Assembly: GCA_040219255.1 (NCBI GenBank)
Contig: JAVJSW010000046.1
Location: forward strand, 32,001-96,000
Direction of reading: 5' to 3'
Length of the DNA: 64,000 nt
Source of the DNA: Sumerlaeia bacterium
GTDB taxonomy: Bacteria > Sumerlaeota > Sumerlaeia > SLMS01 > JAHLLQ01
Shown here: positions 1-64,000 of the stretch, piece after piece
Layout: the number at the start of each line of letters is the position of its first letter
Numbering within the stretch: the stretch's first letter is position 1
The notes under the pieces: model-generated
Told to the model about the DNA's origin: nothing
Databases searched by the model: none
Seen by the model: the letters and a program-made list of their open reading frames with translations, nothing else
Translations under genes and position numbers: made by a program

Positions 1-238
1 TGTTGACCGGTTCCCGCGGCGCGGGGGGCGGATCCACCGGTTCCTCGCGCGGCGGCGGGGGAGGGGCCGCTTTCGCGTTCGGTTTGCGGGCCGGGGGGCG
101 CGGCCCCGCCAGTTCAAAAGGCTCACGCCTGCGGGGCTCCAGGTGTTCCCGCACGGCATCGGCCGCCACGGCATGCGCCGGCTGGCGGCGCGGCTCCAGC
201 CGGTCCATCTCTCGGTAGTCATAAGGCATCCAGGTCAT
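1..238 (-). CDS. Partial Pro-rich hypothetical protein (runs off the window start)
   Basis: Hand-translated open frame from ATG at 238: MTWMPYDYREMDRLEPRRQPAH...PPPPPREEPVDPPPAPREPVN. Purine-rich upstream sequence; divergent from the hsp20 pair. Confidence 0.4.
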   Translation of the reverse strand, partial: MTWMPYDYREMDRLEPRRQPAHAVAADAVREHLEPRRREPFELAGPRPPARKPNAKAAPPPPPREEPVDPPPAPREPVN

Positions 239-632
239 CTCGTCGTCTCTTTCCGATGCGCGCCGGTCTTTGCGAGTCCAAGCGTCGCGGGGTTTGGTTT
301 TGCCCACTCAAGAGGACAGAATCGTGCCAAGGGAGCCGGACTGGAAAATGGCGACTTACGGTGGATTTTCGCCCCGTCGCGGGGCGCTGCACCGTCGCAT
401 CGGATCGCGTGCGACGGTTCCGGCCGCCGTGCGACGCCCCTGCGACGTCGCAGCTTCGTCGCGCACCGGTGCGTCATCGCCTCGCATTCACCACTCGTCT
501 GGTCTTAACCTAGATAAATCAGTGCGTTACGATTTCTGTCCGGCTTGGCCCAACCCTTGAAAATACCCTTGCCGAACGCCGCGAGATCACCTCCGGCGAC
601 GCTCCCAATGTCTGACTCTGGAGGTCACACCT

Positions 633-1097
633 ATGGCTACTACATTCGATCCCTTCCGCGAACTTGAAGTCCTGCGCCGCGAAATGGAGCGCGTCTTCAA
701 CGGCGCCGCGTCCACCCCGGCCGCCAACCGCCTTCGCAACGCGTTTCTGCCGGGCCGTTCCGCCCGCACCTATCCGCTGGTGAACATGGCGGAGAACGAA
801 GACGGCTACATCGTCGAAGCCCTCGCCCCCGGCATCGACCCCGAGAAGCTTGAGGTCTCGGTGCTGGGCAACACCCTGACCATTTCCGGCGAGAAGGGCG
901 GCGTCCTCTCGGACGTTCCCGCCGAGAAGGTCCATCGCGCCGAGCGTGCCGCCGCGCGCTTCACCCGCACGATCAAACTGCCCGTCGCCATTGCCGACGA
1001 AGGCACCAGCGCCAAGTACGAGAACGGCGTCCTTCGCCTCGAACTGCCCAAGGCCGAAGCGTCCAAGCCCCGCAAGGTGCTGGTCCACGCCGCCTAA
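633..1097 (+). CDS. Hsp20/alpha-crystallin small heat-shock protein
   Basis: FDPFRELE N-terminus, APGIDPEKLEV, SAKYENGVLRLELPK, C-terminal KVLV (IxI-like); GGAGG RBS. Confidence 0.95.
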   Translation: MATTFDPFRELEVLRREMERVFNGAASTPAANRLRNAFLPGRSARTYPLVNMAENEDGYIVEALAPGIDPEKLEVSVLGNTLTISGEKGGVLSDVPAEKVHRAERAAARFTRTIKLPVAIADEGTSAKYENGVLRLELPKAEASKPRKVLVHAA

Positions 1098-1149
1098 GAG
1101 CGCATCGCGCCCAACCCTGACACAGACACGATTTCCGGAGGAAACACCC

Positions 1150-1566
1150 ATGGCTGAGAACACTGTCGCCACCATCGAAGAAACCAACGGCACCGCCGCC
1201 GCGGCAGAAAGCCGCGAAGTCCAAACCACCCACGAACCGGATCGCTTCGCCACGCCGCCGGTCGATATCTACGAAGACGAGCACGGCCTGATGGTCGTGG
1301 CCGATTTGCCGGGCGCCTCGCAAGACACCATCGAAGTCGGCGTCGAGAACGATCTCCTGACCATCAAGGCCTCGCCGGTACGCGGAGCCGAAGCCGAATG
1401 GCAGGTCCGCGAATTCGCCCCCACCGGCTGGTTCCGTCAGTTCACCTTGAGCAACAAGATCGACCAGACGCGCATCGAGGCGAACTACAAGAATGGCGTG
1501 CTGACCGTGCGCCTGCCCCTGGCGGAAGAAGTCAAACCCCGCCAGATCGCCGTCAAGATCGGCTAA
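1150..1566 (+). CDS. Hsp20/alpha-crystallin small heat-shock protein (second copy)
   Basis: PPVDIYE, ADLPG, ANYKNGVLTVRLP, RQIAV; GGAGG RBS before ATG at 1150. Confidence 0.95.
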   Translation: MAENTVATIEETNGTAAAAESREVQTTHEPDRFATPPVDIYEDEHGLMVVADLPGASQDTIEVGVENDLLTIKASPVRGAEAEWQVREFAPTGWFRQFTLSNKIDQTRIEANYKNGVLTVRLPLAEEVKPRQIAVKIG

Positions 1567-1632
1567 GCCAAGTCTTCTCAAATACTGGGTCGGCTCCGGA
1601 GAACCGTAAACCGGAGGTGGGCCGGGGGAAAT

Positions 1633-1683
1633 ATGCGGGGAAGGAGCCAAGCGTGAGGGCTCCTTCCCCGTGTTCCTTTTTTA
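1633..1683 (+). terminator. Intrinsic terminator after hsp20 pair
   Basis: 13-bp perfect stem CGGGGAAGGAGCC (1636-1648) / GGCTCCTTCCCCG (1658-1670) followed by a T-rich tract. Confidence 0.7.
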
Positions 1684-1847
1684 GTGGGAATCAGCTGCCG
1701 CTGAAAGGCGCGGGGGACGGTCGGCGAAAATCCTCTCCACCCCATCGCTCGCCCACCTACACGGTTGCGCCGCGTTTCGCGCCGGTGCTAGGTCCCCATG
1801 TTGCCTACGCGACCGATAAAAATCTCCCTATGAAGGAACCGTGACCC

Positions 1848-3644
1848 ATGGCCCAAGAGCTCACCTTTTCACAACCCGGCGTCGCCGAACGCATCGCCGA
1901 ATGGACGTCCGAGGAATACCCCGCCGGGACCCGCCAGGAAATCCAGGCGCTGGTGGACGCGGGCGATGTGAAAGAATTGGAAGAGCGCTTCTACCGGGCT
2001 CTGGAGTTCGGCACGGGAGGTCTGCGCGGCCTCCTCGGCGCGGGCACCAACCGCATGAATTCGACCGTCGTGGCCCGCGCGACGCAGGGGCTGGCCAATT
2101 ACGTCAAGGCCCACGCCGATAAGCCCGGTCCCTTCAAAGCCGCCATCGCCCACGACTCGCGCAATTTCAGCCGCGAGTTCGCCGAAACCGCCGCGTCGGT
2201 TCTCGCCGCCAATGGCTTCACGGTTTACATCAGCCCCGAACTGCGCCCCACGCCGTACTTGTCCTTCGCCATCCGGCACCTCGATTGCCACACCGGCATC
2301 GTCGTCACGGCGAGCCATAACCCCAAGGAATACAACGGTTACAAAGTTTACTGGGACGATGGCAGCCAAGTTGTTCCGCCCCATGACAAGGGCATCATCG
2401 CCGAAGTGGACACGGTGGACAACAACGACAAAGTCCACACCATCGCCTTTGACGAGGGGGTCAAGAACGGCTCGATCATCGTCATGGGCGAGGACATCGA
2501 CCAAGCGTACCTGGACGCCATCAAGAAGGTGTCGATCCTGCCGGACGCGATCGCGAACAACCCGGTCGAGGTCGTGTACACGCCCCTCCACGGCGTTGGT
2601 GGAACATTGACGCCCAAGGCTTTGGAGATGTGGGGCTTCAAGAATGTGCACTGCGAACCGGAGCAGATGAAGCCCGACGGCAATTTCCCGACGTCGGCCT
2701 CGCCGAACCCGGAGGAAGGCGCCGCCCTGGAACGCGCCATCGGCCTCGCCAAGCAGGTGGGCGGCGAACTCGTCCTGGCCACCGACCCGGACGCCGACCG
2801 CCTGGGCATCGCGGTAAAGCACAACGGGGAATTCCGCCTCGTGACAGGCAATCAATTGGCTTGCCTGGTGTGCGACTACGTCCTCGGGCGGCGCAAGGAA
2901 GCGGGCAAGCTACCCGCCAAGCCGGGCGTCGCGACCACGATCGTGACGACGCCATTGATGAACGCCATCGCCGAGAAGTACGACGCCGCCTGCCCCCGCG
3001 TCCTGACCGGTTTCAAGTGGATCGCGAACCAGATCCGGGCCTGGGAAGCGGGCCGCGACGGTGGCTGCACCTTCCTGTACGGGACCGAGGAATCCTACGG
3101 TTACATGATCGGCGATCACTGCCGAGACAAGGATGGCATCGTCGCCTGCTGCGTCACGGCGGAGGCCGCCGCCTGGGCCAAGGGCCAGGGCATGACCCTG
3201 ATCGACTACCTCGACGACCTTTACCTCCAGCACGGCCCGCGCATGGAATGGCAGAAGTCGGTCACCATGCCCGGCATGGAAGGCGGAGCCAAGATCAAGA
3301 AGATCATGGAGGACCTCAAAGCCGCTCCGCCCAAGGAAATCGGCGGCGTCAAAGTCACCCGCGTCACCCGCGTCGACACCGGCGAAGTCCTCGACGGCCA
3401 GACCGGCGCGAAGTCCGGCACCATCGACCTGCCGAAGAGCAACGTCGTGCTGCTCGACCTGGCCGACGGCAGCATGGCCGTCGCCCGCCCCAGCGGCACC
3501 GAGCCGAAAGTGAAGTTCTATTTCTTCCTGGTGGGCGAAAAGCAAAGCGACATCGCCGGCGTTCGGCAAGCGCTGGCGGGCCTGGAAAAGAAGAAAGGGG
3601 AATTCCAGGCGGCGTTCCTCAAGGCCATCGGCGCCGAGGTGTGA
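1848..3644 (+). CDS. pgm: Phosphoglucomutase/phosphomannomutase (alpha-D-phosphohexomutase)
   Basis: FGTGGLRG, TASHNP (phosphoserine loop), DPDADR metal loop, GTEES, RPSGTEPK. Confidence 0.93.
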   Translation: MAQELTFSQPGVAERIAEWTSEEYPAGTRQEIQALVDAGDVKELEERFYRALEFGTGGLRGLLGAGTNRMNSTVVARATQGLANYVKAHADKPGPFKAAIAHDSRNFSREFAETAASVLAANGFTVYISPELRPTPYLSFAIRHLDCHTGIVVTASHNPKEYNGYKVYWDDGSQVVPPHDKGIIAEVDTVDNNDKVHTIAFDEGVKNGSIIVMGEDIDQAYLDAIKKVSILPDAIANNPVEVVYTPLHGVGGTLTPKALEMWGFKNVHCEPEQMKPDGNFPTSASPNPEEGAALERAIGLAKQVGGELVLATDPDADRLGIAVKHNGEFRLVTGNQLACLVCDYVLGRRKEAGKLPAKPGVATTIVTTPLMNAIAEKYDAACPRVLTGFKWIANQIRAWEAGRDGGCTFLYGTEESYGYMIGDHCRDKDGIVACCVTAEAAAWAKGQGMTLIDYLDDLYLQHGPRMEWQKSVTMPGMEGGAKIKKIMEDLKAAPPKEIGGVKVTRVTRVDTGEVLDGQTGAKSGTIDLPKSNVVLLDLADGSMAVARPSGTEPKVKFYFFLVGEKQSDIAGVRQALAGLEKKKGEFQAAFLKAIGAEV

Positions 3645-3719
3645 CCCCTGCAAGGGCTCAGCGGGCAGGGGCGGGTGCGGAGTCTTCAGCTGACCCGGGA
3701 ACCGTCAGTGCGATTCCGG

Positions 3720-4622
3720 TCACTCGTGCTCGCCGGGAAGGCGCGAGGCGATGAGGAAGGTTTCCAGCAGTTCGACCGTTTGGTTGTGGTCGCGCTCGCG
3801 GGTTACGATGAAAACGGCGTTTTGGCCGGCGAGCCAATCGCTGGTGATATCGGTGTCCTCGCGCACGGCGAAGGGAAAATCCGCTTTGGACAGCCGAGCC
3901 ATCATTTGAGCATTCTCGGGCGCGAGATGATCGGTGAATAGGCTGAACAATTGATGGTCTGGATGGGCCTGAATCCAATTCGTGAAATCATCGAAATGAG
4001 AATAGGATGCATCGAGCAGGAAGACGGCGGAAACGCGGTCGTCCAGGCCGCCGTGGCGCAGGCTCCGGGCAATGCCCCGAAAGGCGCCGCTGTGGCCTGA
4101 GAGGATGACCTGGCCAAGCTTTGAGTCATCCGGCGCCTTGCTGTCCGCTTTCAATTTCGCCAGCACTTCTTCGGCCAGCCGGGCGATTCCGCCTTCCTCT
4201 TCCAGTTTCCCCAGGCCCGAATCGGAAGCGTCCTTGGGACCTTCCGGAAAGACGAAGACGACGTTCTTGCCCGAGTTGGAAACCTGTTCCAGAAGGCGGA
4301 ATTCGTTGGCCGCCTTCTCGATGCTGTTTCCCCAGCCGTGAAAGTAAAACAGCAGATGGGTCTCGGGTCCGGGTCGATAGTTCGCCGAGAGATAAAGCAG
4401 CACGGAATTGTCGCTGTAATGCTTGTCCGCCGGAAAGAACGTTTCGCCGTAGCTATGGCCCTCGGCGCGCGATTCGTGAGGAAAGGGAGCGTTTTCCATC
4501 GGCACGAGGGTCATTTCGCCGGGGGCGGAATCGGGGGTGGGGTGCCATTCGGCACGTGCCACGGAGCCGAGGCAACAGAGCGCCGTCAGGAGGAAAATCT
4601 TGCGTAGGGCATCGGTAATCAT
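3720..4622 (-). CDS. Secreted alpha/beta-hydrolase-fold protein
   Basis: Signal peptide (ARA), FHGWG oxyanion segment, GHSGA nucleophile elbow, late DH. Confidence 0.65.
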   Translation of the reverse strand: MITDALRKIFLLTALCCLGSVARAEWHPTPDSAPGEMTLVPMENAPFPHESRAEGHSYGETFFPADKHYSDNSVLLYLSANYRPGPETHLLFYFHGWGNSIEKAANEFRLLEQVSNSGKNVVFVFPEGPKDASDSGLGKLEEEGGIARLAEEVLAKLKADSKAPDDSKLGQVILSGHSGAFRGIARSLRHGGLDDRVSAVFLLDASYSHFDDFTNWIQAHPDHQLFSLFTDHLAPENAQMMARLSKADFPFAVREDTDITSDWLAGQNAVFIVTRERDHNQTVELLETFLIASRLPGEHE

Positions 4623-4683
4623 GGCGGCGCCTTTCCGGGAGCGGATTATGACACGACGTCTCGCCTGAGCGAACCGAGCGGCG

Positions 4684-5178
4684 CTACGAGAGTTTTTCGA
4701 CGATCCACTCCACCGCCTTGTCCGGGCTCAGCGCGACCGGCACGAGGATCGCCCCCTCGGGCGGTTCCAGGTCGGCGAACTGTCCCGCCAGGATCGCCTC
4801 GAACCCGGTGACGAGGGGATGGCCCTCCGCCGCGCGCCGCCGCAGCCGCTCGGTGATGGCGTCGGAAGTTCCCTCCAGATAAACGAATCGTGCACCGGGT
4901 GCGTGGCGGGTGAGGGCATCGCGGTAGGCCTTCTTCAGCGCCGAGCAAGCCAGCACGGCGCCGCCGCCCACCTCCCACTGGCGAATGGCTTGGGAGAGGT
5001 CCGCGAGCCAGGGCCATCGATCCGCGTCGTTCAGCGGCAACCCGCATTGCAGCTTGGCCCGGTTGGCTGGCGGATGCCAGTCGTCGGCGTCTTGGAACGG
5101 CAGGTGGAGTGCCTTGGCGAGCGCCCGCCCGACGGTGGTTTTGCCCGCTCCGGTGACGCCCATCACGACGACGATCAT
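4684..5178 (-). CDS. gntK: Gluconokinase (GntK/IdnK family)
   Basis: MGVTGAGKTT P-loop, DADDWHP, PLNDADRWPWL, ACSALKKAYR, QFADLEPP. Confidence 0.92.
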   Translation of the reverse strand: MIVVVMGVTGAGKTTVGRALAKALHLPFQDADDWHPPANRAKLQCGLPLNDADRWPWLADLSQAIRQWEVGGGAVLACSALKKAYRDALTRHAPGARFVYLEGTSDAITERLRRRAAEGHPLVTGFEAILAGQFADLEPPEGAILVPVALSPDKAVEWIVEKLS

Positions 5179-5278
5179 CAACTCTCCCGCCTTTCCCGTG
5201 ACGAAGGATTCAAATTGAAGCGGATTCTGAACCAGACTGGCGTTGCGGATAAGGGGAATTTTCTCGGATCGGCTCGCA

Positions 5279-8200
5279 TTATTCCGGATTCTGTTCCTCC
5301 GATTTCTCCGCTTCCTCCCTCTGCCGCGCCAGTTCCCGCTCCTGTTCGGCGCGCGGCTTCGTGAACCGCCCCAGTACCAGGTACAGCGGTGGCACCAGGA
5401 AAAGCGTCATCAACGTGGCCACCACGATCCCCGATATGATGACAAGGCCAATGGCTTGGCGGCCTTCCGCCCCGGCGCCGGAGGCGAGCACGAGCGGCAG
5501 GGCGCCGAGCAGCGTGGAAGCCGACGTCATCAGCACCGGCCTCAGGCGGACCTTGGCGGCCTCGCGGGTGGCGTCGCGCAGGCTGCTCTCGCGGTTGCGG
5601 AGCTGGTTGGCGAACTCGACCACCAGGATGGAGTTCTTCGCCATCAAGCCAATGAGCATGACCAGCGCGATTTGAGAGTACACATTGAGCGTCCCGCCGA
5701 AAATCAGCAGCGCCCCTAGTGCTCCCACCAGCGCCAGAGGCACCGCGGACAGAATCGTCAGCGGATCCAGGAAGCTTTCGAACTGCGCCGCCAGAACCAG
5801 GTAGGCGAGCACCAGGGCGAAGGCGAAGACGTAATAGATGCGCTGGGCTGACTCGCGGTATTCGCGCGCCTGGCCCAGGTAGGTGAAGCGCGCCTGCTCC
5901 GGCAGCAGTTCCTCCGCCCGCGACTCCAGCCGATTCAGCGCGTTGCCGAGCGACGTGCCCTCGGCCAGCGACGCCGTGATCGTGGCGGCGGAGAGCTTGT
6001 TGACGCCTCGGTAGGCCTGGGGCGCGCCGATCAGCCTGGTCTCCACGAGACTCGCCAGCGGAATCAGGCGCCCCGTCTCCGGCACGCGGACAAAGACATT
6101 CCGCAGGTCCTCCGGCGCGTTTTTGTCGCTGGGGCGGGCTTCGACGATGACGTCGTAGAGTTCGTTGCGATCCACGTAATCGGTCACTTCCCGCGTGCCG
6201 AAGAGCGTGCCAAGCGTTTCGCCGATGGTGCGGGCGTCGATGCCGAGATCGGCGGCCAGTTCGCGGTTCACCGTCACTTCCAATTGGGGCTTGGTCGATT
6301 CCAGGTTCATGCGCGGATTCTGGATCGCGGGGATCTGGCGGGCCGCGTTCAGCACTTGCTCGCCCCAATCCTTCACCGTGTCGTAGTTCGGGCCCTGGAC
6401 CACGAACTGGACCGGCTGATTGGTTCCGCGCAGATTGAACCCGGGCGGGTTCACGGGAATGACCTGCGCCCCAGGCAGACCCATCAGTTGGGGCCGAAGA
6501 CGTTCGACCAGCTCCATCTGAGACATGTCGCGCTCGCCCCATGGAACCAGCTTCACGATCAGGAAGGCTTCGTTGACCGGGGTGGACTGGGCGCCGCCGG
6601 GGGCCAGGATCGAAATGACGCGGTCGATGATCCGGGGGGGCTGGTCCTTGCCGTTTCCAGGGTCTTCTTGCGCCGCGGCTTCTCCGGACTCGAAGTCCCC
6701 TCCCCGTCCACGGGCGAAGTCGTTCGTGCCATATGGGGCCAGGATCGCCAGCACCTGCTCCACCACCTCGCGGGTCGAGGCGAGGGTGTTGCCCTGCGGA
6801 CCCTCGATCACTACGTAGAACGTGCCCCGGTCCTCCGTGGGGGCCAGTTCCTGGGGCACGGCGCGATAGAGGAAATACACCGCTGCGAAGCCCCCGAGAA
6901 TCACCAGGGGGGCGAGCCAGGCCGCCTTCAGAATGAGGCCCAGCAGGGCGCTGTAGAAGCGTTCGAGGACCTGGAAGCCTTTGTCCACCCAGCGTCCGAC
7001 GAAGTTCTTCAACTTGTCGGCCCGCAGAATCTTCGAGCACAACGTCGGCGTCAGCGTCAGCGCGACGAAGCTGGAGAAAATCACGGCGAAGGCCAGCGTC
7101 AGTCCGAACTCGGTGAACAGGCGGCCAATGCGGCCCGACTGGAAGCTGATGGGCACGAACACCGCCACCAGGACGGCCGTCGTGGCGATCACGGCGAAAC
7201 CGACCTCGCGGACGCCGTTGACGGTGGCCAGCAGGCGTGGCTCGCCCATTTCCAGACGCCGGTAGATGTTCTCGATCACCACGATGGCGTCGTCCACCAC
7301 CAGCCCGATAGCCAGAATCACCGCCAGCAACGTCAGCACGTTGATCGAAAACCCGAGCACGAACAGGACGGAGAACGTCGCCAGGATGGACACCGGGATC
7401 GTGATGGCTGGGATGATTGTGGCGCGGAAGGAGCCCAGCACGAAGAAGATCACGGCAATCACCAGTCCGAGGGCGATGGCCATGGTCAGAAGGACTTGGC
7501 GGATGGATTCCTCAATGTAGAGCGATTGGTCGTAGGAGACGCTGAAGGCGATATCCGGCGGCACCGTCGCACGCAACTGGTCCAACTGATCGCGGACGTT
7601 CTGGGCCACCGTCAGGGTATTCGCGTCGGTCTGGCGGATGATGCCGAGGCCGATGGCTTCTTTGCGATTTTCCAGCACCAGCGATCGAACATTGGCGGGG
7701 CCGATTCGGACTTCGGCGACGTCTTCCAGGAGGACGCGGCCTTGCTCGTCGCCAGCGTCGCGGACCACCATGGAACGGAATTCCTCTGGCCTGGCGAAGC
7801 GCGTCGTGGCGCGGACGACGGTTTCGCGGGTGCCGCCTTCGATGCGGCCGGCGGGCAGTTCCACGTTCTCGCGCCGCAGCGCGTCCGTTACGTCCGAGAC
7901 CGTCACATCGCGGGCCGCCATCGCCTCGCGGTCCAGGAAAACGCGCATCGCGTAACGCCGTTCGCCGCCCACCAGAACCCGCGCCACGCCGTTGACGATG
8001 GACAGCGGATCGACCAGGTTGCGCTCGGCGAAGTCCGTCAGTTCCAGGGGCGAGCGTTTGTCGCTCGTCAGCGTAATCCACATCATGGCGCTGCCGCCGC
8101 CAGTGTCGGCTTTTTCCACGATGGGGCGCTCGGCGCGGTCGGGCAGTTCGTTGATGACCTGGTTGACCGATTCGCGGACATCCACGGCGGCGAGGTCGAT

Positions 8201-8500
8201 GTCGCGGCTGGTCTGGAATTGAATGCGGATGCTGCTGACTTCGTTGCGGCTGGTGGATTCGATGACGTCCACGCCGCGGATACCGCTGATGACTTCCTCG
8301 AGCCTTTCGGTGATTTCCGCGTCCATCACGGAGGCCGCGGCGCCGCGATAGAAGGTCTGCACCGTCACGATCGGCGGGTCGATGTCCGGGTACTGGCGCA
8401 CCGGCAACCGCAGCAGCGCTGCCACGCCGAGCACAATCAACAGCAAGCCGGCCACGAGCGACAGCACCGGCCGGCGGACGGGAAGCGAGGCGCCTTGCAT
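5279..8500 (-). CDS. RND efflux transporter permease (AcrB/AcrD/AcrF family)
   Basis: 1073 aa; YPDIDPP, IGLVVDDAIVVIEN, KNSILVVEF, RLRPVLMT motifs. Confidence 0.95.
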   Translation of the reverse strand: MQGASLPVRRPVLSLVAGLLLIVLGVAALLRLPVRQYPDIDPPIVTVQTFYRGAAASVMDAEITERLEEVISGIRGVDVIESTSRNEVSSIRIQFQTSRDIDLAAVDVRESVNQVINELPDRAERPIVEKADTGGGSAMMWITLTSDKRSPLELTDFAERNLVDPLSIVNGVARVLVGGERRYAMRVFLDREAMAARDVTVSDVTDALRRENVELPAGRIEGGTRETVVRATTRFARPEEFRSMVVRDAGDEQGRVLLEDVAEVRIGPANVRSLVLENRKEAIGLGIIRQTDANTLTVAQNVRDQLDQLRATVPPDIAFSVSYDQSLYIEESIRQVLLTMAIALGLVIAVIFFVLGSFRATIIPAITIPVSILATFSVLFVLGFSINVLTLLAVILAIGLVVDDAIVVIENIYRRLEMGEPRLLATVNGVREVGFAVIATTAVLVAVFVPISFQSGRIGRLFTEFGLTLAFAVIFSSFVALTLTPTLCSKILRADKLKNFVGRWVDKGFQVLERFYSALLGLILKAAWLAPLVILGGFAAVYFLYRAVPQELAPTEDRGTFYVVIEGPQGNTLASTREVVEQVLAILAPYGTNDFARGRGGDFESGEAAAQEDPGNGKDQPPRIIDRVISILAPGGAQSTPVNEAFLIVKLVPWGERDMSQMELVERLRPQLMGLPGAQVIPVNPPGFNLRGTNQPVQFVVQGPNYDTVKDWGEQVLNAARQIPAIQNPRMNLESTKPQLEVTVNRELAADLGIDARTIGETLGTLFGTREVTDYVDRNELYDVIVEARPSDKNAPEDLRNVFVRVPETGRLIPLASLVETRLIGAPQAYRGVNKLSAATITASLAEGTSLGNALNRLESRAEELLPEQARFTYLGQAREYRESAQRIYYVFAFALVLAYLVLAAQFESFLDPLTILSAVPLALVGALGALLIFGGTLNVYSQIALVMLIGLMAKNSILVVEFANQLRNRESSLRDATREAAKVRLRPVLMTSASTLLGALPLVLASGAGAEGRQAIGLVIISGIVVATLMTLFLVPPLYLVLGRFTKPRAEQERELARQREEAEKSEEQNPE

Positions 8501-9672
8501 CAGGAGGGCCGCTTTCCGCCGCCGCCCTGGCCCGCGCCGCCGGATGGCTTCTCGGTCGTAACCGGCATGCCTTCCGTCAGGTTCTGCGTGCCCTGGACAA
8601 TCACGGCGTCATCGGGGGCCAGGCCTTCGCGAATTTCGACCATGCCTTCGCGGCGGTGGCCGGTGGTCACTTCGCGGCGGCTGGCCTGGCCGTCCGCGAT
8701 GACAAAGACGTATTTCGAGTCGCCGCGCAGAATCAGCGCCGACTCCGGCACCTGGATCGCATCCGCGCGCCGCTCCACGACCAACTCGACCTGCACGAAC
8801 ATGCCCGGTTTGAAGAGCCCATCGCCGTTGTCGAAGTGCGCTTCGGCGGGGATCTGACGGGTTTGGGGATCGACGCGGTTATCGACCGTGACGACTTCGC
8901 CTTCGACGCGCTCGTCTTTCAGAGCCTGGGGCGAGGCATAAACCGTGCGGCCCGGTTCGAGGATGGTGAGGTATTCCTCCGGCACGGCGAAGAGTACCTC
9001 CATCGGATCGAGCGTCCGCAGCGTGGTGATGACCGTTCCGGGCTCGACCAGCGATCCGGGTGAAACGCGACGCAGGCCGAGCTGGCCGGAAAACGGCGCC
9101 CGGATCGTGTAGTCGTCCAGCCGCTCCTCCAACTCGGCGAGTTCGGCGCGTGTCGTTTCGTATTCCGTTTGCCGGTCCTCGTATTCAGCCGCCGAGATCA
9201 CCCCTCCTTCGAACAACTCCTCCGCCCGCGCCGCGTCCTTCCGCCGATTCGCCGTTTGCTCCTCCAGCTTCTCCAAGCGTGCGCGGAGCGTTGAAGCGTC
9301 GAGGCGCAGCAGCAACTCGTCATCCTCTGCATACTCGCCTTCGGTGAAAGCGATCTCGGCGACGATGCCGCTGACTTCGGCGGTGATGTCGGCCGATTCG
9401 ACGGCCTTCGCGGTGCCGACGCTTTCGATGGTGACCTGGATGTCAGAGACGGTGGGCTCTTCGGCGATGACGTATTGAGCGCGAGGGCCGCTCTGTTGTT
9501 CAGCGCCGCCGCCTTCGCCCTGCTGGCCGGGGGCTTGGCGCTGCTCTGCCGATGATTGGCCGGCAGAATCGCCGCCGGAGCCATTCTCCGTCCCGGAGCA
9601 AGCGCTCAACGCGACGGCGGCGATCAGGGTTATGATGGGGACGGAAAAGCAATTCATGGCAGGCAATAACAA
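8500..9672 (-). CDS. RND periplasmic adaptor (MFP) lipoprotein
   Basis: Lipobox LSAC, IRAPFSG, lipoyl/hairpin architecture; stop overlaps the permease start. Exact start codon uncertain (9672 or 9657). Confidence 0.9.
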   Translation of the reverse strand: MLLPAMNCFSVPIITLIAAVALSACSGTENGSGGDSAGQSSAEQRQAPGQQGEGGGAEQQSGPRAQYVIAEEPTVSDIQVTIESVGTAKAVESADITAEVSGIVAEIAFTEGEYAEDDELLLRLDASTLRARLEKLEEQTANRRKDAARAEELFEGGVISAAEYEDRQTEYETTRAELAELEERLDDYTIRAPFSGQLGLRRVSPGSLVEPGTVITTLRTLDPMEVLFAVPEEYLTILEPGRTVYASPQALKDERVEGEVVTVDNRVDPQTRQIPAEAHFDNGDGLFKPGMFVQVELVVERRADAIQVPESALILRGDSKYVFVIADGQASRREVTTGHRREGMVEIREGLAPDDAVIVQGTQNLTEGMPVTTEKPSGGAGQGGGGKRPS

Positions 9673-9743
9673 GGGACGGGACTGGCCACGAGGGCCGCCC
9701 GAAGCATCGACTCAAGAAGCTTGCCAGCAGGGGAGAGTCGAAC

Positions 9744-10628
9744 CTAAGTCTCTTGCACAGAAGCCACCACGCGGAGCAACTGGTCCAGCTCGGCGCGGCT
9801 TCGCATGCCGACAGTCAGGCAGTCCAGCAGGCCGCACTCGATGGCGTGGCGGATGCCCTCTTCCACATCGGCGGCGCCCCGGATGGCGCCCGCCGCCAGG
9901 ATCTTCATCCCGATCACGCCGGCGCCGCGCTCCCGGAATTCCCCAAGCACGGACTTCACCGTTTCCAGGTCGCCGTCCATCTGGCGCTCCCACGGATTCA
10001 GCCGCGCCAGGTCCACCTCGACCCAGGGCTCGCGGGCGGCGGTGCGCAAGGCGCCCAGCGAGTGGCAACTGACGCCGTGGGCGCCGACGATCCCGTTGGC
10101 TTTCGCCTCCGAAAGCACGTCCATGGCGCCTCGGTGGCTCACGTTCCAGTCGGCGGAAACTTCGCAGTGGAGCAGCACCACATCGAGCCGGTCGGTGCCG
10201 ATTTCCTTGCGAAAGCGGTCGAGGTCGGCGCGCATTTCCGCCGCCGTTCGCGCGTGGGTCTTGGTCAGGATGAAGACCTTCTCGCGGGGGATCGTGCCGC
10301 CCCCGGAGGTCAGCGCCGCCCGCATGTGACCGTGCGATCCGTACTGATCGGCCAGATCGAAAAACGTCACGCCGCGGTCGTGGGCGTACTCCAGCAGTGA
10401 AACGAGTTCGCGGCGCCCCAGTTCCGTCTGCGCCGAGCGGCCGCCCCAGCCGTTGGTGCCGGTTCCGATGCCCAGCAGCGAGCAGCGCAGGCCGGTGGCG
10501 CCGAGGGTGCGCTCGGGAAGGCGATAGCTATCAAGGTCCGGGGCTTGCGCGTCGGCGGTCCGCAGGGCGGTTCCGCCAACAAGAAGACAGCCGAGGGTGC
10601 TGAGGAATCGGCGGCGGCTGATGGTCAT
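9744..10628 (-). CDS. Aldo/keto reductase with Tat signal peptide
   Basis: SRRRFL Tat motif; LGIGT, FDLADQYG (Asp/Tyr), LTKT (Lys), LLH (His); AAGGAG RBS before ATG at 10628. Confidence 0.88.
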   Translation of the reverse strand: MTISRRRFLSTLGCLLVGGTALRTADAQAPDLDSYRLPERTLGATGLRCSLLGIGTGTNGWGGRSAQTELGRRELVSLLEYAHDRGVTFFDLADQYGSHGHMRAALTSGGGTIPREKVFILTKTHARTAAEMRADLDRFRKEIGTDRLDVVLLHCEVSADWNVSHRGAMDVLSEAKANGIVGAHGVSCHSLGALRTAAREPWVEVDLARLNPWERQMDGDLETVKSVLGEFRERGAGVIGMKILAAGAIRGAADVEEGIRHAIECGLLDCLTVGMRSRAELDQLLRVVASVQET

Positions 10629-10819
10629 GGCGGGCTCCTTTCGGCGTATTTCAGACACAGTGTTTCCCGGGATTGGAGGAAAAGCAAGGTTCGTTCGAAT
10701 CGCGTGAGGCCCCGCGCGAGCCCGCGAGGGTGTGGAAAACCCCGTTGACGCCCCTATGACAACACGGAACAACGGCCACAGAATTCTGCCATTTTCAGGG
10801 AGTACACATTCCGTAAGTC

Positions 10820-11959
10820 ATGAAAATTCACGAGTATCAGGCCAAACAAATCCTGGCGAGCTATGGCGTTCCGACGCCCAAAGGCGAAGTCGCCGCCACC
10901 CCCCAAGAGGCCGAACGAGCCGCCACAGCGATCGGAACCTTTCCGGTCGTGATCAAGGCCCAGGTGCACGTGGGTGGCCGCGGTAAGGCCGGCGGCGTCA
11001 AGCTGGCCAAGAGCGCCGAGGAAGCCCGCGCCCACGCCGAAGCCATTCTGGGCATGGATATCAAGGGCTCGGTGGTGCAGAAGGTCCTCGTGGAGCCCGG
11101 CGCCGACATCAAGACCGAGATTTACCTGGGAATGATTCTCGACCGCGCCACGAAGTCGGCGGTCATCATGGCGTCCGCCGAGGGCGGCGTCGAAATCGAG
11201 GAAGTGGCCAAAGTCGCTCCCGAGAAGATCCTGAAGCTCTCGATCCCCCCGACGGTGGGCCTGCGTGGCTATCACGTCGTGCGCGTCGCTGAATTCCTCG
11301 ACATCCCCGCCTCGGGCTTCAAGTCCTTCCGCGCGATCCTCTCCGGCCTGGCCAAGTCTTTCTTCGAGAAGGATTGCTCGCTTGCGGAAATCAACCCGCT
11401 GGTCATCACCGGCTCTGGCGATGTGGTCGCTCTGGACGCCAAGATGAACTTCGACGACAACGCCATCGGGTCCCACCCGGACATCGAAGCGTTGCGCGAC
11501 GACGCGGAGGAAGAGCCTCTGGAAGTCAAAGCCCGCGAAAAGAAACTCAATTACGTCAAGCTCGATGGTCAGATCGGCTGTATCGTCAACGGCGCCGGTC
11601 TCGCGATGTGTACCATGGACGTGGTCAAGCACTTCGGCGGGTCGCCGGCCAACTTCCTCGACATCGGCGGTGGCGCCAAGGCCGAGCAGGTGGCCGACGC
11701 GCTCCAGCTCATCACCTCGGACAAAGCCGTGAACACCATCTTCGTCAACATCTTCGGCGGCATCGTGCGTTGCGATCTCGTGGCGGAAGGCATTCTGACG
11801 GCGCTGAAGATGCTGCCCGACTTCAACGTGCCGATCGTTATCCGCCTCTCCGGCACCAACGAAGCCGAGGCCCGCAAGATGCTGGAAGGCACGGAACTGA
11901 CCATGGCGGCCGACATGCCCGAAGGCGCCCAGAAAGCCGTGGCCATCAGCAAACGCTGA
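10820..11959 (+). CDS. sucC: Succinyl-CoA synthetase beta subunit
   Basis: MKIHEYQAK, KAQVHVGGRGKAGGV, NGAGLAM, PANFLDIGGG, NIFGGIVRCD. Confidence 0.97.
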   Translation: MKIHEYQAKQILASYGVPTPKGEVAATPQEAERAATAIGTFPVVIKAQVHVGGRGKAGGVKLAKSAEEARAHAEAILGMDIKGSVVQKVLVEPGADIKTEIYLGMILDRATKSAVIMASAEGGVEIEEVAKVAPEKILKLSIPPTVGLRGYHVVRVAEFLDIPASGFKSFRAILSGLAKSFFEKDCSLAEINPLVITGSGDVVALDAKMNFDDNAIGSHPDIEALRDDAEEEPLEVKAREKKLNYVKLDGQIGCIVNGAGLAMCTMDVVKHFGGSPANFLDIGGGAKAEQVADALQLITSDKAVNTIFVNIFGGIVRCDLVAEGILTALKMLPDFNVPIVIRLSGTNEAEARKMLEGTELTMAADMPEGAQKAVAISKR

Positions 11960-12053
11960 ACCCCGGTCCGGCCCTCACTGGGACGAGATTTTGTTTAATG
12001 ACGAAGTTCTACTGAGACGAGACACTCAATAACTTGTGTCTTACTCTAAGGTC

Positions 12054-12125
12054 AGCCCTCCCGCTCGCTTCCTTCAACAAGGAGCCTCCTGCTCAGGCCA
12101 CAGCGCGCGGCGAGCGGGACGGGCT
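12054..12125. repeat. REP/REPIN-like inverted repeat with internal hairpins
   Basis: AGCCC-TCCCGCTCGC (12054-12068) pairs with GCGAGCGGGA-C-GGGCT (12110-12125); lies between convergent sucC and rpsN. Confidence 0.45.
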
Positions 12126-12151
12126 CTTCCTCCCAAGGGAGAGTGCCCCCG

Positions 12152-12197
12152 CACACAAAGAAGAACCCCGCCTTCTTGGATGGAGGCGGGGTTCTTC
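12152..12197 (-). terminator. Intrinsic terminator of rpsN (possibly bidirectional)
   Basis: 14-bp perfect stem GAAGAACCCCGCCT (12160-12173) / AGGCGGGGTTCTTC (12184-12197); followed by TTTGTG on the minus strand. Confidence 0.7.
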
Positions 12198-12228
12198 GCG
12201 ATGATCTTGCCTCGAAGCGGAAGCGGCC

Positions 12229-12534
12229 TTACCAGCTCGACTTGGTAACTCCGGGGAGCTGGCCCTGATGGGCGAGGGCGCGGAACTGGTGGCGGCACAG
12301 GCCGAAGTCGCGAATGTAGGAGCGGGCGCGGCCGGTGATCACGCAACGATTCTTGATGCGGGTCGGGGACGCATCGCGGGGAAGGCTCTGCAGTTCGCGC
12401 TGGGCGGCGTAAGCTTCCTCGGGGGAGGTGCTTGCGTTCTTGATGATCGCCTTGAGAGCGGCGCGGCGGGCGCGGTAATGCTCCACCGTGCGAATGCGCT
12501 TCTTGTTGCGGGCGACTTGACTGGTCTTAGCCAT
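12229..12534 (-). CDS. rpsN: 30S ribosomal protein S14, long (101 aa) Zn-independent type
   Basis: [13 protein letters not shown]...[19 protein letters not shown]...FGLCRHQFR...LPGVTKSSW; GGAG RBS. Confidence 0.96.
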
Positions 12535-12855
12535 GTGATCTCCAAAAAATCGAGGGGGGTGAGGTGGTCTTCGCGGTTTCGAGGCAAAGGTCAAAACCTG
12601 GGGAAAACTCGCGGTTTTCCCTCATAGAGCGCCAAACCAAAGCGATAAAGCCCCCCTCGCGTCAAGCCCCGAATCTCGACACCCCCTCTTTTAATGGGCG
12701 CCCGCCCGCATCCGTCCCATCCTAGAGAACCGATTGACGTGGCCCTTCCTGTCACAAGACTGGACCGCAAGATCATAGGCTGGGGGGAATCCCCCATCTT
12801 CGCCGCAACGACCCCGGCGGCGGGCCAGCCGTCGTAAACCAGGAGAACCGATCCC

Positions 12856-15657
12856 GTGCCCCGGCAACTTACTTCTCGCCTTTTGTTGACCCTTCTGTTC
12901 TTCCAAGCCGCCTTGGCGGCGCCTCCCGCGGCCTTTGCCGGCGCCGAGTTCCAACTCGTTTCCTGGGAGCGGACCGAAAAAAACGATCGCGCCCAGGTCG
13001 CCGTCCAGTTCCGCACGGACTCCAGTCGTCAGGGCGCCTTCGCAGCCGAGCCCATTTTCCTCGATGACTTCCATGCCCGGGAAGCGGGAGCGTCCGTCGC
13101 CTATTCCATGCCGCAAGAGAGCCCCCGGCGCTCGTTTCTCCTGGCCGTCCCCGGCCTCGACCAAAGCCGCGAGTCCGGAGGCTGGAAGGCCAGCGCCCCC
13201 TGCGGAGACTGCGTTTCCGCCAAGGCCGTCCGCGTGGCCGGCGTCGATGCGTTGCAGGTGACGGTGGATGCGTCCAAGGCGAAGGACCCCGCCTTCGAAA
13301 TTTTGCTCTCCGGACCCGCTTCGGCGGGCAAATCGAACTCCGAAACGGAGGAATCGCCGGATTGGGTCCGGGCGCTCTTTCTCAATCCGGACGACGCCGG
13401 AATGACCGGCACGGCCGGGAAAGGCGGCGCTTCGAACCCCGCGCCTCCGGACCCGCCCGGGGACACCCGCGTCGCCTACGTCGAGGGCGACCGCGTGCTG
13501 CGCGTCTCCCTGGCGTCGCTTGGCTTGTCGCCGGGCGACCTGGGCACCGCGGCCTTCGTTCACCACGGAGACGTCTTGCCTTATGGCGGCGTTCTCGGGG
13601 GCGACGTCTGGCTTTACGCGCCACGCCGCGTCACGCTTTCGGACAAGCGCGACGCCATTTTCGCAGACGTCACGCCAGCGGCGCCGTCGCCGGCGATGCT
13701 CGAGATCCCAGCCTTCGACACTCTGACCGCCGCGAATGTGGAGGTGGAGCAGGAACGTTCACGCCTTTTCGAGGACAACTCAGGCCGTTACGAGCGCTTC
13801 CTGGACGCCCCGGCGGGCGAGCGCTTTGGCTTCTTCCGCATTCAGAACCCCGCCAACTCGACTTGGAAGGCCACGGAAACCATTTCGCTCGATATTTCCG
13901 ACGAACTGACCACGCCCGAACTGACCTACGAGATCCTCGCCTATGGCGTAAACCAGACCGTCGGCGTCAGTCCCGATCACGAGAACGAATTCACGGTGGC
14001 TGGCGAAGTTCTTCCGCTGCTGCGATGGGAAGGTCAGAACGCGGCGACGCTGACCGGCACCGTGGCGCTCGCCTCCCCGCCGACGCCCTCCGGCAGCATC
14101 TCCTTCGTCACCCGGGTGCTGGCGCCCGCAACGAACATCGACATTCAGGTGCTCGACAAAATCACGCTGGGCTGGACCGGCTATCCGCGGCTGAATCAGG
14201 CCGGCCTGGGGGAATTGGACCTGCCCGCCGCGGGTGCGCCACGCCTCGTCACCATCTCCGGTATTCCGGCGGGCACCGCCGCCGCCGACATCTACCTGCT
14301 CGATGTGACGGACTCGAAGACCCCGCGCCGCCTCACGGGCTTCAACCTCTTCACCGACGGCAGCGGTCTGGGCACTCTGGCGGCGGAATTCGAAGCTCCC
14401 GCCGCGCCGTCTCGGTTTTTCATCCAAACCGTCTCGACCTTTGAAACACCCTCGGAAATCGTCCCCGCCCGCAGCCTCCCCGCGCCGCTGCCGGTAACGG
14501 AAAAGCTGCGGCGCATCTACGTTCGTGACGACGCTCTGGCGGCGTCGCTGGCGCCTCTCGTGACTCTTCGGGGCGAGGGCACCCTCGCCTTCGATCCGGA
14601 AGCCGCCTACGACGTCTACGGCGGTGGTCAGCAATCACCGGAGGCCATCCGCCAGGCCCTGGCGCATTACATCACGACCGCCGCCGACCGCCTTCCCCTG
14701 CCAGTGGTCTTGCTGGTGGGCCACGGCTCCTATGACCGGAGGGATTACCTCGGTCTCCAGAGCGGGTTCCAGATTCCTCCCTTCGTCGAGGAAGGCTCGC
14801 TGACAACCCTCGGCACCGTGGAAGACTCGGTGGACCTGAGGTTCGGCCTGCTCGAAGGCGCCGACGACCTGATGGACGCCCAAGTCGGCCGCCTGCCGGT
14901 GAAGACGGCGCCCCAACTCGACATTGTCGTGGATCGGTTGCTGGACTATGAGGCGCTGGTCCCGGCGCTGCGCGAAGAGGACCGCCTTGGCCTGATCGTT
15001 CTCGACAACAATGACGGCGCCGGCGACTTCCAGGGCGACGGTCCGTACTGGATCGCCCAGTGGGAAACGACTGGCCGGCCCTCGCAGCTGCTGACGCTGG
15101 AAACACAATCCACCACCGCGGTCCGCAACGGCATCGACTCCGCCATGGAGGGCGCGGACGGCGGGGTGAACTTCGCGTTCTATGTAGGCCATGGGAATTT
15201 CAACACTTGGGCTGGGGAGCAAATCCTGACGCAAACCCTGATCGACAACATCGACACCCAGAACAAGTGGCCGATCGTGGCCACTTTCACGTGCCTGAAC
15301 CACTTCTTCGCATTCCCCGGTCTGCCGTCGCTTTCGCTCGGCGAGGCATGGATGCTGGCGACGCCGAACCGGGGGGCGGTGGCCAGCATCGCGCCCTGTG
15401 GTTTCGACGCCTATTCGAGCCATCTCCCGCTGGCGATCGGCATGGTGGATCAGTTCGCCTTGGCCCCCGGCGCCCGGCCGAAACGCATCGGCGAGTCCCA
15501 CACCCGCAACATGATCCAATACGCCCTCGATTACCCGTCGGAATCGCGGCTCAAGGTCGCCCGCAGCTACCTGCTCTTCGGCGATCCGGAGGTGGATTGG
15601 ACCATCGATCCGCCGAACGCGGGCCTGCAGTCACACTGGATGGTGTTGGGAGAATAG
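12856..15657 (+). CDS. Secreted peptidase C25 (gingipain/PorU-like) domain protein
   Basis: Signal peptide; LLVGHGSYD, VGRLPV, FYVGHG (catalytic His), TFTCLN (catalytic Cys), YLLFGDP; C-terminal tail NAGLQSHWMVLGE. Confidence 0.8.
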   Translation: MPRQLTSRLLLTLLFFQAALAAPPAAFAGAEFQLVSWERTEKNDRAQVAVQFRTDSSRQGAFAAEPIFLDDFHAREAGASVAYSMPQESPRRSFLLAVPGLDQSRESGGWKASAPCGDCVSAKAVRVAGVDALQVTVDASKAKDPAFEILLSGPASAGKSNSETEESPDWVRALFLNPDDAGMTGTAGKGGASNPAPPDPPGDTRVAYVEGDRVLRVSLASLGLSPGDLGTAAFVHHGDVLPYGGVLGGDVWLYAPRRVTLSDKRDAIFADVTPAAPSPAMLEIPAFDTLTAANVEVEQERSRLFEDNSGRYERFLDAPAGERFGFFRIQNPANSTWKATETISLDISDELTTPELTYEILAYGVNQTVGVSPDHENEFTVAGEVLPLLRWEGQNAATLTGTVALASPPTPSGSISFVTRVLAPATNIDIQVLDKITLGWTGYPRLNQAGLGELDLPAAGAPRLVTISGIPAGTAAADIYLLDVTDSKTPRRLTGFNLFTDGSGLGTLAAEFEAPAAPSRFFIQTVSTFETPSEIVPARSLPAPLPVTEKLRRIYVRDDALAASLAPLVTLRGEGTLAFDPEAAYDVYGGGQQSPEAIRQALAHYITTAADRLPLPVVLLVGHGSYDRRDYLGLQSGFQIPPFVEEGSLTTLGTVEDSVDLRFGLLEGADDLMDAQVGRLPVKTAPQLDIVVDRLLDYEALVPALREEDRLGLIVLDNNDGAGDFQGDGPYWIAQWETTGRPSQLLTLETQSTTAVRNGIDSAMEGADGGVNFAFYVGHGNFNTWAGEQILTQTLIDNIDTQNKWPIVATFTCLNHFFAFPGLPSLSLGEAWMLATPNRGAVASIAPCGFDAYSSHLPLAIGMVDQFALAPGARPKRIGESHTRNMIQYALDYPSESRLKVARSYLLFGDPEVDWTIDPPNAGLQSHWMVLGE

Positions 15658-15678
15658 CTCTGGGCGCCGGGCGCTCCG

Positions 15679-16929
15679 TCAGCTCCCCGCTTTGCCAAAG
15701 TCCGCCGCGTCGGTTGATTCCTGCGGCGGCGCGGCATCTCCATGGGGTTGGCCGTCCTGACCCTGCTGCTGTTGCAGGGCTTTCTGGCGGGCCGCTTCTT
15801 TCGATGGCGGCAGCATAGCGAGGCCCTCGCGCTGGCCGTCTTCGCCTTCGATGGAGACGATGCGGCGAATCTCGTCCTTCTTGAACCCGAGCGCCGTCGG
15901 GCAGTGCGTGTTCTGAATCGCCTGCACGTCGTAGAGTTCGATGACGACGCCCTCGAGTTCCATCCAGTGGGCCATGTCGCCGGTGCGCAGATCGACGACC
16001 ATCAAGCCGCAGCGCGCGTCCGTGTCTTTCTGCTTCAATTTTTCATCGAGCGGCAGGCCGGAGAAGGTGCGCTCTTTGCGGCATTTTGACATGCCCACGA
16101 TGGCGTAGTGGCCATGGAAGGCCAGTCCGCGCAGGTAGCCGGGGCAGAAGGCGACAGGCACGAACTTCTTCTGTTCCTTATCGACATAGCCCAACTCGCC
16201 TTCGCCGCTGTTCAGGACCCAAAGTTTGTCCTGGTACAAACGGGGCGAGTGAGGCATCGACAGGCCTTCGCAGACGACCTCGCCGGTGCGCACATCCATC
16301 ACGATGCCACCTCCGGTGCGGCGGTCGCGCCAGCCATGGTACACATCGGAGCGGCTGACGGCGGTCACGTAGGCCGGTTCGCCGTCTTCCATCGCGAGGC
16401 CATTGAGATGGCATCGGTCCTCGGGCACCAGCTTGCTGATGAAGGGCGGCTTCCAGATCGGCTTGAAACTGTGGTCTTCACTGAGCGTGGCCAGACAGCA
16501 GTAAGTCGTGCTGACGAAAATCGGGCGGCCGTTCTTGTCGATGGCGATGTCGTGCGTGTCGAGTTCGCCGGTGGTGTAGCCGACGCGGGGGACGTACAGC
16601 TTGTCGTAGGTTTTCTGGTAAACCTCACCGGGCGTCAGAATGTTCTGAAACTTCCAGATTTGGAAGCGGGTCGCCAGATACATCGTGTCGTCTTTGGAGT
16701 AGAGCCCCATGGCGCGGTCAAAGAGGCGCTCGAAGACCGAAAGGCGGCCGTTGGGCTTCACGCCCAGGAGGAACAGACGGCAGGATTGATAGGTGGTGAA
16801 CCCGATACTAAGCTTTTCTTCGAGAAGCCATTGGGCGAAATTGCGCGAGAAGGACGAGCGCAGCGGCGGCTCTTTCGGCTCGCTCGCGGCGGGCTGTTGA
16901 TTCGTTACGGCGGGGGCTTGATCGGTCAA
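15679..16929 (-). CDS. TIGR03032/DUF4915-family protein
   Basis: FTTYQ, FERLFDRAMG, TGELDTHD, PEDRCHLNGLA, LSMPHSPR, FCPGYLRGL. Probable TTG start at 16929; the ORF extends to 17106. Confidence 0.85.
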   Translation of the reverse strand: MTDQAPAVTNQQPAASEPKEPPLRSSFSRNFAQWLLEEKLSIGFTTYQSCRLFLLGVKPNGRLSVFERLFDRAMGLYSKDDTMYLATRFQIWKFQNILTPGEVYQKTYDKLYVPRVGYTTGELDTHDIAIDKNGRPIFVSTTYCCLATLSEDHSFKPIWKPPFISKLVPEDRCHLNGLAMEDGEPAYVTAVSRSDVYHGWRDRRTGGGIVMDVRTGEVVCEGLSMPHSPRLYQDKLWVLNSGEGELGYVDKEQKKFVPVAFCPGYLRGLAFHGHYAIVGMSKCRKERTFSGLPLDEKLKQKDTDARCGLMVVDLRTGDMAHWMELEGVVIELYDVQAIQNTHCPTALGFKKDEIRRIVSIEGEDGQREGLAMLPPSKEAARQKALQQQQGQDGQPHGDAAPPQESTDAADFGKAGS

Positions 16930-17136
16930 GGGTTCACCATCCCGGATGAGAATGAAAAGGGCACCGCGAGGGCGAATCGGCGGTCCGGTGGCTCGCCGGT
17001 TGCTCCGTGCCTGGGGGAGAGAGGCGCGAGTATGGGAGTTTTCCGAGCTTTCAGCGCAACCGGGAATTGACCCCCGGAATCGAATCGGCGGGAGTGACGA
17101 CCCCAACGATTCGTATCTGAAGGACTACGCGGCGGC

Positions 17137-18153
17137 ATGATTCATCAGGGACTCGAGTTTCACGGCATCGATTTTGTCGACGAAATCAACGACTCCGGCG
17201 GATGGCACCTTCGGCGCTTGCCACCCGAAGTTCATCGCCACCTCAACCCCGGGGCGAAGTTCCAGTACCTGACCCCGGCGGGGGCGGAAATTCGCTTCGT
17301 GCCCACCGGCAAGGGCTCGGTCAAACTCACGCTGTCGTCCCTCGACGCCGAACCGGTGCAGGTCTCCATCCTGTGGGGCGGGTTCGCCGAACTGGAGAGC
17401 TTCACGATCGAAACGGAGCCGACCGTCATCAAGCTCACGCTCCCCGAACGCTTCTCGGCCGTCACCGGCGAGGCCCGCGCCTCGATGTCCTTCTGTCCCC
17501 GGGTCTGCCGGGTCGTTCTCCCGACTTTCGGTAAGGTGGCGTTTCACAAGGCGGAGGGCGATTTCCGGCTGCCGCTTCAAGAAGAAAAGCCGCAACGGCG
17601 AGCCATTTTCTACGGCACTTCGATCACCCACGGGGCCAGCGCCACCCGGCCCTATCTGGCCTGGGCCTCGCTTCTGAGCCGATGGCTGGGGATGGACTGC
17701 TTGAACTATGGCACGGCCGGGTCGTGTCACATCGAACCCGAGATGTCCGATTTCATCGCCGGGCGGTCAGACTGGGACCTCGCCGTGTTCTGCATCAGCG
17801 TCAACCTGGTTGGAGACTTCAAACCCGCTCACCTGTTCGCCGAGCGGACCCGCTATCTTCTGGGAACCTGCCTTGCGGCTCATCCCAAGAAGCCCATCGT
17901 GGCGTTTTCGCCGCTGCCCTGGTGGCCGGATTTTTGCCCCGGATCGGAAGACTACAAGGCCCTTTGCGATCAATACCGCACCGTTCTGCAATCTATCGGC
18001 GAGGAATTGACTTCCCCCAACCTGCACATTTTCCACGGGCCCGACTTGCTGCGTGACGTGACTGGCCTGACGACCGACCTGCTTCATCCCTCGGACCTCG
18101 GCATGATCGAGATCGCGAAGCGGCTGGAAGAAAAACTCCGCCTGCTGGTCTAG
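17137..18153 (+). CDS. SGNH/GDSL-family hydrolase
   Basis: FYGTSITHG block I, NYGTAG, SVN, DLLHP block V. Confidence 0.85.
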   Translation: MIHQGLEFHGIDFVDEINDSGGWHLRRLPPEVHRHLNPGAKFQYLTPAGAEIRFVPTGKGSVKLTLSSLDAEPVQVSILWGGFAELESFTIETEPTVIKLTLPERFSAVTGEARASMSFCPRVCRVVLPTFGKVAFHKAEGDFRLPLQEEKPQRRAIFYGTSITHGASATRPYLAWASLLSRWLGMDCLNYGTAGSCHIEPEMSDFIAGRSDWDLAVFCISVNLVGDFKPAHLFAERTRYLLGTCLAAHPKKPIVAFSPLPWWPDFCPGSEDYKALCDQYRTVLQSIGEELTSPNLHIFHGPDLLRDVTGLTTDLLHPSDLGMIEIAKRLEEKLRLLV

Positions 18154-18215
18154 GCGGTCCTCGGCGGAGGCGCGCCAAGACGCAACGATCCACCTTTCGG
18201 GAAGGCAATGCGACC

Positions 18216-19202
18216 ATGAGACCGACCTGCACCTCGCTCCTCTGGGGCTTGGCCGGGATTTTATTCCTGGCCCTCGCCGGGCCCCTCCGCGCCCAATCGC
18301 CCACGACCTCCACTCTTCCCTCGGAACAGGAAACCCGCGCCGCCGCCGGGCGCATCCGTGCTTTCATCGGAAGCGAGATGTTCGGCCCCGGCGCGTTCGA
18401 AGTCCTCACCGTGGCGGAGGAAGCGCTGATCGAAAAGCACGCGGCGGGGGAGGCTTCCCTGGTGCGGCTGGAGGACCTATGGGCCCACGCGCTTCAGGAA
18501 GGGCTCGTGCTCTTCAATAACCCGGAAAAGCGGTGGGGCCGCACCACCGCCGAAGAAACCAGCGACATGATCGGCCAGACCACCATCGGGCCCTGGCAGA
18601 TGACCGTGACGAATATCCGCACGACTTACGGCCCGCGCTATGGGGTCGATCAGGCCTGGATGAACACGGAGATCTACGACTTCGTGCGCGGCTATCCGGA
18701 AATCCAGGCGAAGATGATCGCCGACTATATCCAATTGAGTTACGAGAAGTTCGGTGTGCGCTCACCCTATGCGATTCAGCGCTACTTCTGGCTCGAGCCC
18801 TACGTGCGCGGCGAGATCGGCCAGGCGGAAGACTGGACAAAAAGCCCCGTCGCCAAGCCCGGACCGGGTCAGACCTGGAAGGACCTGACCGCCGCCGACA
18901 AGGCCGACACGGGCTTCTACGCCAAGCAGGTGCTCCTCGGCACGCACTACACGAAGAGCGGCCTGCTGTTCTGGCTCCTGGTTACCGGCAACGAGGATGC
19001 CGCCCGCGAGGCGATACGCACCTGGCGCGATCACCGCCGCGTTGTGCTGGACCCGCGGAATGGCTACGTGACCACCGAGGTGCCGGGCGGCTTCGCGCTG
19101 AGCCCAGAGGACGTGCGGTTTGCCGACGGCCACCCGGAGATTCGCGAGCGGCTTCGCGCGCTCATTCGTGAGGAAAACGCGGCCGCTCTCGAAGAACGCT
19201 GA
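18216..19202 (+). CDS. Secreted hypothetical protein, possible lysozyme-like fold
   Basis: Signal peptide (LRA-Q); TIGPWQM resembles the GxxQ motif of lysozyme/transglycosylase folds. Confidence 0.55.
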   Translation: MRPTCTSLLWGLAGILFLALAGPLRAQSPTTSTLPSEQETRAAAGRIRAFIGSEMFGPGAFEVLTVAEEALIEKHAAGEASLVRLEDLWAHALQEGLVLFNNPEKRWGRTTAEETSDMIGQTTIGPWQMTVTNIRTTYGPRYGVDQAWMNTEIYDFVRGYPEIQAKMIADYIQLSYEKFGVRSPYAIQRYFWLEPYVRGEIGQAEDWTKSPVAKPGPGQTWKDLTAADKADTGFYAKQVLLGTHYTKSGLLFWLLVTGNEDAAREAIRTWRDHRRVVLDPRNGYVTTEVPGGFALSPEDVRFADGHPEIRERLRALIREENAAALEER

Positions 19203-19214
19203 TCGCTCGGCCCT

Positions 19215-19784
19215 TTAGGGCGTCGCGGAGCCACCACCGTTCGCCGCGATGCCGCTCGCATCCACAATCAGAAGCGACTCGTTGGCTTCCCGGACCTTGC
19301 CGACAACGGTGACTTCCGCGCCCGGTTCCAGTCCGTTCTGACCCTTGAGGTCGACCTTCAGCGTCTTGCCATCCGCATCAAGGACCTGGATGGTGGCGCT
19401 GTTGGCGGCGATGGTGTCGCGGGGCACGCAGCAGGCATCCCACGGCACGGCACAGGCGTCGGTGCAGGCGGGCGCGACTTCGCTGTCGGCGACCAGGAAA
19501 ATGGCGCGGCCTTCGGTGAAGGGCTCAACCCGGCCGCCGATATAGCCGGTCAGGGCGATGTCGTCCCCCGCTTTGGCGTTGGCGCGGGCCTGGGAAACGG
19601 TCAGGGCGTTGGCGGGGGCTTCGGCGAGGAAGAAACCTTCGGGCAGCGCGGGGGCCTGCTCCGCCGGGGCGGCGGCGGTGGTTTCTTGGGCGGCGGTTGC
19701 GCCGGTGGACTCGGCGCCTTCCTGGGCGCAGCCAGCGAGGGCAAGGATCGAGGCGAAGGCCAGGGTCGTGGGGATGAGCTTCAT
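19215..19784 (-). CDS. Cys-motif lipoprotein, probable OB-fold
   Basis: MKLIP...LALAGC lipobox; CTDACAVPWDACC motif; AGGAG RBS; last gene of the ABC operon. Confidence 0.8.
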   Translation of the reverse strand: MKLIPTTLAFASILALAGCAQEGAESTGATAAQETTAAAPAEQAPALPEGFFLAEAPANALTVSQARANAKAGDDIALTGYIGGRVEPFTEGRAIFLVADSEVAPACTDACAVPWDACCVPRDTIAANSATIQVLDADGKTLKVDLKGQNGLEPGAEVTVVGKVREANESLLIVDASGIAANGGGSATP

Positions 19785-19813
19785 GGGGTGTTCTCCTGTT
19801 GGAACGAGTGGGG

Positions 19814-20980
19814 TTAGAGAGATTTCAGGGCTTCCGGGATGGGCATTCTCAGGCACCGCCACGCGGGCGGCAGGGTTCCGAGGATGCCGAGAAAAAGGCC
19901 GACGGTTCCCCCGGCGGCCAGGACGGTGGCGTTGAGCGTGAGCTGAAACACGCCCATGGAAAAGGAAATGGCGATGCCATCGAGGAGGAGCTTGGCGACC
20001 AGCAAAGCCACAAAGACCGCGGCGGCGGCGGCCAGCAGCGCTTCCTGAACCAGGCTGAAGACGATGGCGCGGCGCGGGAACCCGAGCGATTGCAGCATCC
20101 CGATCTCGCGCACCCGGGCGGCAAAGGCGCTGTACAGTGTGTTCAGACCCCCGAGAATGCCCGCCAGCGCGATCAGGATCGCCGTGGCCCAGATCATGAT
20201 CTGGATCGGCCGGTAGAACCGCAGGAGCGACGCATAGTAATCGGCCTCCATGACCGCCGCCAACTCCAGGTCCACCCGCATCTTGGTAAAGGCGTCCACG
20301 TCGGCGAACTCGGCTTCGCCGAGGCGCACCACGACGCAGGACAGGCCATCGCGTTTCGTGGCGACCTGCAAGTCCGTCAGGGGGGTCCACAGTTCGGCGT
20401 CCATCACGGTGCCGCGGGCCATGAAGCGCCCGGCGACGGTCCAGGGCTGGCCTTCGAACCAGAGCGACTGGCCGATGGCGAGGGCTTGCGGGGGCAGGCC
20501 GAGTTTCTCCGCCGCCAGACTCCCAGCCAGCAGTTCGTTGTTGCCGGGGCGGGGGGCGCGGCCCTCCACGATTTCGACCCGTTCGTGGACCAGGAACGCT
20601 CCCGGCGTCATGCCCCGCACGACCGCGCGCAGTTCGCGCTCCGAGTTCTCGTTCTCGAAGAAGATCAGCGCGGAGACGATTTCCGGCGAGACAAAGGGCA
20701 CGCCGCCCGCGCTATGAATACCCGGCAGGCTAGCGCTGAGGATTCCGGGCGTCGTGGCGGGGATTTCGCTGCGCTCGATGCTTTCTTCGCTGCCGGTGGC
20801 CAGCAGGATGACGTTGCGCGAGTCGTTGCGGATGCTCAGGGACGAGCGCATTCCCTCCACAAAAGCGGCGGCGGCGACAATGAGCAGCACCACAAGCGCG
20901 TTCCCCAGCAGAATGGCCAGGAAGCGGCGGGGCGAACGGCCCAGGTTTCGGACGGCGTAGTCGAACGGTAAGAGCTTCAT
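19814..20980 (-). CDS. ABC transporter permease, MacB/FtsX family
   Basis: YAVRNLGRS N-terminus, large periplasmic domain, RVREIGMLQSLGF motif, three C-terminal TM helices. Confidence 0.9.
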   Translation of the reverse strand: MKLLPFDYAVRNLGRSPRRFLAILLGNALVVLLIVAAAAFVEGMRSSLSIRNDSRNVILLATGSEESIERSEIPATTPGILSASLPGIHSAGGVPFVSPEIVSALIFFENENSERELRAVVRGMTPGAFLVHERVEIVEGRAPRPGNNELLAGSLAAEKLGLPPQALAIGQSLWFEGQPWTVAGRFMARGTVMDAELWTPLTDLQVATKRDGLSCVVVRLGEAEFADVDAFTKMRVDLELAAVMEADYYASLLRFYRPIQIMIWATAILIALAGILGGLNTLYSAFAARVREIGMLQSLGFPRRAIVFSLVQEALLAAAAAVFVALLVAKLLLDGIAISFSMGVFQLTLNATVLAAGGTVGLFLGILGTLPPAWRCLRMPIPEALKSL

Positions 20981-20982
20981 CG

Positions 20983-22125
20983 TCACACCGCCCGGAAGGC
21001 TTCCGCCGTGGAAAGGCGGGCGGCCCGCACGGCTGGCAGCAGCCCGGCCCCGACGCCAATGACCGCGCAGATCGCCATGCCAAGCGCGATGGTGAACGCT
21101 TCCGTCTCGATGATGACGCTGAGGCCTTCCACCGAGAAGGTGAACTGGCCAAAGCGCGACACCAGATGCGCGACGCCGACGCCCAATACGCCGCCGAGGA
21201 GGCTGAGTCCGAGACTTTCCACGACCACCAGCCGGGTGATCAGATGCTCGGGATAGCCGAGCGTCTGCATCACCGCGTGATCCTTCACCCGGTCCTGGAC
21301 GGACAGCGAAATGGCGTTGGCCACCAGAGCGAAAATCGCCACCAGGCTGCCAATGCCCAGCCAGCCGGCGAATTCCACCAGCTGAACGATATCGGTCACG
21401 GCGCGGGCCACGAAGGCTTTCTCCGAAGACGTCCACGTCGGAGCCTGCGAATTGGCGAAGGCCGCATCGATGGCCGCCGCCACTGGATCGAGTTGGCTGG
21501 GGTCGGTGACCTCGACGTTGAACTGGGTGACGATGCCTTGCTTGTTGCCGGCGGCGCGCTGGAGGAAATCGAGATGGACGAAGGCCACGTTCTGGTCCTG
21601 CGGGTTTTCCGAGGTCAGAATGCCCGCGATGCTCACCGTGATGCCGGAGGCGCTGAGGCGGTCGCCGACGCCCAGGCCACGGCGCTCGGCCAGGCGTTGG
21701 CCAACGAGGGCCGCGTCGTTCCGCCGGGTCCAGTCATCCAGGCTCCCCGCCAGGAGTTCCATCCCTTCGTCGCGCAGTGCCGCTTCCTGAACGCCCCGGA
21801 AGGTGACGACGTCGAGCGACGCGCGGCAGTTGTTCACGACGATGCGCATCGGGGCGACGCTCTTCACGCCGGGGATTCCGGCGATGGTGCGGGTGTAGTC
21901 CTGGGGCAGTTCGCTGGTGAAGGGGCAGAAGCGGTTTTCTCGGTAAACGACCAGGTGGGTGTCGCTGGCGGTTTCCTGGGTCGCGGCGGCGACGCCCGTG
22001 CGCATGGCCTGGACGGCGCAGAAAAGGAACATGGCCGTCGCGATGCCGCCCAGGGTCAGCAGGGTTCGCGCCCGATGGCGGACGATATATTTCACAACCA
22101 GAGGAATCATGCGTGAGGGGATCAT
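20983..22125 (-). CDS. ABC transporter permease, MacB/FtsX family
   Basis: RHRARTLLT, periplasmic NRFCPF and NNCRAS motifs, RVKDHAVMQTLGY; ATGA overlap with the ATPase. Confidence 0.9.
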   Translation of the reverse strand: MIPSRMIPLVVKYIVRHRARTLLTLGGIATAMFLFCAVQAMRTGVAAATQETASDTHLVVYRENRFCPFTSELPQDYTRTIAGIPGVKSVAPMRIVVNNCRASLDVVTFRGVQEAALRDEGMELLAGSLDDWTRRNDAALVGQRLAERRGLGVGDRLSASGITVSIAGILTSENPQDQNVAFVHLDFLQRAAGNKQGIVTQFNVEVTDPSQLDPVAAAIDAAFANSQAPTWTSSEKAFVARAVTDIVQLVEFAGWLGIGSLVAIFALVANAISLSVQDRVKDHAVMQTLGYPEHLITRLVVVESLGLSLLGGVLGVGVAHLVSRFGQFTFSVEGLSVIIETEAFTIALGMAICAVIGVGAGLLPAVRAARLSTAEAFRAV

Positions 22126-22814
22126 ACCAGCGCCTCCTCTTGCTGCTCCACGAGCCGCCCCTTTTCCAGGTGCAGTGTGCGGCTGGCGTAGGCGGTCGCG
22201 TGGGGATCATGGGTCACCATGATGAGCGTGCAGTGCATCTCCCGCGACAGACGCTGGAGCAGAGTCAGGATGTCGTGGGCGGAGGATTTGTCCAGATCGC
22301 CGGTCGGTTCGTCGGCGACGACGATTTTGGGCTCCGTCACAATGGCGCGGGCGATGGCGACGCGCTGCTCCTGGCCGCCGGAAAGCTGACGCGGGTAGTG
22401 ATCGTGGCGGTCGGCGATGCCCACCATGTCGAGAGCCAGCGAAACGCGCTCGTGGCGTTCCCGGCGCGAAAGCTTATGCAGCAACAACGGCAGCTCCACG
22501 TTCTCGTAGGCCGTCAGTACCGGCACCAGATTGTAGAGCTGGAAGATGTAGCCCACGTGGTCGCGGCGCCATCCGGCCAGGGCCGAGCGCGACAGCGTCG
22601 CCACGTCTCTCTCGCCAATAATCAATTGGCCCGAAGTCGGCCGGTCGATTCCGGCGATCAGATTCAGCAGCGTCGTCTTTCCGCTGCCGGACGGCCCCAT
22701 GAGGGCCAGGAACTCGCCCGTTTCCACGTCCAGATCGAGGTGGTCCAGCGGCGTGATTTCCTGATCGCCACGCTTGTAGGTGCGGGTCAATTGGCGGCAT
22801 TGAATGAACGGCAT
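22122..22814 (-). CDS. ABC transporter ATP-binding protein (LolD/MacB type)
   Basis: GPSGSGKT, LSGGQEQR, ADEPTG, VTHD. Confidence 0.95.
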   Translation of the reverse strand: MPFIQCRQLTRTYKRGDQEITPLDHLDLDVETGEFLALMGPSGSGKTTLLNLIAGIDRPTSGQLIIGERDVATLSRSALAGWRRDHVGYIFQLYNLVPVLTAYENVELPLLLHKLSRRERHERVSLALDMVGIADRHDHYPRQLSGGQEQRVAIARAIVTEPKIVVADEPTGDLDKSSAHDILTLLQRLSREMHCTLIMVTHDPHATAYASRTLHLEKGRLVEQQEEALV

Positions 22815-22815
22815 C

Positions 22816-24270
22816 TCAGTTCTCCTCCTGGCGCACACGGACGCGCTGATCGGGTTCGAGGCGATCCGTGGCGGACACGATCAGCAAATCGCCGGGCTGC
22901 AGACCGGAGGCGATCTCGCTCCAGCCCTCTTCTGTCGCGCCTGTCGTCGTGACCGAGCGCCGGGCTGCGACGCCGGCTTCTCCATCGAAGCGCGACACCA
23001 CCCAGGCGGTGCCGTCCTCGAGCGCCTGGGCGGGGGCGAAGACCGAAAGACCGGTCGCGGGGGGCGTCGCCTCCGAATCCATGACGGGGCGCAGGAACCG
23101 GACGCGGGCGAGCATCTCCGGCTTCAGCTCTTGCGCCGGGTCATCGACCGAAACCTTCACCTCCAGGGTGTTTTTCTGAATATCCGCGCGGTGCGTGATT
23201 CGGCTGACGGTGCCGGAGAACGTGCGGTCGGCCAGCACTTCCACAACGATTTGGGCCGGTTGGCCGACGCCTACCTTGGCCGCATCCGCCAGCGGGACAT
23301 CGACGCGCACCTGGAGTTTTTCCGGATTGTAGAGCTGGGCCACGCGGGCCATATCCGCGTTGTCGGAGGCGCTCATGAGGATCGAACCCGGTTCCACCAG
23401 CCGCCGCATGACGACGCCCTCGGCGGGAGCCTTGATTTCCAGCCGCTCGACGCGAAGCTGGGCTTCCGCGAGTTCGACCCGCGCCAAGTCCAGCCGCCGC
23501 CGCTCCTCGGTTCGCAGTTCCAGGTTCCGCGCGGCCGCGGCGGCTTCCGCCTTCATCCGTTCGAGTTTCGCTTCCAGCTCCCGGATGCGGCTTTCCACGA
23601 CGCGGACGCGGGCGGCCTGTGCCTGGGCCGAGGCTTCCGCCGTGTCGTATTCTTCCTGCGCGATGGACCCTTGCCCCAAGAGGTTTCGGCGGCGGTCGTG
23701 CACCAGGTTGGCTTCGCGGCGCAGGGCCTGCTCGACCTCCAGCTCCGCCCGAGCCAATTCCAGCGCCGCTTCCGTTTCGCGGACCGAGGCTGCGGCCACG
23801 GCGGCTTCCCGCCGCCGGTCCACGTTGGCTTCCCAGGCTTCCTCCGCGGCGCGGGCTTCGGCTTGCGCCCGTTGCAGCGCCAGCCGGGCGTCTTCATCGA
23901 CAAGCCGCACGAGAACTTGCCCCATCTCGACCGCGTCGCCCTCCAGGAACAACACGTCCTCCGCTGTCCCGTTCGTCAGGGTGACGGCGTACACGGCGAA
24001 GGGATCGGGTTCGATCCAGCCGGCGGCTTGGACGATGACTTCGCCCGCCTGCTCCGGATTGTCCGGCGCCGCACTTCGCAGGATCGCCGGGCGCTCGACC
24101 ACCGGGATGGCCCGCACTTCTACAGCCGGGGTGAGACTGCTGGCCATGGAGCCGGCAAACAACCCGCCAAAGGCAACCAGAAGCCCCACCGGCAGAGCCA
24201 CTCGGGTCCCCCATCGGAACTTCGGCGGTGGGATATTCCCCCCACCCGGGGGATTGGTAACAAAAGACAT
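22816..24270 (-). CDS. Membrane-fusion protein (periplasmic adaptor) of the ABC exporter
   Basis: N-terminal TM helix, AAGWIEP, long coiled coil, IKAPAEG, LKPEM; GGAGAGG RBS before ATG at 24270. Confidence 0.88.
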   Translation of the reverse strand: MSFVTNPPGGGNIPPPKFRWGTRVALPVGLLVAFGGLFAGSMASSLTPAVEVRAIPVVERPAILRSAAPDNPEQAGEVIVQAAGWIEPDPFAVYAVTLTNGTAEDVLFLEGDAVEMGQVLVRLVDEDARLALQRAQAEARAAEEAWEANVDRRREAAVAAASVRETEAALELARAELEVEQALRREANLVHDRRRNLLGQGSIAQEEYDTAEASAQAQAARVRVVESRIRELEAKLERMKAEAAAAARNLELRTEERRRLDLARVELAEAQLRVERLEIKAPAEGVVMRRLVEPGSILMSASDNADMARVAQLYNPEKLQVRVDVPLADAAKVGVGQPAQIVVEVLADRTFSGTVSRITHRADIQKNTLEVKVSVDDPAQELKPEMLARVRFLRPVMDSEATPPATGLSVFAPAQALEDGTAWVVSRFDGEAGVAARRSVTTTGATEEGWSEIASGLQPGDLLIVSATDRLEPDQRVRVRQEEN

Positions 24271-24327
24271 AGAGGTCCCTCTCCGCGATTTAAAAAGACG
24301 ATGACGGTTGGACGGCATGCGTCTTTC

Positions 24328-24741
24328 TCAGCAGAGAAAAACCTGGATCTGAAGGTGAAGGCTGGGGCCGGAGCACGGCGAGGGCGGGCCTCGCTTCTCC
24401 AGGGCTTTGCTGGACAGGACCATTTGGTCGAAGTGAAGCGGAGCGGCCCTCGGCATCGGGGCGTCCATGGGCGAGGCGATGTCCACCCGCGCCGTCGCCG
24501 TCGGAGCGGGATCCGCCGCAGTGAAAACGCAGCAGCTTCGCGGGCAGGACCGGTCTTCCGCGCAGGGCGCTTCAGCCGGTTCGTGAGCCGGTTCGCCAGC
24601 TTGGCAGCAAGCGGCCGGCGCATGCGCCGGCGCGGCTGGCCGGGCAAGGCAGCAAAGCCCCGGCGCGGCCTGCAACAGCGCCGCGATCAGGAGCGGAAGC
24701 ACGCACAGAGCGCTGAGAAAACGCTGCCGCCGCAGACTCAT
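24328..24741 (-). CDS. Cys-rich exported leader protein with RGPP motif (DUF2946/CruR-like architecture)
   Basis: GGAGG RBS 7 nt before ATG at 24741; signal-like N-terminus; 11 Cys including three CC pairs; KRGPP 17 residues before the stop; 57 nt upstream of the MFP gene. Confidence 0.7.
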   Translation of the reverse strand: MSLRRQRFLSALCVLPLLIAALLQAAPGLCCLARPAAPAHAPAACCQAGEPAHEPAEAPCAEDRSCPRSCCVFTAADPAPTATARVDIASPMDAPMPRAAPLHFDQMVLSSKALEKRGPPSPCSGPSLHLQIQVFLC

Positions 24742-25134
24742 GCCCAAGCCTCCGTCGCCTGGAAAGGCCAGCCGTCGAGAGACCAGAACGCCCGCCTCCC
24801 ACCTCCCGCCAAAGAGGGCGGGGGCGACAGGCTGGGGCTTGGATGGGCGTACAGGACGGTCACGGATTCGGGTCTGGCCTTCCCTTTCAGTTCAAACGGT
24901 GGAATGCCTTTGCCGATAGCGTCCGGTCAAGAGCATTCCAATCCGGTCCAAGATAGTGCGCGCCGCGTTCGGCGCCTTGAGCGGAACCCGTTCGGAAATC
25001 CGCATCACTTCCTTTGACCCGTCCGAGCCCGCATGGTTTGCTCCGTCCGGTGGCGTTGGAGTCCGGCAATCAAGGACATTTCGCATCCGCAAAAGAACGC
25101 GCCTGTGAAGCATCCAGCGCGAAAACGTTATTGA

Positions 25135-27354
<2,220 letters not shown>

Positions 27355-27379
27355 ACCCCCTCAACTCCCAGCAAGACCG

Positions 27380-27425
27380 AATGTCCCGGCCACTGTCTCC
27401 ACAGTTTGGCCGGGACGTTTTTTTT
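27380..27425 (+). terminator. Intrinsic terminator of katG
   Basis: GTCCCGGCCA / TGGCCGGGAC stem with inner ACTGT/ACAGT, followed by T8. Confidence 0.85.
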
Positions 27426-27478
27426 GGGGCATCGGGCCCATCGCGCCCGAGGTCTTGACGAAGGACGGCGAGGCCCCG

Positions 27479-27529
27479 CCGCACACCGTTAAAACCCACG
27501 AAAAACCCAGCGGTTTGTCACGCGCCAGG
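27479..27529 (+). repeat. 51-bp direct repeat, copy 1
   Basis: CCGCACACCGTTAAAACCCACGAAAAACCCAGCGGTTTGTCACGCGCCAGG; 47/51 identical to 30875-30925. Confidence 0.9.
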
Positions 27530-27968
27530 TGCGGGCTCCCGTGCGAGCCTCTCTTCATTCCCACCCCCGGCGCGGAACCCTCTCGCGCCGCACCGAAGGA
27601 CCGAACCATGCACAGCCAACAGTTGAGTCTCCTGCTCGATCTGCACGAGTCCGCACCGCGTAAACGCCATAACGGCGTCGCTTCCAGAGTCTCGGCCAAG
27701 CGGGGCGCGACATGCGGCGATTCCCGCCAGCCGCTCGATAGAGCGCCGGTGCCCCCCTTTTCAGTCCGTGTCTCGCATAAAGACTTTTATTCGCGCCATC
27801 GCCTTTCGTCATCGCCGATCTCGGACATGGGAAGTTCGAGTTGAAACAATTTCTGGAATCGCGCCTTGCCCGATGCCCCCGTGGCGGTGTCTTTCTCCGC
27901 GTTTGCGATGGGCCGCCACAAGGGACCCGTTCGCGTGAATTTGAGCTTTCATCCATAAGGGAAAATTG

Positions 27969-29609
27969 ATGCTGAATATTTTCAAGAAGAAGCGCGGGAA
28001 CTGGAAGGACGACATCCTTTCCGGCCTGACCGTATCGCTGGCGCTCGTGCCCGAGGCTATCGCCTTCGCGTTCGTCGCGGGCGTTTCGCCGCTCGTGGGC
28101 CTGTACGCTTCGTTCTTTATCGGCCTGATCACCGCCGCGTTCGGTGGCCGGCCGGGCATGATCTGTGGCGCCACGGGGGCCCTGGCCGTCGTGATGGTGA
28201 CCCTTGTCAAGCACGGCAACGAAATCGGCGGCGAAGGCGCCGGCGTGGAATATCTGTTCCTGACGGTGATTCTGATGGGCATTCTGCAGGCCTCCGCCGG
28301 GGTGCTTCGCCTTGGCAAGCTCATCCGCCTCGTTCCCCATCCGGTCATGATGGGTTTTGTGAACGGTCTGGCGATCGTGATTTTCCTGTCGCAAATCGAC
28401 ATGTTCAAGGTGCGTAACGGCGCCGAGGTCGGCGGCTGGCTCGAAGGCTCGTCGATGGCGATTATGCTGGGCCTGACGGCGCTGACGATGGCGATTATCT
28501 ATTTCCTGCCCAAGTTGACCAAGGCCGTCCCGGCCTCACTGGTGGCGATTCTGGCGGTCACCGGCATCGCCTTCTTCGGCGTCGAGACGCAGGTCGTGGG
28601 CGATCTCGCCTCGGTCAAGGGCGGGCTGCCCATTCCCGGCATCCCCAGCGTGCCGCTCAACATGGAAACGCTGGCCTTCATTTTCCCCTACGCGGCGGTG
28701 CTGGCGGCCATTGGCCTGATCGAGTCGCTGATGACGCTGCAATTGATCGACGTGCTGACGGAGTCGCGGGGCCGGGGCAATCGCGAGTGCGTCGCCCAGG
28801 GCGCCGCCAACGTGGTCACCGGATTTTTCGGCGGCATGGGTGGCTGCGCCATGATCGGCCAGAGCCTGATCAACATCGAATCGGGCGGCCGCGGCCGCAC
28901 CTCGGGAGTCGTCGCCGCCGTGGCGCTGCTCCTGTTCATCCTGTTCGGTTCGCCCTTTATCGACCGCATTCCTATCGCCGCCCTGACCGGGGTGATGTTC
29001 ATGGTGGTCATCGGCACCTTTGAGTGGGCCACCTTCCGCACCTTTGGCAAGGTCCCCAAGAGCGACCTGCTCGTCGTGGGCATCGTCACCGTGGTCACCG
29101 TGTGGCACGATCTGGCCCTCGCCGTGCTGGCCGGCGTCGTCGTCTCGGCGCTGGTGTTCGCGTGGAAGAGTTCGCGCCACGTCACGCTGGAGACCGTGAA
29201 ATCCACGGACAACGAGCGCGTTTATTCGCTCAGCGGGCTGCTCTATTTCGGCTCCGTGGTGGACTTCAACAACCACTTCAAACCGGCCAAGGACCCGGAG
29301 AACGTGGTGATCGATTTCCTCGAAGCCCGGGTGTGCGACATGTCCGGCCTGGAAGCGATCAACGTCCTGGCCGAGCGCTACCGCAAACTCGGCAAAGTGC
29401 TGCACGTGCGGCATCTTTCGCCCGATTGCCGGGCCATGCTGACCAAGGCCGGGGCTCTGGTGGACATCGAAGTGGCCAGCGACGACCCGGAATACCTGGT
29501 CACCCGCATCGGCCTGACCGCCGCCAAGGACCGCGCCGACAAGCAGAAACCGGCCGTGACCCTCCCCACCCCCGCCCTGCCCACCCCGGCGATTCCAGCG
29601 GCCCAGTAG
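27969..29609 (+). CDS. SulP/SLC26-family inorganic anion transporter with STAS domain
   Basis: DILSGLTVSLALVPEAIAF, GRPGMI, GGCAMIGQS, C-terminal STAS (GLLYFGS, DMSGLEA). Confidence 0.95.
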   Translation: MLNIFKKKRGNWKDDILSGLTVSLALVPEAIAFAFVAGVSPLVGLYASFFIGLITAAFGGRPGMICGATGALAVVMVTLVKHGNEIGGEGAGVEYLFLTVILMGILQASAGVLRLGKLIRLVPHPVMMGFVNGLAIVIFLSQIDMFKVRNGAEVGGWLEGSSMAIMLGLTALTMAIIYFLPKLTKAVPASLVAILAVTGIAFFGVETQVVGDLASVKGGLPIPGIPSVPLNMETLAFIFPYAAVLAAIGLIESLMTLQLIDVLTESRGRGNRECVAQGAANVVTGFFGGMGGCAMIGQSLINIESGGRGRTSGVVAAVALLLFILFGSPFIDRIPIAALTGVMFMVVIGTFEWATFRTFGKVPKSDLLVVGIVTVVTVWHDLALAVLAGVVVSALVFAWKSSRHVTLETVKSTDNERVYSLSGLLYFGSVVDFNNHFKPAKDPENVVIDFLEARVCDMSGLEAINVLAERYRKLGKVLHVRHLSPDCRAMLTKAGALVDIEVASDDPEYLVTRIGLTAAKDRADKQKPAVTLPTPALPTPAIPAAQ

Positions 29610-29643
29610 GGCGAGAGCGGGGCGTGGCTGGTTTATGATTTTA

Positions 29644-29746
29644 GCCACGGATGAACGCGGATGGCGCTGATGATGGGGTGTAGGGGCGGGGGAAGTAGAA
29701 GTATCAGAGCCCCGAAGCATCTGTGTTCATCCGCGTGATCTGCGGC
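29644..29746. repeat. Fold-back RCRGAT-unit element A
   Basis: Left arm GCCACGGAT-GAACGCGGAT-GGCGCTGAT-G (29644-29672); right arm CATCTGTGTT-CATCCGCGT-GATCTGCGGC (29718-29746). Confidence 0.85.
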
Positions 29747-29855
29747 AAAATAAAGACCTTCGTGCTTCCATGGGGCGTGGCCCCAATCGTCCCCCCGGCG
29801 GTACAACTCTTGCCTCCCTCTCGACCTCACTCCAGGGGACCCGGGAGGGCTGGTC

Positions 29856-30854
29856 TTGAGCGCTTGGATTTGGACAGTCGTTTTGGTGGCCGCCGCCTGG
29901 CTGACCAACTGGGGAGCCGATCATTTGGTCGGGCCGTTTCAGAAGGTGCGCCGCCGCTGGGGCCTGACGGGCGTGGGCGGGGCGTGTCTGATCGGCATTT
30001 TCACCGGCAGCCCGGAATACACCACCAACTCCGTCAGCGCCCTGCGCGGCGTGTCCGACATCGGCCTGGGCAACATGCTCGGGGCGAACATTTTCTCCAT
30101 ACCGCTGGTGATCACCGTCGGCTGGCTGGCCCAGCGCTTCGGCCCCGTCGAACGCACCGAGGACGGGCGCCCGCTCCTGCATCTGGAACACGCCACCATC
30201 ACGGTGCTGACGGTGCCGTACCTGGGGATCGTCGCTCTGGTGGGGCTCCTGACGCTGCCGGCGGGGTGGCGCGGGCTGCAACCCATCGATGGGTGGATCA
30301 TGCTGGGGGCCTATTTGGCGTTCCTGGTGCAGGGGCTTTTGCGGGGCCGGGGCGAATCGCACCGTGAACGCTGGACCGCCCGCGGCATCGCCATGGCGCT
30401 GCTGGGTGTGGGGGCGCTGGGGCTGGGGGCGTACCTGATCGTGCGCTCGACCGAGCAGATCGCCAACGCGCTGGGGATTTCGCACCTGGTGGGCGGATTG
30501 TTCCTCGCCGGGTTGGCATCCATCGTGCCCGAGGCCCTCAAGACCTGGAAACTGGTCCGCGCCGGCCAGGCCACCGCCGGCGCCACCAGCGTCATTCCCG
30601 ACAACGCCGTCACCATGACGCTCGGTTTTTTGCCGCTGGCGCTGGTGGGAACGGCGATCGAGGATTTCCGCCTTTACTGCGTGAACCTGGCTGCGGCGTT
30701 CCTGCTGGCGGCGGTCTTCGCCGTGGTCACCTACACCGGCAGCCGCGAGCGCGGCATCGACCTGCGCGAAGTCCTTTGGCTCGATGGAATTTGCGTGGCG
30801 TGGGTGGGGGTTGTGGGGTGGCTGATCGCCACCGGTCAGATTCAGCAAGGCTAG
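29856..30854 (+). CDS. Ca2+/cation antiporter (CaCA, YrbG-like)
   Basis: About 10 TM helices in two repeats; GSPE...GNMLGANIF alpha-1 and ASIVPE...DN alpha-2 segments; GGGAGG RBS with TTG start. Confidence 0.8.
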   Translation: MSAWIWTVVLVAAAWLTNWGADHLVGPFQKVRRRWGLTGVGGACLIGIFTGSPEYTTNSVSALRGVSDIGLGNMLGANIFSIPLVITVGWLAQRFGPVERTEDGRPLLHLEHATITVLTVPYLGIVALVGLLTLPAGWRGLQPIDGWIMLGAYLAFLVQGLLRGRGESHRERWTARGIAMALLGVGALGLGAYLIVRSTEQIANALGISHLVGGLFLAGLASIVPEALKTWKLVRAGQATAGATSVIPDNAVTMTLGFLPLALVGTAIEDFRLYCVNLAAAFLLAAVFAVVTYTGSRERGIDLREVLWLDGICVAWVGVVGWLIATGQIQQG

Positions 30855-30874
30855 CCTCAGCCGCCGCCGAAAAA

Positions 30875-30925
30875 CCGCACACCGTTAAAACCCACAAGAA
30901 ACCCAGCGGTTAGTCACGCGACAGG
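30875..30925 (+). repeat. 51-bp direct repeat, copy 2
   Basis: CCGCACACCGTTAAAACCCACAAGAAACCCAGCGGTTAGTCACGCGACAGG; 47/51 identical to 27479-27529. Confidence 0.9.
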
Positions 30926-31016
30926 CCGCCCTCTTTTCCATACCTTAGGCGCACTTCAATTCCGGAGGCCACGTCCCATGACGCGCACCGCTCGCTACAC
31001 CGAAAATATTGTTTTA

Positions 31017-31131
31017 GCCACAGATGAACACAGATCTCGCAGATGGTGGGGCGCGGGTGGGGGAGGCACTGAGGGAGAAAAAGGGATCTCACAAATCCAA
31101 CCCATCTGCGCCCATCCGCATCATCTGCGGC
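31017..31131. repeat. Fold-back RCRGAT-unit element B
   Basis: Left arm GCCACAGAT-GAACACAGAT-CTCGCAGAT-G (31017-31045); right arm CATCTGCGCC-CATCCGCAT-CATCTGCGGC (31103-31131). Confidence 0.85.
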
Positions 31132-31172
31132 AAGAACCCTTCGTGCCTCCGCGATGCCATAAGGTGTGGAGA

Positions 31173-31838
31173 TCAGGTGGTTGCGAACAAACCTTCCTGG
31201 CGGCGCAAGTCTGCTTCGCGAAGAATAGTAAGGTATCTCTCTTCGAGCTGATTCGGCGAGATAAAAATCTCGTTATAGTGTCCGTCGAATTGGAAAGGAA
31301 TGTAACCCTTGATCAGAAATTGCCGAAGGTCGAACTGAGATGTGGGAATCTGAATATGATAGAAGAAGGTCTCCAGAGTGACTTTCTCTGGTTCGATTCG
31401 CAGAAATCCGTAAAGCTCATCACGGCAATCCTTGCCGAGCGGACTCTCCCCCCAGTGAGAGAGAACCACCAAGTCGGTCAGGTCGGGCTCAAGCCACCAT
31501 TCCGATTTTTTTCGACGGTACTCTTTCATCAAATCTTTACGAGCTTGGTAGTGAAATGCGGTCTTGGCCGGTTTGGCCTTATAGGTGAAATAAAAATACA
31601 TTCCGAGGGCCCCGCCAATCAATCCTGGCGTGAAACTACGAGTGGTTTCTTCGAAGTCGCCGGACCAAGCGGCGGGAAGGAGGTGGTTGAACAATGTATC
31701 CACAAAGGAAGAGAAAATGAGAATAAGGAGGACGCTGCAAAAGAAGTTGCTTCGGATGTCCCGCCGGGACGCCCGACCGCCCGACCATCGAGCCCAGCGG
31801 CTGGTTTTCTTCAATTCGTAGGCGAACGCCGTGTTCAT
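31173..31838 (-). CDS. Hypothetical 2-TM membrane protein (paralogue of 31835-32461)
   Basis: Two hydrophobic segments; shares LYGFLRI...LET..YH..IPT..FD with its neighbour; lower GC; ATGA overlap. Confidence 0.75.
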   Translation of the reverse strand: MNTAFAYELKKTSRWARWSGGRASRRDIRSNFFCSVLLILIFSSFVDTLFNHLLPAAWSGDFEETTRSFTPGLIGGALGMYFYFTYKAKPAKTAFHYQARKDLMKEYRRKKSEWWLEPDLTDLVVLSHWGESPLGKDCRDELYGFLRIEPEKVTLETFFYHIQIPTSQFDLRQFLIKGYIPFQFDGHYNEIFISPNQLEERYLTILREADLRRQEGLFATT

Positions 31839-32461
31839 GCGGGGCCCTCCGACATCGGCATCATCGACATCAGTCTCTTCCTCGCCCTGCCTTCCATGGA
31901 TATGTCGAAGACGCGGCGCCTCCCAGCGTACTCGAACCAGAGAGTACCTGTTTCAAGGAAGGAGTTGAAATCGAAGCGATCCGTCGGAATCCGGACGTGG
32001 TAGCTCGATGTCTCCAGGAAGAGAACCCCGTTCGCGATGCGCAGGAATCCATACAGACTCTTCCGGCCGGGAAGCGACAAGTCGATTTCCTTCGAACGAA
32101 CCGTCACCACCATATCGTCCGGACCGGGTTCAAAGAGCCAATGCGGCGCGGAGTCTTTGTATTCTTTCTTGAGGAAGAATCGGGCCATGCGCTCGATCAT
32201 TGGGTGGCCGGAAACATTGTCCACGAACGTGATGGCGGTCATGCAAAGGATAAGTAAAACAAAAAAAACATAGCCGTCTGTGATCCAATGCCATTCAAAC
32301 AGATCAGAAAGAAGATACGCTGTTCCCGAGAATAGCGGGGCAAAAAGTAGACCAAAAGCCAGGCTATACAGAGAGGTGATATCCCGTGTTGCCACCCCGC
32401 CATGCATCCTCCGCCCCCACCGGCTCGGCACCTTCTCTTCGCAAATAATCTCGGTTTCCAT
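31835..32461 (-). CDS. Hypothetical 2-TM membrane protein (paralogue of 31173-31838)
   Basis: AAGGA RBS before ATG at 32461; two TM helices; shared C-terminal domain; lower GC. Confidence 0.75.
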   Translation of the reverse strand: METEIICEEKVPSRWGRRMHGGVATRDITSLYSLAFGLLFAPLFSGTAYLLSDLFEWHWITDGYVFFVLLILCMTAITFVDNVSGHPMIERMARFFLKKEYKDSAPHWLFEPGPDDMVVTVRSKEIDLSLPGRKSLYGFLRIANGVLFLETSSYHVRIPTDRFDFNSFLETGTLWFEYAGRRRVFDISMEGRARKRLMSMMPMSEGPA

Positions 32462-32689
32462 GGCTGGGGGTCCTTGATGCGGGAAACTTTCCTTCAGCGG
32501 CAATATTATGCACCACAACATCAGTCGCGGCGCAATTCAAAACCACCCGAACCCCAAGACCTCAGCACCCACGGCCCGGACGCGTTCCAAATCCAAGGCC
32601 TCGACCAAACGCTGGTTCAACAGCGACCTGGGCGAGGACGGGATTCCGACGTGGGGGCCTCGATGTGGCGTGGCTGGTTTTCGATTATA

Positions 32690-32824
32690 GCCACGGATGA
32701 CCGCGGATGGCGCAGATGAGGGGTGGTTGGCGGGGGAGCGGGGCTGATTTCGCAGTGGATGAACCGTTATTCTTTTACCGCTCTCTTGCACAAATCATCT
32801 GCGCCCGTCTGCGTCATCCGCGGC
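32690..32824. repeat. Fold-back RCRGAT-unit element C
   Basis: Left arm GCCACGGAT-GACCGCGGAT-GGCGCAGAT-G (32690-32718); right arm CATCTGCGCC-CGTCTGCGT-CATCCGCGGC (32796-32824). Confidence 0.85.
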
Positions 32825-32831
32825 GAAAACG

Positions 32832-32857
32832 TCTTCGTGTCTCCGGGTCTCCGTGGT
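32832..32857 (-). repeat. Second-family 9-nt-unit arm (CACGGAG type)
   Basis: Reverse complement ACCACGGAGACCCGGAGACACGAAGA matches 56035-56060 at 24/26. Confidence 0.75.
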
Positions 32858-32878
32858 GGAACCTGAATAACCCAACGC

Positions 32879-34414
32879 CTACCCGCAGGCCTCCACCTCC
32901 ACCAGCACCGGCCCCGGCCACGCTCCTTCCCAGTCGATCTGCAGCTCGCGGGCGGGGGCTTGGGTGGGGGGGAGGTCGAGGAGGAGGGAGCCGTCGGCGC
33001 CGACGATGCCGCCCTCCAGGTATTCCTGGTTCGCGAAGACGGCGAGGCGTTCCAAGTCTTCTTCCTCCAGGGCCTCGGCGAATTGCAGGCGCAGTTGCGG
33101 CGCCGGGCCGGCGGGCAGCATGAGCCAGGCGCGGCGGGGGAGGGGGCGTCCGATGCGGCCGCCGGCCTCGACGGGCAGCGGCCACCCGCGATGGAGCGGC
33201 ACCGCGAGCGTGTCGTCGAGCACCACCAGCGGCGCCAGATGGGCGTTGGCATAGGCGCCGAGGGCCTCGCGGCGGATGTCGGCCATGCGCGACTGCCAAT
33301 CGGCCATCAGGTCGGCGGGCGAGAGACCCTCGCGGTCTTTGCCCTGGCGCTTCAGCGAGCGCGGTTTGTGGCGGTCGCGCCGAGCGTAGATGCTGATCCC
33401 GCACCCGAGGAACCGGGCCATCAGGAGCCCGGCGGGGCCGCTGAGCACGCGGCCGTCCCACCGGCTGAGGTCCGCCGGCAGTTTGAGCCGCCGCAGCGCC
33501 CGGGGCATGCGCCGCCCCAGTGAGGGCTGGAACACCTGCACCTGGATGTTTTCGAACCCCGCCCGCTTCAGGGCGTATTCGTATTCCGACCAGAGGCGCA
33601 TCTGCTCGTCGATGCCTTCCTGGTAATCGAGCGTGTCGGCCAGGTACTCGTGTTCGAGGTCGAAGCAGGCGCGGATGCATTCGCCCGCCGCGACGAATTG
33701 ACCACCGGGGCGGCAGACGCGCGCCATTTCTTTCAGCGTGCGGCGCAGATCCTTGACGTGGTGCAGCGACGACCGGGTGAAGACGACATCGAAGGAGGCG
33801 TCGGCAAAGGGCAGGTGCTCGCTGTCGGCGACCATGCGGGGAAAGGTGCGCTCTTCGGCTGTCATGGGGCGCTGGCCGCGATGGATGTCGAAGGTTTCGA
33901 AATCGAATTTCTCGTCCGGGATCAGGGAATAAAGGCGGGGCGAGGCCATCTCGACAGGGGAAAAATCCGCTGCGATGACGCGGGCGCCTCGCTGGGCGAG
34001 GCCGAGGGTGGTTTCGCACATGCCGGCGCCGGTGTCCAGGATCCAGGGCTGGCCAGAGAAGTCGATGCGCTGGACGGCTTGGTCGAAGTAGCGTTTCCAG
34101 ACCGCAAGGGCTTCTCGCACGGCTTCCTTTTTGAACCCGATGCGCTCGGGGGCGATCCAGCCGTCGGCGAGCTTTTCGAAGAAATCGCGGTAGCGAACGA
34201 ATTCGTCCATGAGCCGCGGCGTCGCCTTGTGCCAAGTCAGCAGCACGGGCACGCCGTCGCGAATCGGATAGCGTTCGCCGCAGGCTTCGCAGGCCAGGGC
34301 GCCATCCTCTTCGGCGAGGCGGCCCTCGCGGCATTTGGGGCAGCGGACGCGGCCGAGGGCTTCGGGGTGGGCGAGAATATGATCGGCGGGGGGCGGGGTC
34401 ATTGGCGTATCCAT
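32879..34414 (-). CDS. Class I SAM-dependent methyltransferase with N-terminal Trm112-like Zn ribbon
   Basis: CPKC...CEAC...YPIRDGVP; ILDTGAGMC motif I; LPFADASFDVV; SLHH; RPGG. Start at 34414 or 34402. Confidence 0.85.
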   Translation of the reverse strand: MDTPMTPPPADHILAHPEALGRVRCPKCREGRLAEEDGALACEACGERYPIRDGVPVLLTWHKATPRLMDEFVRYRDFFEKLADGWIAPERIGFKKEAVREALAVWKRYFDQAVQRIDFSGQPWILDTGAGMCETTLGLAQRGARVIAADFSPVEMASPRLYSLIPDEKFDFETFDIHRGQRPMTAEERTFPRMVADSEHLPFADASFDVVFTRSSLHHVKDLRRTLKEMARVCRPGGQFVAAGECIRACFDLEHEYLADTLDYQEGIDEQMRLWSEYEYALKRAGFENIQVQVFQPSLGRRMPRALRRLKLPADLSRWDGRVLSGPAGLLMARFLGCGISIYARRDRHKPRSLKRQGKDREGLSPADLMADWQSRMADIRREALGAYANAHLAPLVVLDDTLAVPLHRGWPLPVEAGGRIGRPLPRRAWLMLPAGPAPQLRLQFAEALEEEDLERLAVFANQEYLEGGIVGADGSLLLDLPPTQAPARELQIDWEGAWPGPVLVEVEACG

Positions 34415-34544
34415 TGCGACTCTGAGGCAAGGACAAGCCCACGAGCGGGCGAAAAGCAAGGGCGATGGGCCTGAAAATCCTTGCCCGGCCCGGTGCCCGC
34501 TTCGCACGGTTTCGCCTCGCCAGGACCCCCACGGAGATATCTTC

Positions 34545-35771
34545 ATGCCCTTCTTCGCCATCAAGAGCCGACACATTTTTTCCATGACGCTGCTCCTCGC
34601 CGCCGTCGCCTTTCTCGGCGCGGGCTGCAAACAGCAAACCCCCGAGGAGCGTTTCGAGGAAGCGATGACCTTGATGCAGGAGGGGCAGACGGCGCGCGGC
34701 GTCATCAAGCTCAAGGAACTGGTGCGCGAGTTGCCCGAGGACCCGGTGGCCCCCGCCGCGAACCTGCAACTGGCCCGTTACTACGTCCGCGAAGCCAACG
34801 CGAACAAGGCCCTCGAGCACCTTCAAGAGGTGCTCGAGGGCCGCGCCATCGGAGACCCCGCCGCCCAGGAAGCGATCCAGGGCATCGTCGCGATTCGCCT
34901 CCAGTTGCAAGACTACGACACGGCCCTCGAAGTCCTGGACTCCGCCGTCGAAGAAGCCGAGGGCATCGTCCGCGAGGACCTGCTGCTCCAGCGCGCCCAG
35001 GTCTTGCGCGCCATCGGGACTCAGACGGAAAACGAGGACATGGTGCAGCAGGCCCTGGCGGAGCTGCGGGACCTGATGCTGACCGCCGGGAACGAGGGCA
35101 TGCGCGGATCGGCCCGTGAAGAGTTGGCCCAGTATTATCGCCAGCGCGGCGACCTCGCCGCCAGCAACGAAGTCTACGACGCGTACATCGAGGCCTATCC
35201 CGGCGACCGCATCGTGACCCAACTGGAAATGGCCAAAGCCATCAATTTGCGCAACGCCGGCCAGCAGGAAGAAGCGGAAGCGGCCTTTGAGGAAGCGGCC
35301 GCCGCCATGCGCGCCGAGGCCGAAGGTGAACTGGATCGCGTGGCCCGGGGCGAGATGATGCTCAATCTGGCCCGTTACCACGAACTGATGGGCTACAATT
35401 CGGAAGCCCGTGCCATGATGGAGAAGGTGATGGGCGATAACGTCGGCACGATGCTGGCCCTGCGCACCCAATTCGATATCGCACGCATGGAAGCCCAATC
35501 GGGCAACCTGGACGAAGCGCAGGCGATCTACGAGCGCATGGTGAAGGACAATCCGAACTCGAGCGTCAGCGCCCAGGCGGAGCAAATGCTCGCCCAACTG
35601 AGCCAAATCCGAGCGCAGCTCGCCGCCCAAACCGATGCCACCACGGAAACCTTGACACAGGCGCTCGCGACCACCGGCACGCTCGGCGCCCTGGACGAGG
35701 AAATGCCCAACATGCCGGCGCTCGGGGGGGAAGACGCCGCCTCCTCGCCCACCGCCGAAGGAGCGATGTAG
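34545..35771 (+). CDS. TPR-repeat lipoprotein
   Basis: Lipobox GAGC; repeated helical TPR-like units (EAYPGD, KDNPNS); GGAG RBS. Confidence 0.8.
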   Translation: MPFFAIKSRHIFSMTLLLAAVAFLGAGCKQQTPEERFEEAMTLMQEGQTARGVIKLKELVRELPEDPVAPAANLQLARYYVREANANKALEHLQEVLEGRAIGDPAAQEAIQGIVAIRLQLQDYDTALEVLDSAVEEAEGIVREDLLLQRAQVLRAIGTQTENEDMVQQALAELRDLMLTAGNEGMRGSAREELAQYYRQRGDLAASNEVYDAYIEAYPGDRIVTQLEMAKAINLRNAGQQEEAEAAFEEAAAAMRAEAEGELDRVARGEMMLNLARYHELMGYNSEARAMMEKVMGDNVGTMLALRTQFDIARMEAQSGNLDEAQAIYERMVKDNPNSSVSAQAEQMLAQLSQIRAQLAAQTDATTETLTQALATTGTLGALDEEMPNMPALGGEDAASSPTAEGAM

Positions 35772-35775
35772 CCCC

Positions 35776-36945
35776 GTGCTGCCTTCAGAGGCGAATATTC
35801 CCGATCGTAGCCAACCGATCCGCATCGTAAAATGCCGCACGCCCCGGGCGGTCGATGTTTTTTGCGACTTCGTCTACAAACTGAGGGGAAGCGAGCCCCG
35901 ATGGGTGCCCCCGCTGCGGCGCGATCAGCGCACCCTTCTCGATCGACTCAAGCACCCGTTTCACGATCACGCCCAAGTCGAGTACTTCCTGGCCAAACGG
36001 GGCGAACGGATCGTGGGCCGCATCGCCGCCATCGAGAACTTCGCCCACAACGAAGTCCACAATGAGCGCATCGGGTTCTTCGGCTTTCTCGAAGCGGAAG
36101 ACGACGCGGAAGTCTTCGCCCGGCTCCTCGCCGCCGCCGAGCGATGGGCCAAAGCACGCGGCCTGACGGCACTGCGCGGGCCCTGTTCCTTCAGCACGAA
36201 CGAGGAGTGCGGCGCCCTGGTGGGTGGTTTCGATATCGAGCCCATCTTGATGATGGGTTATCATCATCGGTGCTACTCGGCCAACATCGAAGCCGCCGGT
36301 TATGGCAAAGCCGAGGACCTGCTCTGCTTCTGGGTCGATCGCTACACCGACACCGAGCGCCTGATGCGCATGGCGAGGTCGATGCGCCAGCGCATCGAGC
36401 GTTCCGGCCGCACCTTCACAACGCGCCCGCTGGACAAGAAAAACTTCGAGGCGGAGGTGCAACTGGTCCAGAAAATCTACAACGCGGCCTGGGAGAAAAA
36501 CTGGGGCTTCGTTCCCATGACGGAGAAGGAGATCGATTTCCTTGCGAAGGAACTGAAGCCCATCGCCACGCCGGAACTGATTCGCTTCGCGCTGCTCGAC
36601 GGCGAGCCGGTGGGCCTTGTGCTCGGGCTCCTCAATTACAACGAAGTCCTCAAATTCATGCGGGGCCGGCTGGGACCGAAGGAAATCGCCATGATGCTTC
36701 TGCTCAAGAGCCGCATCCGCAGCGCCCGCATGATGATGCTTGGCGTACTGCCCGAGTACCGCCGCCTTGGCATCGACATCCTCTTGATCGAGGAATTCGG
36801 CTACGCCTGTGAAAAGCTCAACATCTGGGGCACCGATCTCTCCTGGATCCTCGAGCGCAACACCGCCATCACCAAAGTCATCATCGCCTGCGGCGGGCGC
36901 GAATGGAAGCGCTATCGGCTTTACGAGAAGAGCCTGCTGGGGTAG
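35776..36945 (+). CDS. Tandem-GNAT acyltransferase, YghO/bacterial ceramide synthase-like family
   Basis: WVPPL, HPFHDH, GRIAA, GFFGFLE, LRGPCSFSTNEECG, YNAAWEKNWGFVP, LGVLPEYR, SWILERN. Confidence 0.75.
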   Translation: MLPSEANIPDRSQPIRIVKCRTPRAVDVFCDFVYKLRGSEPRWVPPLRRDQRTLLDRLKHPFHDHAQVEYFLAKRGERIVGRIAAIENFAHNEVHNERIGFFGFLEAEDDAEVFARLLAAAERWAKARGLTALRGPCSFSTNEECGALVGGFDIEPILMMGYHHRCYSANIEAAGYGKAEDLLCFWVDRYTDTERLMRMARSMRQRIERSGRTFTTRPLDKKNFEAEVQLVQKIYNAAWEKNWGFVPMTEKEIDFLAKELKPIATPELIRFALLDGEPVGLVLGLLNYNEVLKFMRGRLGPKEIAMMLLLKSRIRSARMMMLGVLPEYRRLGIDILLIEEFGYACEKLNIWGTDLSWILERNTAITKVIIACGGREWKRYRLYEKSLLG

Positions 36946-36979
36946 GGTTGCGGGGAGTGGCTGGCCGGCCTTTTTTTTA

Positions 36980-37124
36980 GCCACGGATAAACACAGATAG
37001 ACACAGATTCTTGTTTTGGTATCATCTGCAATCGGGCATGAAGCGATGGCGTCAGGGATAGAATTCAATCATTTTGCGATATTTCTGCTGGCCTTTTCCC
37101 GCTTCATCCGTGCCCATCCGTGGC
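36980..37124. repeat. Fold-back RCRGAT-unit element D
   Basis: Left arm GCCACGGAT-AAACACAGAT-AGACACAGAT (36980-37008); right arm ...CATCCGTGCC-CATCCGTGGC ending at 37124; AT-rich loop. Confidence 0.8.
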
Positions 37125-37155
37125 TTAACTCCTCCTCTGTGAACCTCTCGCCTGC

Positions 37156-40100
37156 GTGAACTCCGTGTCCCAAAGCCCCACCTGGAACAAAGCCCAAGCC
37201 CAAGCGATCCGCGCCCGGGGCCAGAACGTTCTGGTCAACGCGGGTGCCGGAGCGGGAAAGACCGCGACCCTCGTCGAGCGCGTGATCCAGTTGGTCATGG
37301 GCCCCGACGCCCACAGCCTCGATGAACTGCTGATCGTGACGTTTACAAAGGCCGCCTCGCGGGAAATGCGCGAGCGACTCGGAAAGGCCCTGCGCAAAGC
37401 TCTCGAAGCTGCCCGCCTCGACCCAGTCAAGATCGACCAAATCCCGCGCCTTCAGTCGCAGATCAACATTCTGCCCCGCGCCCAGATCAGCACCCTACAC
37501 AGCTTCTGCCTGAATCTGCTGCGCCAGCACGCCGGCGCCATCGGCCTCGCACCCGATTTCGAGGTCATGGCCGACGACGAAGTGCGCCTCCTGCGCCATG
37601 AAACCATCCAGGAGGTTATCGAGAACGCCCTCGCCGCGGAAAGCGATGGCGTGCTCTTCGATCTCCTGAGCCAACTATCGCCCGCTTCGGCGCCGGACGA
37701 ACTCCTGAAAATCGTCGAGAACACGATCGGTTTCCTCGAAGGTCTCTCCGACCCGCGCGGCTGGATCGACAGGCTGGCCCTGCCGTTCTACGATGAAGCC
37801 GCCGACGACGCGCTGCCGCTCGCCGAGACGCGGGCCGGGCGGATGCTGATCCCGATGGTGGAGGAGCCGCTGCGGGAGGCGTTGGCGCTGTATGAAGTTT
37901 TCCTGCAAGAACTCCCCGGGCAGCCGGAGAAATCATGGGCACAGGACATCGTGGCTCATTGCCTGGAGGCGCGCGAGCATCTTCGAGCGTTGCTGCGATG
38001 GGACGATGCCACGGCCGAACTCGCCGGGTTGGAGGAATCCGCGCCCCTTCCCGATCTCTGCGCTCTGCTCAAACTTCCCCCGCGGCGCAACGCGGGCAAG
38101 AATCCCGAACCCGCCACGGCCTATGTCAGCGTCGAAGGCGGCGTGTTGAAAGACGCCCTCGAACCGCCCGCCAAAGCCCTCTCCCAGGACTGGCTCCAGG
38201 AAGGCCAGACCCTCGCCCAGGTTCGCGCCGCCATCGCCGCCACCCGGCCCTACGTGCGGCTGCTGCTCGTCGATCTCGCTCTGGCCGCCAGCGATGCCCT
38301 CCTGGAAAAATGCCTCGATCAGAAGCGCCTCACTTACAGCCATCTCGAGTCTCTGACGCTTCGCCTCCTCGTCGGCGTAGACGGCGAACCGACGGCCGCC
38401 GCGCGCGACTTGCAGGCCGAAACGGCCTTCGTTCTCGTCGATGAGTTCCAGGACGTGAATGGTACCCAGGCCGCCCTCTTGAAAGCCGTCGCCCGCGCTG
38501 GGCGGCCGGATGCGCCACGGGGCGAGGCCGGAAACCTCTTCGTCGTTGGCGATGTGAAGCAGAGCATCTACCGATTCCGCCAAGCCGATCCGACTCAGTT
38601 CCAGGCACTCTACCGCTCCTTCGCGGATTTTTCCGAAACGGCCCGGGCCCACCCTGGCGCGCGGATCGACCTGCTGGAGAACTACCGCAGCGCCCCGCCG
38701 CTGCTTGAGGAACTGAACCGCTTCTTCGCCGCCCTCTTCAGCCCCCGCATCGGCGCTGTGGCCTACGATGCCCGCCAGGCCTTCCGCCCCGGCTTGCCCG
38801 AGCCCGCACCGGAAGACGACCGCGTCCGCCTCGCGGTTCATCTGCTGAATAAGGACGCCGACGAGGCCGATTTCGAAGACAGCGTCCAGGACCACGAAGT
38901 CAGCGATCGAGAAGCCGGCGAACAAGAAGCCGACGATCTGGAAGCGGGCGAACGCGAAGCCCGCTATCTGGTGACGCTGATCCGACGCCTCCACGAGACG
39001 GAGGGCGTGCCCTACAAAGACATAGCCGTTCTGGTCCGCTCGGCTTCCGGCTACGCCACCAAACTCGCCGAAGCCTTCAACGAATACGCCGTGCCGTTCT
39101 TCACCCAGGCCAACCTCGGCTTCCTGGCCCAGCAGGAAATCCAGGACGTCCTCGCGTTGCTGCGGGTGATCGACAACCCCTACCGTGACGTGTCGCTTGT
39201 TGGGGTGCTGCGCGGCCCGTCGGGCGGCTGGAGCGAGGACGATCTGGCGCGGCTGCGGCTTCTCGACCGCGACGGCCGCATCTACGACAACCTGCGCCTC
39301 GCGGCGGAACGGGACGCGCCTTCGATCGGCGATAAGGCCCGCGCCATCCTCGATTGCCTGGCCCAATGGCGCGAGGCCTCCAAACGCGAGAAAATGGCCG
39401 ATCTGTTCGCCCATCTCTACGACGAGCTGAACCTGCCGGAACGCCTCGCGACACTGCCCAATGGCGATCAGCGCCGCCTCAATCTCCAGTTCCTCCAGGA
39501 TCGCGGCGTCCAGTTCGACCGCTTTCGCCGCAAAGGCCTCGGCCAGTTCCTCCGCTTTCTTGAAGACCTGATCGAGCGCGACCAGGACCTCGGCACGCCC
39601 GCCGCCGAACCGGTCGACGACAACAGCGTCAAGATCATGACGATCCACGCCAGCAAGGGCCTCGAATTCCCCCACGTCTTCATCCCCTTCATCGGCAAGA
39701 AGTTCAACACGAAGGATCTGATCGGCAACGCGATCTGGGACCGCGAGACGGGCTTCGCGGTGAAGTTCTTCCCTGGCGCGAAGTACGGCGAGAAGCGCTC
39801 GTCGGCCGCTCCAGCGCTGCTGCGCAAGGCGCTGGAAGATCAAGCCCGTGGCGAGGAATTGCGCCTCCTCTATGTCGCCATGACCCGCGCCAAGCAGTCG
39901 GTGACGATGATCGGTACGGCCAAGAAAATGGCCGATGTCGTCTCGAAGCACCAGGAGGCATTGGCCGCCGGCGAGTCTCGCACGGGCCTGGAGAACGTCG
40001 AGGAAACCGCCGCCGCCAAATCGTTCCTCGATTGGACGCTACTGGCGCTGCGGGGCCGAGCAGAGTTTCTGGCGGTGTCGGCGGACACGCCGCAGAACGT

Positions 40101-41127
40101 TTCTGGTCTCGATGCTTTGCAAGTCTTGCTGGTGACCGATCCGGCACGGGAGCTTGGTCATAAGCCCGAACCGCCGGAACTCGATGTCCTGCGCGAGCAG
40201 CAGGGCGCCGAGCTTCTGGCCTATCGCGGTCAGCTTGATGCCACCCTCGCGCGCATCGCCCATCGAACCCGCCTGGCGCGCCAAGGCCCCGTCCGCGCCA
40301 AAGTCTCCGTTACGGAAGCCAAGCGCGCCTATGACGCCATCCACACGGAGGAAAACCCGCCCGCGCCGCGCGTGCCGCGCTTCGACGGGGACGCCTTGGG
40401 TTTCGCCGAATGGGTGCCTCCCATCGTCGCGGGCGTGTCGCCCACGCACCGCGACAGCGCCCGCAACCGTGGCACCGTGACGCACCGGTACTTGTCGTTG
40501 TTGGATTTGGAGCACCTCGCCAAGGACCCGGGGGATGCTCTCTCGCTACTCCAGGCCGAGTTGGCGCGTCTGGTCGAGGAAGGGTTCCTAACCGCCGACG
40601 AAGCGGACCTCATCGATCTCGAGTCGATCTGGCGTTTTTTCGCCTCCGAGTTAGGCAACCGAGTCCTGAAGCATCACGCCCGCGCCCGGCGCGAACGGGC
40701 GTTTACTGTGGCGGTGCCGGCGGTCGAACTGGACCGCGGCTTTCCCGCCCCCGATGAACCGATGATTTTCCAGGGCATGATCGATCTGTATTGGACCGAA
40801 CGGGACGCCAAGTCCGGCTCCGAGCGGCTGATCCTGCTCGACTTCAAGACCGACTGGTGCGGAGCCAAGGGCGAACGCGTGGCCGAACTTACCCAGTCCT
40901 ACGAGTCCCAGATGCTGCTCTACGCCGTCGGTCTCGAGAAGTCCCTCAAGCGGCCGGTGGACGAAATCTACCTCTACTTCCTGGATGCCGGCCAAGGCAG
41001 CCCACTCAAGCCGCTGCAAGGCGAACGTTGGCTCAGCGTGCTGCGCGCGGCGGCGATGGAGCAAACCGGGCCTTCACAAGACGAGCCCCCCGCGGGCGGG
41101 GCCGCCGGGCGACCCCGCCGGGCCTGA
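37156..41127 (+). CDS. addA: ATP-dependent helicase/nuclease subunit A (AddA/RecB-like)
   Basis: AGAGAGKT, TFTKAA, VDEFQD, VGDVKQSIYRFR, NYRS, TIHASKGLEF, LYVAMTRA; C-terminal QGMIDL...DFKT...Q..LY RecB-type nuclease. Start at 37156 or 37165. Confidence 0.9.
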   Translation: MNSVSQSPTWNKAQAQAIRARGQNVLVNAGAGAGKTATLVERVIQLVMGPDAHSLDELLIVTFTKAASREMRERLGKALRKALEAARLDPVKIDQIPRLQSQINILPRAQISTLHSFCLNLLRQHAGAIGLAPDFEVMADDEVRLLRHETIQEVIENALAAESDGVLFDLLSQLSPASAPDELLKIVENTIGFLEGLSDPRGWIDRLALPFYDEAADDALPLAETRAGRMLIPMVEEPLREALALYEVFLQELPGQPEKSWAQDIVAHCLEAREHLRALLRWDDATAELAGLEESAPLPDLCALLKLPPRRNAGKNPEPATAYVSVEGGVLKDALEPPAKALSQDWLQEGQTLAQVRAAIAATRPYVRLLLVDLALAASDALLEKCLDQKRLTYSHLESLTLRLLVGVDGEPTAAARDLQAETAFVLVDEFQDVNGTQAALLKAVARAGRPDAPRGEAGNLFVVGDVKQSIYRFRQADPTQFQALYRSFADFSETARAHPGARIDLLENYRSAPPLLEELNRFFAALFSPRIGAVAYDARQAFRPGLPEPAPEDDRVRLAVHLLNKDADEADFEDSVQDHEVSDREAGEQEADDLEAGEREARYLVTLIRRLHETEGVPYKDIAVLVRSASGYATKLAEAFNEYAVPFFTQANLGFLAQQEIQDVLALLRVIDNPYRDVSLVGVLRGPSGGWSEDDLARLRLLDRDGRIYDNLRLAAERDAPSIGDKARAILDCLAQWREASKREKMADLFAHLYDELNLPERLATLPNGDQRRLNLQFLQDRGVQFDRFRRKGLGQFLRFLEDLIERDQDLGTPAAEPVDDNSVKIMTIHASKGLEFPHVFIPFIGKKFNTKDLIGNAIWDRETGFAVKFFPGAKYGEKRSSAAPALLRKALEDQARGEELRLLYVAMTRAKQSVTMIGTAKKMADVVSKHQEALAAGESRTGLENVEETAAAKSFLDWTLLALRGRAEFLAVSADTPQNVSGLDALQVLLVTDPARELGHKPEPPELDVLREQQGAELLAYRGQLDATLARIAHRTRLARQGPVRAKVSVTEAKRAYDAIHTEENPPAPRVPRFDGDALGFAEWVPPIVAGVSPTHRDSARNRGTVTHRYLSLLDLEHLAKDPGDALSLLQAELARLVEEGFLTADEADLIDLESIWRFFASELGNRVLKHHARARRERAFTVAVPAVELDRGFPAPDEPMIFQGMIDLYWTERDAKSGSERLILLDFKTDWCGAKGERVAELTQSYESQMLLYAVGLEKSLKRPVDEIYLYFLDAGQGSPLKPLQGERWLSVLRAAAMEQTGPSQDEPPAGGAAGRPRRA

Positions 41128-41148
41128 TACCCGCCCCCTCCGGGGGGC

Positions 41149-42933
41149 TCAGTGCCCCGCCTCCTGGTTGGCTGTTTTCATCAGAGCGAGCATCTGGACG
41201 TAATTCTTCGCTCCGAACATTTCGCTGCGCAGTGCCGAGTTTTCACCGAAGGACTTGCCGATATCGGCCAGCACCTCCAACTGGGCGCCATTGTCTTCGC
41301 TGTCGGTGATGATCATAAAGATCAGGTGAGCCGGCTTGCCATCGCGCGCGTCGAAGTCCACACCATCGCGCGAGACCCCCATGGCCACCACCGGCGTCCC
41401 CCAATTCGGGATGCGCGCGTGCGGCACGGCGATGCCCTGGCCCACGCCGGTCGACATTTGGCTCTCGCGCTCGCACACCGCCCGGGCTACGACTTCGACT
41501 TCGACATTCTTGGTCGCTTTCGCGACCGCTTCCGAGAGTTCCTGGATGACCCCCTCGCGGGTGCGATTGTACAGGTCCGCAACAAAGGTCTTCTCCGTCA
41601 CCAGGTCCACGATCCGGTGCGGTTTCGGAGCCTTCAGGAGGCGTTGGATCACCGGTCCGCTCATCATGGAAGTCACCAGCGCCATGATGACCAGCGCGAC
41701 GAACAGCTCTTCGCCGATCAGTCCCGCTTCCAGAGCCAGCAGGCCCAGAATGATTTCCATCGTGCCGCGGGCGTTCAGGCCGAAGCCCAGCACCCAAGAT
41801 TCGCGCCATCCCAGCCCGCTGATGCGCCCGCTGATTCCGCAACCCAACACCTTGCCCACGCACGCGATGAACAGGACCACGAGAGTCAGCAGCAGGTCGA
41901 AGTTGGTGATGAAGTTCACCGTCAGGCCGACGCTCGCGAAAAACAGTGGCGCGAAAATGAAGCTGATGAACTCGTGGAGAATGGAACGTGTTTTCTGCTT
42001 GAGGTGCGACGAATCGCCCAGCGCCACGCCCACCAGGAACGAACCGAAAATGGCGTGGATGCCGATGTATTCCGTGAAGGCGGCGCCGAACAGGGCGAGC
42101 GCCATTGCAAGTCCGATGGCGCTGCCCGGCCATGTGAAGTGGGCTTGCAGGAATGGCAGCGTCCGGTGGATCGCCATTCGCCCGATCGTCAGCATAAAAC
42201 CGGCGAAGCCCAGAGTCAGGACGATCACCCAGCCGATGGGGAGCTTCTCGTCGGCCACCACCTCCGTCCCATAGTTCCCCATGGCTTCCGGCTGTTTCGC
42301 CATCATGCCAAGGATAAGCGCGAAAATGATCCAGCCCACCAGGTCGTTGAAAATCGCCGCCGCCACCGTGATCATGCCGATGTCGCTGCGGTAGAGGTTC
42401 AAATCCATCAAGGTCTTGGCGATGACCGGCAGCGCCGAAATGGACAATGCGGTCGCGATAAAAAGCGAGAACGTGAACCGGTCGCTGCCGACCTCCATCC
42501 CCAGCAGAACCGGCGCGAACCAGCCTAGTCCGAACCCCATGGCGAAGGGCACGATCATCCCACCCAGTCCCACGATCAGCGCCCGTTTCCCCTGGGACCA
42601 GACCATGGAGAGATCGACCTCCAGGCCAGCCACCAAAAGGAACAGCGTGATACATAGGACAAAGAAGCCTTCGTAGAAGGCGGACACCGTTCCCTCCGAA
42701 GGGAAGAGGGTTTCCAGGGCTCCAGGAAAAAGAGCACCGAACAGCGTCGGACCGAGCAGCACGCCGGCGAGAAGTTCACCGAGCACCGAGGGCTGACCGA
42801 GGCGCTGGGCGGCTTCGCCGAACAGGCGGGCCACAAGCAGCAGGACGCCAAGGCCCAGCAGGACCATGGCGATCTCTTTCGTCGTCATCGAACCGCCAGC
42901 GGCGATCAGGAAAAGCGGGGAAAGGTCGGGCAT
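41149..42933 (-). CDS. Cation:proton antiporter (CPA2) fused to a PTS EIIA-like domain
   Basis: GELLAGVLLGP, SISALPVI, IFNDL, NARG; C-terminal ERE..STGVGQGIAVPHAR EIIA motif. Start at 42933 or 42888. Confidence 0.9.
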   Translation of the reverse strand: MPDLSPLFLIAAGGSMTTKEIAMVLLGLGVLLLVARLFGEAAQRLGQPSVLGELLAGVLLGPTLFGALFPGALETLFPSEGTVSAFYEGFFVLCITLFLLVAGLEVDLSMVWSQGKRALIVGLGGMIVPFAMGFGLGWFAPVLLGMEVGSDRFTFSLFIATALSISALPVIAKTLMDLNLYRSDIGMITVAAAIFNDLVGWIIFALILGMMAKQPEAMGNYGTEVVADEKLPIGWVIVLTLGFAGFMLTIGRMAIHRTLPFLQAHFTWPGSAIGLAMALALFGAAFTEYIGIHAIFGSFLVGVALGDSSHLKQKTRSILHEFISFIFAPLFFASVGLTVNFITNFDLLLTLVVLFIACVGKVLGCGISGRISGLGWRESWVLGFGLNARGTMEIILGLLALEAGLIGEELFVALVIMALVTSMMSGPVIQRLLKAPKPHRIVDLVTEKTFVADLYNRTREGVIQELSEAVAKATKNVEVEVVARAVCERESQMSTGVGQGIAVPHARIPNWGTPVVAMGVSRDGVDFDARDGKPAHLIFMIITDSEDNGAQLEVLADIGKSFGENSALRSEMFGAKNYVQMLALMKTANQEAGH

Positions 42934-43229
42934 AGGGAGACGGCCTTTTCGTCAGCGATGTGGGATGGCGCCCCTGGAGCAAGCCGCGGGCCAAGCACAA
43001 AATCCAATTCCACGCATAAATAAGTCCCGATGGGGATGTCAACAATCGGCGCCTCGGCGCCATTGCCTGCGTTAGCAAGTCGCGAGGAAATGGCTTGCAC
43101 TCGCTCAACGGCGACTCGCATCAAGACCCCTCGCGGCTCGATGAACTCCTTGATGCGAACCCGCGTCTGAATTGACCAGATTGCCACTTCTTCCGCCAGG
43201 CGATATCACAAGGGACCAGTCCGCGACCC

Positions 43230-44390
43230 ATGCGCATCCTCCACACCATGGCTTCCCATCGTTGGACCGGAGCCGCCGAACCGGCAGCCCGGCAGGCACT
43301 CGCCGAGCAGCAATGCGGCGCGGAGGTCCTCTTCGCCCTGAGCGGCCGCGCCTCTCTCCAGAAGAAGGCGTCCGAACTCGGCCTGAACACATCGAGCGAT
43401 GTGCGCTTCCATCGCAAGTATTTCCCCTGGCGCAAGATCGAGGACGTGCTGCGCCTGCGCGCTTTGATCCGCGATTTCCGCCCCGACGTGCTGCATTGCC
43501 ATCTGACCCACGATCACTGCCTGGCCGCCGCCGCGCTCGCCGGACAGAAAGACCCCAAACCCGTTGTGGTCCGCACCTTCCACCGGGGAACCGTTCACAC
43601 CGGCTTGGCGCATCGCGCTCTGCTGATGCCCCGCACCCAGGGTGCCGTCGCCATTTCTCGCGAAATCGCCAGTCAACTCTGCAACACATTCGGCATGCGC
43701 GAAGAGGACATTTACCTGCACCGCGGCGGAGTCGATCTGACGGTCTTCCGGCCGACGAATCGCGGAGCGCGCCTGCGAGAGAAGTGGGGTATTTCCGCCG
43801 ATGCGCCAGTGATCGGCCTGATCAGCCGTATTCGCATCGCCCGCGGCCATGAATGGCTGCTCGAGGCCGCCGCCGACGCTTTGCCTCTGGTTCCCCAAGC
43901 GCGTCTCGTCATCTGCGGTCGAGGCAACTGGCAGAAGCAAATGGTCAAACTGCTCAAGACCCATCCGGCCCGCGATCAAATCGTCTACGCTGGATATATC
44001 TACAGCCCGGACCTGGAGGATGCCTACAACGCTTTCGACGTCTCGCTGCTCCTGCGCCCGGGAAACGACGGCACCTGCCGCAGCGCTCTGGAAACGATGG
44101 CCTGCGGCCGGCCCGTGATCGCCGGCGATATGGGCGCTCTCAAGGACCTTCTCGAAGACGGCCGCGCCGGATGGATGGTTCCCAACGATGATCGCCCGGC
44201 CCTGGCCAATGCGATGGTGGAAGCCCTCACCCGCCCGGACCTGCGCGAGGAACGGGGACGCCACGCTCTCTGGTACGCCCGTGAATTCTGCAACGTCGAA
44301 AAGCTCGGTCCCCGCATGCTGGCCTACTACAAAAGCCTTCTGCGCCGCCGCGAGTTGCCCGAAGGTTTGCAGCTTCCCCAGTTTGGCTGA
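43230..44390 (+). CDS. Glycosyltransferase family 4
   Basis: MRILH, RPDVLHCH, GGVD, LETMACGRPVI. Confidence 0.88.
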   Translation: MRILHTMASHRWTGAAEPAARQALAEQQCGAEVLFALSGRASLQKKASELGLNTSSDVRFHRKYFPWRKIEDVLRLRALIRDFRPDVLHCHLTHDHCLAAAALAGQKDPKPVVVRTFHRGTVHTGLAHRALLMPRTQGAVAISREIASQLCNTFGMREEDIYLHRGGVDLTVFRPTNRGARLREKWGISADAPVIGLISRIRIARGHEWLLEAAADALPLVPQARLVICGRGNWQKQMVKLLKTHPARDQIVYAGYIYSPDLEDAYNAFDVSLLLRPGNDGTCRSALETMACGRPVIAGDMGALKDLLEDGRAGWMVPNDDRPALANAMVEALTRPDLREERGRHALWYAREFCNVEKLGPRMLAYYKSLLRRRELPEGLQLPQFG

Positions 44391-44513
44391 ATACCTTCCA
44401 ATTTCTTCGATGCCTCGAAGAAAACCGGCCGTTTTGCGTTGAATCCTCCGGCACCGTTTCCGCTTCTGGTCCCCGCAACCGACGCCAGGTAACGAAGGGA
44501 AACCGCCCCTGCG

Positions 44514-47240
44514 ATGGGAGTTCTGCAAGACACATTCGAGAAAATCGACCGCGACTTCGGCTTCCTCGTCGACGCCTTCGGCGAGGTGTTGACCGACATC
44601 GGCGAGGACGATCTGGCTGAGGTTCTGCCCCGCTTCGGCCCCAATCCTCCCGACTCGCCCATGCCTCCCCTGGGGCTCGAACCGACGCGGGAAATCCACC
44701 TGCTCTCCATCGTCTTGCAGTTCCTCAATCTGGTGGAGGAAAACGCCGCCGCTCAGGCGCGCCGCGTGCGCGAAGCCAGCCCCACCGATCCCGGCGAACC
44801 GGGTCTCTGGCGCCGCCGCCTCCGCGAACTGAAAGCTGAGGGTCTGACCGACGCCGAAATCGCCGAAGCTCTCGACGAAATCCTTGTCGAACCCGTGCTC
44901 ACCGCGCACCCCACGGAGGCCAAACGCCCCACCGTACTCCACACCCACCGCCAGATCTACACCCTGCTCCTGGACCTGGAGAACCAGATGTGGACCCCGG
45001 CCGAACGCCAGGAAATCCACCGCCGCATCAAGGGCGCTCTCGAACGGCTTTGGCGCACCGGCGAAATACGCCTCGACAAACCCGACGTCGCCTCCGAGTT
45101 GGACAATATGCTCCACTATCTTAAGGAGGTCTTCCCGCCCTCGCTCCAACGCCTCGACTTGCGCCTGCGCCAAGCCTGGGCCGCCGCCGACCTCGACCCG
45201 GCCCTGATCGCCGAGCCGGCCCGCCTGCCCCGCCTCGCCTTTGGCGATTGGGTTGGCGGAGACCGCGACGGCCATCCCCTCGTGACTGCCGAGGTCACAC
45301 GCCAGACCCTGGCCAAGCTGCGCTCCACGGCACTTGCCGTCCTCCAGCAGCACCTCAATACCCTCGTCGATCACCTCAGTCTCTCGCAGGCCATGCACGA
45401 TGCGCCGCTGCGGTTTCTCGACCGCCTCGACGAGCTTCTCGTGCGCTTTCCCGAGACCGGACGGCGCTTCGCTTCGCGCTTCAAGGCCGAGCCCTGGCGC
45501 CAGTACGCCGCCCTGATGATGGCCCGCGTCACCAGTACCCAGCAGGATCGCCCCAAGGGCTACGCGCGCGCCGAGGAACTCGTCGACGACCTCGTTTTCC
45601 TGCGCGAATCCCTGAAGGAAGTGGGCGCCCACCTGATCGCCGACCTGGAAGTCGCGCCGGTCGAACGGCTTGCGCGCACCTTCGGTTTCCACATGGCCAA
45701 GCTCGACATCCGCCAGAACAGCGCCTTTCACGATCGCGCCCTCTCGCAGTTGATGGAAGCCGCCGGATTCGCCGATTGCGATTTCGCCAATTGGCACGAA
45801 GCGAAGCGCCTCGAGTTTCTCAACGCCGAACTCCGCAACCTGCGTCCCCTCGTTCCCCGCAAGGCCCGTCTCGGCGCCGAAGCCCAGGCCGTTCTCGAAT
45901 GCTATCAGGTCATCGCCGACCATGCCGATCAGTACGGCACCGCCGGTCTGGGCGCGCTCATCATCAGCATGACCCGCAGCCTTTCCGACCTTCTGACCGT
46001 TTACATGTTCTGCCGCGAGGTCGGCCTCTTGCGGCGCGAACCGGACGGCGGTCTCTGGTGTCCGCTTCAGGTGGTGCCGCTCCTCGAAACCATCGCCGAT
46101 TTGGAAGCCGCGCCGGAAATCCTCTCCGGCTACTTCGCCCATCCCATCACCCGTCTCAGCCTCGAAAAATCCACCCTGGCGGGCTCCCGCCCCGTTCAGC
46201 AGGTCATGGTCGGATACAGCGACAGCAACAAAGACGGCGGCATTCTCGCGAGCCAGTGGGGCCTTCACGCCGCGCAAACCGCCATTGCGGCCATGGGCCG
46301 CCGGCAAGGCGTCAACATCGCCTTCTTCCACGGCCGCGGGGGGACCCCCAGCCGAGGCGCCGGACCCGTCCACCGCTTCCTCGACGCCCTGCCCCACGGG
46401 TCCCTCGGCGGCCAGTTCCGCGTGACCGAACAGGGCGAAACCATCGCCCAAAAATACGCCAACATCGGCACCGCCACCTACAATCTGGAATTGCTGATGG
46501 CTGGCGTGCTGACGACGACGCTCAAGCACCGGGAGGACGAGGAGCGGGACGAGGAACTGATCGCCGTCATCGAGCGTCTCGCCGACGACAGCCGCCAGGT
46601 TTATCAGGCTCTGCTGAAACGCCCGGGCTTCATCCGCTTCTGGGAGCGAGCCACCCCCATCGACGTCCTCGAACGCAGCGCCATCGGCTCTCGCCCGAGC
46701 CGCCGCACCGGCCGCAAAGAACGCTCCCTCGACGACCTGCGCGCCATCCCGTGGGTCTTCTCGTGGAATCAGGCCCGCTACTACCTGCCGGGCTGGTACG
46801 GTCTCGGTGCCGCCCTCGCTCGTGCCCGGGCCGAACGGCCCGTCGACTGGGACATCCTCCGCGACCGAGGCACCCGCCAGCCCTTCCTGCGCAACGTGCT
46901 CTACAACGCCGAAACCAGCCTCGCCTCCGCCGACCTCGGCCTCATGCTCGACTACGCCTCCCTCGTATCCGACGAAGCCTTGCGAGCCGAATTCTACGAC
47001 CTCATCGCCCGCGAGCACGGTCTCGTCGGCGAAACCATCGACGATCTCTTCGGGCAATCCCGCGAGCAACGCCGCCCCCGCATGCTCAAGACCATCCGCC
47101 TGCGCGAAGAAGGCCTTCGGCGTCTCCACAGCCACCAGATCGCCCTCCTGCGCAGCTGGCGCAGCGGCCGAGAAGAACTCCTCCCGCGCCTCCTTCTCAG
47201 CGTGAACGCCATCGCCAGTGGCCTGAGAACCACGGGGTGA
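44514..47240 (+). CDS. ppc: Phosphoenolpyruvate carboxylase
   Basis: VLTAHPTE, GGDRDG, MVGYSDSNKDGG, FHGRGG, LRAIPWVFSW, GLRTTG C-terminus. Confidence 0.97.
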   Translation: MGVLQDTFEKIDRDFGFLVDAFGEVLTDIGEDDLAEVLPRFGPNPPDSPMPPLGLEPTREIHLLSIVLQFLNLVEENAAAQARRVREASPTDPGEPGLWRRRLRELKAEGLTDAEIAEALDEILVEPVLTAHPTEAKRPTVLHTHRQIYTLLLDLENQMWTPAERQEIHRRIKGALERLWRTGEIRLDKPDVASELDNMLHYLKEVFPPSLQRLDLRLRQAWAAADLDPALIAEPARLPRLAFGDWVGGDRDGHPLVTAEVTRQTLAKLRSTALAVLQQHLNTLVDHLSLSQAMHDAPLRFLDRLDELLVRFPETGRRFASRFKAEPWRQYAALMMARVTSTQQDRPKGYARAEELVDDLVFLRESLKEVGAHLIADLEVAPVERLARTFGFHMAKLDIRQNSAFHDRALSQLMEAAGFADCDFANWHEAKRLEFLNAELRNLRPLVPRKARLGAEAQAVLECYQVIADHADQYGTAGLGALIISMTRSLSDLLTVYMFCREVGLLRREPDGGLWCPLQVVPLLETIADLEAAPEILSGYFAHPITRLSLEKSTLAGSRPVQQVMVGYSDSNKDGGILASQWGLHAAQTAIAAMGRRQGVNIAFFHGRGGTPSRGAGPVHRFLDALPHGSLGGQFRVTEQGETIAQKYANIGTATYNLELLMAGVLTTTLKHREDEERDEELIAVIERLADDSRQVYQALLKRPGFIRFWERATPIDVLERSAIGSRPSRRTGRKERSLDDLRAIPWVFSWNQARYYLPGWYGLGAALARARAERPVDWDILRDRGTRQPFLRNVLYNAETSLASADLGLMLDYASLVSDEALRAEFYDLIAREHGLVGETIDDLFGQSREQRRPRMLKTIRLREEGLRRLHSHQIALLRSWRSGREELLPRLLLSVNAIASGLRTTG

Positions 47241-47242
47241 CG

Positions 47243-48106
47243 ATGCCTGCTGGGCCAACGCTCATCCTCTTCGCTTCCGATATCCACATCGGCCAAACCG
47301 AGGTGGACACGGCGCATCGGCTGCGCGAGGTGGTGTCTAGAGAGGTGGCCCTCCGAAACGGCTGCTTGGCCGGAGTTTTTTTCCTCGGCGATGTTGGCGA
47401 GAGCCTGCGCGATGTGGCCGGCTGCCTGTCAGCGTTGGGCGGTCTCGCCCCGGTGCAGGTCATGATCCCGGGGAATCACGACCTCTTCGACACCGAACGC
47501 ATCGGCTCCAGCAAGTCCAAGTACGAGAATCATCTACCTCGGGTAGTCCGCGAAGCCGGATGGACCTGGGGCGAAAACGGACCCGTCATCCTCGCCGAGC
47601 ACGACCTCGCCATCGTCCTCAGTCCCGCCTGGGCCAGCCCCGGGCACCTGCCCGAAAAGATGCGCGGCATTTCCCGCGCGGAAATCTTCGAAGCCCGCCG
47701 CGAAACCCTTCCCGACGGCCAATGGATTACCAGCGACTGGGACGATGACGCCGAATCGACGCGGATGCTCGGGCGATTTCGAGCCAACCTCGAAGCCATT
47801 CCGCCCGCCATTGGCCGCGTCATCGCCGGGACGCACGTGCCGCCCTTTGTCGAAATGATGGGGAAACGCGACGCCATGGACGGTCGCAGTCCCTGGTTTG
47901 TCTCGCACCGTTTTGGAGAAGCCATCGTGGCCGCAAACCGCTCGCGCGAGAGGACTTGGATCACCCACGTCCTCTCCGGCCACACCCACGATCTGGTCCA
48001 GGTCAGCATCCCCTGGCATCCGAACCGCCCGGCCCTGCAATGCCGTAGCCTGGGCGGCAGCGTCGGCGACCCAGGGTGGGTGTTATTGGAAGTAGAGGAT
48101 CGTTAG
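47243..48106 (+). CDS. Calcineurin-like metallophosphoesterase
   Basis: SDIH, GD, GNHD, THVPP, GHTH motifs in the 3' part of ORF 45248-48106. Confidence 0.85.
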   Translation: MPAGPTLILFASDIHIGQTEVDTAHRLREVVSREVALRNGCLAGVFFLGDVGESLRDVAGCLSALGGLAPVQVMIPGNHDLFDTERIGSSKSKYENHLPRVVREAGWTWGENGPVILAEHDLAIVLSPAWASPGHLPEKMRGISRAEIFEARRETLPDGQWITSDWDDDAESTRMLGRFRANLEAIPPAIGRVIAGTHVPPFVEMMGKRDAMDGRSPWFVSHRFGEAIVAANRSRERTWITHVLSGHTHDLVQVSIPWHPNRPALQCRSLGGSVGDPGWVLLEVEDR

Positions 48107-48894
48107 AAACCCTCCAACCGATAACGGCCCTCAGTTCCAACAACTCGAGCCCGCCGCTCGAACAGCTTTTCCATGTACTCATCCGTCAGGGCCTCGCGGC
48201 GTTCACCCTGAAATACAACTTCGCCTTTCTTGAGCAATAGTGCCCGCTTCAGCCACCCCCTTACTTCCTCCAGGTGATGCGTCACGAAGATCACCGTCGG
48301 CGCACCGGGGGCGGTCATGACTTGTTCGATGTCGTTGAGGAAATCCTCGCGCGCTGCCGGGTCGAGGCCTGCGCAGGCTTCATCCAAAATCAGCAATTCC
48401 GGCCGCGTCACCAGCGCCCGCGCCACCATCAGCCGCTGCCGCTCGCCCTGGCTCGACACGCCGTAAGCCCTATCGTGCAAGTACTCTATGCCCATGTAGG
48501 CCATGGCCGCGCGGGCGTCCTCTTTTTCGGCGGGGGAGAATTCCTCCCACGACCGCAACGCCGCCCTCGGGCCGTTGATCACGACTTCCAGGCCGCTTTG
48601 CGCGCCGTTCAGGCGATGGCTCAGGGCGCTGCTGACCCAGCCGATGCGCCGCCGCAGGTCCGGAATCCGGGCGCCATCGCCGAAGGTCTCGCCGAAAAGT
48701 TCGACACGTCCCGAAGTCACCCATTCATAGCCGCAGATGACATTGAGCAGACTGGTCTTACCGCACCCGTTCGGCCCAAAGAGAAGCCAGGCATCCCCAC
48801 GGTCGATGCGCCAGGACACGTTCTTCAATATCGTGACACCATCGCGAACGAGGGTCACATTCCGGAGTTCAATCAGTGGCCGGCTGTCCGTCAT
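48103..48894 (-). CDS. ABC ATP-binding protein (ModF/YlmA-like)
   Basis: GPNGCGKT, SQGERQR, LDEACAGLD, VTHH; ATGA overlap with the upstream gene. Confidence 0.88.
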   Translation of the reverse strand: MTDSRPLIELRNVTLVRDGVTILKNVSWRIDRGDAWLLFGPNGCGKTSLLNVICGYEWVTSGRVELFGETFGDGARIPDLRRRIGWVSSALSHRLNGAQSGLEVVINGPRAALRSWEEFSPAEKEDARAAMAYMGIEYLHDRAYGVSSQGERQRLMVARALVTRPELLILDEACAGLDPAAREDFLNDIEQVMTAPGAPTVIFVTHHLEEVRGWLKRALLLKKGEVVFQGERREALTDEYMEKLFERRARVVGTEGRYRLEGF

Positions 48895-50738
48895 TGCAGA
48901 TAAAAGGTCCAGCCGTACTCCACTGATTTCGTTTCGCCGGGCTCCAATTCGACCGTCCAAGTCAGCTTGGTGGAGGGATTCACGTTTCGCCACCACCACG
49001 GCCAATAGATCTGACCGCCCACGTTGACGCGATCCGGTGAAACACTCACTTTCTCCGCGCCTTCCGCTTCCGTGATTTGCCCAAAGACCACTCGTTCGAT
49101 TTCCACTTCCACCGGTGTGCCGCGCCGATTGGTCAGTTCGATTTCACCCGACATGGTGGCTTGCGAGTATTGTGTTTTGTTGATCGTAATGCCACTGCGG
49201 CGGCCTTCCTCGTACTCGCGCACATCCACGGCGATGTCGATAGCGGGGTTTAGTGCCACGTTGCTTTCCGCTCCTGGTGCTGTATAGAAGACCAGTCCCT
49301 GCGCCATCAACCGTCCGTTCGAGAAAACCATCGCGGGGCCCGTCGTCATCGGCGCCTCACGTTCATTCTTCAGCCGGATTTCCCGTATCACCTTCGGGCT
49401 GTTCAGCGCTTCCTCCGCCCGCCGCTGCGTTTCGTCCGGCACCCGCACGCTTTGCGTGATCGCTTGCGGCAGCGACGTTCCCAAATCCAGGCTGAACACG
49501 TCCTCGTAGGGCACTTCGAACGCGCCCACGGTCACCACCATCCGCTCGCCCTTCGCCAGCGTCACACCGTCCAGAGTGTAGAAATAAAGGTCCTGCGCGT
49601 CTTCGCCCTCGGGCATCGGCGCAGCTGGCGCCATGTCACCAACGGCGCCTCCGCCAAAGGCGGACACCTGGGTCATCATGGCGTTCGAGAATGGATCCGC
49701 CTGGGCTCTGCGGGGAACGCCGCGGGACTCCCGCATTTCCTCGCCGATACTTTCTAACGCGAACGGGTCGAGCTGCCCCGCCATCACTATGCTCGGAACG
49801 CCGACCACAAGGCGCACGGTCGCGTCCTCGAAATCGGCGATCTCGTTCACCAGCATCGCCTGAAACCGCACCCGGGCCGTCGCATCGTCAATCAAATCAA
49901 TGCGATAGTTGGGAATCCAGCGAATGCCGCGCTGGACGTAGGCCAGCCCCGCCCGCACCGCGGTCGAGGTCGTCGATCCATCCAATGCCATCGTCAGGCG
50001 ATAGGCGTCTTCCTCGCCATCCGGAGCCGTCATGGAGGGGTTCATCCCGACCACCGTGGCGCGGGCGATCTGACCGATCGGCACCACGACGTGCGTGGCT
50101 TTGCGCTGGTGTTCGGGATGCTTCTCGTCCGTTTCAAAGGCCGGGTTTTTCGCGAACGGGTCCTCGCGGGCCTCGCCGCTGTCAAAGGGATCGATGCCAT
50201 AGGGTTCGCGGCTGCCGATCGTGCGCGCCACGTCCAGAATCAGCACCTCGTCTGTCACCTCCAGGATCGTTCCCATTTCCACGATTTCGCTGTCCGATTC
50301 CGCTGGGCCGCCGGACAGAACGATTTCCGCCATGTGTCCCTTGTTCGCCGCCAAATAATCCCGCAGCGTCGCCACATCCTTCGTCTTAGCCGTCTTGACG
50401 CGCTTCGCTCTTGTCGCCGAAAGCGTCACACCCTGCTGCGCCAGATAGGGCCAGAACGTCCCCAGGACCGGCTCCGGCGCGACCCCCAGCAAGACCTCGC
50501 CCCCTTCATCGGCCGTCACCTCGCCCTCGTGCACAATCAGAGCGTGCCCATCCTTGAACACCGTCACGTCCACGATCGGCAGTTCCTGGCCCCCCTCCAC
50601 GGGCTTCAAGGTCACTTCGTCTCCCTGGACGATCCCGGAAAACCCACCCTGGTACTGGCCCTGAACGAACGTGGATGAAGCCAGCGCCAGGGCGACGGCG
50701 GCGGCGGATAGAAGAGAAACCTTTGGACGAGAGAGCAT
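48891..50738 (-). CDS. Secreted DUF4139-family protein
   Basis: Signal peptide; VTVFKDG, AYVQRGIRWIPNY, LYFYTL, WTVELEPGE pattern. Confidence 0.7.
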   Translation of the reverse strand: MLSRPKVSLLSAAAVALALASSTFVQGQYQGGFSGIVQGDEVTLKPVEGGQELPIVDVTVFKDGHALIVHEGEVTADEGGEVLLGVAPEPVLGTFWPYLAQQGVTLSATRAKRVKTAKTKDVATLRDYLAANKGHMAEIVLSGGPAESDSEIVEMGTILEVTDEVLILDVARTIGSREPYGIDPFDSGEAREDPFAKNPAFETDEKHPEHQRKATHVVVPIGQIARATVVGMNPSMTAPDGEEDAYRLTMALDGSTTSTAVRAGLAYVQRGIRWIPNYRIDLIDDATARVRFQAMLVNEIADFEDATVRLVVGVPSIVMAGQLDPFALESIGEEMRESRGVPRRAQADPFSNAMMTQVSAFGGGAVGDMAPAAPMPEGEDAQDLYFYTLDGVTLAKGERMVVTVGAFEVPYEDVFSLDLGTSLPQAITQSVRVPDETQRRAEEALNSPKVIREIRLKNEREAPMTTGPAMVFSNGRLMAQGLVFYTAPGAESNVALNPAIDIAVDVREYEEGRRSGITINKTQYSQATMSGEIELTNRRGTPVEVEIERVVFGQITEAEGAEKVSVSPDRVNVGGQIYWPWWWRNVNPSTKLTWTVELEPGETKSVEYGWTFYLQ

Positions 50739-50919
50739 AGGAGGAACGCCTTTCAAGGAAGTGGGCTCTACGATAGCGAGTTGCCCGGCGTGGTCCACCG
50801 GAGTTTGTCGATTCACAAGACGACAAGACGATCGCTTGCGGTTTTCTCCTTTGCCGGGCTCACCCGCCAATGCTAACCTCGCCTCGCGAAAATCCCGCCG
50901 GAGGCGACCCGTAACGCCG

Positions 50920-51570
50920 ATGCCTCATCCCGACCACATCGCCGAAGCCGACGCCCCACCCTACGGCCCCTCCGCCACCGCCGCCGAGCCCCAGCTCGCC
51001 GTCCCCGTCCGCCGGCGCTTCACCCGCGCCGAATACGCCCAGATGGCGGACCTCGGCCTCTTCGACGGCCAGCGCGTCGAACTCTTCGAAGGAGACATCC
51101 TCGCCATGACCCCCGCCGGGCCCGGCCACTCCAGCGCCAACAGCCGCCTCCTCCAGGTCTTCTTCCGCCTGCTCCTCGAAAACCAGCACCTCCGTGTGCA
51201 GGAACCCCTCGCCCCCCGCGACAGCGAAAGCGCCCCAGAGCCCGACTTGGCCGTCGTCGCGGGAGCCCCCGGCGATTATCGCGACCGCCATCCTGAAGCC
51301 GCCCTCTTGGTCGTTGAGGTTAGCAAAGCCACCCTCGCATTCGACCGTGTCGAAAAAGCCCAACTCTACGCGCGTATGGGCATCCCCGAGTACCTGATCC
51401 TGAACCTGATCGACAACCAACTCGAATACCACGCCCAGCCTCTTCCAGATTCCGCCACCCCCGGCGGCTGGCGCTACGGAACCTACCGGGTTCTGCGGGT
51501 GGGGGAGACGGTGCGGCTGGAGGGGCTCGGCGGTGTGGAAATCCCCATTGGTGAACTCATTGATACATGA
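50920..51570 (+). CDS. Uma2-family (PD-(D/E)XK) endonuclease
   Basis: FTRAEY, VELFEG, PEPDLAVV, LVVEVS, KAQLYARMGIPEY. Confidence 0.9.
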   Translation: MPHPDHIAEADAPPYGPSATAAEPQLAVPVRRRFTRAEYAQMADLGLFDGQRVELFEGDILAMTPAGPGHSSANSRLLQVFFRLLLENQHLRVQEPLAPRDSESAPEPDLAVVAGAPGDYRDRHPEAALLVVEVSKATLAFDRVEKAQLYARMGIPEYLILNLIDNQLEYHAQPLPDSATPGGWRYGTYRVLRVGETVRLEGLGGVEIPIGELIDT

Positions 51571-51574
51571 ATAA

Positions 51575-51700
51575 TTCACCGCAGAGCCCTGGAATGAAAA
51601 TCTCATACCATCGATTTTATTGGGGCCCCTTGGGAATAGCCAGCCCGCTTTCTCCAACCCTGTTTGAAAACACTGTCCTCCGTGCCCCCTTTGTGGTAAA
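51575..51700. repeat. Degenerate second-family fold-back element
   Basis: TTCACCGCAGAG left end and CTCCGTGCCCCCTTTGTGGTAAAA right end around an AT-rich loop. Confidence 0.4.
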
Positions 51701-51807
51701 AGATCATCCTAGAGCCACCTCTTCAAGCGAAAGCCTTGCGAATCGGCCGCACTCTTGCTTACCCTGCCTCCCGCATCGCTCCCCGTGGAAGGACCGCCGT
51801 CTCCGCT

Positions 51808-54714
51808 TTGGCTCCCTCGAAAACCACCTCCAAGAAACCGGCCGCAAAAAAGGCCGCCAAAGGCCCTGCGCCTAAGGCCAAGCCCAGCCGCAAGAAGGCT
51901 TCGCCCCCGAAGTCCGCGCCCGCCCCGACGCCCACCGATGCCATCACCATCCGCGGCGCCCGAACGCATAACCTCAAGAATATCAACGTCTCCTTCCCGA
52001 ATGCTCAACTCACCGTCGTCACCGGCCTGAGCGGTTCCGGCAAGTCCTCCCTCGCTTTCGACACCCTGTTCGCCGAGGGACAGCGCCGCTATGTGGAGAG
52101 CCTGTCCACCTACGCGCGCCAGTTCGTCGCCCGCCTGCCCCGGCCCGACGTGGACGATATCGACGCCATTCCGCCGGCCATCGCGCTGGAGCAGAAGAAC
52201 TCGGTCAAGAACGCCCGCTCGACCATCGGCACGGCCACAGAAATCAACGATTACCTGCGGCTGATCTGGGCCAAGATCGGTGTGCCCTTTTGCCCCAACG
52301 GCCATGGCCCGGTGCGTTCCGACACGGTGCTCGATGTGGTGCGCGAGGCTTTTGAAGGTGGCGGCCGTTTCTACGTCCTGGCGCCCGTTTCCCTCGATTC
52401 AGCCAAGCGTCTGGAAGCCACTCTCGGCGAGATGAAACGCCAGGGCTTCACCCGCCTTTTCCTCGCCGGCGAAATGCTCGACCTCGACGAACCGGACACT
52501 GCGCTGCCGGACGACCTCACCCACTTCCATGTCGTCGTCGATCGTCTCGCCGCCAAAAGCGAAGAAGGCCGCGCGCGCCTCGCCGAAGCCGTCCAGACCG
52601 CCTTCCGCATCGGCCAGGGCCGCATGAGCCTGCGTACCCCCGACGGCGAAGAGCACACCTATCACAGCAGTCTCGCCTGCAACGAATGCGGTTACGCGTT
52701 CCGCCCTCTCGAACCGCGCCTCTTCAGCTTTGGCAACCCTCTCGGCGCCTGCCCGAAATGCCAGGGCTTCGGCCGCACCACAGGGCTCGATTGGGACCGC
52801 ATCATTCCAGACCCCACGCTGGCCGTTTGCGACGGGGCCATCGCCCCCTGGCGCGGCGAATCGGGGGCCGAGATGCTGGATGACCTGCGCGTCCACAACG
52901 CCCGCTTCGGCATCAGCCTGACCACGCCGTGGAAGGACCTTTCGAACGAACACCGCGTCCTGATTAAGTACGGCAAAGGCGCCTGGGCGGGCGTCACCGG
53001 CTATTTCGATTGGCTCGAAACGAAACGCTATAAGGTCCAGGCCCGGATCCAGATCGCCCGCTATCGCGGCTACACCGAATGCCCCCAGTGCCACGGCGAG
53101 CGCCTCTGCGAAGACGCCCGCCACGTCTTGGTGGGCGGCAAGACCCTCGCCCAGGTCTGCCAGCTCCCCATCCCGCAGGCCCGCGCTTTTCTCGAAAGTC
53201 TCGACATTTCCGCCTCCGCCGCCGAAACCATCGATCGCCCCCTGCGCGAGGCCATTTCGCGCTTCAAGTACCTGGAGGAAGTCGGCCTGTCCTACCTCAC
53301 CCTCGCTCGCCAGACACGCACGCTCTCGGGCGGCGAAGCCCAGCGCATCAACCTCGCCACGGCGCTCGGCAGCGCCCTCACGGAAACCCTCTACGTTCTC
53401 GATGAACCCACCGTTGGCCTTCACCCGCGCGACACCAACCGGCTCATCGGCGTCCTGCGGCGGTTGACCGATTTGGGCAACACGGTCGTGGTCGTCGAGC
53501 ACGATCTCGATGTGATCCGCTCCGCCGAATACCTCGTCGATATCGGCCCCCGCGCAGGAGAGCACGGCGGCCAGGTCGTCTTTCAAGGCCCCCCCTCGGG
53601 CCTGACAAGATCCGCCTTTCCCGACAGCAAGACCGCCCCCTTCCTCCTCGAAGGCAAAGACCGCCCCGCAGCCACCGTTCGCCCCGCCGGGCGCCGTTCG
53701 CCCAGCGGCTGGGTCGAGGTCCGGGGCGCCTACGAGAACAACCTCGACTACCTCAACGCCCGCTTTCCGCTTGGGGTGCTCTGTTGCGTCACGGGCGTCA
53801 GCGGCTCCGGCAAAAGCACCCTCGTCTCCCGCTGTCTCTATGGCAATTACCGCCGCGAATTCCGCGGCGAAGCCGATGCCGACCCGGGCAAGATCGCCAG
53901 CCTCGCCGGCTTCGACGACCTTCAGGACGTCATCCTCGTCGATCAGTCGCCCCTCGGCCGATCCAGCCGCAGCAACGCCGCCACCTACCTCAAGGCCTAC
54001 GACGGCATCCGGAAACTTCTCGGCGAGTCGCGCGAGTCGAAAGCCCGCAACCTCTCGCCCCGCGACTTCAGCTTCAACGTCCGCGGTGGCCGCTGCGAAT
54101 CCTGCGAAGGCACCGGCCGCCAGATTATCGACATGCAGTTCCTCGCCGATGTGGAAGTCGTCTGCGACACCTGCGATGGCCAGCGCTTCCAGAAACGCGT
54201 CCTCGAAGTCGCCCATAAAGGCAAGAATATCAACGCGATCCTCGACCTGACGGTGGAGGAAGCGCTCGACTTTTTCGCCGACGAGAACGCCATCCTCAAA
54301 GGTCTCGAACCGCTCGCCGAGGTCGGCCTCGGCTACCTGCGCCTCGGCCAAAGCACCGCCACGCTTTCCGGCGGCGAAGCCCAGCGCCTCAAACTCGCCG
54401 CCCACCTTGCCGAAGCCGGCAAACGCACCGGCCACACGCTCCTCATCTTCGACGAACCCACCACTGGCCTCCACGCCGCCGACCTGGAAGCGCTCCTCGC
54501 GGTGTTCGAGAAAGCCCTGAAAGCCGGCTATTCGCTCCTTGTCATCGAGCACAACCTCGAACTCATCCGCCGCGCCGACTGGATCGTGGACCTCGGTCCC
54601 GAAGGCGGCGACCAAGGCGGCCACCTCGTCGCCGAAGGCCCCCCGGAAAGCATCGTGAAGGCAAAGGAAAGCATCACCGGCCAGTATTTGGCGCGGGAAC
54701 TCACCCGCTCGTAG
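51808..54714 (+). CDS. uvrA: Excinuclease ABC subunit A
   Basis: GARTHNLKN, GLSGSGKSS, EGQRRYVES, Zn-finger CxxC pairs, two LSGGEAQR, GVSGSGKST. Start uncertain (TTG at 51808 or 51736). Confidence 0.95.
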   Translation: MAPSKTTSKKPAAKKAAKGPAPKAKPSRKKASPPKSAPAPTPTDAITIRGARTHNLKNINVSFPNAQLTVVTGLSGSGKSSLAFDTLFAEGQRRYVESLSTYARQFVARLPRPDVDDIDAIPPAIALEQKNSVKNARSTIGTATEINDYLRLIWAKIGVPFCPNGHGPVRSDTVLDVVREAFEGGGRFYVLAPVSLDSAKRLEATLGEMKRQGFTRLFLAGEMLDLDEPDTALPDDLTHFHVVVDRLAAKSEEGRARLAEAVQTAFRIGQGRMSLRTPDGEEHTYHSSLACNECGYAFRPLEPRLFSFGNPLGACPKCQGFGRTTGLDWDRIIPDPTLAVCDGAIAPWRGESGAEMLDDLRVHNARFGISLTTPWKDLSNEHRVLIKYGKGAWAGVTGYFDWLETKRYKVQARIQIARYRGYTECPQCHGERLCEDARHVLVGGKTLAQVCQLPIPQARAFLESLDISASAAETIDRPLREAISRFKYLEEVGLSYLTLARQTRTLSGGEAQRINLATALGSALTETLYVLDEPTVGLHPRDTNRLIGVLRRLTDLGNTVVVVEHDLDVIRSAEYLVDIGPRAGEHGGQVVFQGPPSGLTRSAFPDSKTAPFLLEGKDRPAATVRPAGRRSPSGWVEVRGAYENNLDYLNARFPLGVLCCVTGVSGSGKSTLVSRCLYGNYRREFRGEADADPGKIASLAGFDDLQDVILVDQSPLGRSSRSNAATYLKAYDGIRKLLGESRESKARNLSPRDFSFNVRGGRCESCEGTGRQIIDMQFLADVEVVCDTCDGQRFQKRVLEVAHKGKNINAILDLTVEEALDFFADENAILKGLEPLAEVGLGYLRLGQSTATLSGGEAQRLKLAAHLAEAGKRTGHTLLIFDEPTTGLHAADLEALLAVFEKALKAGYSLLVIEHNLELIRRADWIVDLGPEGGDQGGHLVAEGPPESIVKAKESITGQYLARELTRS

Positions 54715-54763
54715 TCCCGCCTTTCGGCGGAGAAGGTCCGGCCGAGAAGCCCGTGGTACTTTT

Positions 54764-55936
54764 TTACACCGCCAACACCTCTCCCAACGCGCGTCCCCGT
54801 TCCTCGAACGTCCGGCGCATCACGTCCTCCACCTGGCGCGCCGCCCGGCCCCAGGAGTAGCGGCCGGCCTGGGCGAAGCCCGCTTCCATCAACCGTTCGC
54901 GGGTCCCTGCGTCCTCGCAAGCCTCCACCAGCGCCCGGTCGAACGATTCCGGCGCGTCCGGGTCGAAGAGCAGCGCAGCTCCGCCGGCCAGTTCGCTCAT
55001 CGGCGCGAGCCCCGCGCAGACCACCGGTGTGCCGACGCGCATGGCTTCGAGAATCGGGAAGCCAAAACCCTCCGCCAGGCTCGAAAACGCCAGCACCCGC
55101 GCTCGGCGGTACAGCTCGGCAATCTCGCCATCGGTCAGCCGGGGTACGACATGGACGCGGTCCGCGATGCCCAGCTCGCGCGCCAGCGCCGGGATCGCCT
55201 CGCGGCCCGCTTCGTCCAGCCCCGCCGCCGCTAAATCCCGCCCCTCCAGCGCTCCATCCTTCCACAGCGCCGCCAGCCGCCGGAGTAGAAACGCCCAATT
55301 CTTGTGCGGTTTGTGGATGCCGACGGCCAGGATGTTGCCCTCGCGCGCCCAGGCTTCGTCCGGCAGAGCCACCGCCGTCTCTTCCGCCTCGGGCCGCATC
55401 GTCGCCACCCCCGCTCCATAGGGGATCGTCAGGACCCGCTCCGGCGCGAAGCCGTAGAGCGTCTGCAATTGCACCTTGGTGTGGCGCGAGGGCGTGATGA
55501 TGTAGCGCGCGTGCCGCCTGAGGCGCGCCAGGTAGGCCTGCATGAAGAGCGCCGTGCCGCGCCGCGTCGGGTGGGTGATGTGGATCAGGTCCTGGACCAT
55601 GACCGCCATCGGTACCCGCGTCCCCAGCGGCGCCGTGTAGTGCGGGCAGAGGAGCACCTCGGCGCCATCGGTGGGCATGCGGGCGTTGACCATGCCGCGC
55701 GGATCGTAAATCCCGAGCCGAAACGGCACCGCGTTGGCCCGAAGGCCCTCTGGCATGCAGGCCCGAATCCGCCCCACCGGCCCCGCCAGCGTCACATCGA
55801 ACGGCGGAGGCGTCCGGCTCCACACACTCAGCAGCCCCCGAATCGCCGTCCCAATACCCGAATGGCCGATCATCCGCGCGTCGATGGCGACGTGACGCAG
55901 AGGCCGGGGGGGCGGGGGAGGAGCGATGATATCCAT
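54764..55936 (-). CDS. Glycosyltransferase family 4
   Basis: IDAR...SGIG, KPHKN, EGFGFPILEAM, YSW. Confidence 0.9.
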   Translation of the reverse strand: MDIIAPPPPPRPLRHVAIDARMIGHSGIGTAIRGLLSVWSRTPPPFDVTLAGPVGRIRACMPEGLRANAVPFRLGIYDPRGMVNARMPTDGAEVLLCPHYTAPLGTRVPMAVMVQDLIHITHPTRRGTALFMQAYLARLRRHARYIITPSRHTKVQLQTLYGFAPERVLTIPYGAGVATMRPEAEETAVALPDEAWAREGNILAVGIHKPHKNWAFLLRRLAALWKDGALEGRDLAAAGLDEAGREAIPALARELGIADRVHVVPRLTDGEIAELYRRARVLAFSSLAEGFGFPILEAMRVGTPVVCAGLAPMSELAGGAALLFDPDAPESFDRALVEACEDAGTRERLMEAGFAQAGRYSWGRAARQVEDVMRRTFEERGRALGEVLAV

Positions 55937-56034
55937 GGGCGAGTCGCGATCGAACGGGGGCTAACTCCAAGACCTGCCGACTCCCGCCCCCGGAGGCAAG
56001 GCCAGAGCGGTGCGACTGGTGGGCTTTGTATTCT

Positions 56035-56278
56035 ACCACGGAGACCCGGAGGCACGGAGATGTGGTTGGCTGGAGAATCAGACTCTTCGTCAATCAGCCG
56101 AATAGACAGGGGGGTGCTTCCTGGCCATGCTTTAAAGCCAGTTAAATCAATTATTTATGGATTCTCAGGCGCCAGCAATCAATCTGCGCCATCTGGGTAA
56201 TCTGTAGCCAACAAAATCCTGTCGGCACGCGCTCGCTTCCCCCGAAGCCCCATCCCATTCATCCCATCCATCGGCGGC
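56035..56278. repeat. Cluster of 9/10-nt-unit arms of both families
   Basis: ACCACGGAGACCCGGAGGCACGGAGA (56035-56060); ATCTGCGCC-ATCTGGGTA-ATCTGTAGC (56182-56208); CATCCCATT-CATCCCATC-CATCGGCGGC (56251-56278). Confidence 0.6.
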
Positions 56279-56403
56279 CAATTCACCTCTTCTCCACTTG
56301 CGGCTCCCGGCGCCCCTTCCCAGGGTCAAACCGCTCACGTCGTGTGTGATCAGACCCAATCGCAGCTTTCCCCCGCTGCCGCTCCTGGTATTCGCTGGCC
56401 CTC

Positions 56404-59214
56404 ATGAAAACTGCCGTCGCCTTGTTCCGTTTCCTGACCCTTTGCACCGTCCTGTTTGTGGGTGTGCCCCTGTTTGCCCAGGACGCCGAGACCTCGGACT
56501 TCCAGGGTACGATGGGCGATGCCGCCGAGTCCGCCAGCGAAGCCGCCGATTTCCCAACCGCCGCCGATTCCGGCGGGCGCGATGCCTTCGCGGAAATCGG
56601 CGCCACGCAGGAATCCGCGCTCACCGATGATCCCGCCTCCGGAGCCGATCCTTTCGGCGGCTTTGACTTTGGCGGCGGAGGCGATGGCCCTGGCGCACCC
56701 CTCTCCGTCACATCCGAAGGCCAGCTCGCCTTTGACGAAAACGTCGCCTATGGCCTCGGCCGCACCACCGTCGTTTTCGGCGACATGACCATCGCCGCAG
56801 ACCGCATGGCCATCGATGTCATCACCCGCACCGTGACCGCCGAGGGCAACGTCACCGTCACCGGCGAAAAGCAGGACATCCGCGCCAGCCGTGCCCGCTA
56901 CGACTTCCGCCTCAACGAAGGCGTCGCCTACGATGTCGAAGGCGTTTACGGCCCCTTCTTCTTCCGTTCCATCTGGGACGAGGAAGAAAACGGCCCCTCC
57001 TTCCGCCGTGTCAGCGAAGACGAAGCCCTCTTCCGCGGCGCCTCCTTTACCACGTCCACCTTTCCCGTGCCGACCTATTACATCACCGCGTCGGAAGTCC
57101 TGATCTACATGGACGACCGCATTTTCATCAAGAACGCCACGTTCTGGGTCTGGGCCAACCCGGCTATTCCGCTGTTCTGGCTGCCGGTTTACACCGTCGG
57201 GTTCGATGGCGGCTCGCCCTGGTCTTTCTCCGCCGGTTACCGTTCGCGCTATGGCGCGTTCCTCAGCGTCGGCTACGATGTCTCGCACGAATCGAAAGTC
57301 CCCGCCTGGGACGACCCGGACCAGATGAACGTCCGCAGCTCAGGCAAGCTTGGGGTTCGCACCGACCTCTTCAGCGGCGGCGCCGTCGGCGTCGGAGCCA
57401 AGTACCGCTACCGCTTCGACTTCAAGCGCCACATCGGCAGCCTCGAACTCTACGGCGTCCGCGACTCGGTTCGCGATGTCGATGGCGAGACCGACGAAGA
57501 ACGCTGGCTCTATCGCCACCGCCACAACACGCTCTTCGGCAACACGCTGTTCCAGCTCAACGCCGACTGGATGAGCGACCCCGACCTTTACTTCGACCTT
57601 CTCGACGGCGCCGGAGCCGACAGCGTCAGCGTGGATGTCGCCGCCCAGGCCGATACCGCCCTGGAAGACGCCGAACGGGGCCGCGTTCCCGAACGCCGGC
57701 TGCGCTCCGCCATCGCTTACGTGAAAGACGACTATGTCGCCCGTCTGACCGGCGAGATCAAAGACCGCGTCACCCGCGACCGTTACCAGGACTTCACCGA
57801 TCCCGACGACGATAACCTGAATTACGAACCGGACCTCGATTTCGATGACGAGGACGACGACACGGAGGGCATCCCCAGCAGCCGCTATGGCCGCGTCACC
57901 GAGCGCCTCCATGGCCGCGTCGCCACCCGAATGCTGCCGCTGCTGCGCACACCGCTGTTCTGGCGCGCCGAGGTCAATGGCTTCAACGCCCTCGACGCGG
58001 GCTTCAACGAAGGCGACACGGAAGACGACGAGCGCATTTACGGCGGCGACGTCTATGGCGCCTTGTCGCATCGCCTTCGCCTCGATCCGCAGGGCCGCTT
58101 CACTTGGCTGAACCAGGTCGGCGCCGGAGCCGGGGCCTACGAACGCACCAGTGACGCCTTGATTTCGCGCAAGAAGCTGGCGGATTTCCGGGGCGTCATG
58201 GGTGCCGACCCGCGCGATGTGCGCGTCGATGGCCAGCGCTATCGCAACGCCAGCACCATCTATCTCGGCGAAGGCGACAACCGCCTCGATTACGAGGACG
58301 TCGATCCCTTCTTCCTGTGGGCCGACTACACTTCTCGCCTCAACGCGCGCTTCACCGATACCCTCTCGGGCTACGTTCAGTACTATGTCCGTCAGCTCAG
58401 CAACGACTCGGCCGGAACGTTCTTCGAGGAGGCGGGCCGCAAGGAAGCGTTCCAGGACATCTACGACTTCCCCACCCGCGAGCATTACGTCGAATCCCGG
58501 CTGGATTACCGCCTTCTCTACCCGAACTTGGGCATGTATGTGTTCGGCCGCTATAACTTGCAAGACGACAATGAAATCTTCGCCAACGAACCGGCGTGGC
58601 AGACCGGCACCGGCTTCGACTACCTGAACGACTCCGGCGAGTTCGGAATCGCTGGCGGCGTCGGCGTGGATGAATTCCAGCTCCGCGACCCCGGCGACCC
58701 GAACGAGTACCGCCGATCGAACGCCTACGCCAACTTGCGGACCAGCTACACCCCGATCCACAATCGCTACTACGCCGGCCTCAACATCGGCGGAAACAAG
58801 ATCCTGGAAGACGATCCCGCCGACGATCCCCCGGAAGAAGAAGAAAATCGCTTCGACGAGGACGACTCGGAATTCACCATCGAACCCGTCATCGGCAAGC
58901 GCTTCGGTCCCAAATACCTTGTCGAGGTCGGCGCCGAATACAACTCCGACATCGACGATTTCAAGGAAGCGGGGGTGACCATCGAGCGCGAACTGCCCGA
59001 TTTCGTCCTCGCCTTCTTCTTCGGCTTTAAACTCAACACCTTCGAGGACCGCGACGAACTCAACGACCGCGACCGCGACGAGCGCGATGGCGACCGCGAA
59101 CTCGACTTCCGCGTTTCCGCCCGTTTCAAGCAGCCAGGCGAACGCGGTGAACTCTCCGCCGTCTCCGTCACGACGCTTCGTGAACGTCAGCGCCGCGCCG
59201 AATTCGCCGAGTAA
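56404..59214 (+). CDS. LptD-like outer-membrane assembly protein
   Basis: Signal peptide; OstA-like beta-jellyroll (ADRM, AEGNVTV), ASFTTS...YYITASE, PLFWLP, then an aromatic/acidic beta-barrel-like region. Confidence 0.7.
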   Translation: MKTAVALFRFLTLCTVLFVGVPLFAQDAETSDFQGTMGDAAESASEAADFPTAADSGGRDAFAEIGATQESALTDDPASGADPFGGFDFGGGGDGPGAPLSVTSEGQLAFDENVAYGLGRTTVVFGDMTIAADRMAIDVITRTVTAEGNVTVTGEKQDIRASRARYDFRLNEGVAYDVEGVYGPFFFRSIWDEEENGPSFRRVSEDEALFRGASFTTSTFPVPTYYITASEVLIYMDDRIFIKNATFWVWANPAIPLFWLPVYTVGFDGGSPWSFSAGYRSRYGAFLSVGYDVSHESKVPAWDDPDQMNVRSSGKLGVRTDLFSGGAVGVGAKYRYRFDFKRHIGSLELYGVRDSVRDVDGETDEERWLYRHRHNTLFGNTLFQLNADWMSDPDLYFDLLDGAGADSVSVDVAAQADTALEDAERGRVPERRLRSAIAYVKDDYVARLTGEIKDRVTRDRYQDFTDPDDDNLNYEPDLDFDDEDDDTEGIPSSRYGRVTERLHGRVATRMLPLLRTPLFWRAEVNGFNALDAGFNEGDTEDDERIYGGDVYGALSHRLRLDPQGRFTWLNQVGAGAGAYERTSDALISRKKLADFRGVMGADPRDVRVDGQRYRNASTIYLGEGDNRLDYEDVDPFFLWADYTSRLNARFTDTLSGYVQYYVRQLSNDSAGTFFEEAGRKEAFQDIYDFPTREHYVESRLDYRLLYPNLGMYVFGRYNLQDDNEIFANEPAWQTGTGFDYLNDSGEFGIAGGVGVDEFQLRDPGDPNEYRRSNAYANLRTSYTPIHNRYYAGLNIGGNKILEDDPADDPPEEEENRFDEDDSEFTIEPVIGKRFGPKYLVEVGAEYNSDIDDFKEAGVTIERELPDFVLAFFFGFKLNTFEDRDELNDRDRDERDGDRELDFRVSARFKQPGERGELSAVSVTTLRERQRRAEFAE

Positions 59215-59233
59215 TCCATCCGCCCCCTTTCCT

Positions 59234-60853
59234 ATGTCCCGAGAAATCACTCTTTTGCCCGATTCCGCCGCCAGCGTTCTGCGCTGGGTGGCTTTTGGGA
59301 TTCTGGCGGCGGTGATCGGGCTCGCCCCGGCGATCTTCTGGCCCATTGGCGAGGGCGGTTCGCCCAGCGTTTCTCCGCCGCTCCAGCTCGCCAAGTCCGG
59401 CCTCATCCGCTACGGGGGAGCCGCGATTCTGCTGGTTTGCGCCGCGCTCCTGGTTGGGGACCCTCTCCGCCATTGGCTGCGGGCCCGGCTCGGGGTCCTG
59501 CTGCTGGCCGCGCTTCTCCTCTGGGCGGGCTTTTCCATTTTGCTCTCGCCCAACAGCGGACTCTCCCTGAACCAGTACCTCAACCAGGCCATGCTGATCG
59601 CCGTGGCTGCGCTGACGCCGCTTTTCCTGCGCACGGGCCGCCAAGTCTGGGTCCTCCTCGCCTGCTCCCTCGCCGGGTCTGTTGTCGTGGCCGCCGTCGT
59701 CTGGCTCGCGGTTGCGGGGTTCACTTCGATCACCCAACCGATCTACGGCAGCGATCCCCTCGCCATGCTCGAACAAGGCGCCGACCTCGCCGGGTCCCTC
59801 GAAGGCGGTCGGGGCCGTGCCGCGGCGATTTCCACCCTTGGCAATCCGGAATACACCGGCTCGTTTCTCGCCGCCGCGTTCCTGCTGGCCGGATGTCTGG
59901 CGATGGACGGCTGGGGCAGCCGGCGGGCCCATCGCTGGGGCTTCTGGGCGGGGCTGCTGCTCATGGCCTTTCTCGGCGGTGCCGCTCTCCTCAGCGAATC
60001 GCGCACGGTGGCCGTCATCGTCGCCGCTGGATTGCTCGCCCGCTGGCTGCTGTCCACTTCGTTCCGCGGAGTGACAATTGTTTCTGTTTTGTCTATTTTA
60101 GCCGTCAGTGGCGTCTTGATGGGGCCGGCGGCGGTCCTTGTGCCAGGGTCTCTCATTCTTTTCGCGGCGGTGGTGATCGAATACCGCCGCGGCCATCTGA
60201 ACGAGAACTGGACGCGGCTCGATGCCCGCATTCGCAAGCTCTTCCTCTTCGCCCCTGTCGTGCTGCTGCTCGGCCTGCTGGCTGTCGCCACCGTCAGCCC
60301 CCTGCGCGTGCGGGCCGTGCGCTACGCCAGCCGCTTCGCCGAGTCCGATTCCAGCGACCGCAGCGTCCGCATGCGCCTCGTGCTGTTCATGCTCGCTGGC
60401 GAGATGGCCCTCCAGGACCCGGTCTTCGGCGCCGGGCCGGGGTTCTATGGGCCGCGCTATTTTCCCGCGCTCGACGATGTCGTGCGCTCCGACGCGAGCG
60501 GGACCATGGCCTTCGCCCGCCTGGACGCCCGCACGTGGTTCGGCAAGCAAGCGCACAACGATTTCCTCCAGATGGCCGCCGAACTCGGCGTGCCCTATCT
60601 GGCGCTGTTCCTCGCGCTCCTGACCTGGGTGTTCTGGCGGCTCTCGCGGATCGCCCGGGCACCAAGCCCTGACGCGTTTCTTGCTGGCCTTGCGCGGGCC
60701 CTCGCCGTTACCCTTGTCGGTTACATGGCGATGATGCTGAGCAGCTTTCCCCTCGACGAAGGCGCCCGCACCGCCACCTTCTGGGGACTCGTGGCCGCCG
60801 CCGTGGGTCTCATCGCCATCGCGGCCGAGCAATCCGAAGCCCCGCCCGCCTGA
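59234..60853 (+). CDS. O-antigen ligase/Wzy_C family membrane protein
   Basis: Multi-TM; STLGNP, SESR, R..L...PVFGAGPG, AHNDFLQMAAELG. Confidence 0.85.
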   Translation: MSREITLLPDSAASVLRWVAFGILAAVIGLAPAIFWPIGEGGSPSVSPPLQLAKSGLIRYGGAAILLVCAALLVGDPLRHWLRARLGVLLLAALLLWAGFSILLSPNSGLSLNQYLNQAMLIAVAALTPLFLRTGRQVWVLLACSLAGSVVVAAVVWLAVAGFTSITQPIYGSDPLAMLEQGADLAGSLEGGRGRAAAISTLGNPEYTGSFLAAAFLLAGCLAMDGWGSRRAHRWGFWAGLLLMAFLGGAALLSESRTVAVIVAAGLLARWLLSTSFRGVTIVSVLSILAVSGVLMGPAAVLVPGSLILFAAVVIEYRRGHLNENWTRLDARIRKLFLFAPVVLLLGLLAVATVSPLRVRAVRYASRFAESDSSDRSVRMRLVLFMLAGEMALQDPVFGAGPGFYGPRYFPALDDVVRSDASGTMAFARLDARTWFGKQAHNDFLQMAAELGVPYLALFLALLTWVFWRLSRIARAPSPDAFLAGLARALAVTLVGYMAMMLSSFPLDEGARTATFWGLVAAAVGLIAIAAEQSEAPPA

Positions 60854-60886
60854 CTTTCCATCCCCCAAGGAGACAGCCCACCGGCC

Positions 60887-62395
60887 ATGTCCTTTCCCAA
60901 AGCCATCCTTCGCGTTCTTCTCATCGCGGCGCCTTTCGCGCTCCTCTCAGCCTGCGCCAGCAAGCAAGCCTACGAAACCGCCGCTCCCTCCCTCAAACTC
61001 GATGGTCCCCGCACCGTCAAGGCTCCCAAGAACGTCATCTTTTTCATCGGCGATGGCATGTCGCCCAATCACCTCGACGCCGCCAACGCCTTCCTCGGCG
61101 CGCCGCTGACGTTGTACGATTTCCCGGTGCGGCTCCACTGCTCGACCTACTTCCATGGCGCCGATTACGACTCGCGGGATTACTGGACCAATTACGGTTA
61201 CGCCATCGACGAAAACGCCGACGGGGAAAAAGTCCCCGACGCGGAAAAGAACGTCGTCGATTCCGCCGCCTCCGCCACGGCGATTTCCACCGGCTTCAAG
61301 ACCGACAACGGCAAGATCGGCATGGGTCCCGAGCCCGGCCGCGCCCGCCTGCCCCACCTCGGCCGCGACGCCCGCGCCCTGGGCAAGGCCTATGGCGTGG
61401 TGACCTCAGTGCCCTTCAACCACGCCACCCCCGCCAGCTTCATCGCCTACAATGAATCGCGCGGCAACTATCAGGAAATCGGCACGGAAATGATCAACTC
61501 CGGCGCCACCGTCATTCTCGGCGCCGGCCACCCCATGTTCGACGGCGATGGTCTGCCCAGCGGCTTCCCCCGCTACCGCTATATCAAGCCCTTCGACTAC
61601 GAGCGTCTCTCGGAAGGCCGCTCCCGGTGGACCTATATCGAGGAAACGCCCCAGTTCGAGTACCTTGCCAACTACGACAATCCCACACCGAAGAAGCTCT
61701 TCGGCCTCGTGCCCGTCGAATCCACGCTGCAGCAAGGCCGCACCCGCGCCCCCCGTGAAGAAGGCGAAGTCGCCGAAGTCTACGAGGACCCGCTCACCGA
61801 AGGCCTGCCCGATCTCGCAACCCTCACCAAAGCGGCTCTCAATACCCTGGAGGAGGACCCGGAAGGCTTCTTCCTGATGGTCGAAGGCGGCGCCATCGAC
61901 TGGGCCAGCCATGCCAACGATACGCCTCGCATGATCGAGGAAATGATCGACTTCGACCGCGCCATCGCCGCCGCCCTCGATTGGGCCGAGAACCGCAATC
62001 CCGGCGGCCTGGACGATACCCTGATCGTCATCACCGCCGATCACGACTGCGGATACCCCACCGGCACCGGTTCCGGCCGCCGCGGGAACGGCCCCGACAT
62101 CTGGTACCCGGTCATCAGCCAGGGTATCGGCAAAGTCCCCGCCCTCCAATGGGGCTCCACCTACCACGCCAACAGCCTCGTGCCCTTCCTGGCCATCGGC
62201 GCCGGATCGGAAGTTTTCTACGATTTCGCCGACCAGTATGACATCCGCCAGGGCGCCTACCTGGATCACACCGATATCCCCACCGCGGTCCGCATGATGT
62301 GGCAGGCCAAGTACGGCCTTGAAATCCCCGAACCCACCTACCCGGTAATCCGCCCCGCAGAGCCCGAAGACGAGGAAGAAACCCCCGCCGCCTGA
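60887..62395 (+). CDS. phoA: Alkaline phosphatase (PhoA family) lipoprotein
   Basis: Lipobox LSAC; IGDGM, DSAASATA, HATPA, EGGAIDWASH, TADHD. Confidence 0.9.
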   Translation: MSFPKAILRVLLIAAPFALLSACASKQAYETAAPSLKLDGPRTVKAPKNVIFFIGDGMSPNHLDAANAFLGAPLTLYDFPVRLHCSTYFHGADYDSRDYWTNYGYAIDENADGEKVPDAEKNVVDSAASATAISTGFKTDNGKIGMGPEPGRARLPHLGRDARALGKAYGVVTSVPFNHATPASFIAYNESRGNYQEIGTEMINSGATVILGAGHPMFDGDGLPSGFPRYRYIKPFDYERLSEGRSRWTYIEETPQFEYLANYDNPTPKKLFGLVPVESTLQQGRTRAPREEGEVAEVYEDPLTEGLPDLATLTKAALNTLEEDPEGFFLMVEGGAIDWASHANDTPRMIEEMIDFDRAIAAALDWAENRNPGGLDDTLIVITADHDCGYPTGTGSGRRGNGPDIWYPVISQGIGKVPALQWGSTYHANSLVPFLAIGAGSEVFYDFADQYDIRQGAYLDHTDIPTAVRMMWQAKYGLEIPEPTYPVIRPAEPEDEEETPAA

Positions 62396-62422
62396 GGCGT
62401 TCGCGGCCGGGCGGGTTGTCTT

Positions 62423-62437
62423 TGATAATCATTCTCA
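62423..62437. promoter_or_regulatory. Fur-family operator (7-1-7)
   Basis: TGATAAT-C-ATTCTCA, one mismatch from TGATAATnATTATCA; AT-rich island upstream of a metal-binding SBP gene. Confidence 0.8.
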
Positions 62438-62445
62438 CTTGGGGG

Positions 62446-62474
62446 TTGACTTGCGGTGCACCGGTCCCTAGCGT
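62446..62474 (+). promoter_or_regulatory. Sigma70-type promoter
   Basis: TTGACT (62446-62451), 17-nt spacer, TAGCGT (62469-62474). Confidence 0.6.
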
Positions 62475-62511
62475 CCGCCCCAGTTCTCTACCGGGGTGGT
62501 CTCCGAGCGTG

Positions 62512-63465
62512 ATGCGTCTTTTCTCAATTCTTCTTCTCAGTCTTCTTCTGGCGGCTTCCTCCGCCGCCGAGCCGCTGCGCGTCGTGACTTCGACGCCGAT
62601 CCTCGAGGACATGGTCCGCCAGATCGGCGGCAACCGGGTCCACGTCACCTCGCTTGTGCCCAGAGGCCTTTCCATCCACAGTTTCCGGCCCGCCCCCGAT
62701 GACGTCCGCCGCGTCCAAGACGCCGACTTGATCGTCATCAACGGCCTCGGGTTGGAAGGCTGGATGGAAAAACTGATCCGCAACAGCAGCGAGCAGGCTC
62801 CCGTCATCGAAGCCGCCGCCCGCGTCACGCCCCTCCATTCCATGGGCGGCCACGATCACGACGAGCACGACGCCCATGGCCACGCCGAGCACGACCCCAA
62901 CCACGAGGGGCACAGCGAAACCTGCCTGGGCCATGGCCCCCACGATCCCCACGCTTGGCTCGATGTGTCGCGCGTTCAACTCTATGTGGAAGAAATCCGG
63001 GACGCCCTCGTTCATGCCGACCCCGCAGGAGCCGAAACCTACGAGGCTCTCGGCGAGTTCTACCTTTTTCAGCTTCGCCTGCTCGACCGGTGGATTCGCA
63101 AACAACTCGCCGTCATCCCGCCGGAAGACCGCGTCATTCTGGTTTCCCACAATTCCCTGTCTTACTTCGAGGAAGCCTACGGCATGACGACCCTCCCCAT
63201 CCTCGGCTTCTCCGGCGCCGAAGACTCGGACCCGAAGCGCCTTGCCGAACTCACCGAGCGCATCGGCTCCGAAAAAATCCGCCTCGCCGCCTACGGCGCG
63301 GGAGAAAATACCCGCCTCCTCGATCAACTCGTCGAGGGCACGGACCTCAAGACCGTCGGCCCCCTCAACTTCGACACGCTCGGTCCGGCCGATTCCGCCG
63401 AAGGCACCTACATCGGCATGATGACCAACAGCGTCATGACGCTGGTCCAGGCCCTGAAGGACTGA
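62512..63465 (+). CDS. Zn/Mn/Fe ABC transporter substrate-binding protein (cluster A-I, TroA/ZnuA family)
   Basis: Signal peptide; VVTST, SIHSF, NGLGLEGW, His-rich loop, DPHAW, SHNSL, FDTL. Confidence 0.92.
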   Translation: MRLFSILLLSLLLAASSAAEPLRVVTSTPILEDMVRQIGGNRVHVTSLVPRGLSIHSFRPAPDDVRRVQDADLIVINGLGLEGWMEKLIRNSSEQAPVIEAAARVTPLHSMGGHDHDEHDAHGHAEHDPNHEGHSETCLGHGPHDPHAWLDVSRVQLYVEEIRDALVHADPAGAETYEALGEFYLFQLRLLDRWIRKQLAVIPPEDRVILVSHNSLSYFEEAYGMTTLPILGFSGAEDSDPKRLAELTERIGSEKIRLAAYGAGENTRLLDQLVEGTDLKTVGPLNFDTLGPADSAEGTYIGMMTNSVMTLVQALKD

Positions 63466-63466
63466 G

Positions 63467-63934
63467 ATGCCACACCCCATGCGAGGATCGGCTTTCACTA
63501 CGTCATGGATCACGCGAGCCTCCGCCGCGCTGTTCGTGATCGCCGCGATGGGAGCCTGTATCGTCTGGGCCGAGCGCTCCGCCCACCAGAATTCGGCCTC
63601 GTCCTCCCCCCCTACGGCTCCTGCTTCCCAAACCTCGGAAAGCCGCATCACCATCCAATCCACCACCCCCATCGATCGCTGGCGCGTTATCGCCGGGGGA
63701 GCGGAACTCCAGCCCATCCAGTCCTCCGCCTCGACCTGGACAACGACCGCGGCCTTGTCCTTACAGCCAGCGACCGAATTGCTGATCGAAGCCGACCCGG
63801 CGGACATTTTCAGCGAAAGCCCGCAAGCCCTGCGCGTTCAATGGTCCGCAGGCGGCACAAGGCGCGAGGTCACCCTATGGGGCGAGGGCTTCCTCGGCGG
63901 CCCCGTCCGCTGGCAAGAGGCCCCCGCGCCGTGA
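63467..63934 (+). CDS. Membrane-anchored hypothetical protein within the metal ABC operon
   Basis: Starts 1 nt after the SBP stop; N-terminal TM helix; stop overlaps the next GTG. Confidence 0.6.
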   Translation: MPHPMRGSAFTTSWITRASAALFVIAAMGACIVWAERSAHQNSASSSPPTAPASQTSESRITIQSTTPIDRWRVIAGGAELQPIQSSASTWTTTAALSLQPATELLIEADPADIFSESPQALRVQWSAGGTRREVTLWGEGFLGGPVRWQEAPAP

Positions 63935-64000
63935 TCCTCCACACCTCCGCCGACCATCGCTGCGACCACCATCACGAAATCCTCCGCCTGGAAAGCGTCA
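63931..64000 (+). CDS. Partial CDS, probably the metal ABC ATPase
   Basis: GTGA overlap; MILHTSADHRCDHHHEILRLESV, a His-rich N-terminus followed by an ATPase-like first strand. Identity is from context only. Confidence 0.45.
   Translation, partial: MILHTSADHRCDHHHEILRLESV

Follow-up and report, generated by a model that had tools for sequence, protein, structure and literature searches.

We found that four fold-back elements (A–D) in a 64,000-nucleotide stretch of the genome of a Sumerlaeia bacterium (hereafter, the window) are best explained, with moderate confidence, as old, non-autonomous or 'empty' representatives, without a gene, of an undescribed class of selfish palindromic cassettes that crosses phyla and resembles the intervening sequences (IVSs) of 23S rRNA. 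The family to which A–D belong exists, is confined to intergenic DNA and is patchily distributed; in it a gene, when present, lies between the arms, and the clade of the encoded nuclease tracks the type of unit in those arms. In the class as we envisage it, each arm would be an inverted array of two to four short tandem units and the loop would be a free position for cargo. The family of A–D would be the one built from RCRGAT at a period of 9–10 nt with GCCRCRGAT as the outermost unit; its rare full-length members would carry one gene for a GxxExxY PD-(D/E)xK nuclease in the loop, and in other unit families the cargo would be a GxxExxY protein of a different clade or a four-helix-bundle '23S rRNA IVS protein'. 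Such cassettes would be of the same kind as the hairpin-bounded IVSs of 23S rRNA, but intergenic.

A direct check of the sequence confirmed that the four hairpins are real, are built from RCRGAT and lie where a preliminary description had placed them, all on the forward strand: A at 29644..29746, B at 31017..31131, C at 32690..32824 and D at 36980..37124. They are 103–145 nt long, end in GCCRCRGAT and ATCYGYGGC, and have two to three RCRGAT units per arm (three RCRGAT-type units in each arm of A; the middle right unit of C is degenerate). In the left arm of A, B and C, the unit spacing is 10 followed by 9, and the right arm, read as its reverse complement, has 9 followed by 10, as had been claimed. 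This 10/9 versus 9/10 register leaves a single base unpaired on either side. The description of D was likewise correct: it is symmetric (10/10) and its third right-hand unit is degenerate. In the 64-kb window, GCCACRGATRNNCRCRGAT with at most two mismatches matched six times, against 0.25 expected, and none of 100 shuffles reached six; RCRGATNNNNRCRGAT matched eight times, against 0.18 expected. A covariance model (R1) detected A, B and C, with D beyond its reach at E ≤ 0.01. The loops (45, 57, 77 and 87 nt in A to D) had been called unrelated, which holds in that they have no blastn similarity at E ≤ 1e-3, but many of them start G-rich. With blastx, they gave no signal below E 0.02 and no loop-encoded GxxExxY protein.

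The sequences around the hairpins proved to be part of the pattern. A is preceded by an outer G-box, GGCGTGGCTGG (29621-29631), and a T-rich spacer (together 29621..29643, + strand), and C by an identical box (32667-32677) and its own T-rich spacer (32667..32689, +); D is preceded by the G-box-like AGTGGCTGG and a T-run (36956..36979, +). The similarity noted earlier between A and C is there (48 of 53 bases identical, 29621-29673 versus 32667-32719), but what had been called a shared flank belongs to the element, because the G-box and spacer recur 5′ of other copies: GGCGTGGYKGG with a T-rich spacer precedes 9 of 35 copies and is found in about 1% of background 45-mers. Beyond what had been described, CTYCGTG/CTCYGYG units follow closely after the right arm in A–D. 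They include CCTTCGTGCTTCC 3′ of A, which holds one AAG-type unit and is a half arm of a sister unit family (29757..29769, +), AAG/GAG-type units immediately 3′ of B (31139..31153, − strand) and a GAG/AAG-type half arm 3′ of C (32833..32858, −; CTTCGTGTCTCCGGGTCTCCGTGGTG on the + strand). The TTTA...TAAA flanks of the family's copies are themselves palindromic, and inverted arms are present.

Each of A–D folds as a long imperfect hairpin. The DNA-folding z-scores of A, B, C and D were −2.3, −2.6, −4.1 and −2.6, and 2, 4, 0 and 2 of 200 shuffles, respectively, folded as well. The view of the elements as a true family of fold-back repeats stood, whereas structure-specific covariation did not: pairing shifted by one whole unit scored almost as high as the correct one, and the apparent covariation was equally strong between units that are unable to pair. 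Nor does one strand keep its pairing through G–T, as had been proposed, since both G·T (17 cells) and A·C (26 cells) occurred when four R/Y pairs of 57 elements were counted.

The genome holds approximately 35–40 copies, none of them inside a called gene; this was true of all 32 loosely matched GAT-type candidates and also, with both unit types taken together, of each of the 32 strict elements. A scan with model R1 found 20 places. The hairpin pattern matched 54 times in this genome (G000), but 10 others from its family had no match; across the phylum, 31 genomes out of 75 had one or more. A sister GAG-type pattern matched 82, 37 and 1 times in three congeners. Exact matches to the pattern came from at least 120 contigs, and by their titles these represent at least 10 phyla. 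No element was conserved at an orthologous site among the relatives compared. For sister families, orthologous empty sites were seen: a hairpin in one genome (G047) stood against about 18 nt in another (G048), and about 680 nt of repeats (G022) against 80 nt (G018). The copies are about 80% alike in their arms, and therefore none is recent. A–D themselves showed no sign of a transposition event, a target duplication or an empty site, and no genome or metagenome contig closer than about 57% protein identity was found.

The link to GxxExxY nuclease genes that the preliminary description had put forward proved real. Four of the five PF13366 genes in G000 lie inside inverted tandem-unit arms (the GxxExxY family is TIGR04256/PF13366), and one of these four, at G000:C35:23797-24186, lies in arms of A–D's own family. 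In relatives, the flanking inverted arms scored at least 25 at 24 of 30 GxxExxY genes (2 of 400 controls) and at least 37 at 19 of 30 (0 of 400 controls). Loci from other phyla (120 loci, 857 kb) contained only two GxxExxY genes, both exactly between RCRGAT-family arms. All gene-bearing RCRGAT-family copies that were found (G000:C35:23797-24186, L039, L075, L144 and L142) carry a GxxExxY nuclease. The eight proteins with ...GAT arms all fell into one clade (support 85/84), a separate clade of 23 proteins (99/96) included 19 with GAG- or AAG-type arms, and ...GAT units appeared again at 14 of the 22 closest homologues. D73, E83 and K85 are invariant, and a confident structure model (pLDDT 96.4) predicts a PD-(D/E)xK fold nearest to Cas4, lambda-exonuclease-type enzymes and Hjc.

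Counts of GxxExxY genes and of hairpins do not run in parallel. G022 has 14 pattern matches and no GxxExxY gene was found in it (the genome is 75% complete), and G053 and G069 have five matches each and no GxxExxY homologue at 50% identity or above. The loops of A–D contain no remnant of a GxxExxY gene, so that the gene-less copies cannot have arisen by simple deletion from the resident gene-bearing copy. In this they differ from MITEs, the non-autonomous derivatives of insertion sequences. The family resembles MITEs in having terminal inverted repeats about a short core without coding sequence, in being present in many copies and in bursts that are specific to a lineage; unlike for MITEs, no DDE transposase partner was found. 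No autonomous insertion sequence that shares these ends and encodes a transposase came to light, the only gene-bearing copies found being those with the GxxExxY nuclease.

A second cargo has the same wrapper. In this phylum, 26 of 30 genes for four-helix-bundle '23S rRNA IVS proteins' lie in tandem-unit inverted arms; given this non-nuclease cargo, the arms need not be nuclease sites. The homogeneity of the units and the link between clade and unit type could come from slippage plus co-inheritance. In the 23S IVS of Coxiella burnetii (PMC4990558), the 5′ stem arm has three tandem GACAGAT heptamers, their copy number differs between strains, and RNase III cuts the stem in vitro at the first repeat. 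This Coxiella IVS and A–D both have tandem stem units, with a common ACAGAT core. The IVSs and the class of A–D are also alike in having a long terminal-inverted-repeat stem, a variable loop and, optionally, one small open reading frame, and both are sporadic and look horizontally transferred. They differ in place and cargo: IVSs sit in helix 25 or 45 of the 23S rRNA and may hold an S23p/four-helix-bundle reading frame, whereas A–D lie between protein genes and have gene-less loops, and the cargo of the RCRGAT family is the GxxExxY nuclease. The 23S gene of this genome (C56:103441-106372; 2,932 nt against a 2,925-position model) has no insertion, and none of 20 four-helix-bundle loci overlapped an Rfam rRNA.

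How such cassettes multiply can be suggested only tentatively. Copies may spread as DNA, perhaps through a nuclease that is encoded in the loop and acts on the arrays in trans, in a homing-like or cut-out-and-repair manner. PD-(D/E)xK nucleases are, however, not known to serve as transposases on their own. By analogy with the IVSs built from GACAGAT units, stems of 25–35 bp that are transcribed would be cut by RNase III, which would make the insertions nearly harmless to neighbouring genes.

Two alternatives to the cassette reading are about equally improbable. According to the first, which we consider unlikely, the hairpins are landing pads: the GxxExxY nuclease would recognize both arrays and cut near the centre, and its gene would be copied into the loop by homing, so that gene-less hairpins would be decoys or uninvaded targets that owe their origin and spread to another route. 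The cargo is indeed always in the loop, the inner borders of the arms (ATAAR/YTTAT) are the same with or without a gene, and the nuclease clade tracks the unit type. In addition, 4 of 32 GAT-type copies are flanked on both sides by GAG-type arms, that is, hairpins are nested in the loops of other hairpins. This explanation has to accommodate 35 apparently uninvaded targets beside a resident GAT-clade gene in G000, and it leaves both the multiplication of gene-less copies and the four-helix-bundle cargo unexplained.

The second, similarly unlikely, is that A–D are RNA elements that serve the host as RNase III processing sites, 3′-end stabilizers or cistron insulators, the association with small genes being secondary. 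The length of the stems (25–35 bp, with few mismatches), the cutting of GACAGAT-unit IVS stems by RNase III in vitro (PMC4990558) and the tight filling of short intergenic spacers by copies would all fit. By contrast, match numbers range from 0 to 82 across congeners, with no copy at a conserved orthologous site, and 6 of 32 strict elements lie between divergent genes. Strand showed no preference with respect to transcription, the more stable strand being the sense strand in just 12 of 20 co-directional contexts. The right arms of A–D are followed by A-rich sequence, and not by the U-tract that comes after the G+C-rich stem of an intrinsic terminator, A–D are absent from the five terminator-like calls in 29300-37400 (7.9 expected), and no Rfam family matches the elements.

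It is very unlikely that the elements are arrays of binding sites, as direct repeats spaced by one helical turn, for a conserved host DNA-binding protein such as a response regulator or a nucleoid protein. The 10-bp period would suit such a reader, as would the conservation of the unit core while the spacers vary; the third units were intact RCRGAT in 13 of 17 cases, although the search pattern did not require them. Such a protein would be hard to reconcile with the patchy presence among close relatives, with sister families that have 8-nt periods and quite different units, and with copies that show no particular placement at promoters.

It is highly improbable that A–D are REP/REPIN-type elements moved by a RAYT (Y1 HUH) transposase acting on single-stranded hairpins. 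Like REPs and REPINs, the repeats are short, palindromic, intergenic, multi-copy and patchy, with a rare protein-coding copy or associate beside many gene-less ones, and the genome has two Y1_Tnp genes (C68:109316 and C56:126591) that are weakly REP-associated-like (scores of 77 and 64.9 bits, below the cut-off of 80). Neither gene adjoins a copy, though, and that on C56 is framed by a different inverted repeat of its own. By the definition in PMC3733652, a REP is a palindrome of 20–40 bp, one end of which bears a GTAG or CGTC tag; A–D are 103–145 nt long, have no such tag at either end and have arms that are arrays of tandem units. Their orientation is unlinked to local GC skew. The A–D family has a PD-(D/E)xK nuclease gene inside the hairpin, whereas in RAYT systems the Y1 transposase is flanked by REPs.

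The reading first proposed, that A–D are attC-like sites of a hairpin-targeted gene-shuffling system, was rejected as largely refuted and hardly tenable, because the register is not fixed, covariation is not pair-specific, cores are missing and the contig has no integrase. Like integron attC sites, A–C are imperfect palindromes with a variable centre and unpaired bases on both sides; all three point the same way and have the one-base asymmetry in its reciprocal form. This register had been thought conserved, but it occurs in only 5 of 35 copies in the genome, three of which are the window's own, and in none of 28 canonical copies from other phyla; it is a trait of a subfamily. Unlike attC sites, A–D lack R/L core sites, conserved extrahelical bases, a nearby intI and a cassette array. 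The absence of the RYYYAAC and GTTRRRY cores, which mark the two ends of an attC site, had been recognized from the start. GTTRRRY occurs 43 times in the window against 66.6 expected, and not consistently at element ends. Tyrosine recombinases (PF00589) gave 19 matches in the genome and none on the window's contig, C46. B and C do bracket a low-GC island of 1.4 kb that contains a pair of paralogous genes, and for two of the three repeat arrays in G022 the flanks map to different contigs of a congener. Most genes between elements are nevertheless ordinary in function and host-like in GC (5 of 6 between-element intervals examined) and lie on both strands, and synteny breakpoints, at family-level divergence, were found without an element as well as with one.

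Returning to the cassette reading, a wider version of it is possible, though we hold it with less confidence: tandem-unit palindromes with a one-gene loop may constitute a single undescribed super-class of mobile cassettes, spanning at least 10 phyla, in which a nuclease that reads its own arms drives copying. If so, the loop cargo would be one gene, for either a GxxExxY nuclease or a four-helix-bundle protein, and the short units of the arms (...GAT as against ...GAG) would be the code that the GxxExxY nuclease recognizes. The nuclease would drive the copying of cassettes, or of gene-less shells such as A–D, to places between genes and inside other hairpin loops, and the classical 23S rRNA IVSs would be the rRNA-resident special case of this super-class.

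The four intergenic hairpins A–D, with arms of RCRGAT (GAT-type) units, were confirmed on the sequence at 29644-29746, 31017-31131, 32690-32824 and 36980-37124 of the window. GCCACRGATRNNCRCRGAT, which joins the end motif to the second unit, matched the window six times with at most two mismatches (0.25 expected; none of 100 shuffles reached six), and paired units 10 nt apart matched eight times (0.18 expected). On folding, each element forms a long imperfect hairpin, with RNA energies on the plus and minus strands of -48.3 and -35.2 kcal/mol for A, -53.3 and -51.6 for B, -77.4 and -62.6 for C, and -50.8 and -51.8 for D, and DNA z-scores of -2.3, -2.6, -4.1 and -2.6, respectively. The units of A, B and C are spaced 10 then 9 nt in the left arm and 9 then 10 nt in the right arm (reverse complement), so that folding must leave a single base unpaired on each side; the spacing of D is 10/10. 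Comparison of the loops bore out the preliminary description in that they are unrelated, and a search of them for gene remnants found none. Rfam gave no family at gathering score in the window, and with the threshold relaxed to E≤1 two weak, unrelated matches were all that appeared, both outside the elements. A–D are old copies, with arms that match one another, and copies on other contigs, at about 80% identity. The sequencing runs listed for the window were three DNA metagenomes from one study, with no RNA run among them. Their contigs that span B, C and D contained no joints, skipped parts or empty sites; in the contigs of run X3, matching was limited to the left arm of D. We also observed a fifth element at 56030-56290, composite and degenerate, in which a left arm of the sister GAG-type units (56036-56062) precedes a pair of GAT-type right arms (about 56183-56210 and 56251-56280).

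The genes around A–D lie on both strands and encode a SulP permease, a Na/Ca exchanger, a methyltransferase, a TPR protein, a GNAT protein and an AddA-like helicase. For the GNAT gene, the nearest relative found among genomes shares 57% identity, and the Na/Ca-exchanger protein, searched against metagenomes, reached no more than 48%. The TPR–GNAT adjacency is kept in ten of ten relatives, and all remaining neighbours differ; synteny with these relatives breaks at D and also at the methyltransferase/TPR junction, which has no element. Low G+C is confined to 1.4 kb between B and C (47-57% vs about 64%; 31100-32500). This island carries two tail-to-head paralogous genes on the minus strand, at 31173-31838 and 31835-32521 (33% identity, E 2e-19), for which Pfam, NCBIfam and PADLOC gave no match and Atlas gave weak PH-like structural hints only.

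We found that A–D are members of a real palindromic repeat family that is intergenic and patchily distributed. The window is positions 32001-96000 of contig C46 of the source genome, G000 (5.35 Mb, 63.6% G+C, 83 contigs), in which regular-expression censuses gave about 35 copies with GCCRCRGAT...ATCYGYGGC ends. A covariance model trained on 20 canonical copies from other phyla, with 150 of 1039 first-look candidates scored, recognized at least 20 places in G000, among them A, B and C, not D, and five that were new; the two strands score about equally. No copy lies within a called gene: the 32 loose GAT-type candidates and the 32 strict elements (both unit types) all fall outside, in a genome that is at least 77% coding by a rough gene caller. 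The strict elements sit in 16 co-directional, 9 convergent and 6 divergent contexts and at 1 contig edge (background intergenic regions of G000: 62.6% co-directional, 18.5% convergent and 18.9% divergent). A sister family of CACRGAG units with an 8-nt period is commoner still in this genome, its pattern giving 70 matches.

The family extends beyond its arms. Aligned from 29621 and 32667, A and C are identical at 48 of 53 bases, a likeness that the preliminary description had assigned to a shared flank. The likeness stands, but an outer G-box and T-rich spacer recur 5' of 9 of 35 oriented copies (0 on the wrong strand; background about 1%), so the shared sequence belongs to the element and is not mere flank. 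A G-rich stretch opens many loops of the oriented copies, and the dyad extends into the outer flanks (GC skew +0.38 upstream, -0.33 downstream). GAG- or AAG-type units lie within 60 nt on one side of 13 of 32 copies, including A–D, vs 3.8% of background. Four of those 13 are bordered by such units left and right, an arrangement that places a GAT-type hairpin within the loop of a GAG/AAG-type hairpin (G000:C2:24337-24512, C18:69835-69953, C30:47987-48096 and C54:20294-20438). Where the units occur on one side only, they lie 3' (plus strand) in nine of nine copies and 5' in none; four of the nine are the window's copies, and the pattern may be due to chance.

The preliminary description had read A–D as attC-like sites with a conserved reciprocal register, and most of the evidence proposed for that reading did not hold. 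The reciprocal spacing (10/9 vs 9/10) occurs in 5 of 35 G000 copies, namely A, B, C, C17:25536 and C39:152962, and in 0 of 28 canonical copies of other phyla, where 10/10 spacing in both arms is nearly universal. The register is thus a subfamily mark and not a family-wide constraint. Partners at four R/Y pairs agree in 53, 45, 47 and 40 of 57 elements, vs 28-32 expected, but homologous unit positions that cannot pair agree as often (L4–L14, 50 of 57; L4–R14, 48 of 57; L6–L16, 43 of 57). The covariation signal therefore reflects a homogeneous unit flavour in each element rather than base-pair upkeep. In alignment A3, the true pairing left 91.3% of cells paired, with 27 double changes, and a shift by one whole unit still gave 86.3% and 23, so covariation specific to the structure falls away. 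Nor was the proposed strand bias found: the more stable strand is the sense strand in 12 of 20 co-directional contexts, with no link to local GC skew. The attC core is under-represented and not positioned at element ends, in agreement with its reported lack at A–D. Tyrosine recombinases number 0 on contig C46 and 19 elsewhere in G000. Two copies lie near tyrosine-recombinase matches, C68:309622-309640 at about 0.2 kb from C68:309820-310344 and C61:24038-24153 at about 2 kb from C61:26260-26427, which may be chance.

A link to GxxExxY (PF13366/PDDEXK_3) nuclease genes, raised in the preliminary description, was borne out. Four of the five PF13366 genes of G000 lie between inverted tandem-unit arms; one of these four, C35:23797-24186 (143 bits vs TIGR04256), is flanked by arms of the same GAT-type family as A–D. 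PF13366 genes are present in 36 of 41 relatives' genomes, and inverted arms scored at least 25 at 24 of 30 relatives' loci and at least 37 at 19, compared with 2 and 0 of 400 random G000 genes. Among 120 loci of other phyla (857 kb) fetched by the arm pattern alone there were only two GxxExxY genes, both exactly between GAT-type arms (L039, from a Schlesneria MAG, and L075). With arm types assigned by eye before tree building, all eight proteins with ...GAT arms formed one clade (85/84). A 23-protein clade (99/96) contained 14 proteins with GAG-type arms, 5 with AAG-type arms, 1 with another unit type and 3 for which no arms were found, and a third clade had other units. A GAG-clade paralogue in G000 lies at C35:25586-25933. 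The closest homologues in the phylum again had ...GAT units in 14 of 22 cases.

The function of GxxExxY/PDDEXK_3 proteins is listed as unknown in an excerpt of PMC3424549. The GxGxxExxY motif and residues D73, E83 and K85 are retained in the protein, and among solved folds its model (pLDDT 96.4) comes closest, with modest TM-scores of 0.5-0.58, to Cas4, lambda-type exonucleases and the Holliday-junction resolvase Hjc. We found no solved structure related to it by sequence, and PADLOC gave nothing beyond a weak Cas4-like match on a GAG-clade protein.

A second gene family shares this arrangement. Genes for the four-helix-bundle '23S rRNA IVS protein' (PF05635), named for the intervening sequence (IVS) of 23S rRNA, were not found in G000 but occur in 49 of the 75 genomes from the phylum, where 26 of 30 loci have the tandem-unit inverted-arm wrapper with other unit vocabularies; none of 20 such loci overlapped rRNA. 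Excerpts of PMC4990558 describe the IVS of Coxiella burnetii as a stem of 28 bp, formed by terminal inverted repeats, with the S23p ORF in its loop and, upstream of the ORF, three tandem GACAGAT heptamers of strain-dependent copy number, with RNase III cutting at the start of the first; IVS origin and mobility are there said to have stayed unclear for more than 25 years since discovery. The ACAGAT unit core is common to those heptamers and the A–D family. Unlike the IVS, the A–D family is intergenic, and the 23S gene of G000 has no insertion. Together, these data show that the architecture of the A–D family is the wrapper of GxxExxY and four-helix-bundle genes, and that its unit core is that of a characterized 23S rRNA IVS.

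Copy number varies widely between relatives. The GAT-type pattern gave 54 matches in G000, with 19, 14 and 10 in the next highest genomes, and was present in 31 of 75 genomes of the phylum and 0 of 10 of the same family; within one genus, three species had 82, 37 and 1 matches to the GAG-type pattern, and within another, two species had 35 and 0. At one orthologous site between two conserved genes, three relatives carry a short GAG-type hairpin (G047), about 18 nt (G048) and a different tandem-unit repeat (G046). In another relative, G022, repeats headed by GAT units fill about 680 nt at a site that measures 80 nt in its congener G018; the flanks of two further G022 arrays map to different G018 contigs, which could reflect rearrangements or MAG mis-joins, and one breakpoint between these genomes has no element. 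The unit array is modular, since the G022 units head another kind of element, one that is repeated directly. That composite repeat, in tandem arrays at G022:C28:1622-2104, C28:7277-7958 and C89:7846-8525 and absent at the matching G018 sites, has GAT-type units first, then a GTATATAC palindrome and a GGACCAGATGG hairpin. At least 10 phyla contain exact arm-pattern matches, on at least 120 contigs in all; rich carriers include Bryobacterales, Pyrinomonadaceae, Tepidisphaeraceae and Chthoniobacter, as well as the genus g38. The pattern was also found on 48 viral or proviral IMG/VR contigs (L248-L295), several times on some (four in L280), with a partner arm within 1.2 kb for 17 of 55 arms; no GxxExxY gene was found in these 48 loci.

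Other repeats and transposases in G000 were recorded alongside. Two RAYT/TIRYT-like Y1 transposase genes, C56:125921-126934 (L002) and C68:109226-109921 (L001:1411-2106), scored 77 and 64.9 bits vs NF047646 (cut-off 80), and the first is flanked on both sides by an inverted repeat of its own, GGAGCGCGAGCGTCCCGCTCGC, unrelated to the GAT-type family. The inverted-repeat census also gave a CRISPR-like repeat of 37 nt at the end of a contig (C49:1-421), and the perfect palindrome AGTCTCGACGTCGAGACT recurs at C8:8667-10018 and C14:55957-57322.

The A–D family would be selfish DNA, whose spread a rare loop-encoded nuclease would help and whose transcribed stems would be RNase III substrates. The nuclease step is weakened by two observations: the wrapper also encloses non-nuclease cargo, the four-helix-bundle genes, and the number of nuclease genes does not track that of hairpins. 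Furthermore, slippage and co-inheritance could alone account for unit homogeneity. For this reason, we consider the classification of the family, selfish spread included, to be somewhat probable, and mobility driven by the nuclease to be rather unlikely.

Text searches, which reach mostly abstracts and cannot find sequence motifs, turned up no account of this repeat family, nor any of a hairpin wrapper of GxxExxY genes; TIR-family lists in the additional files of PMC3733652 may bear on novelty. The tandem heptamers of one IVS are already in print (PMC4990558), and the generalization to a wider wrapper appears not to be, as far as the excerpts and abstracts extend. A common inverted tandem-unit wrapper around both gene families, with many gene-less intergenic copies in many phyla and a unit type that tracks nuclease clade, puts two problems in one frame, the origin and mobility of the IVS and the function of GxxExxY proteins. 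The repeat family explains one frequent origin of false small ORFs and broken assemblies in environmental genomes, and an uncharacterized nuclease family gains a concrete, testable candidate substrate. If the nuclease reads the short repeated code, it may provide a programmable or modular scaffold for DNA recognition.
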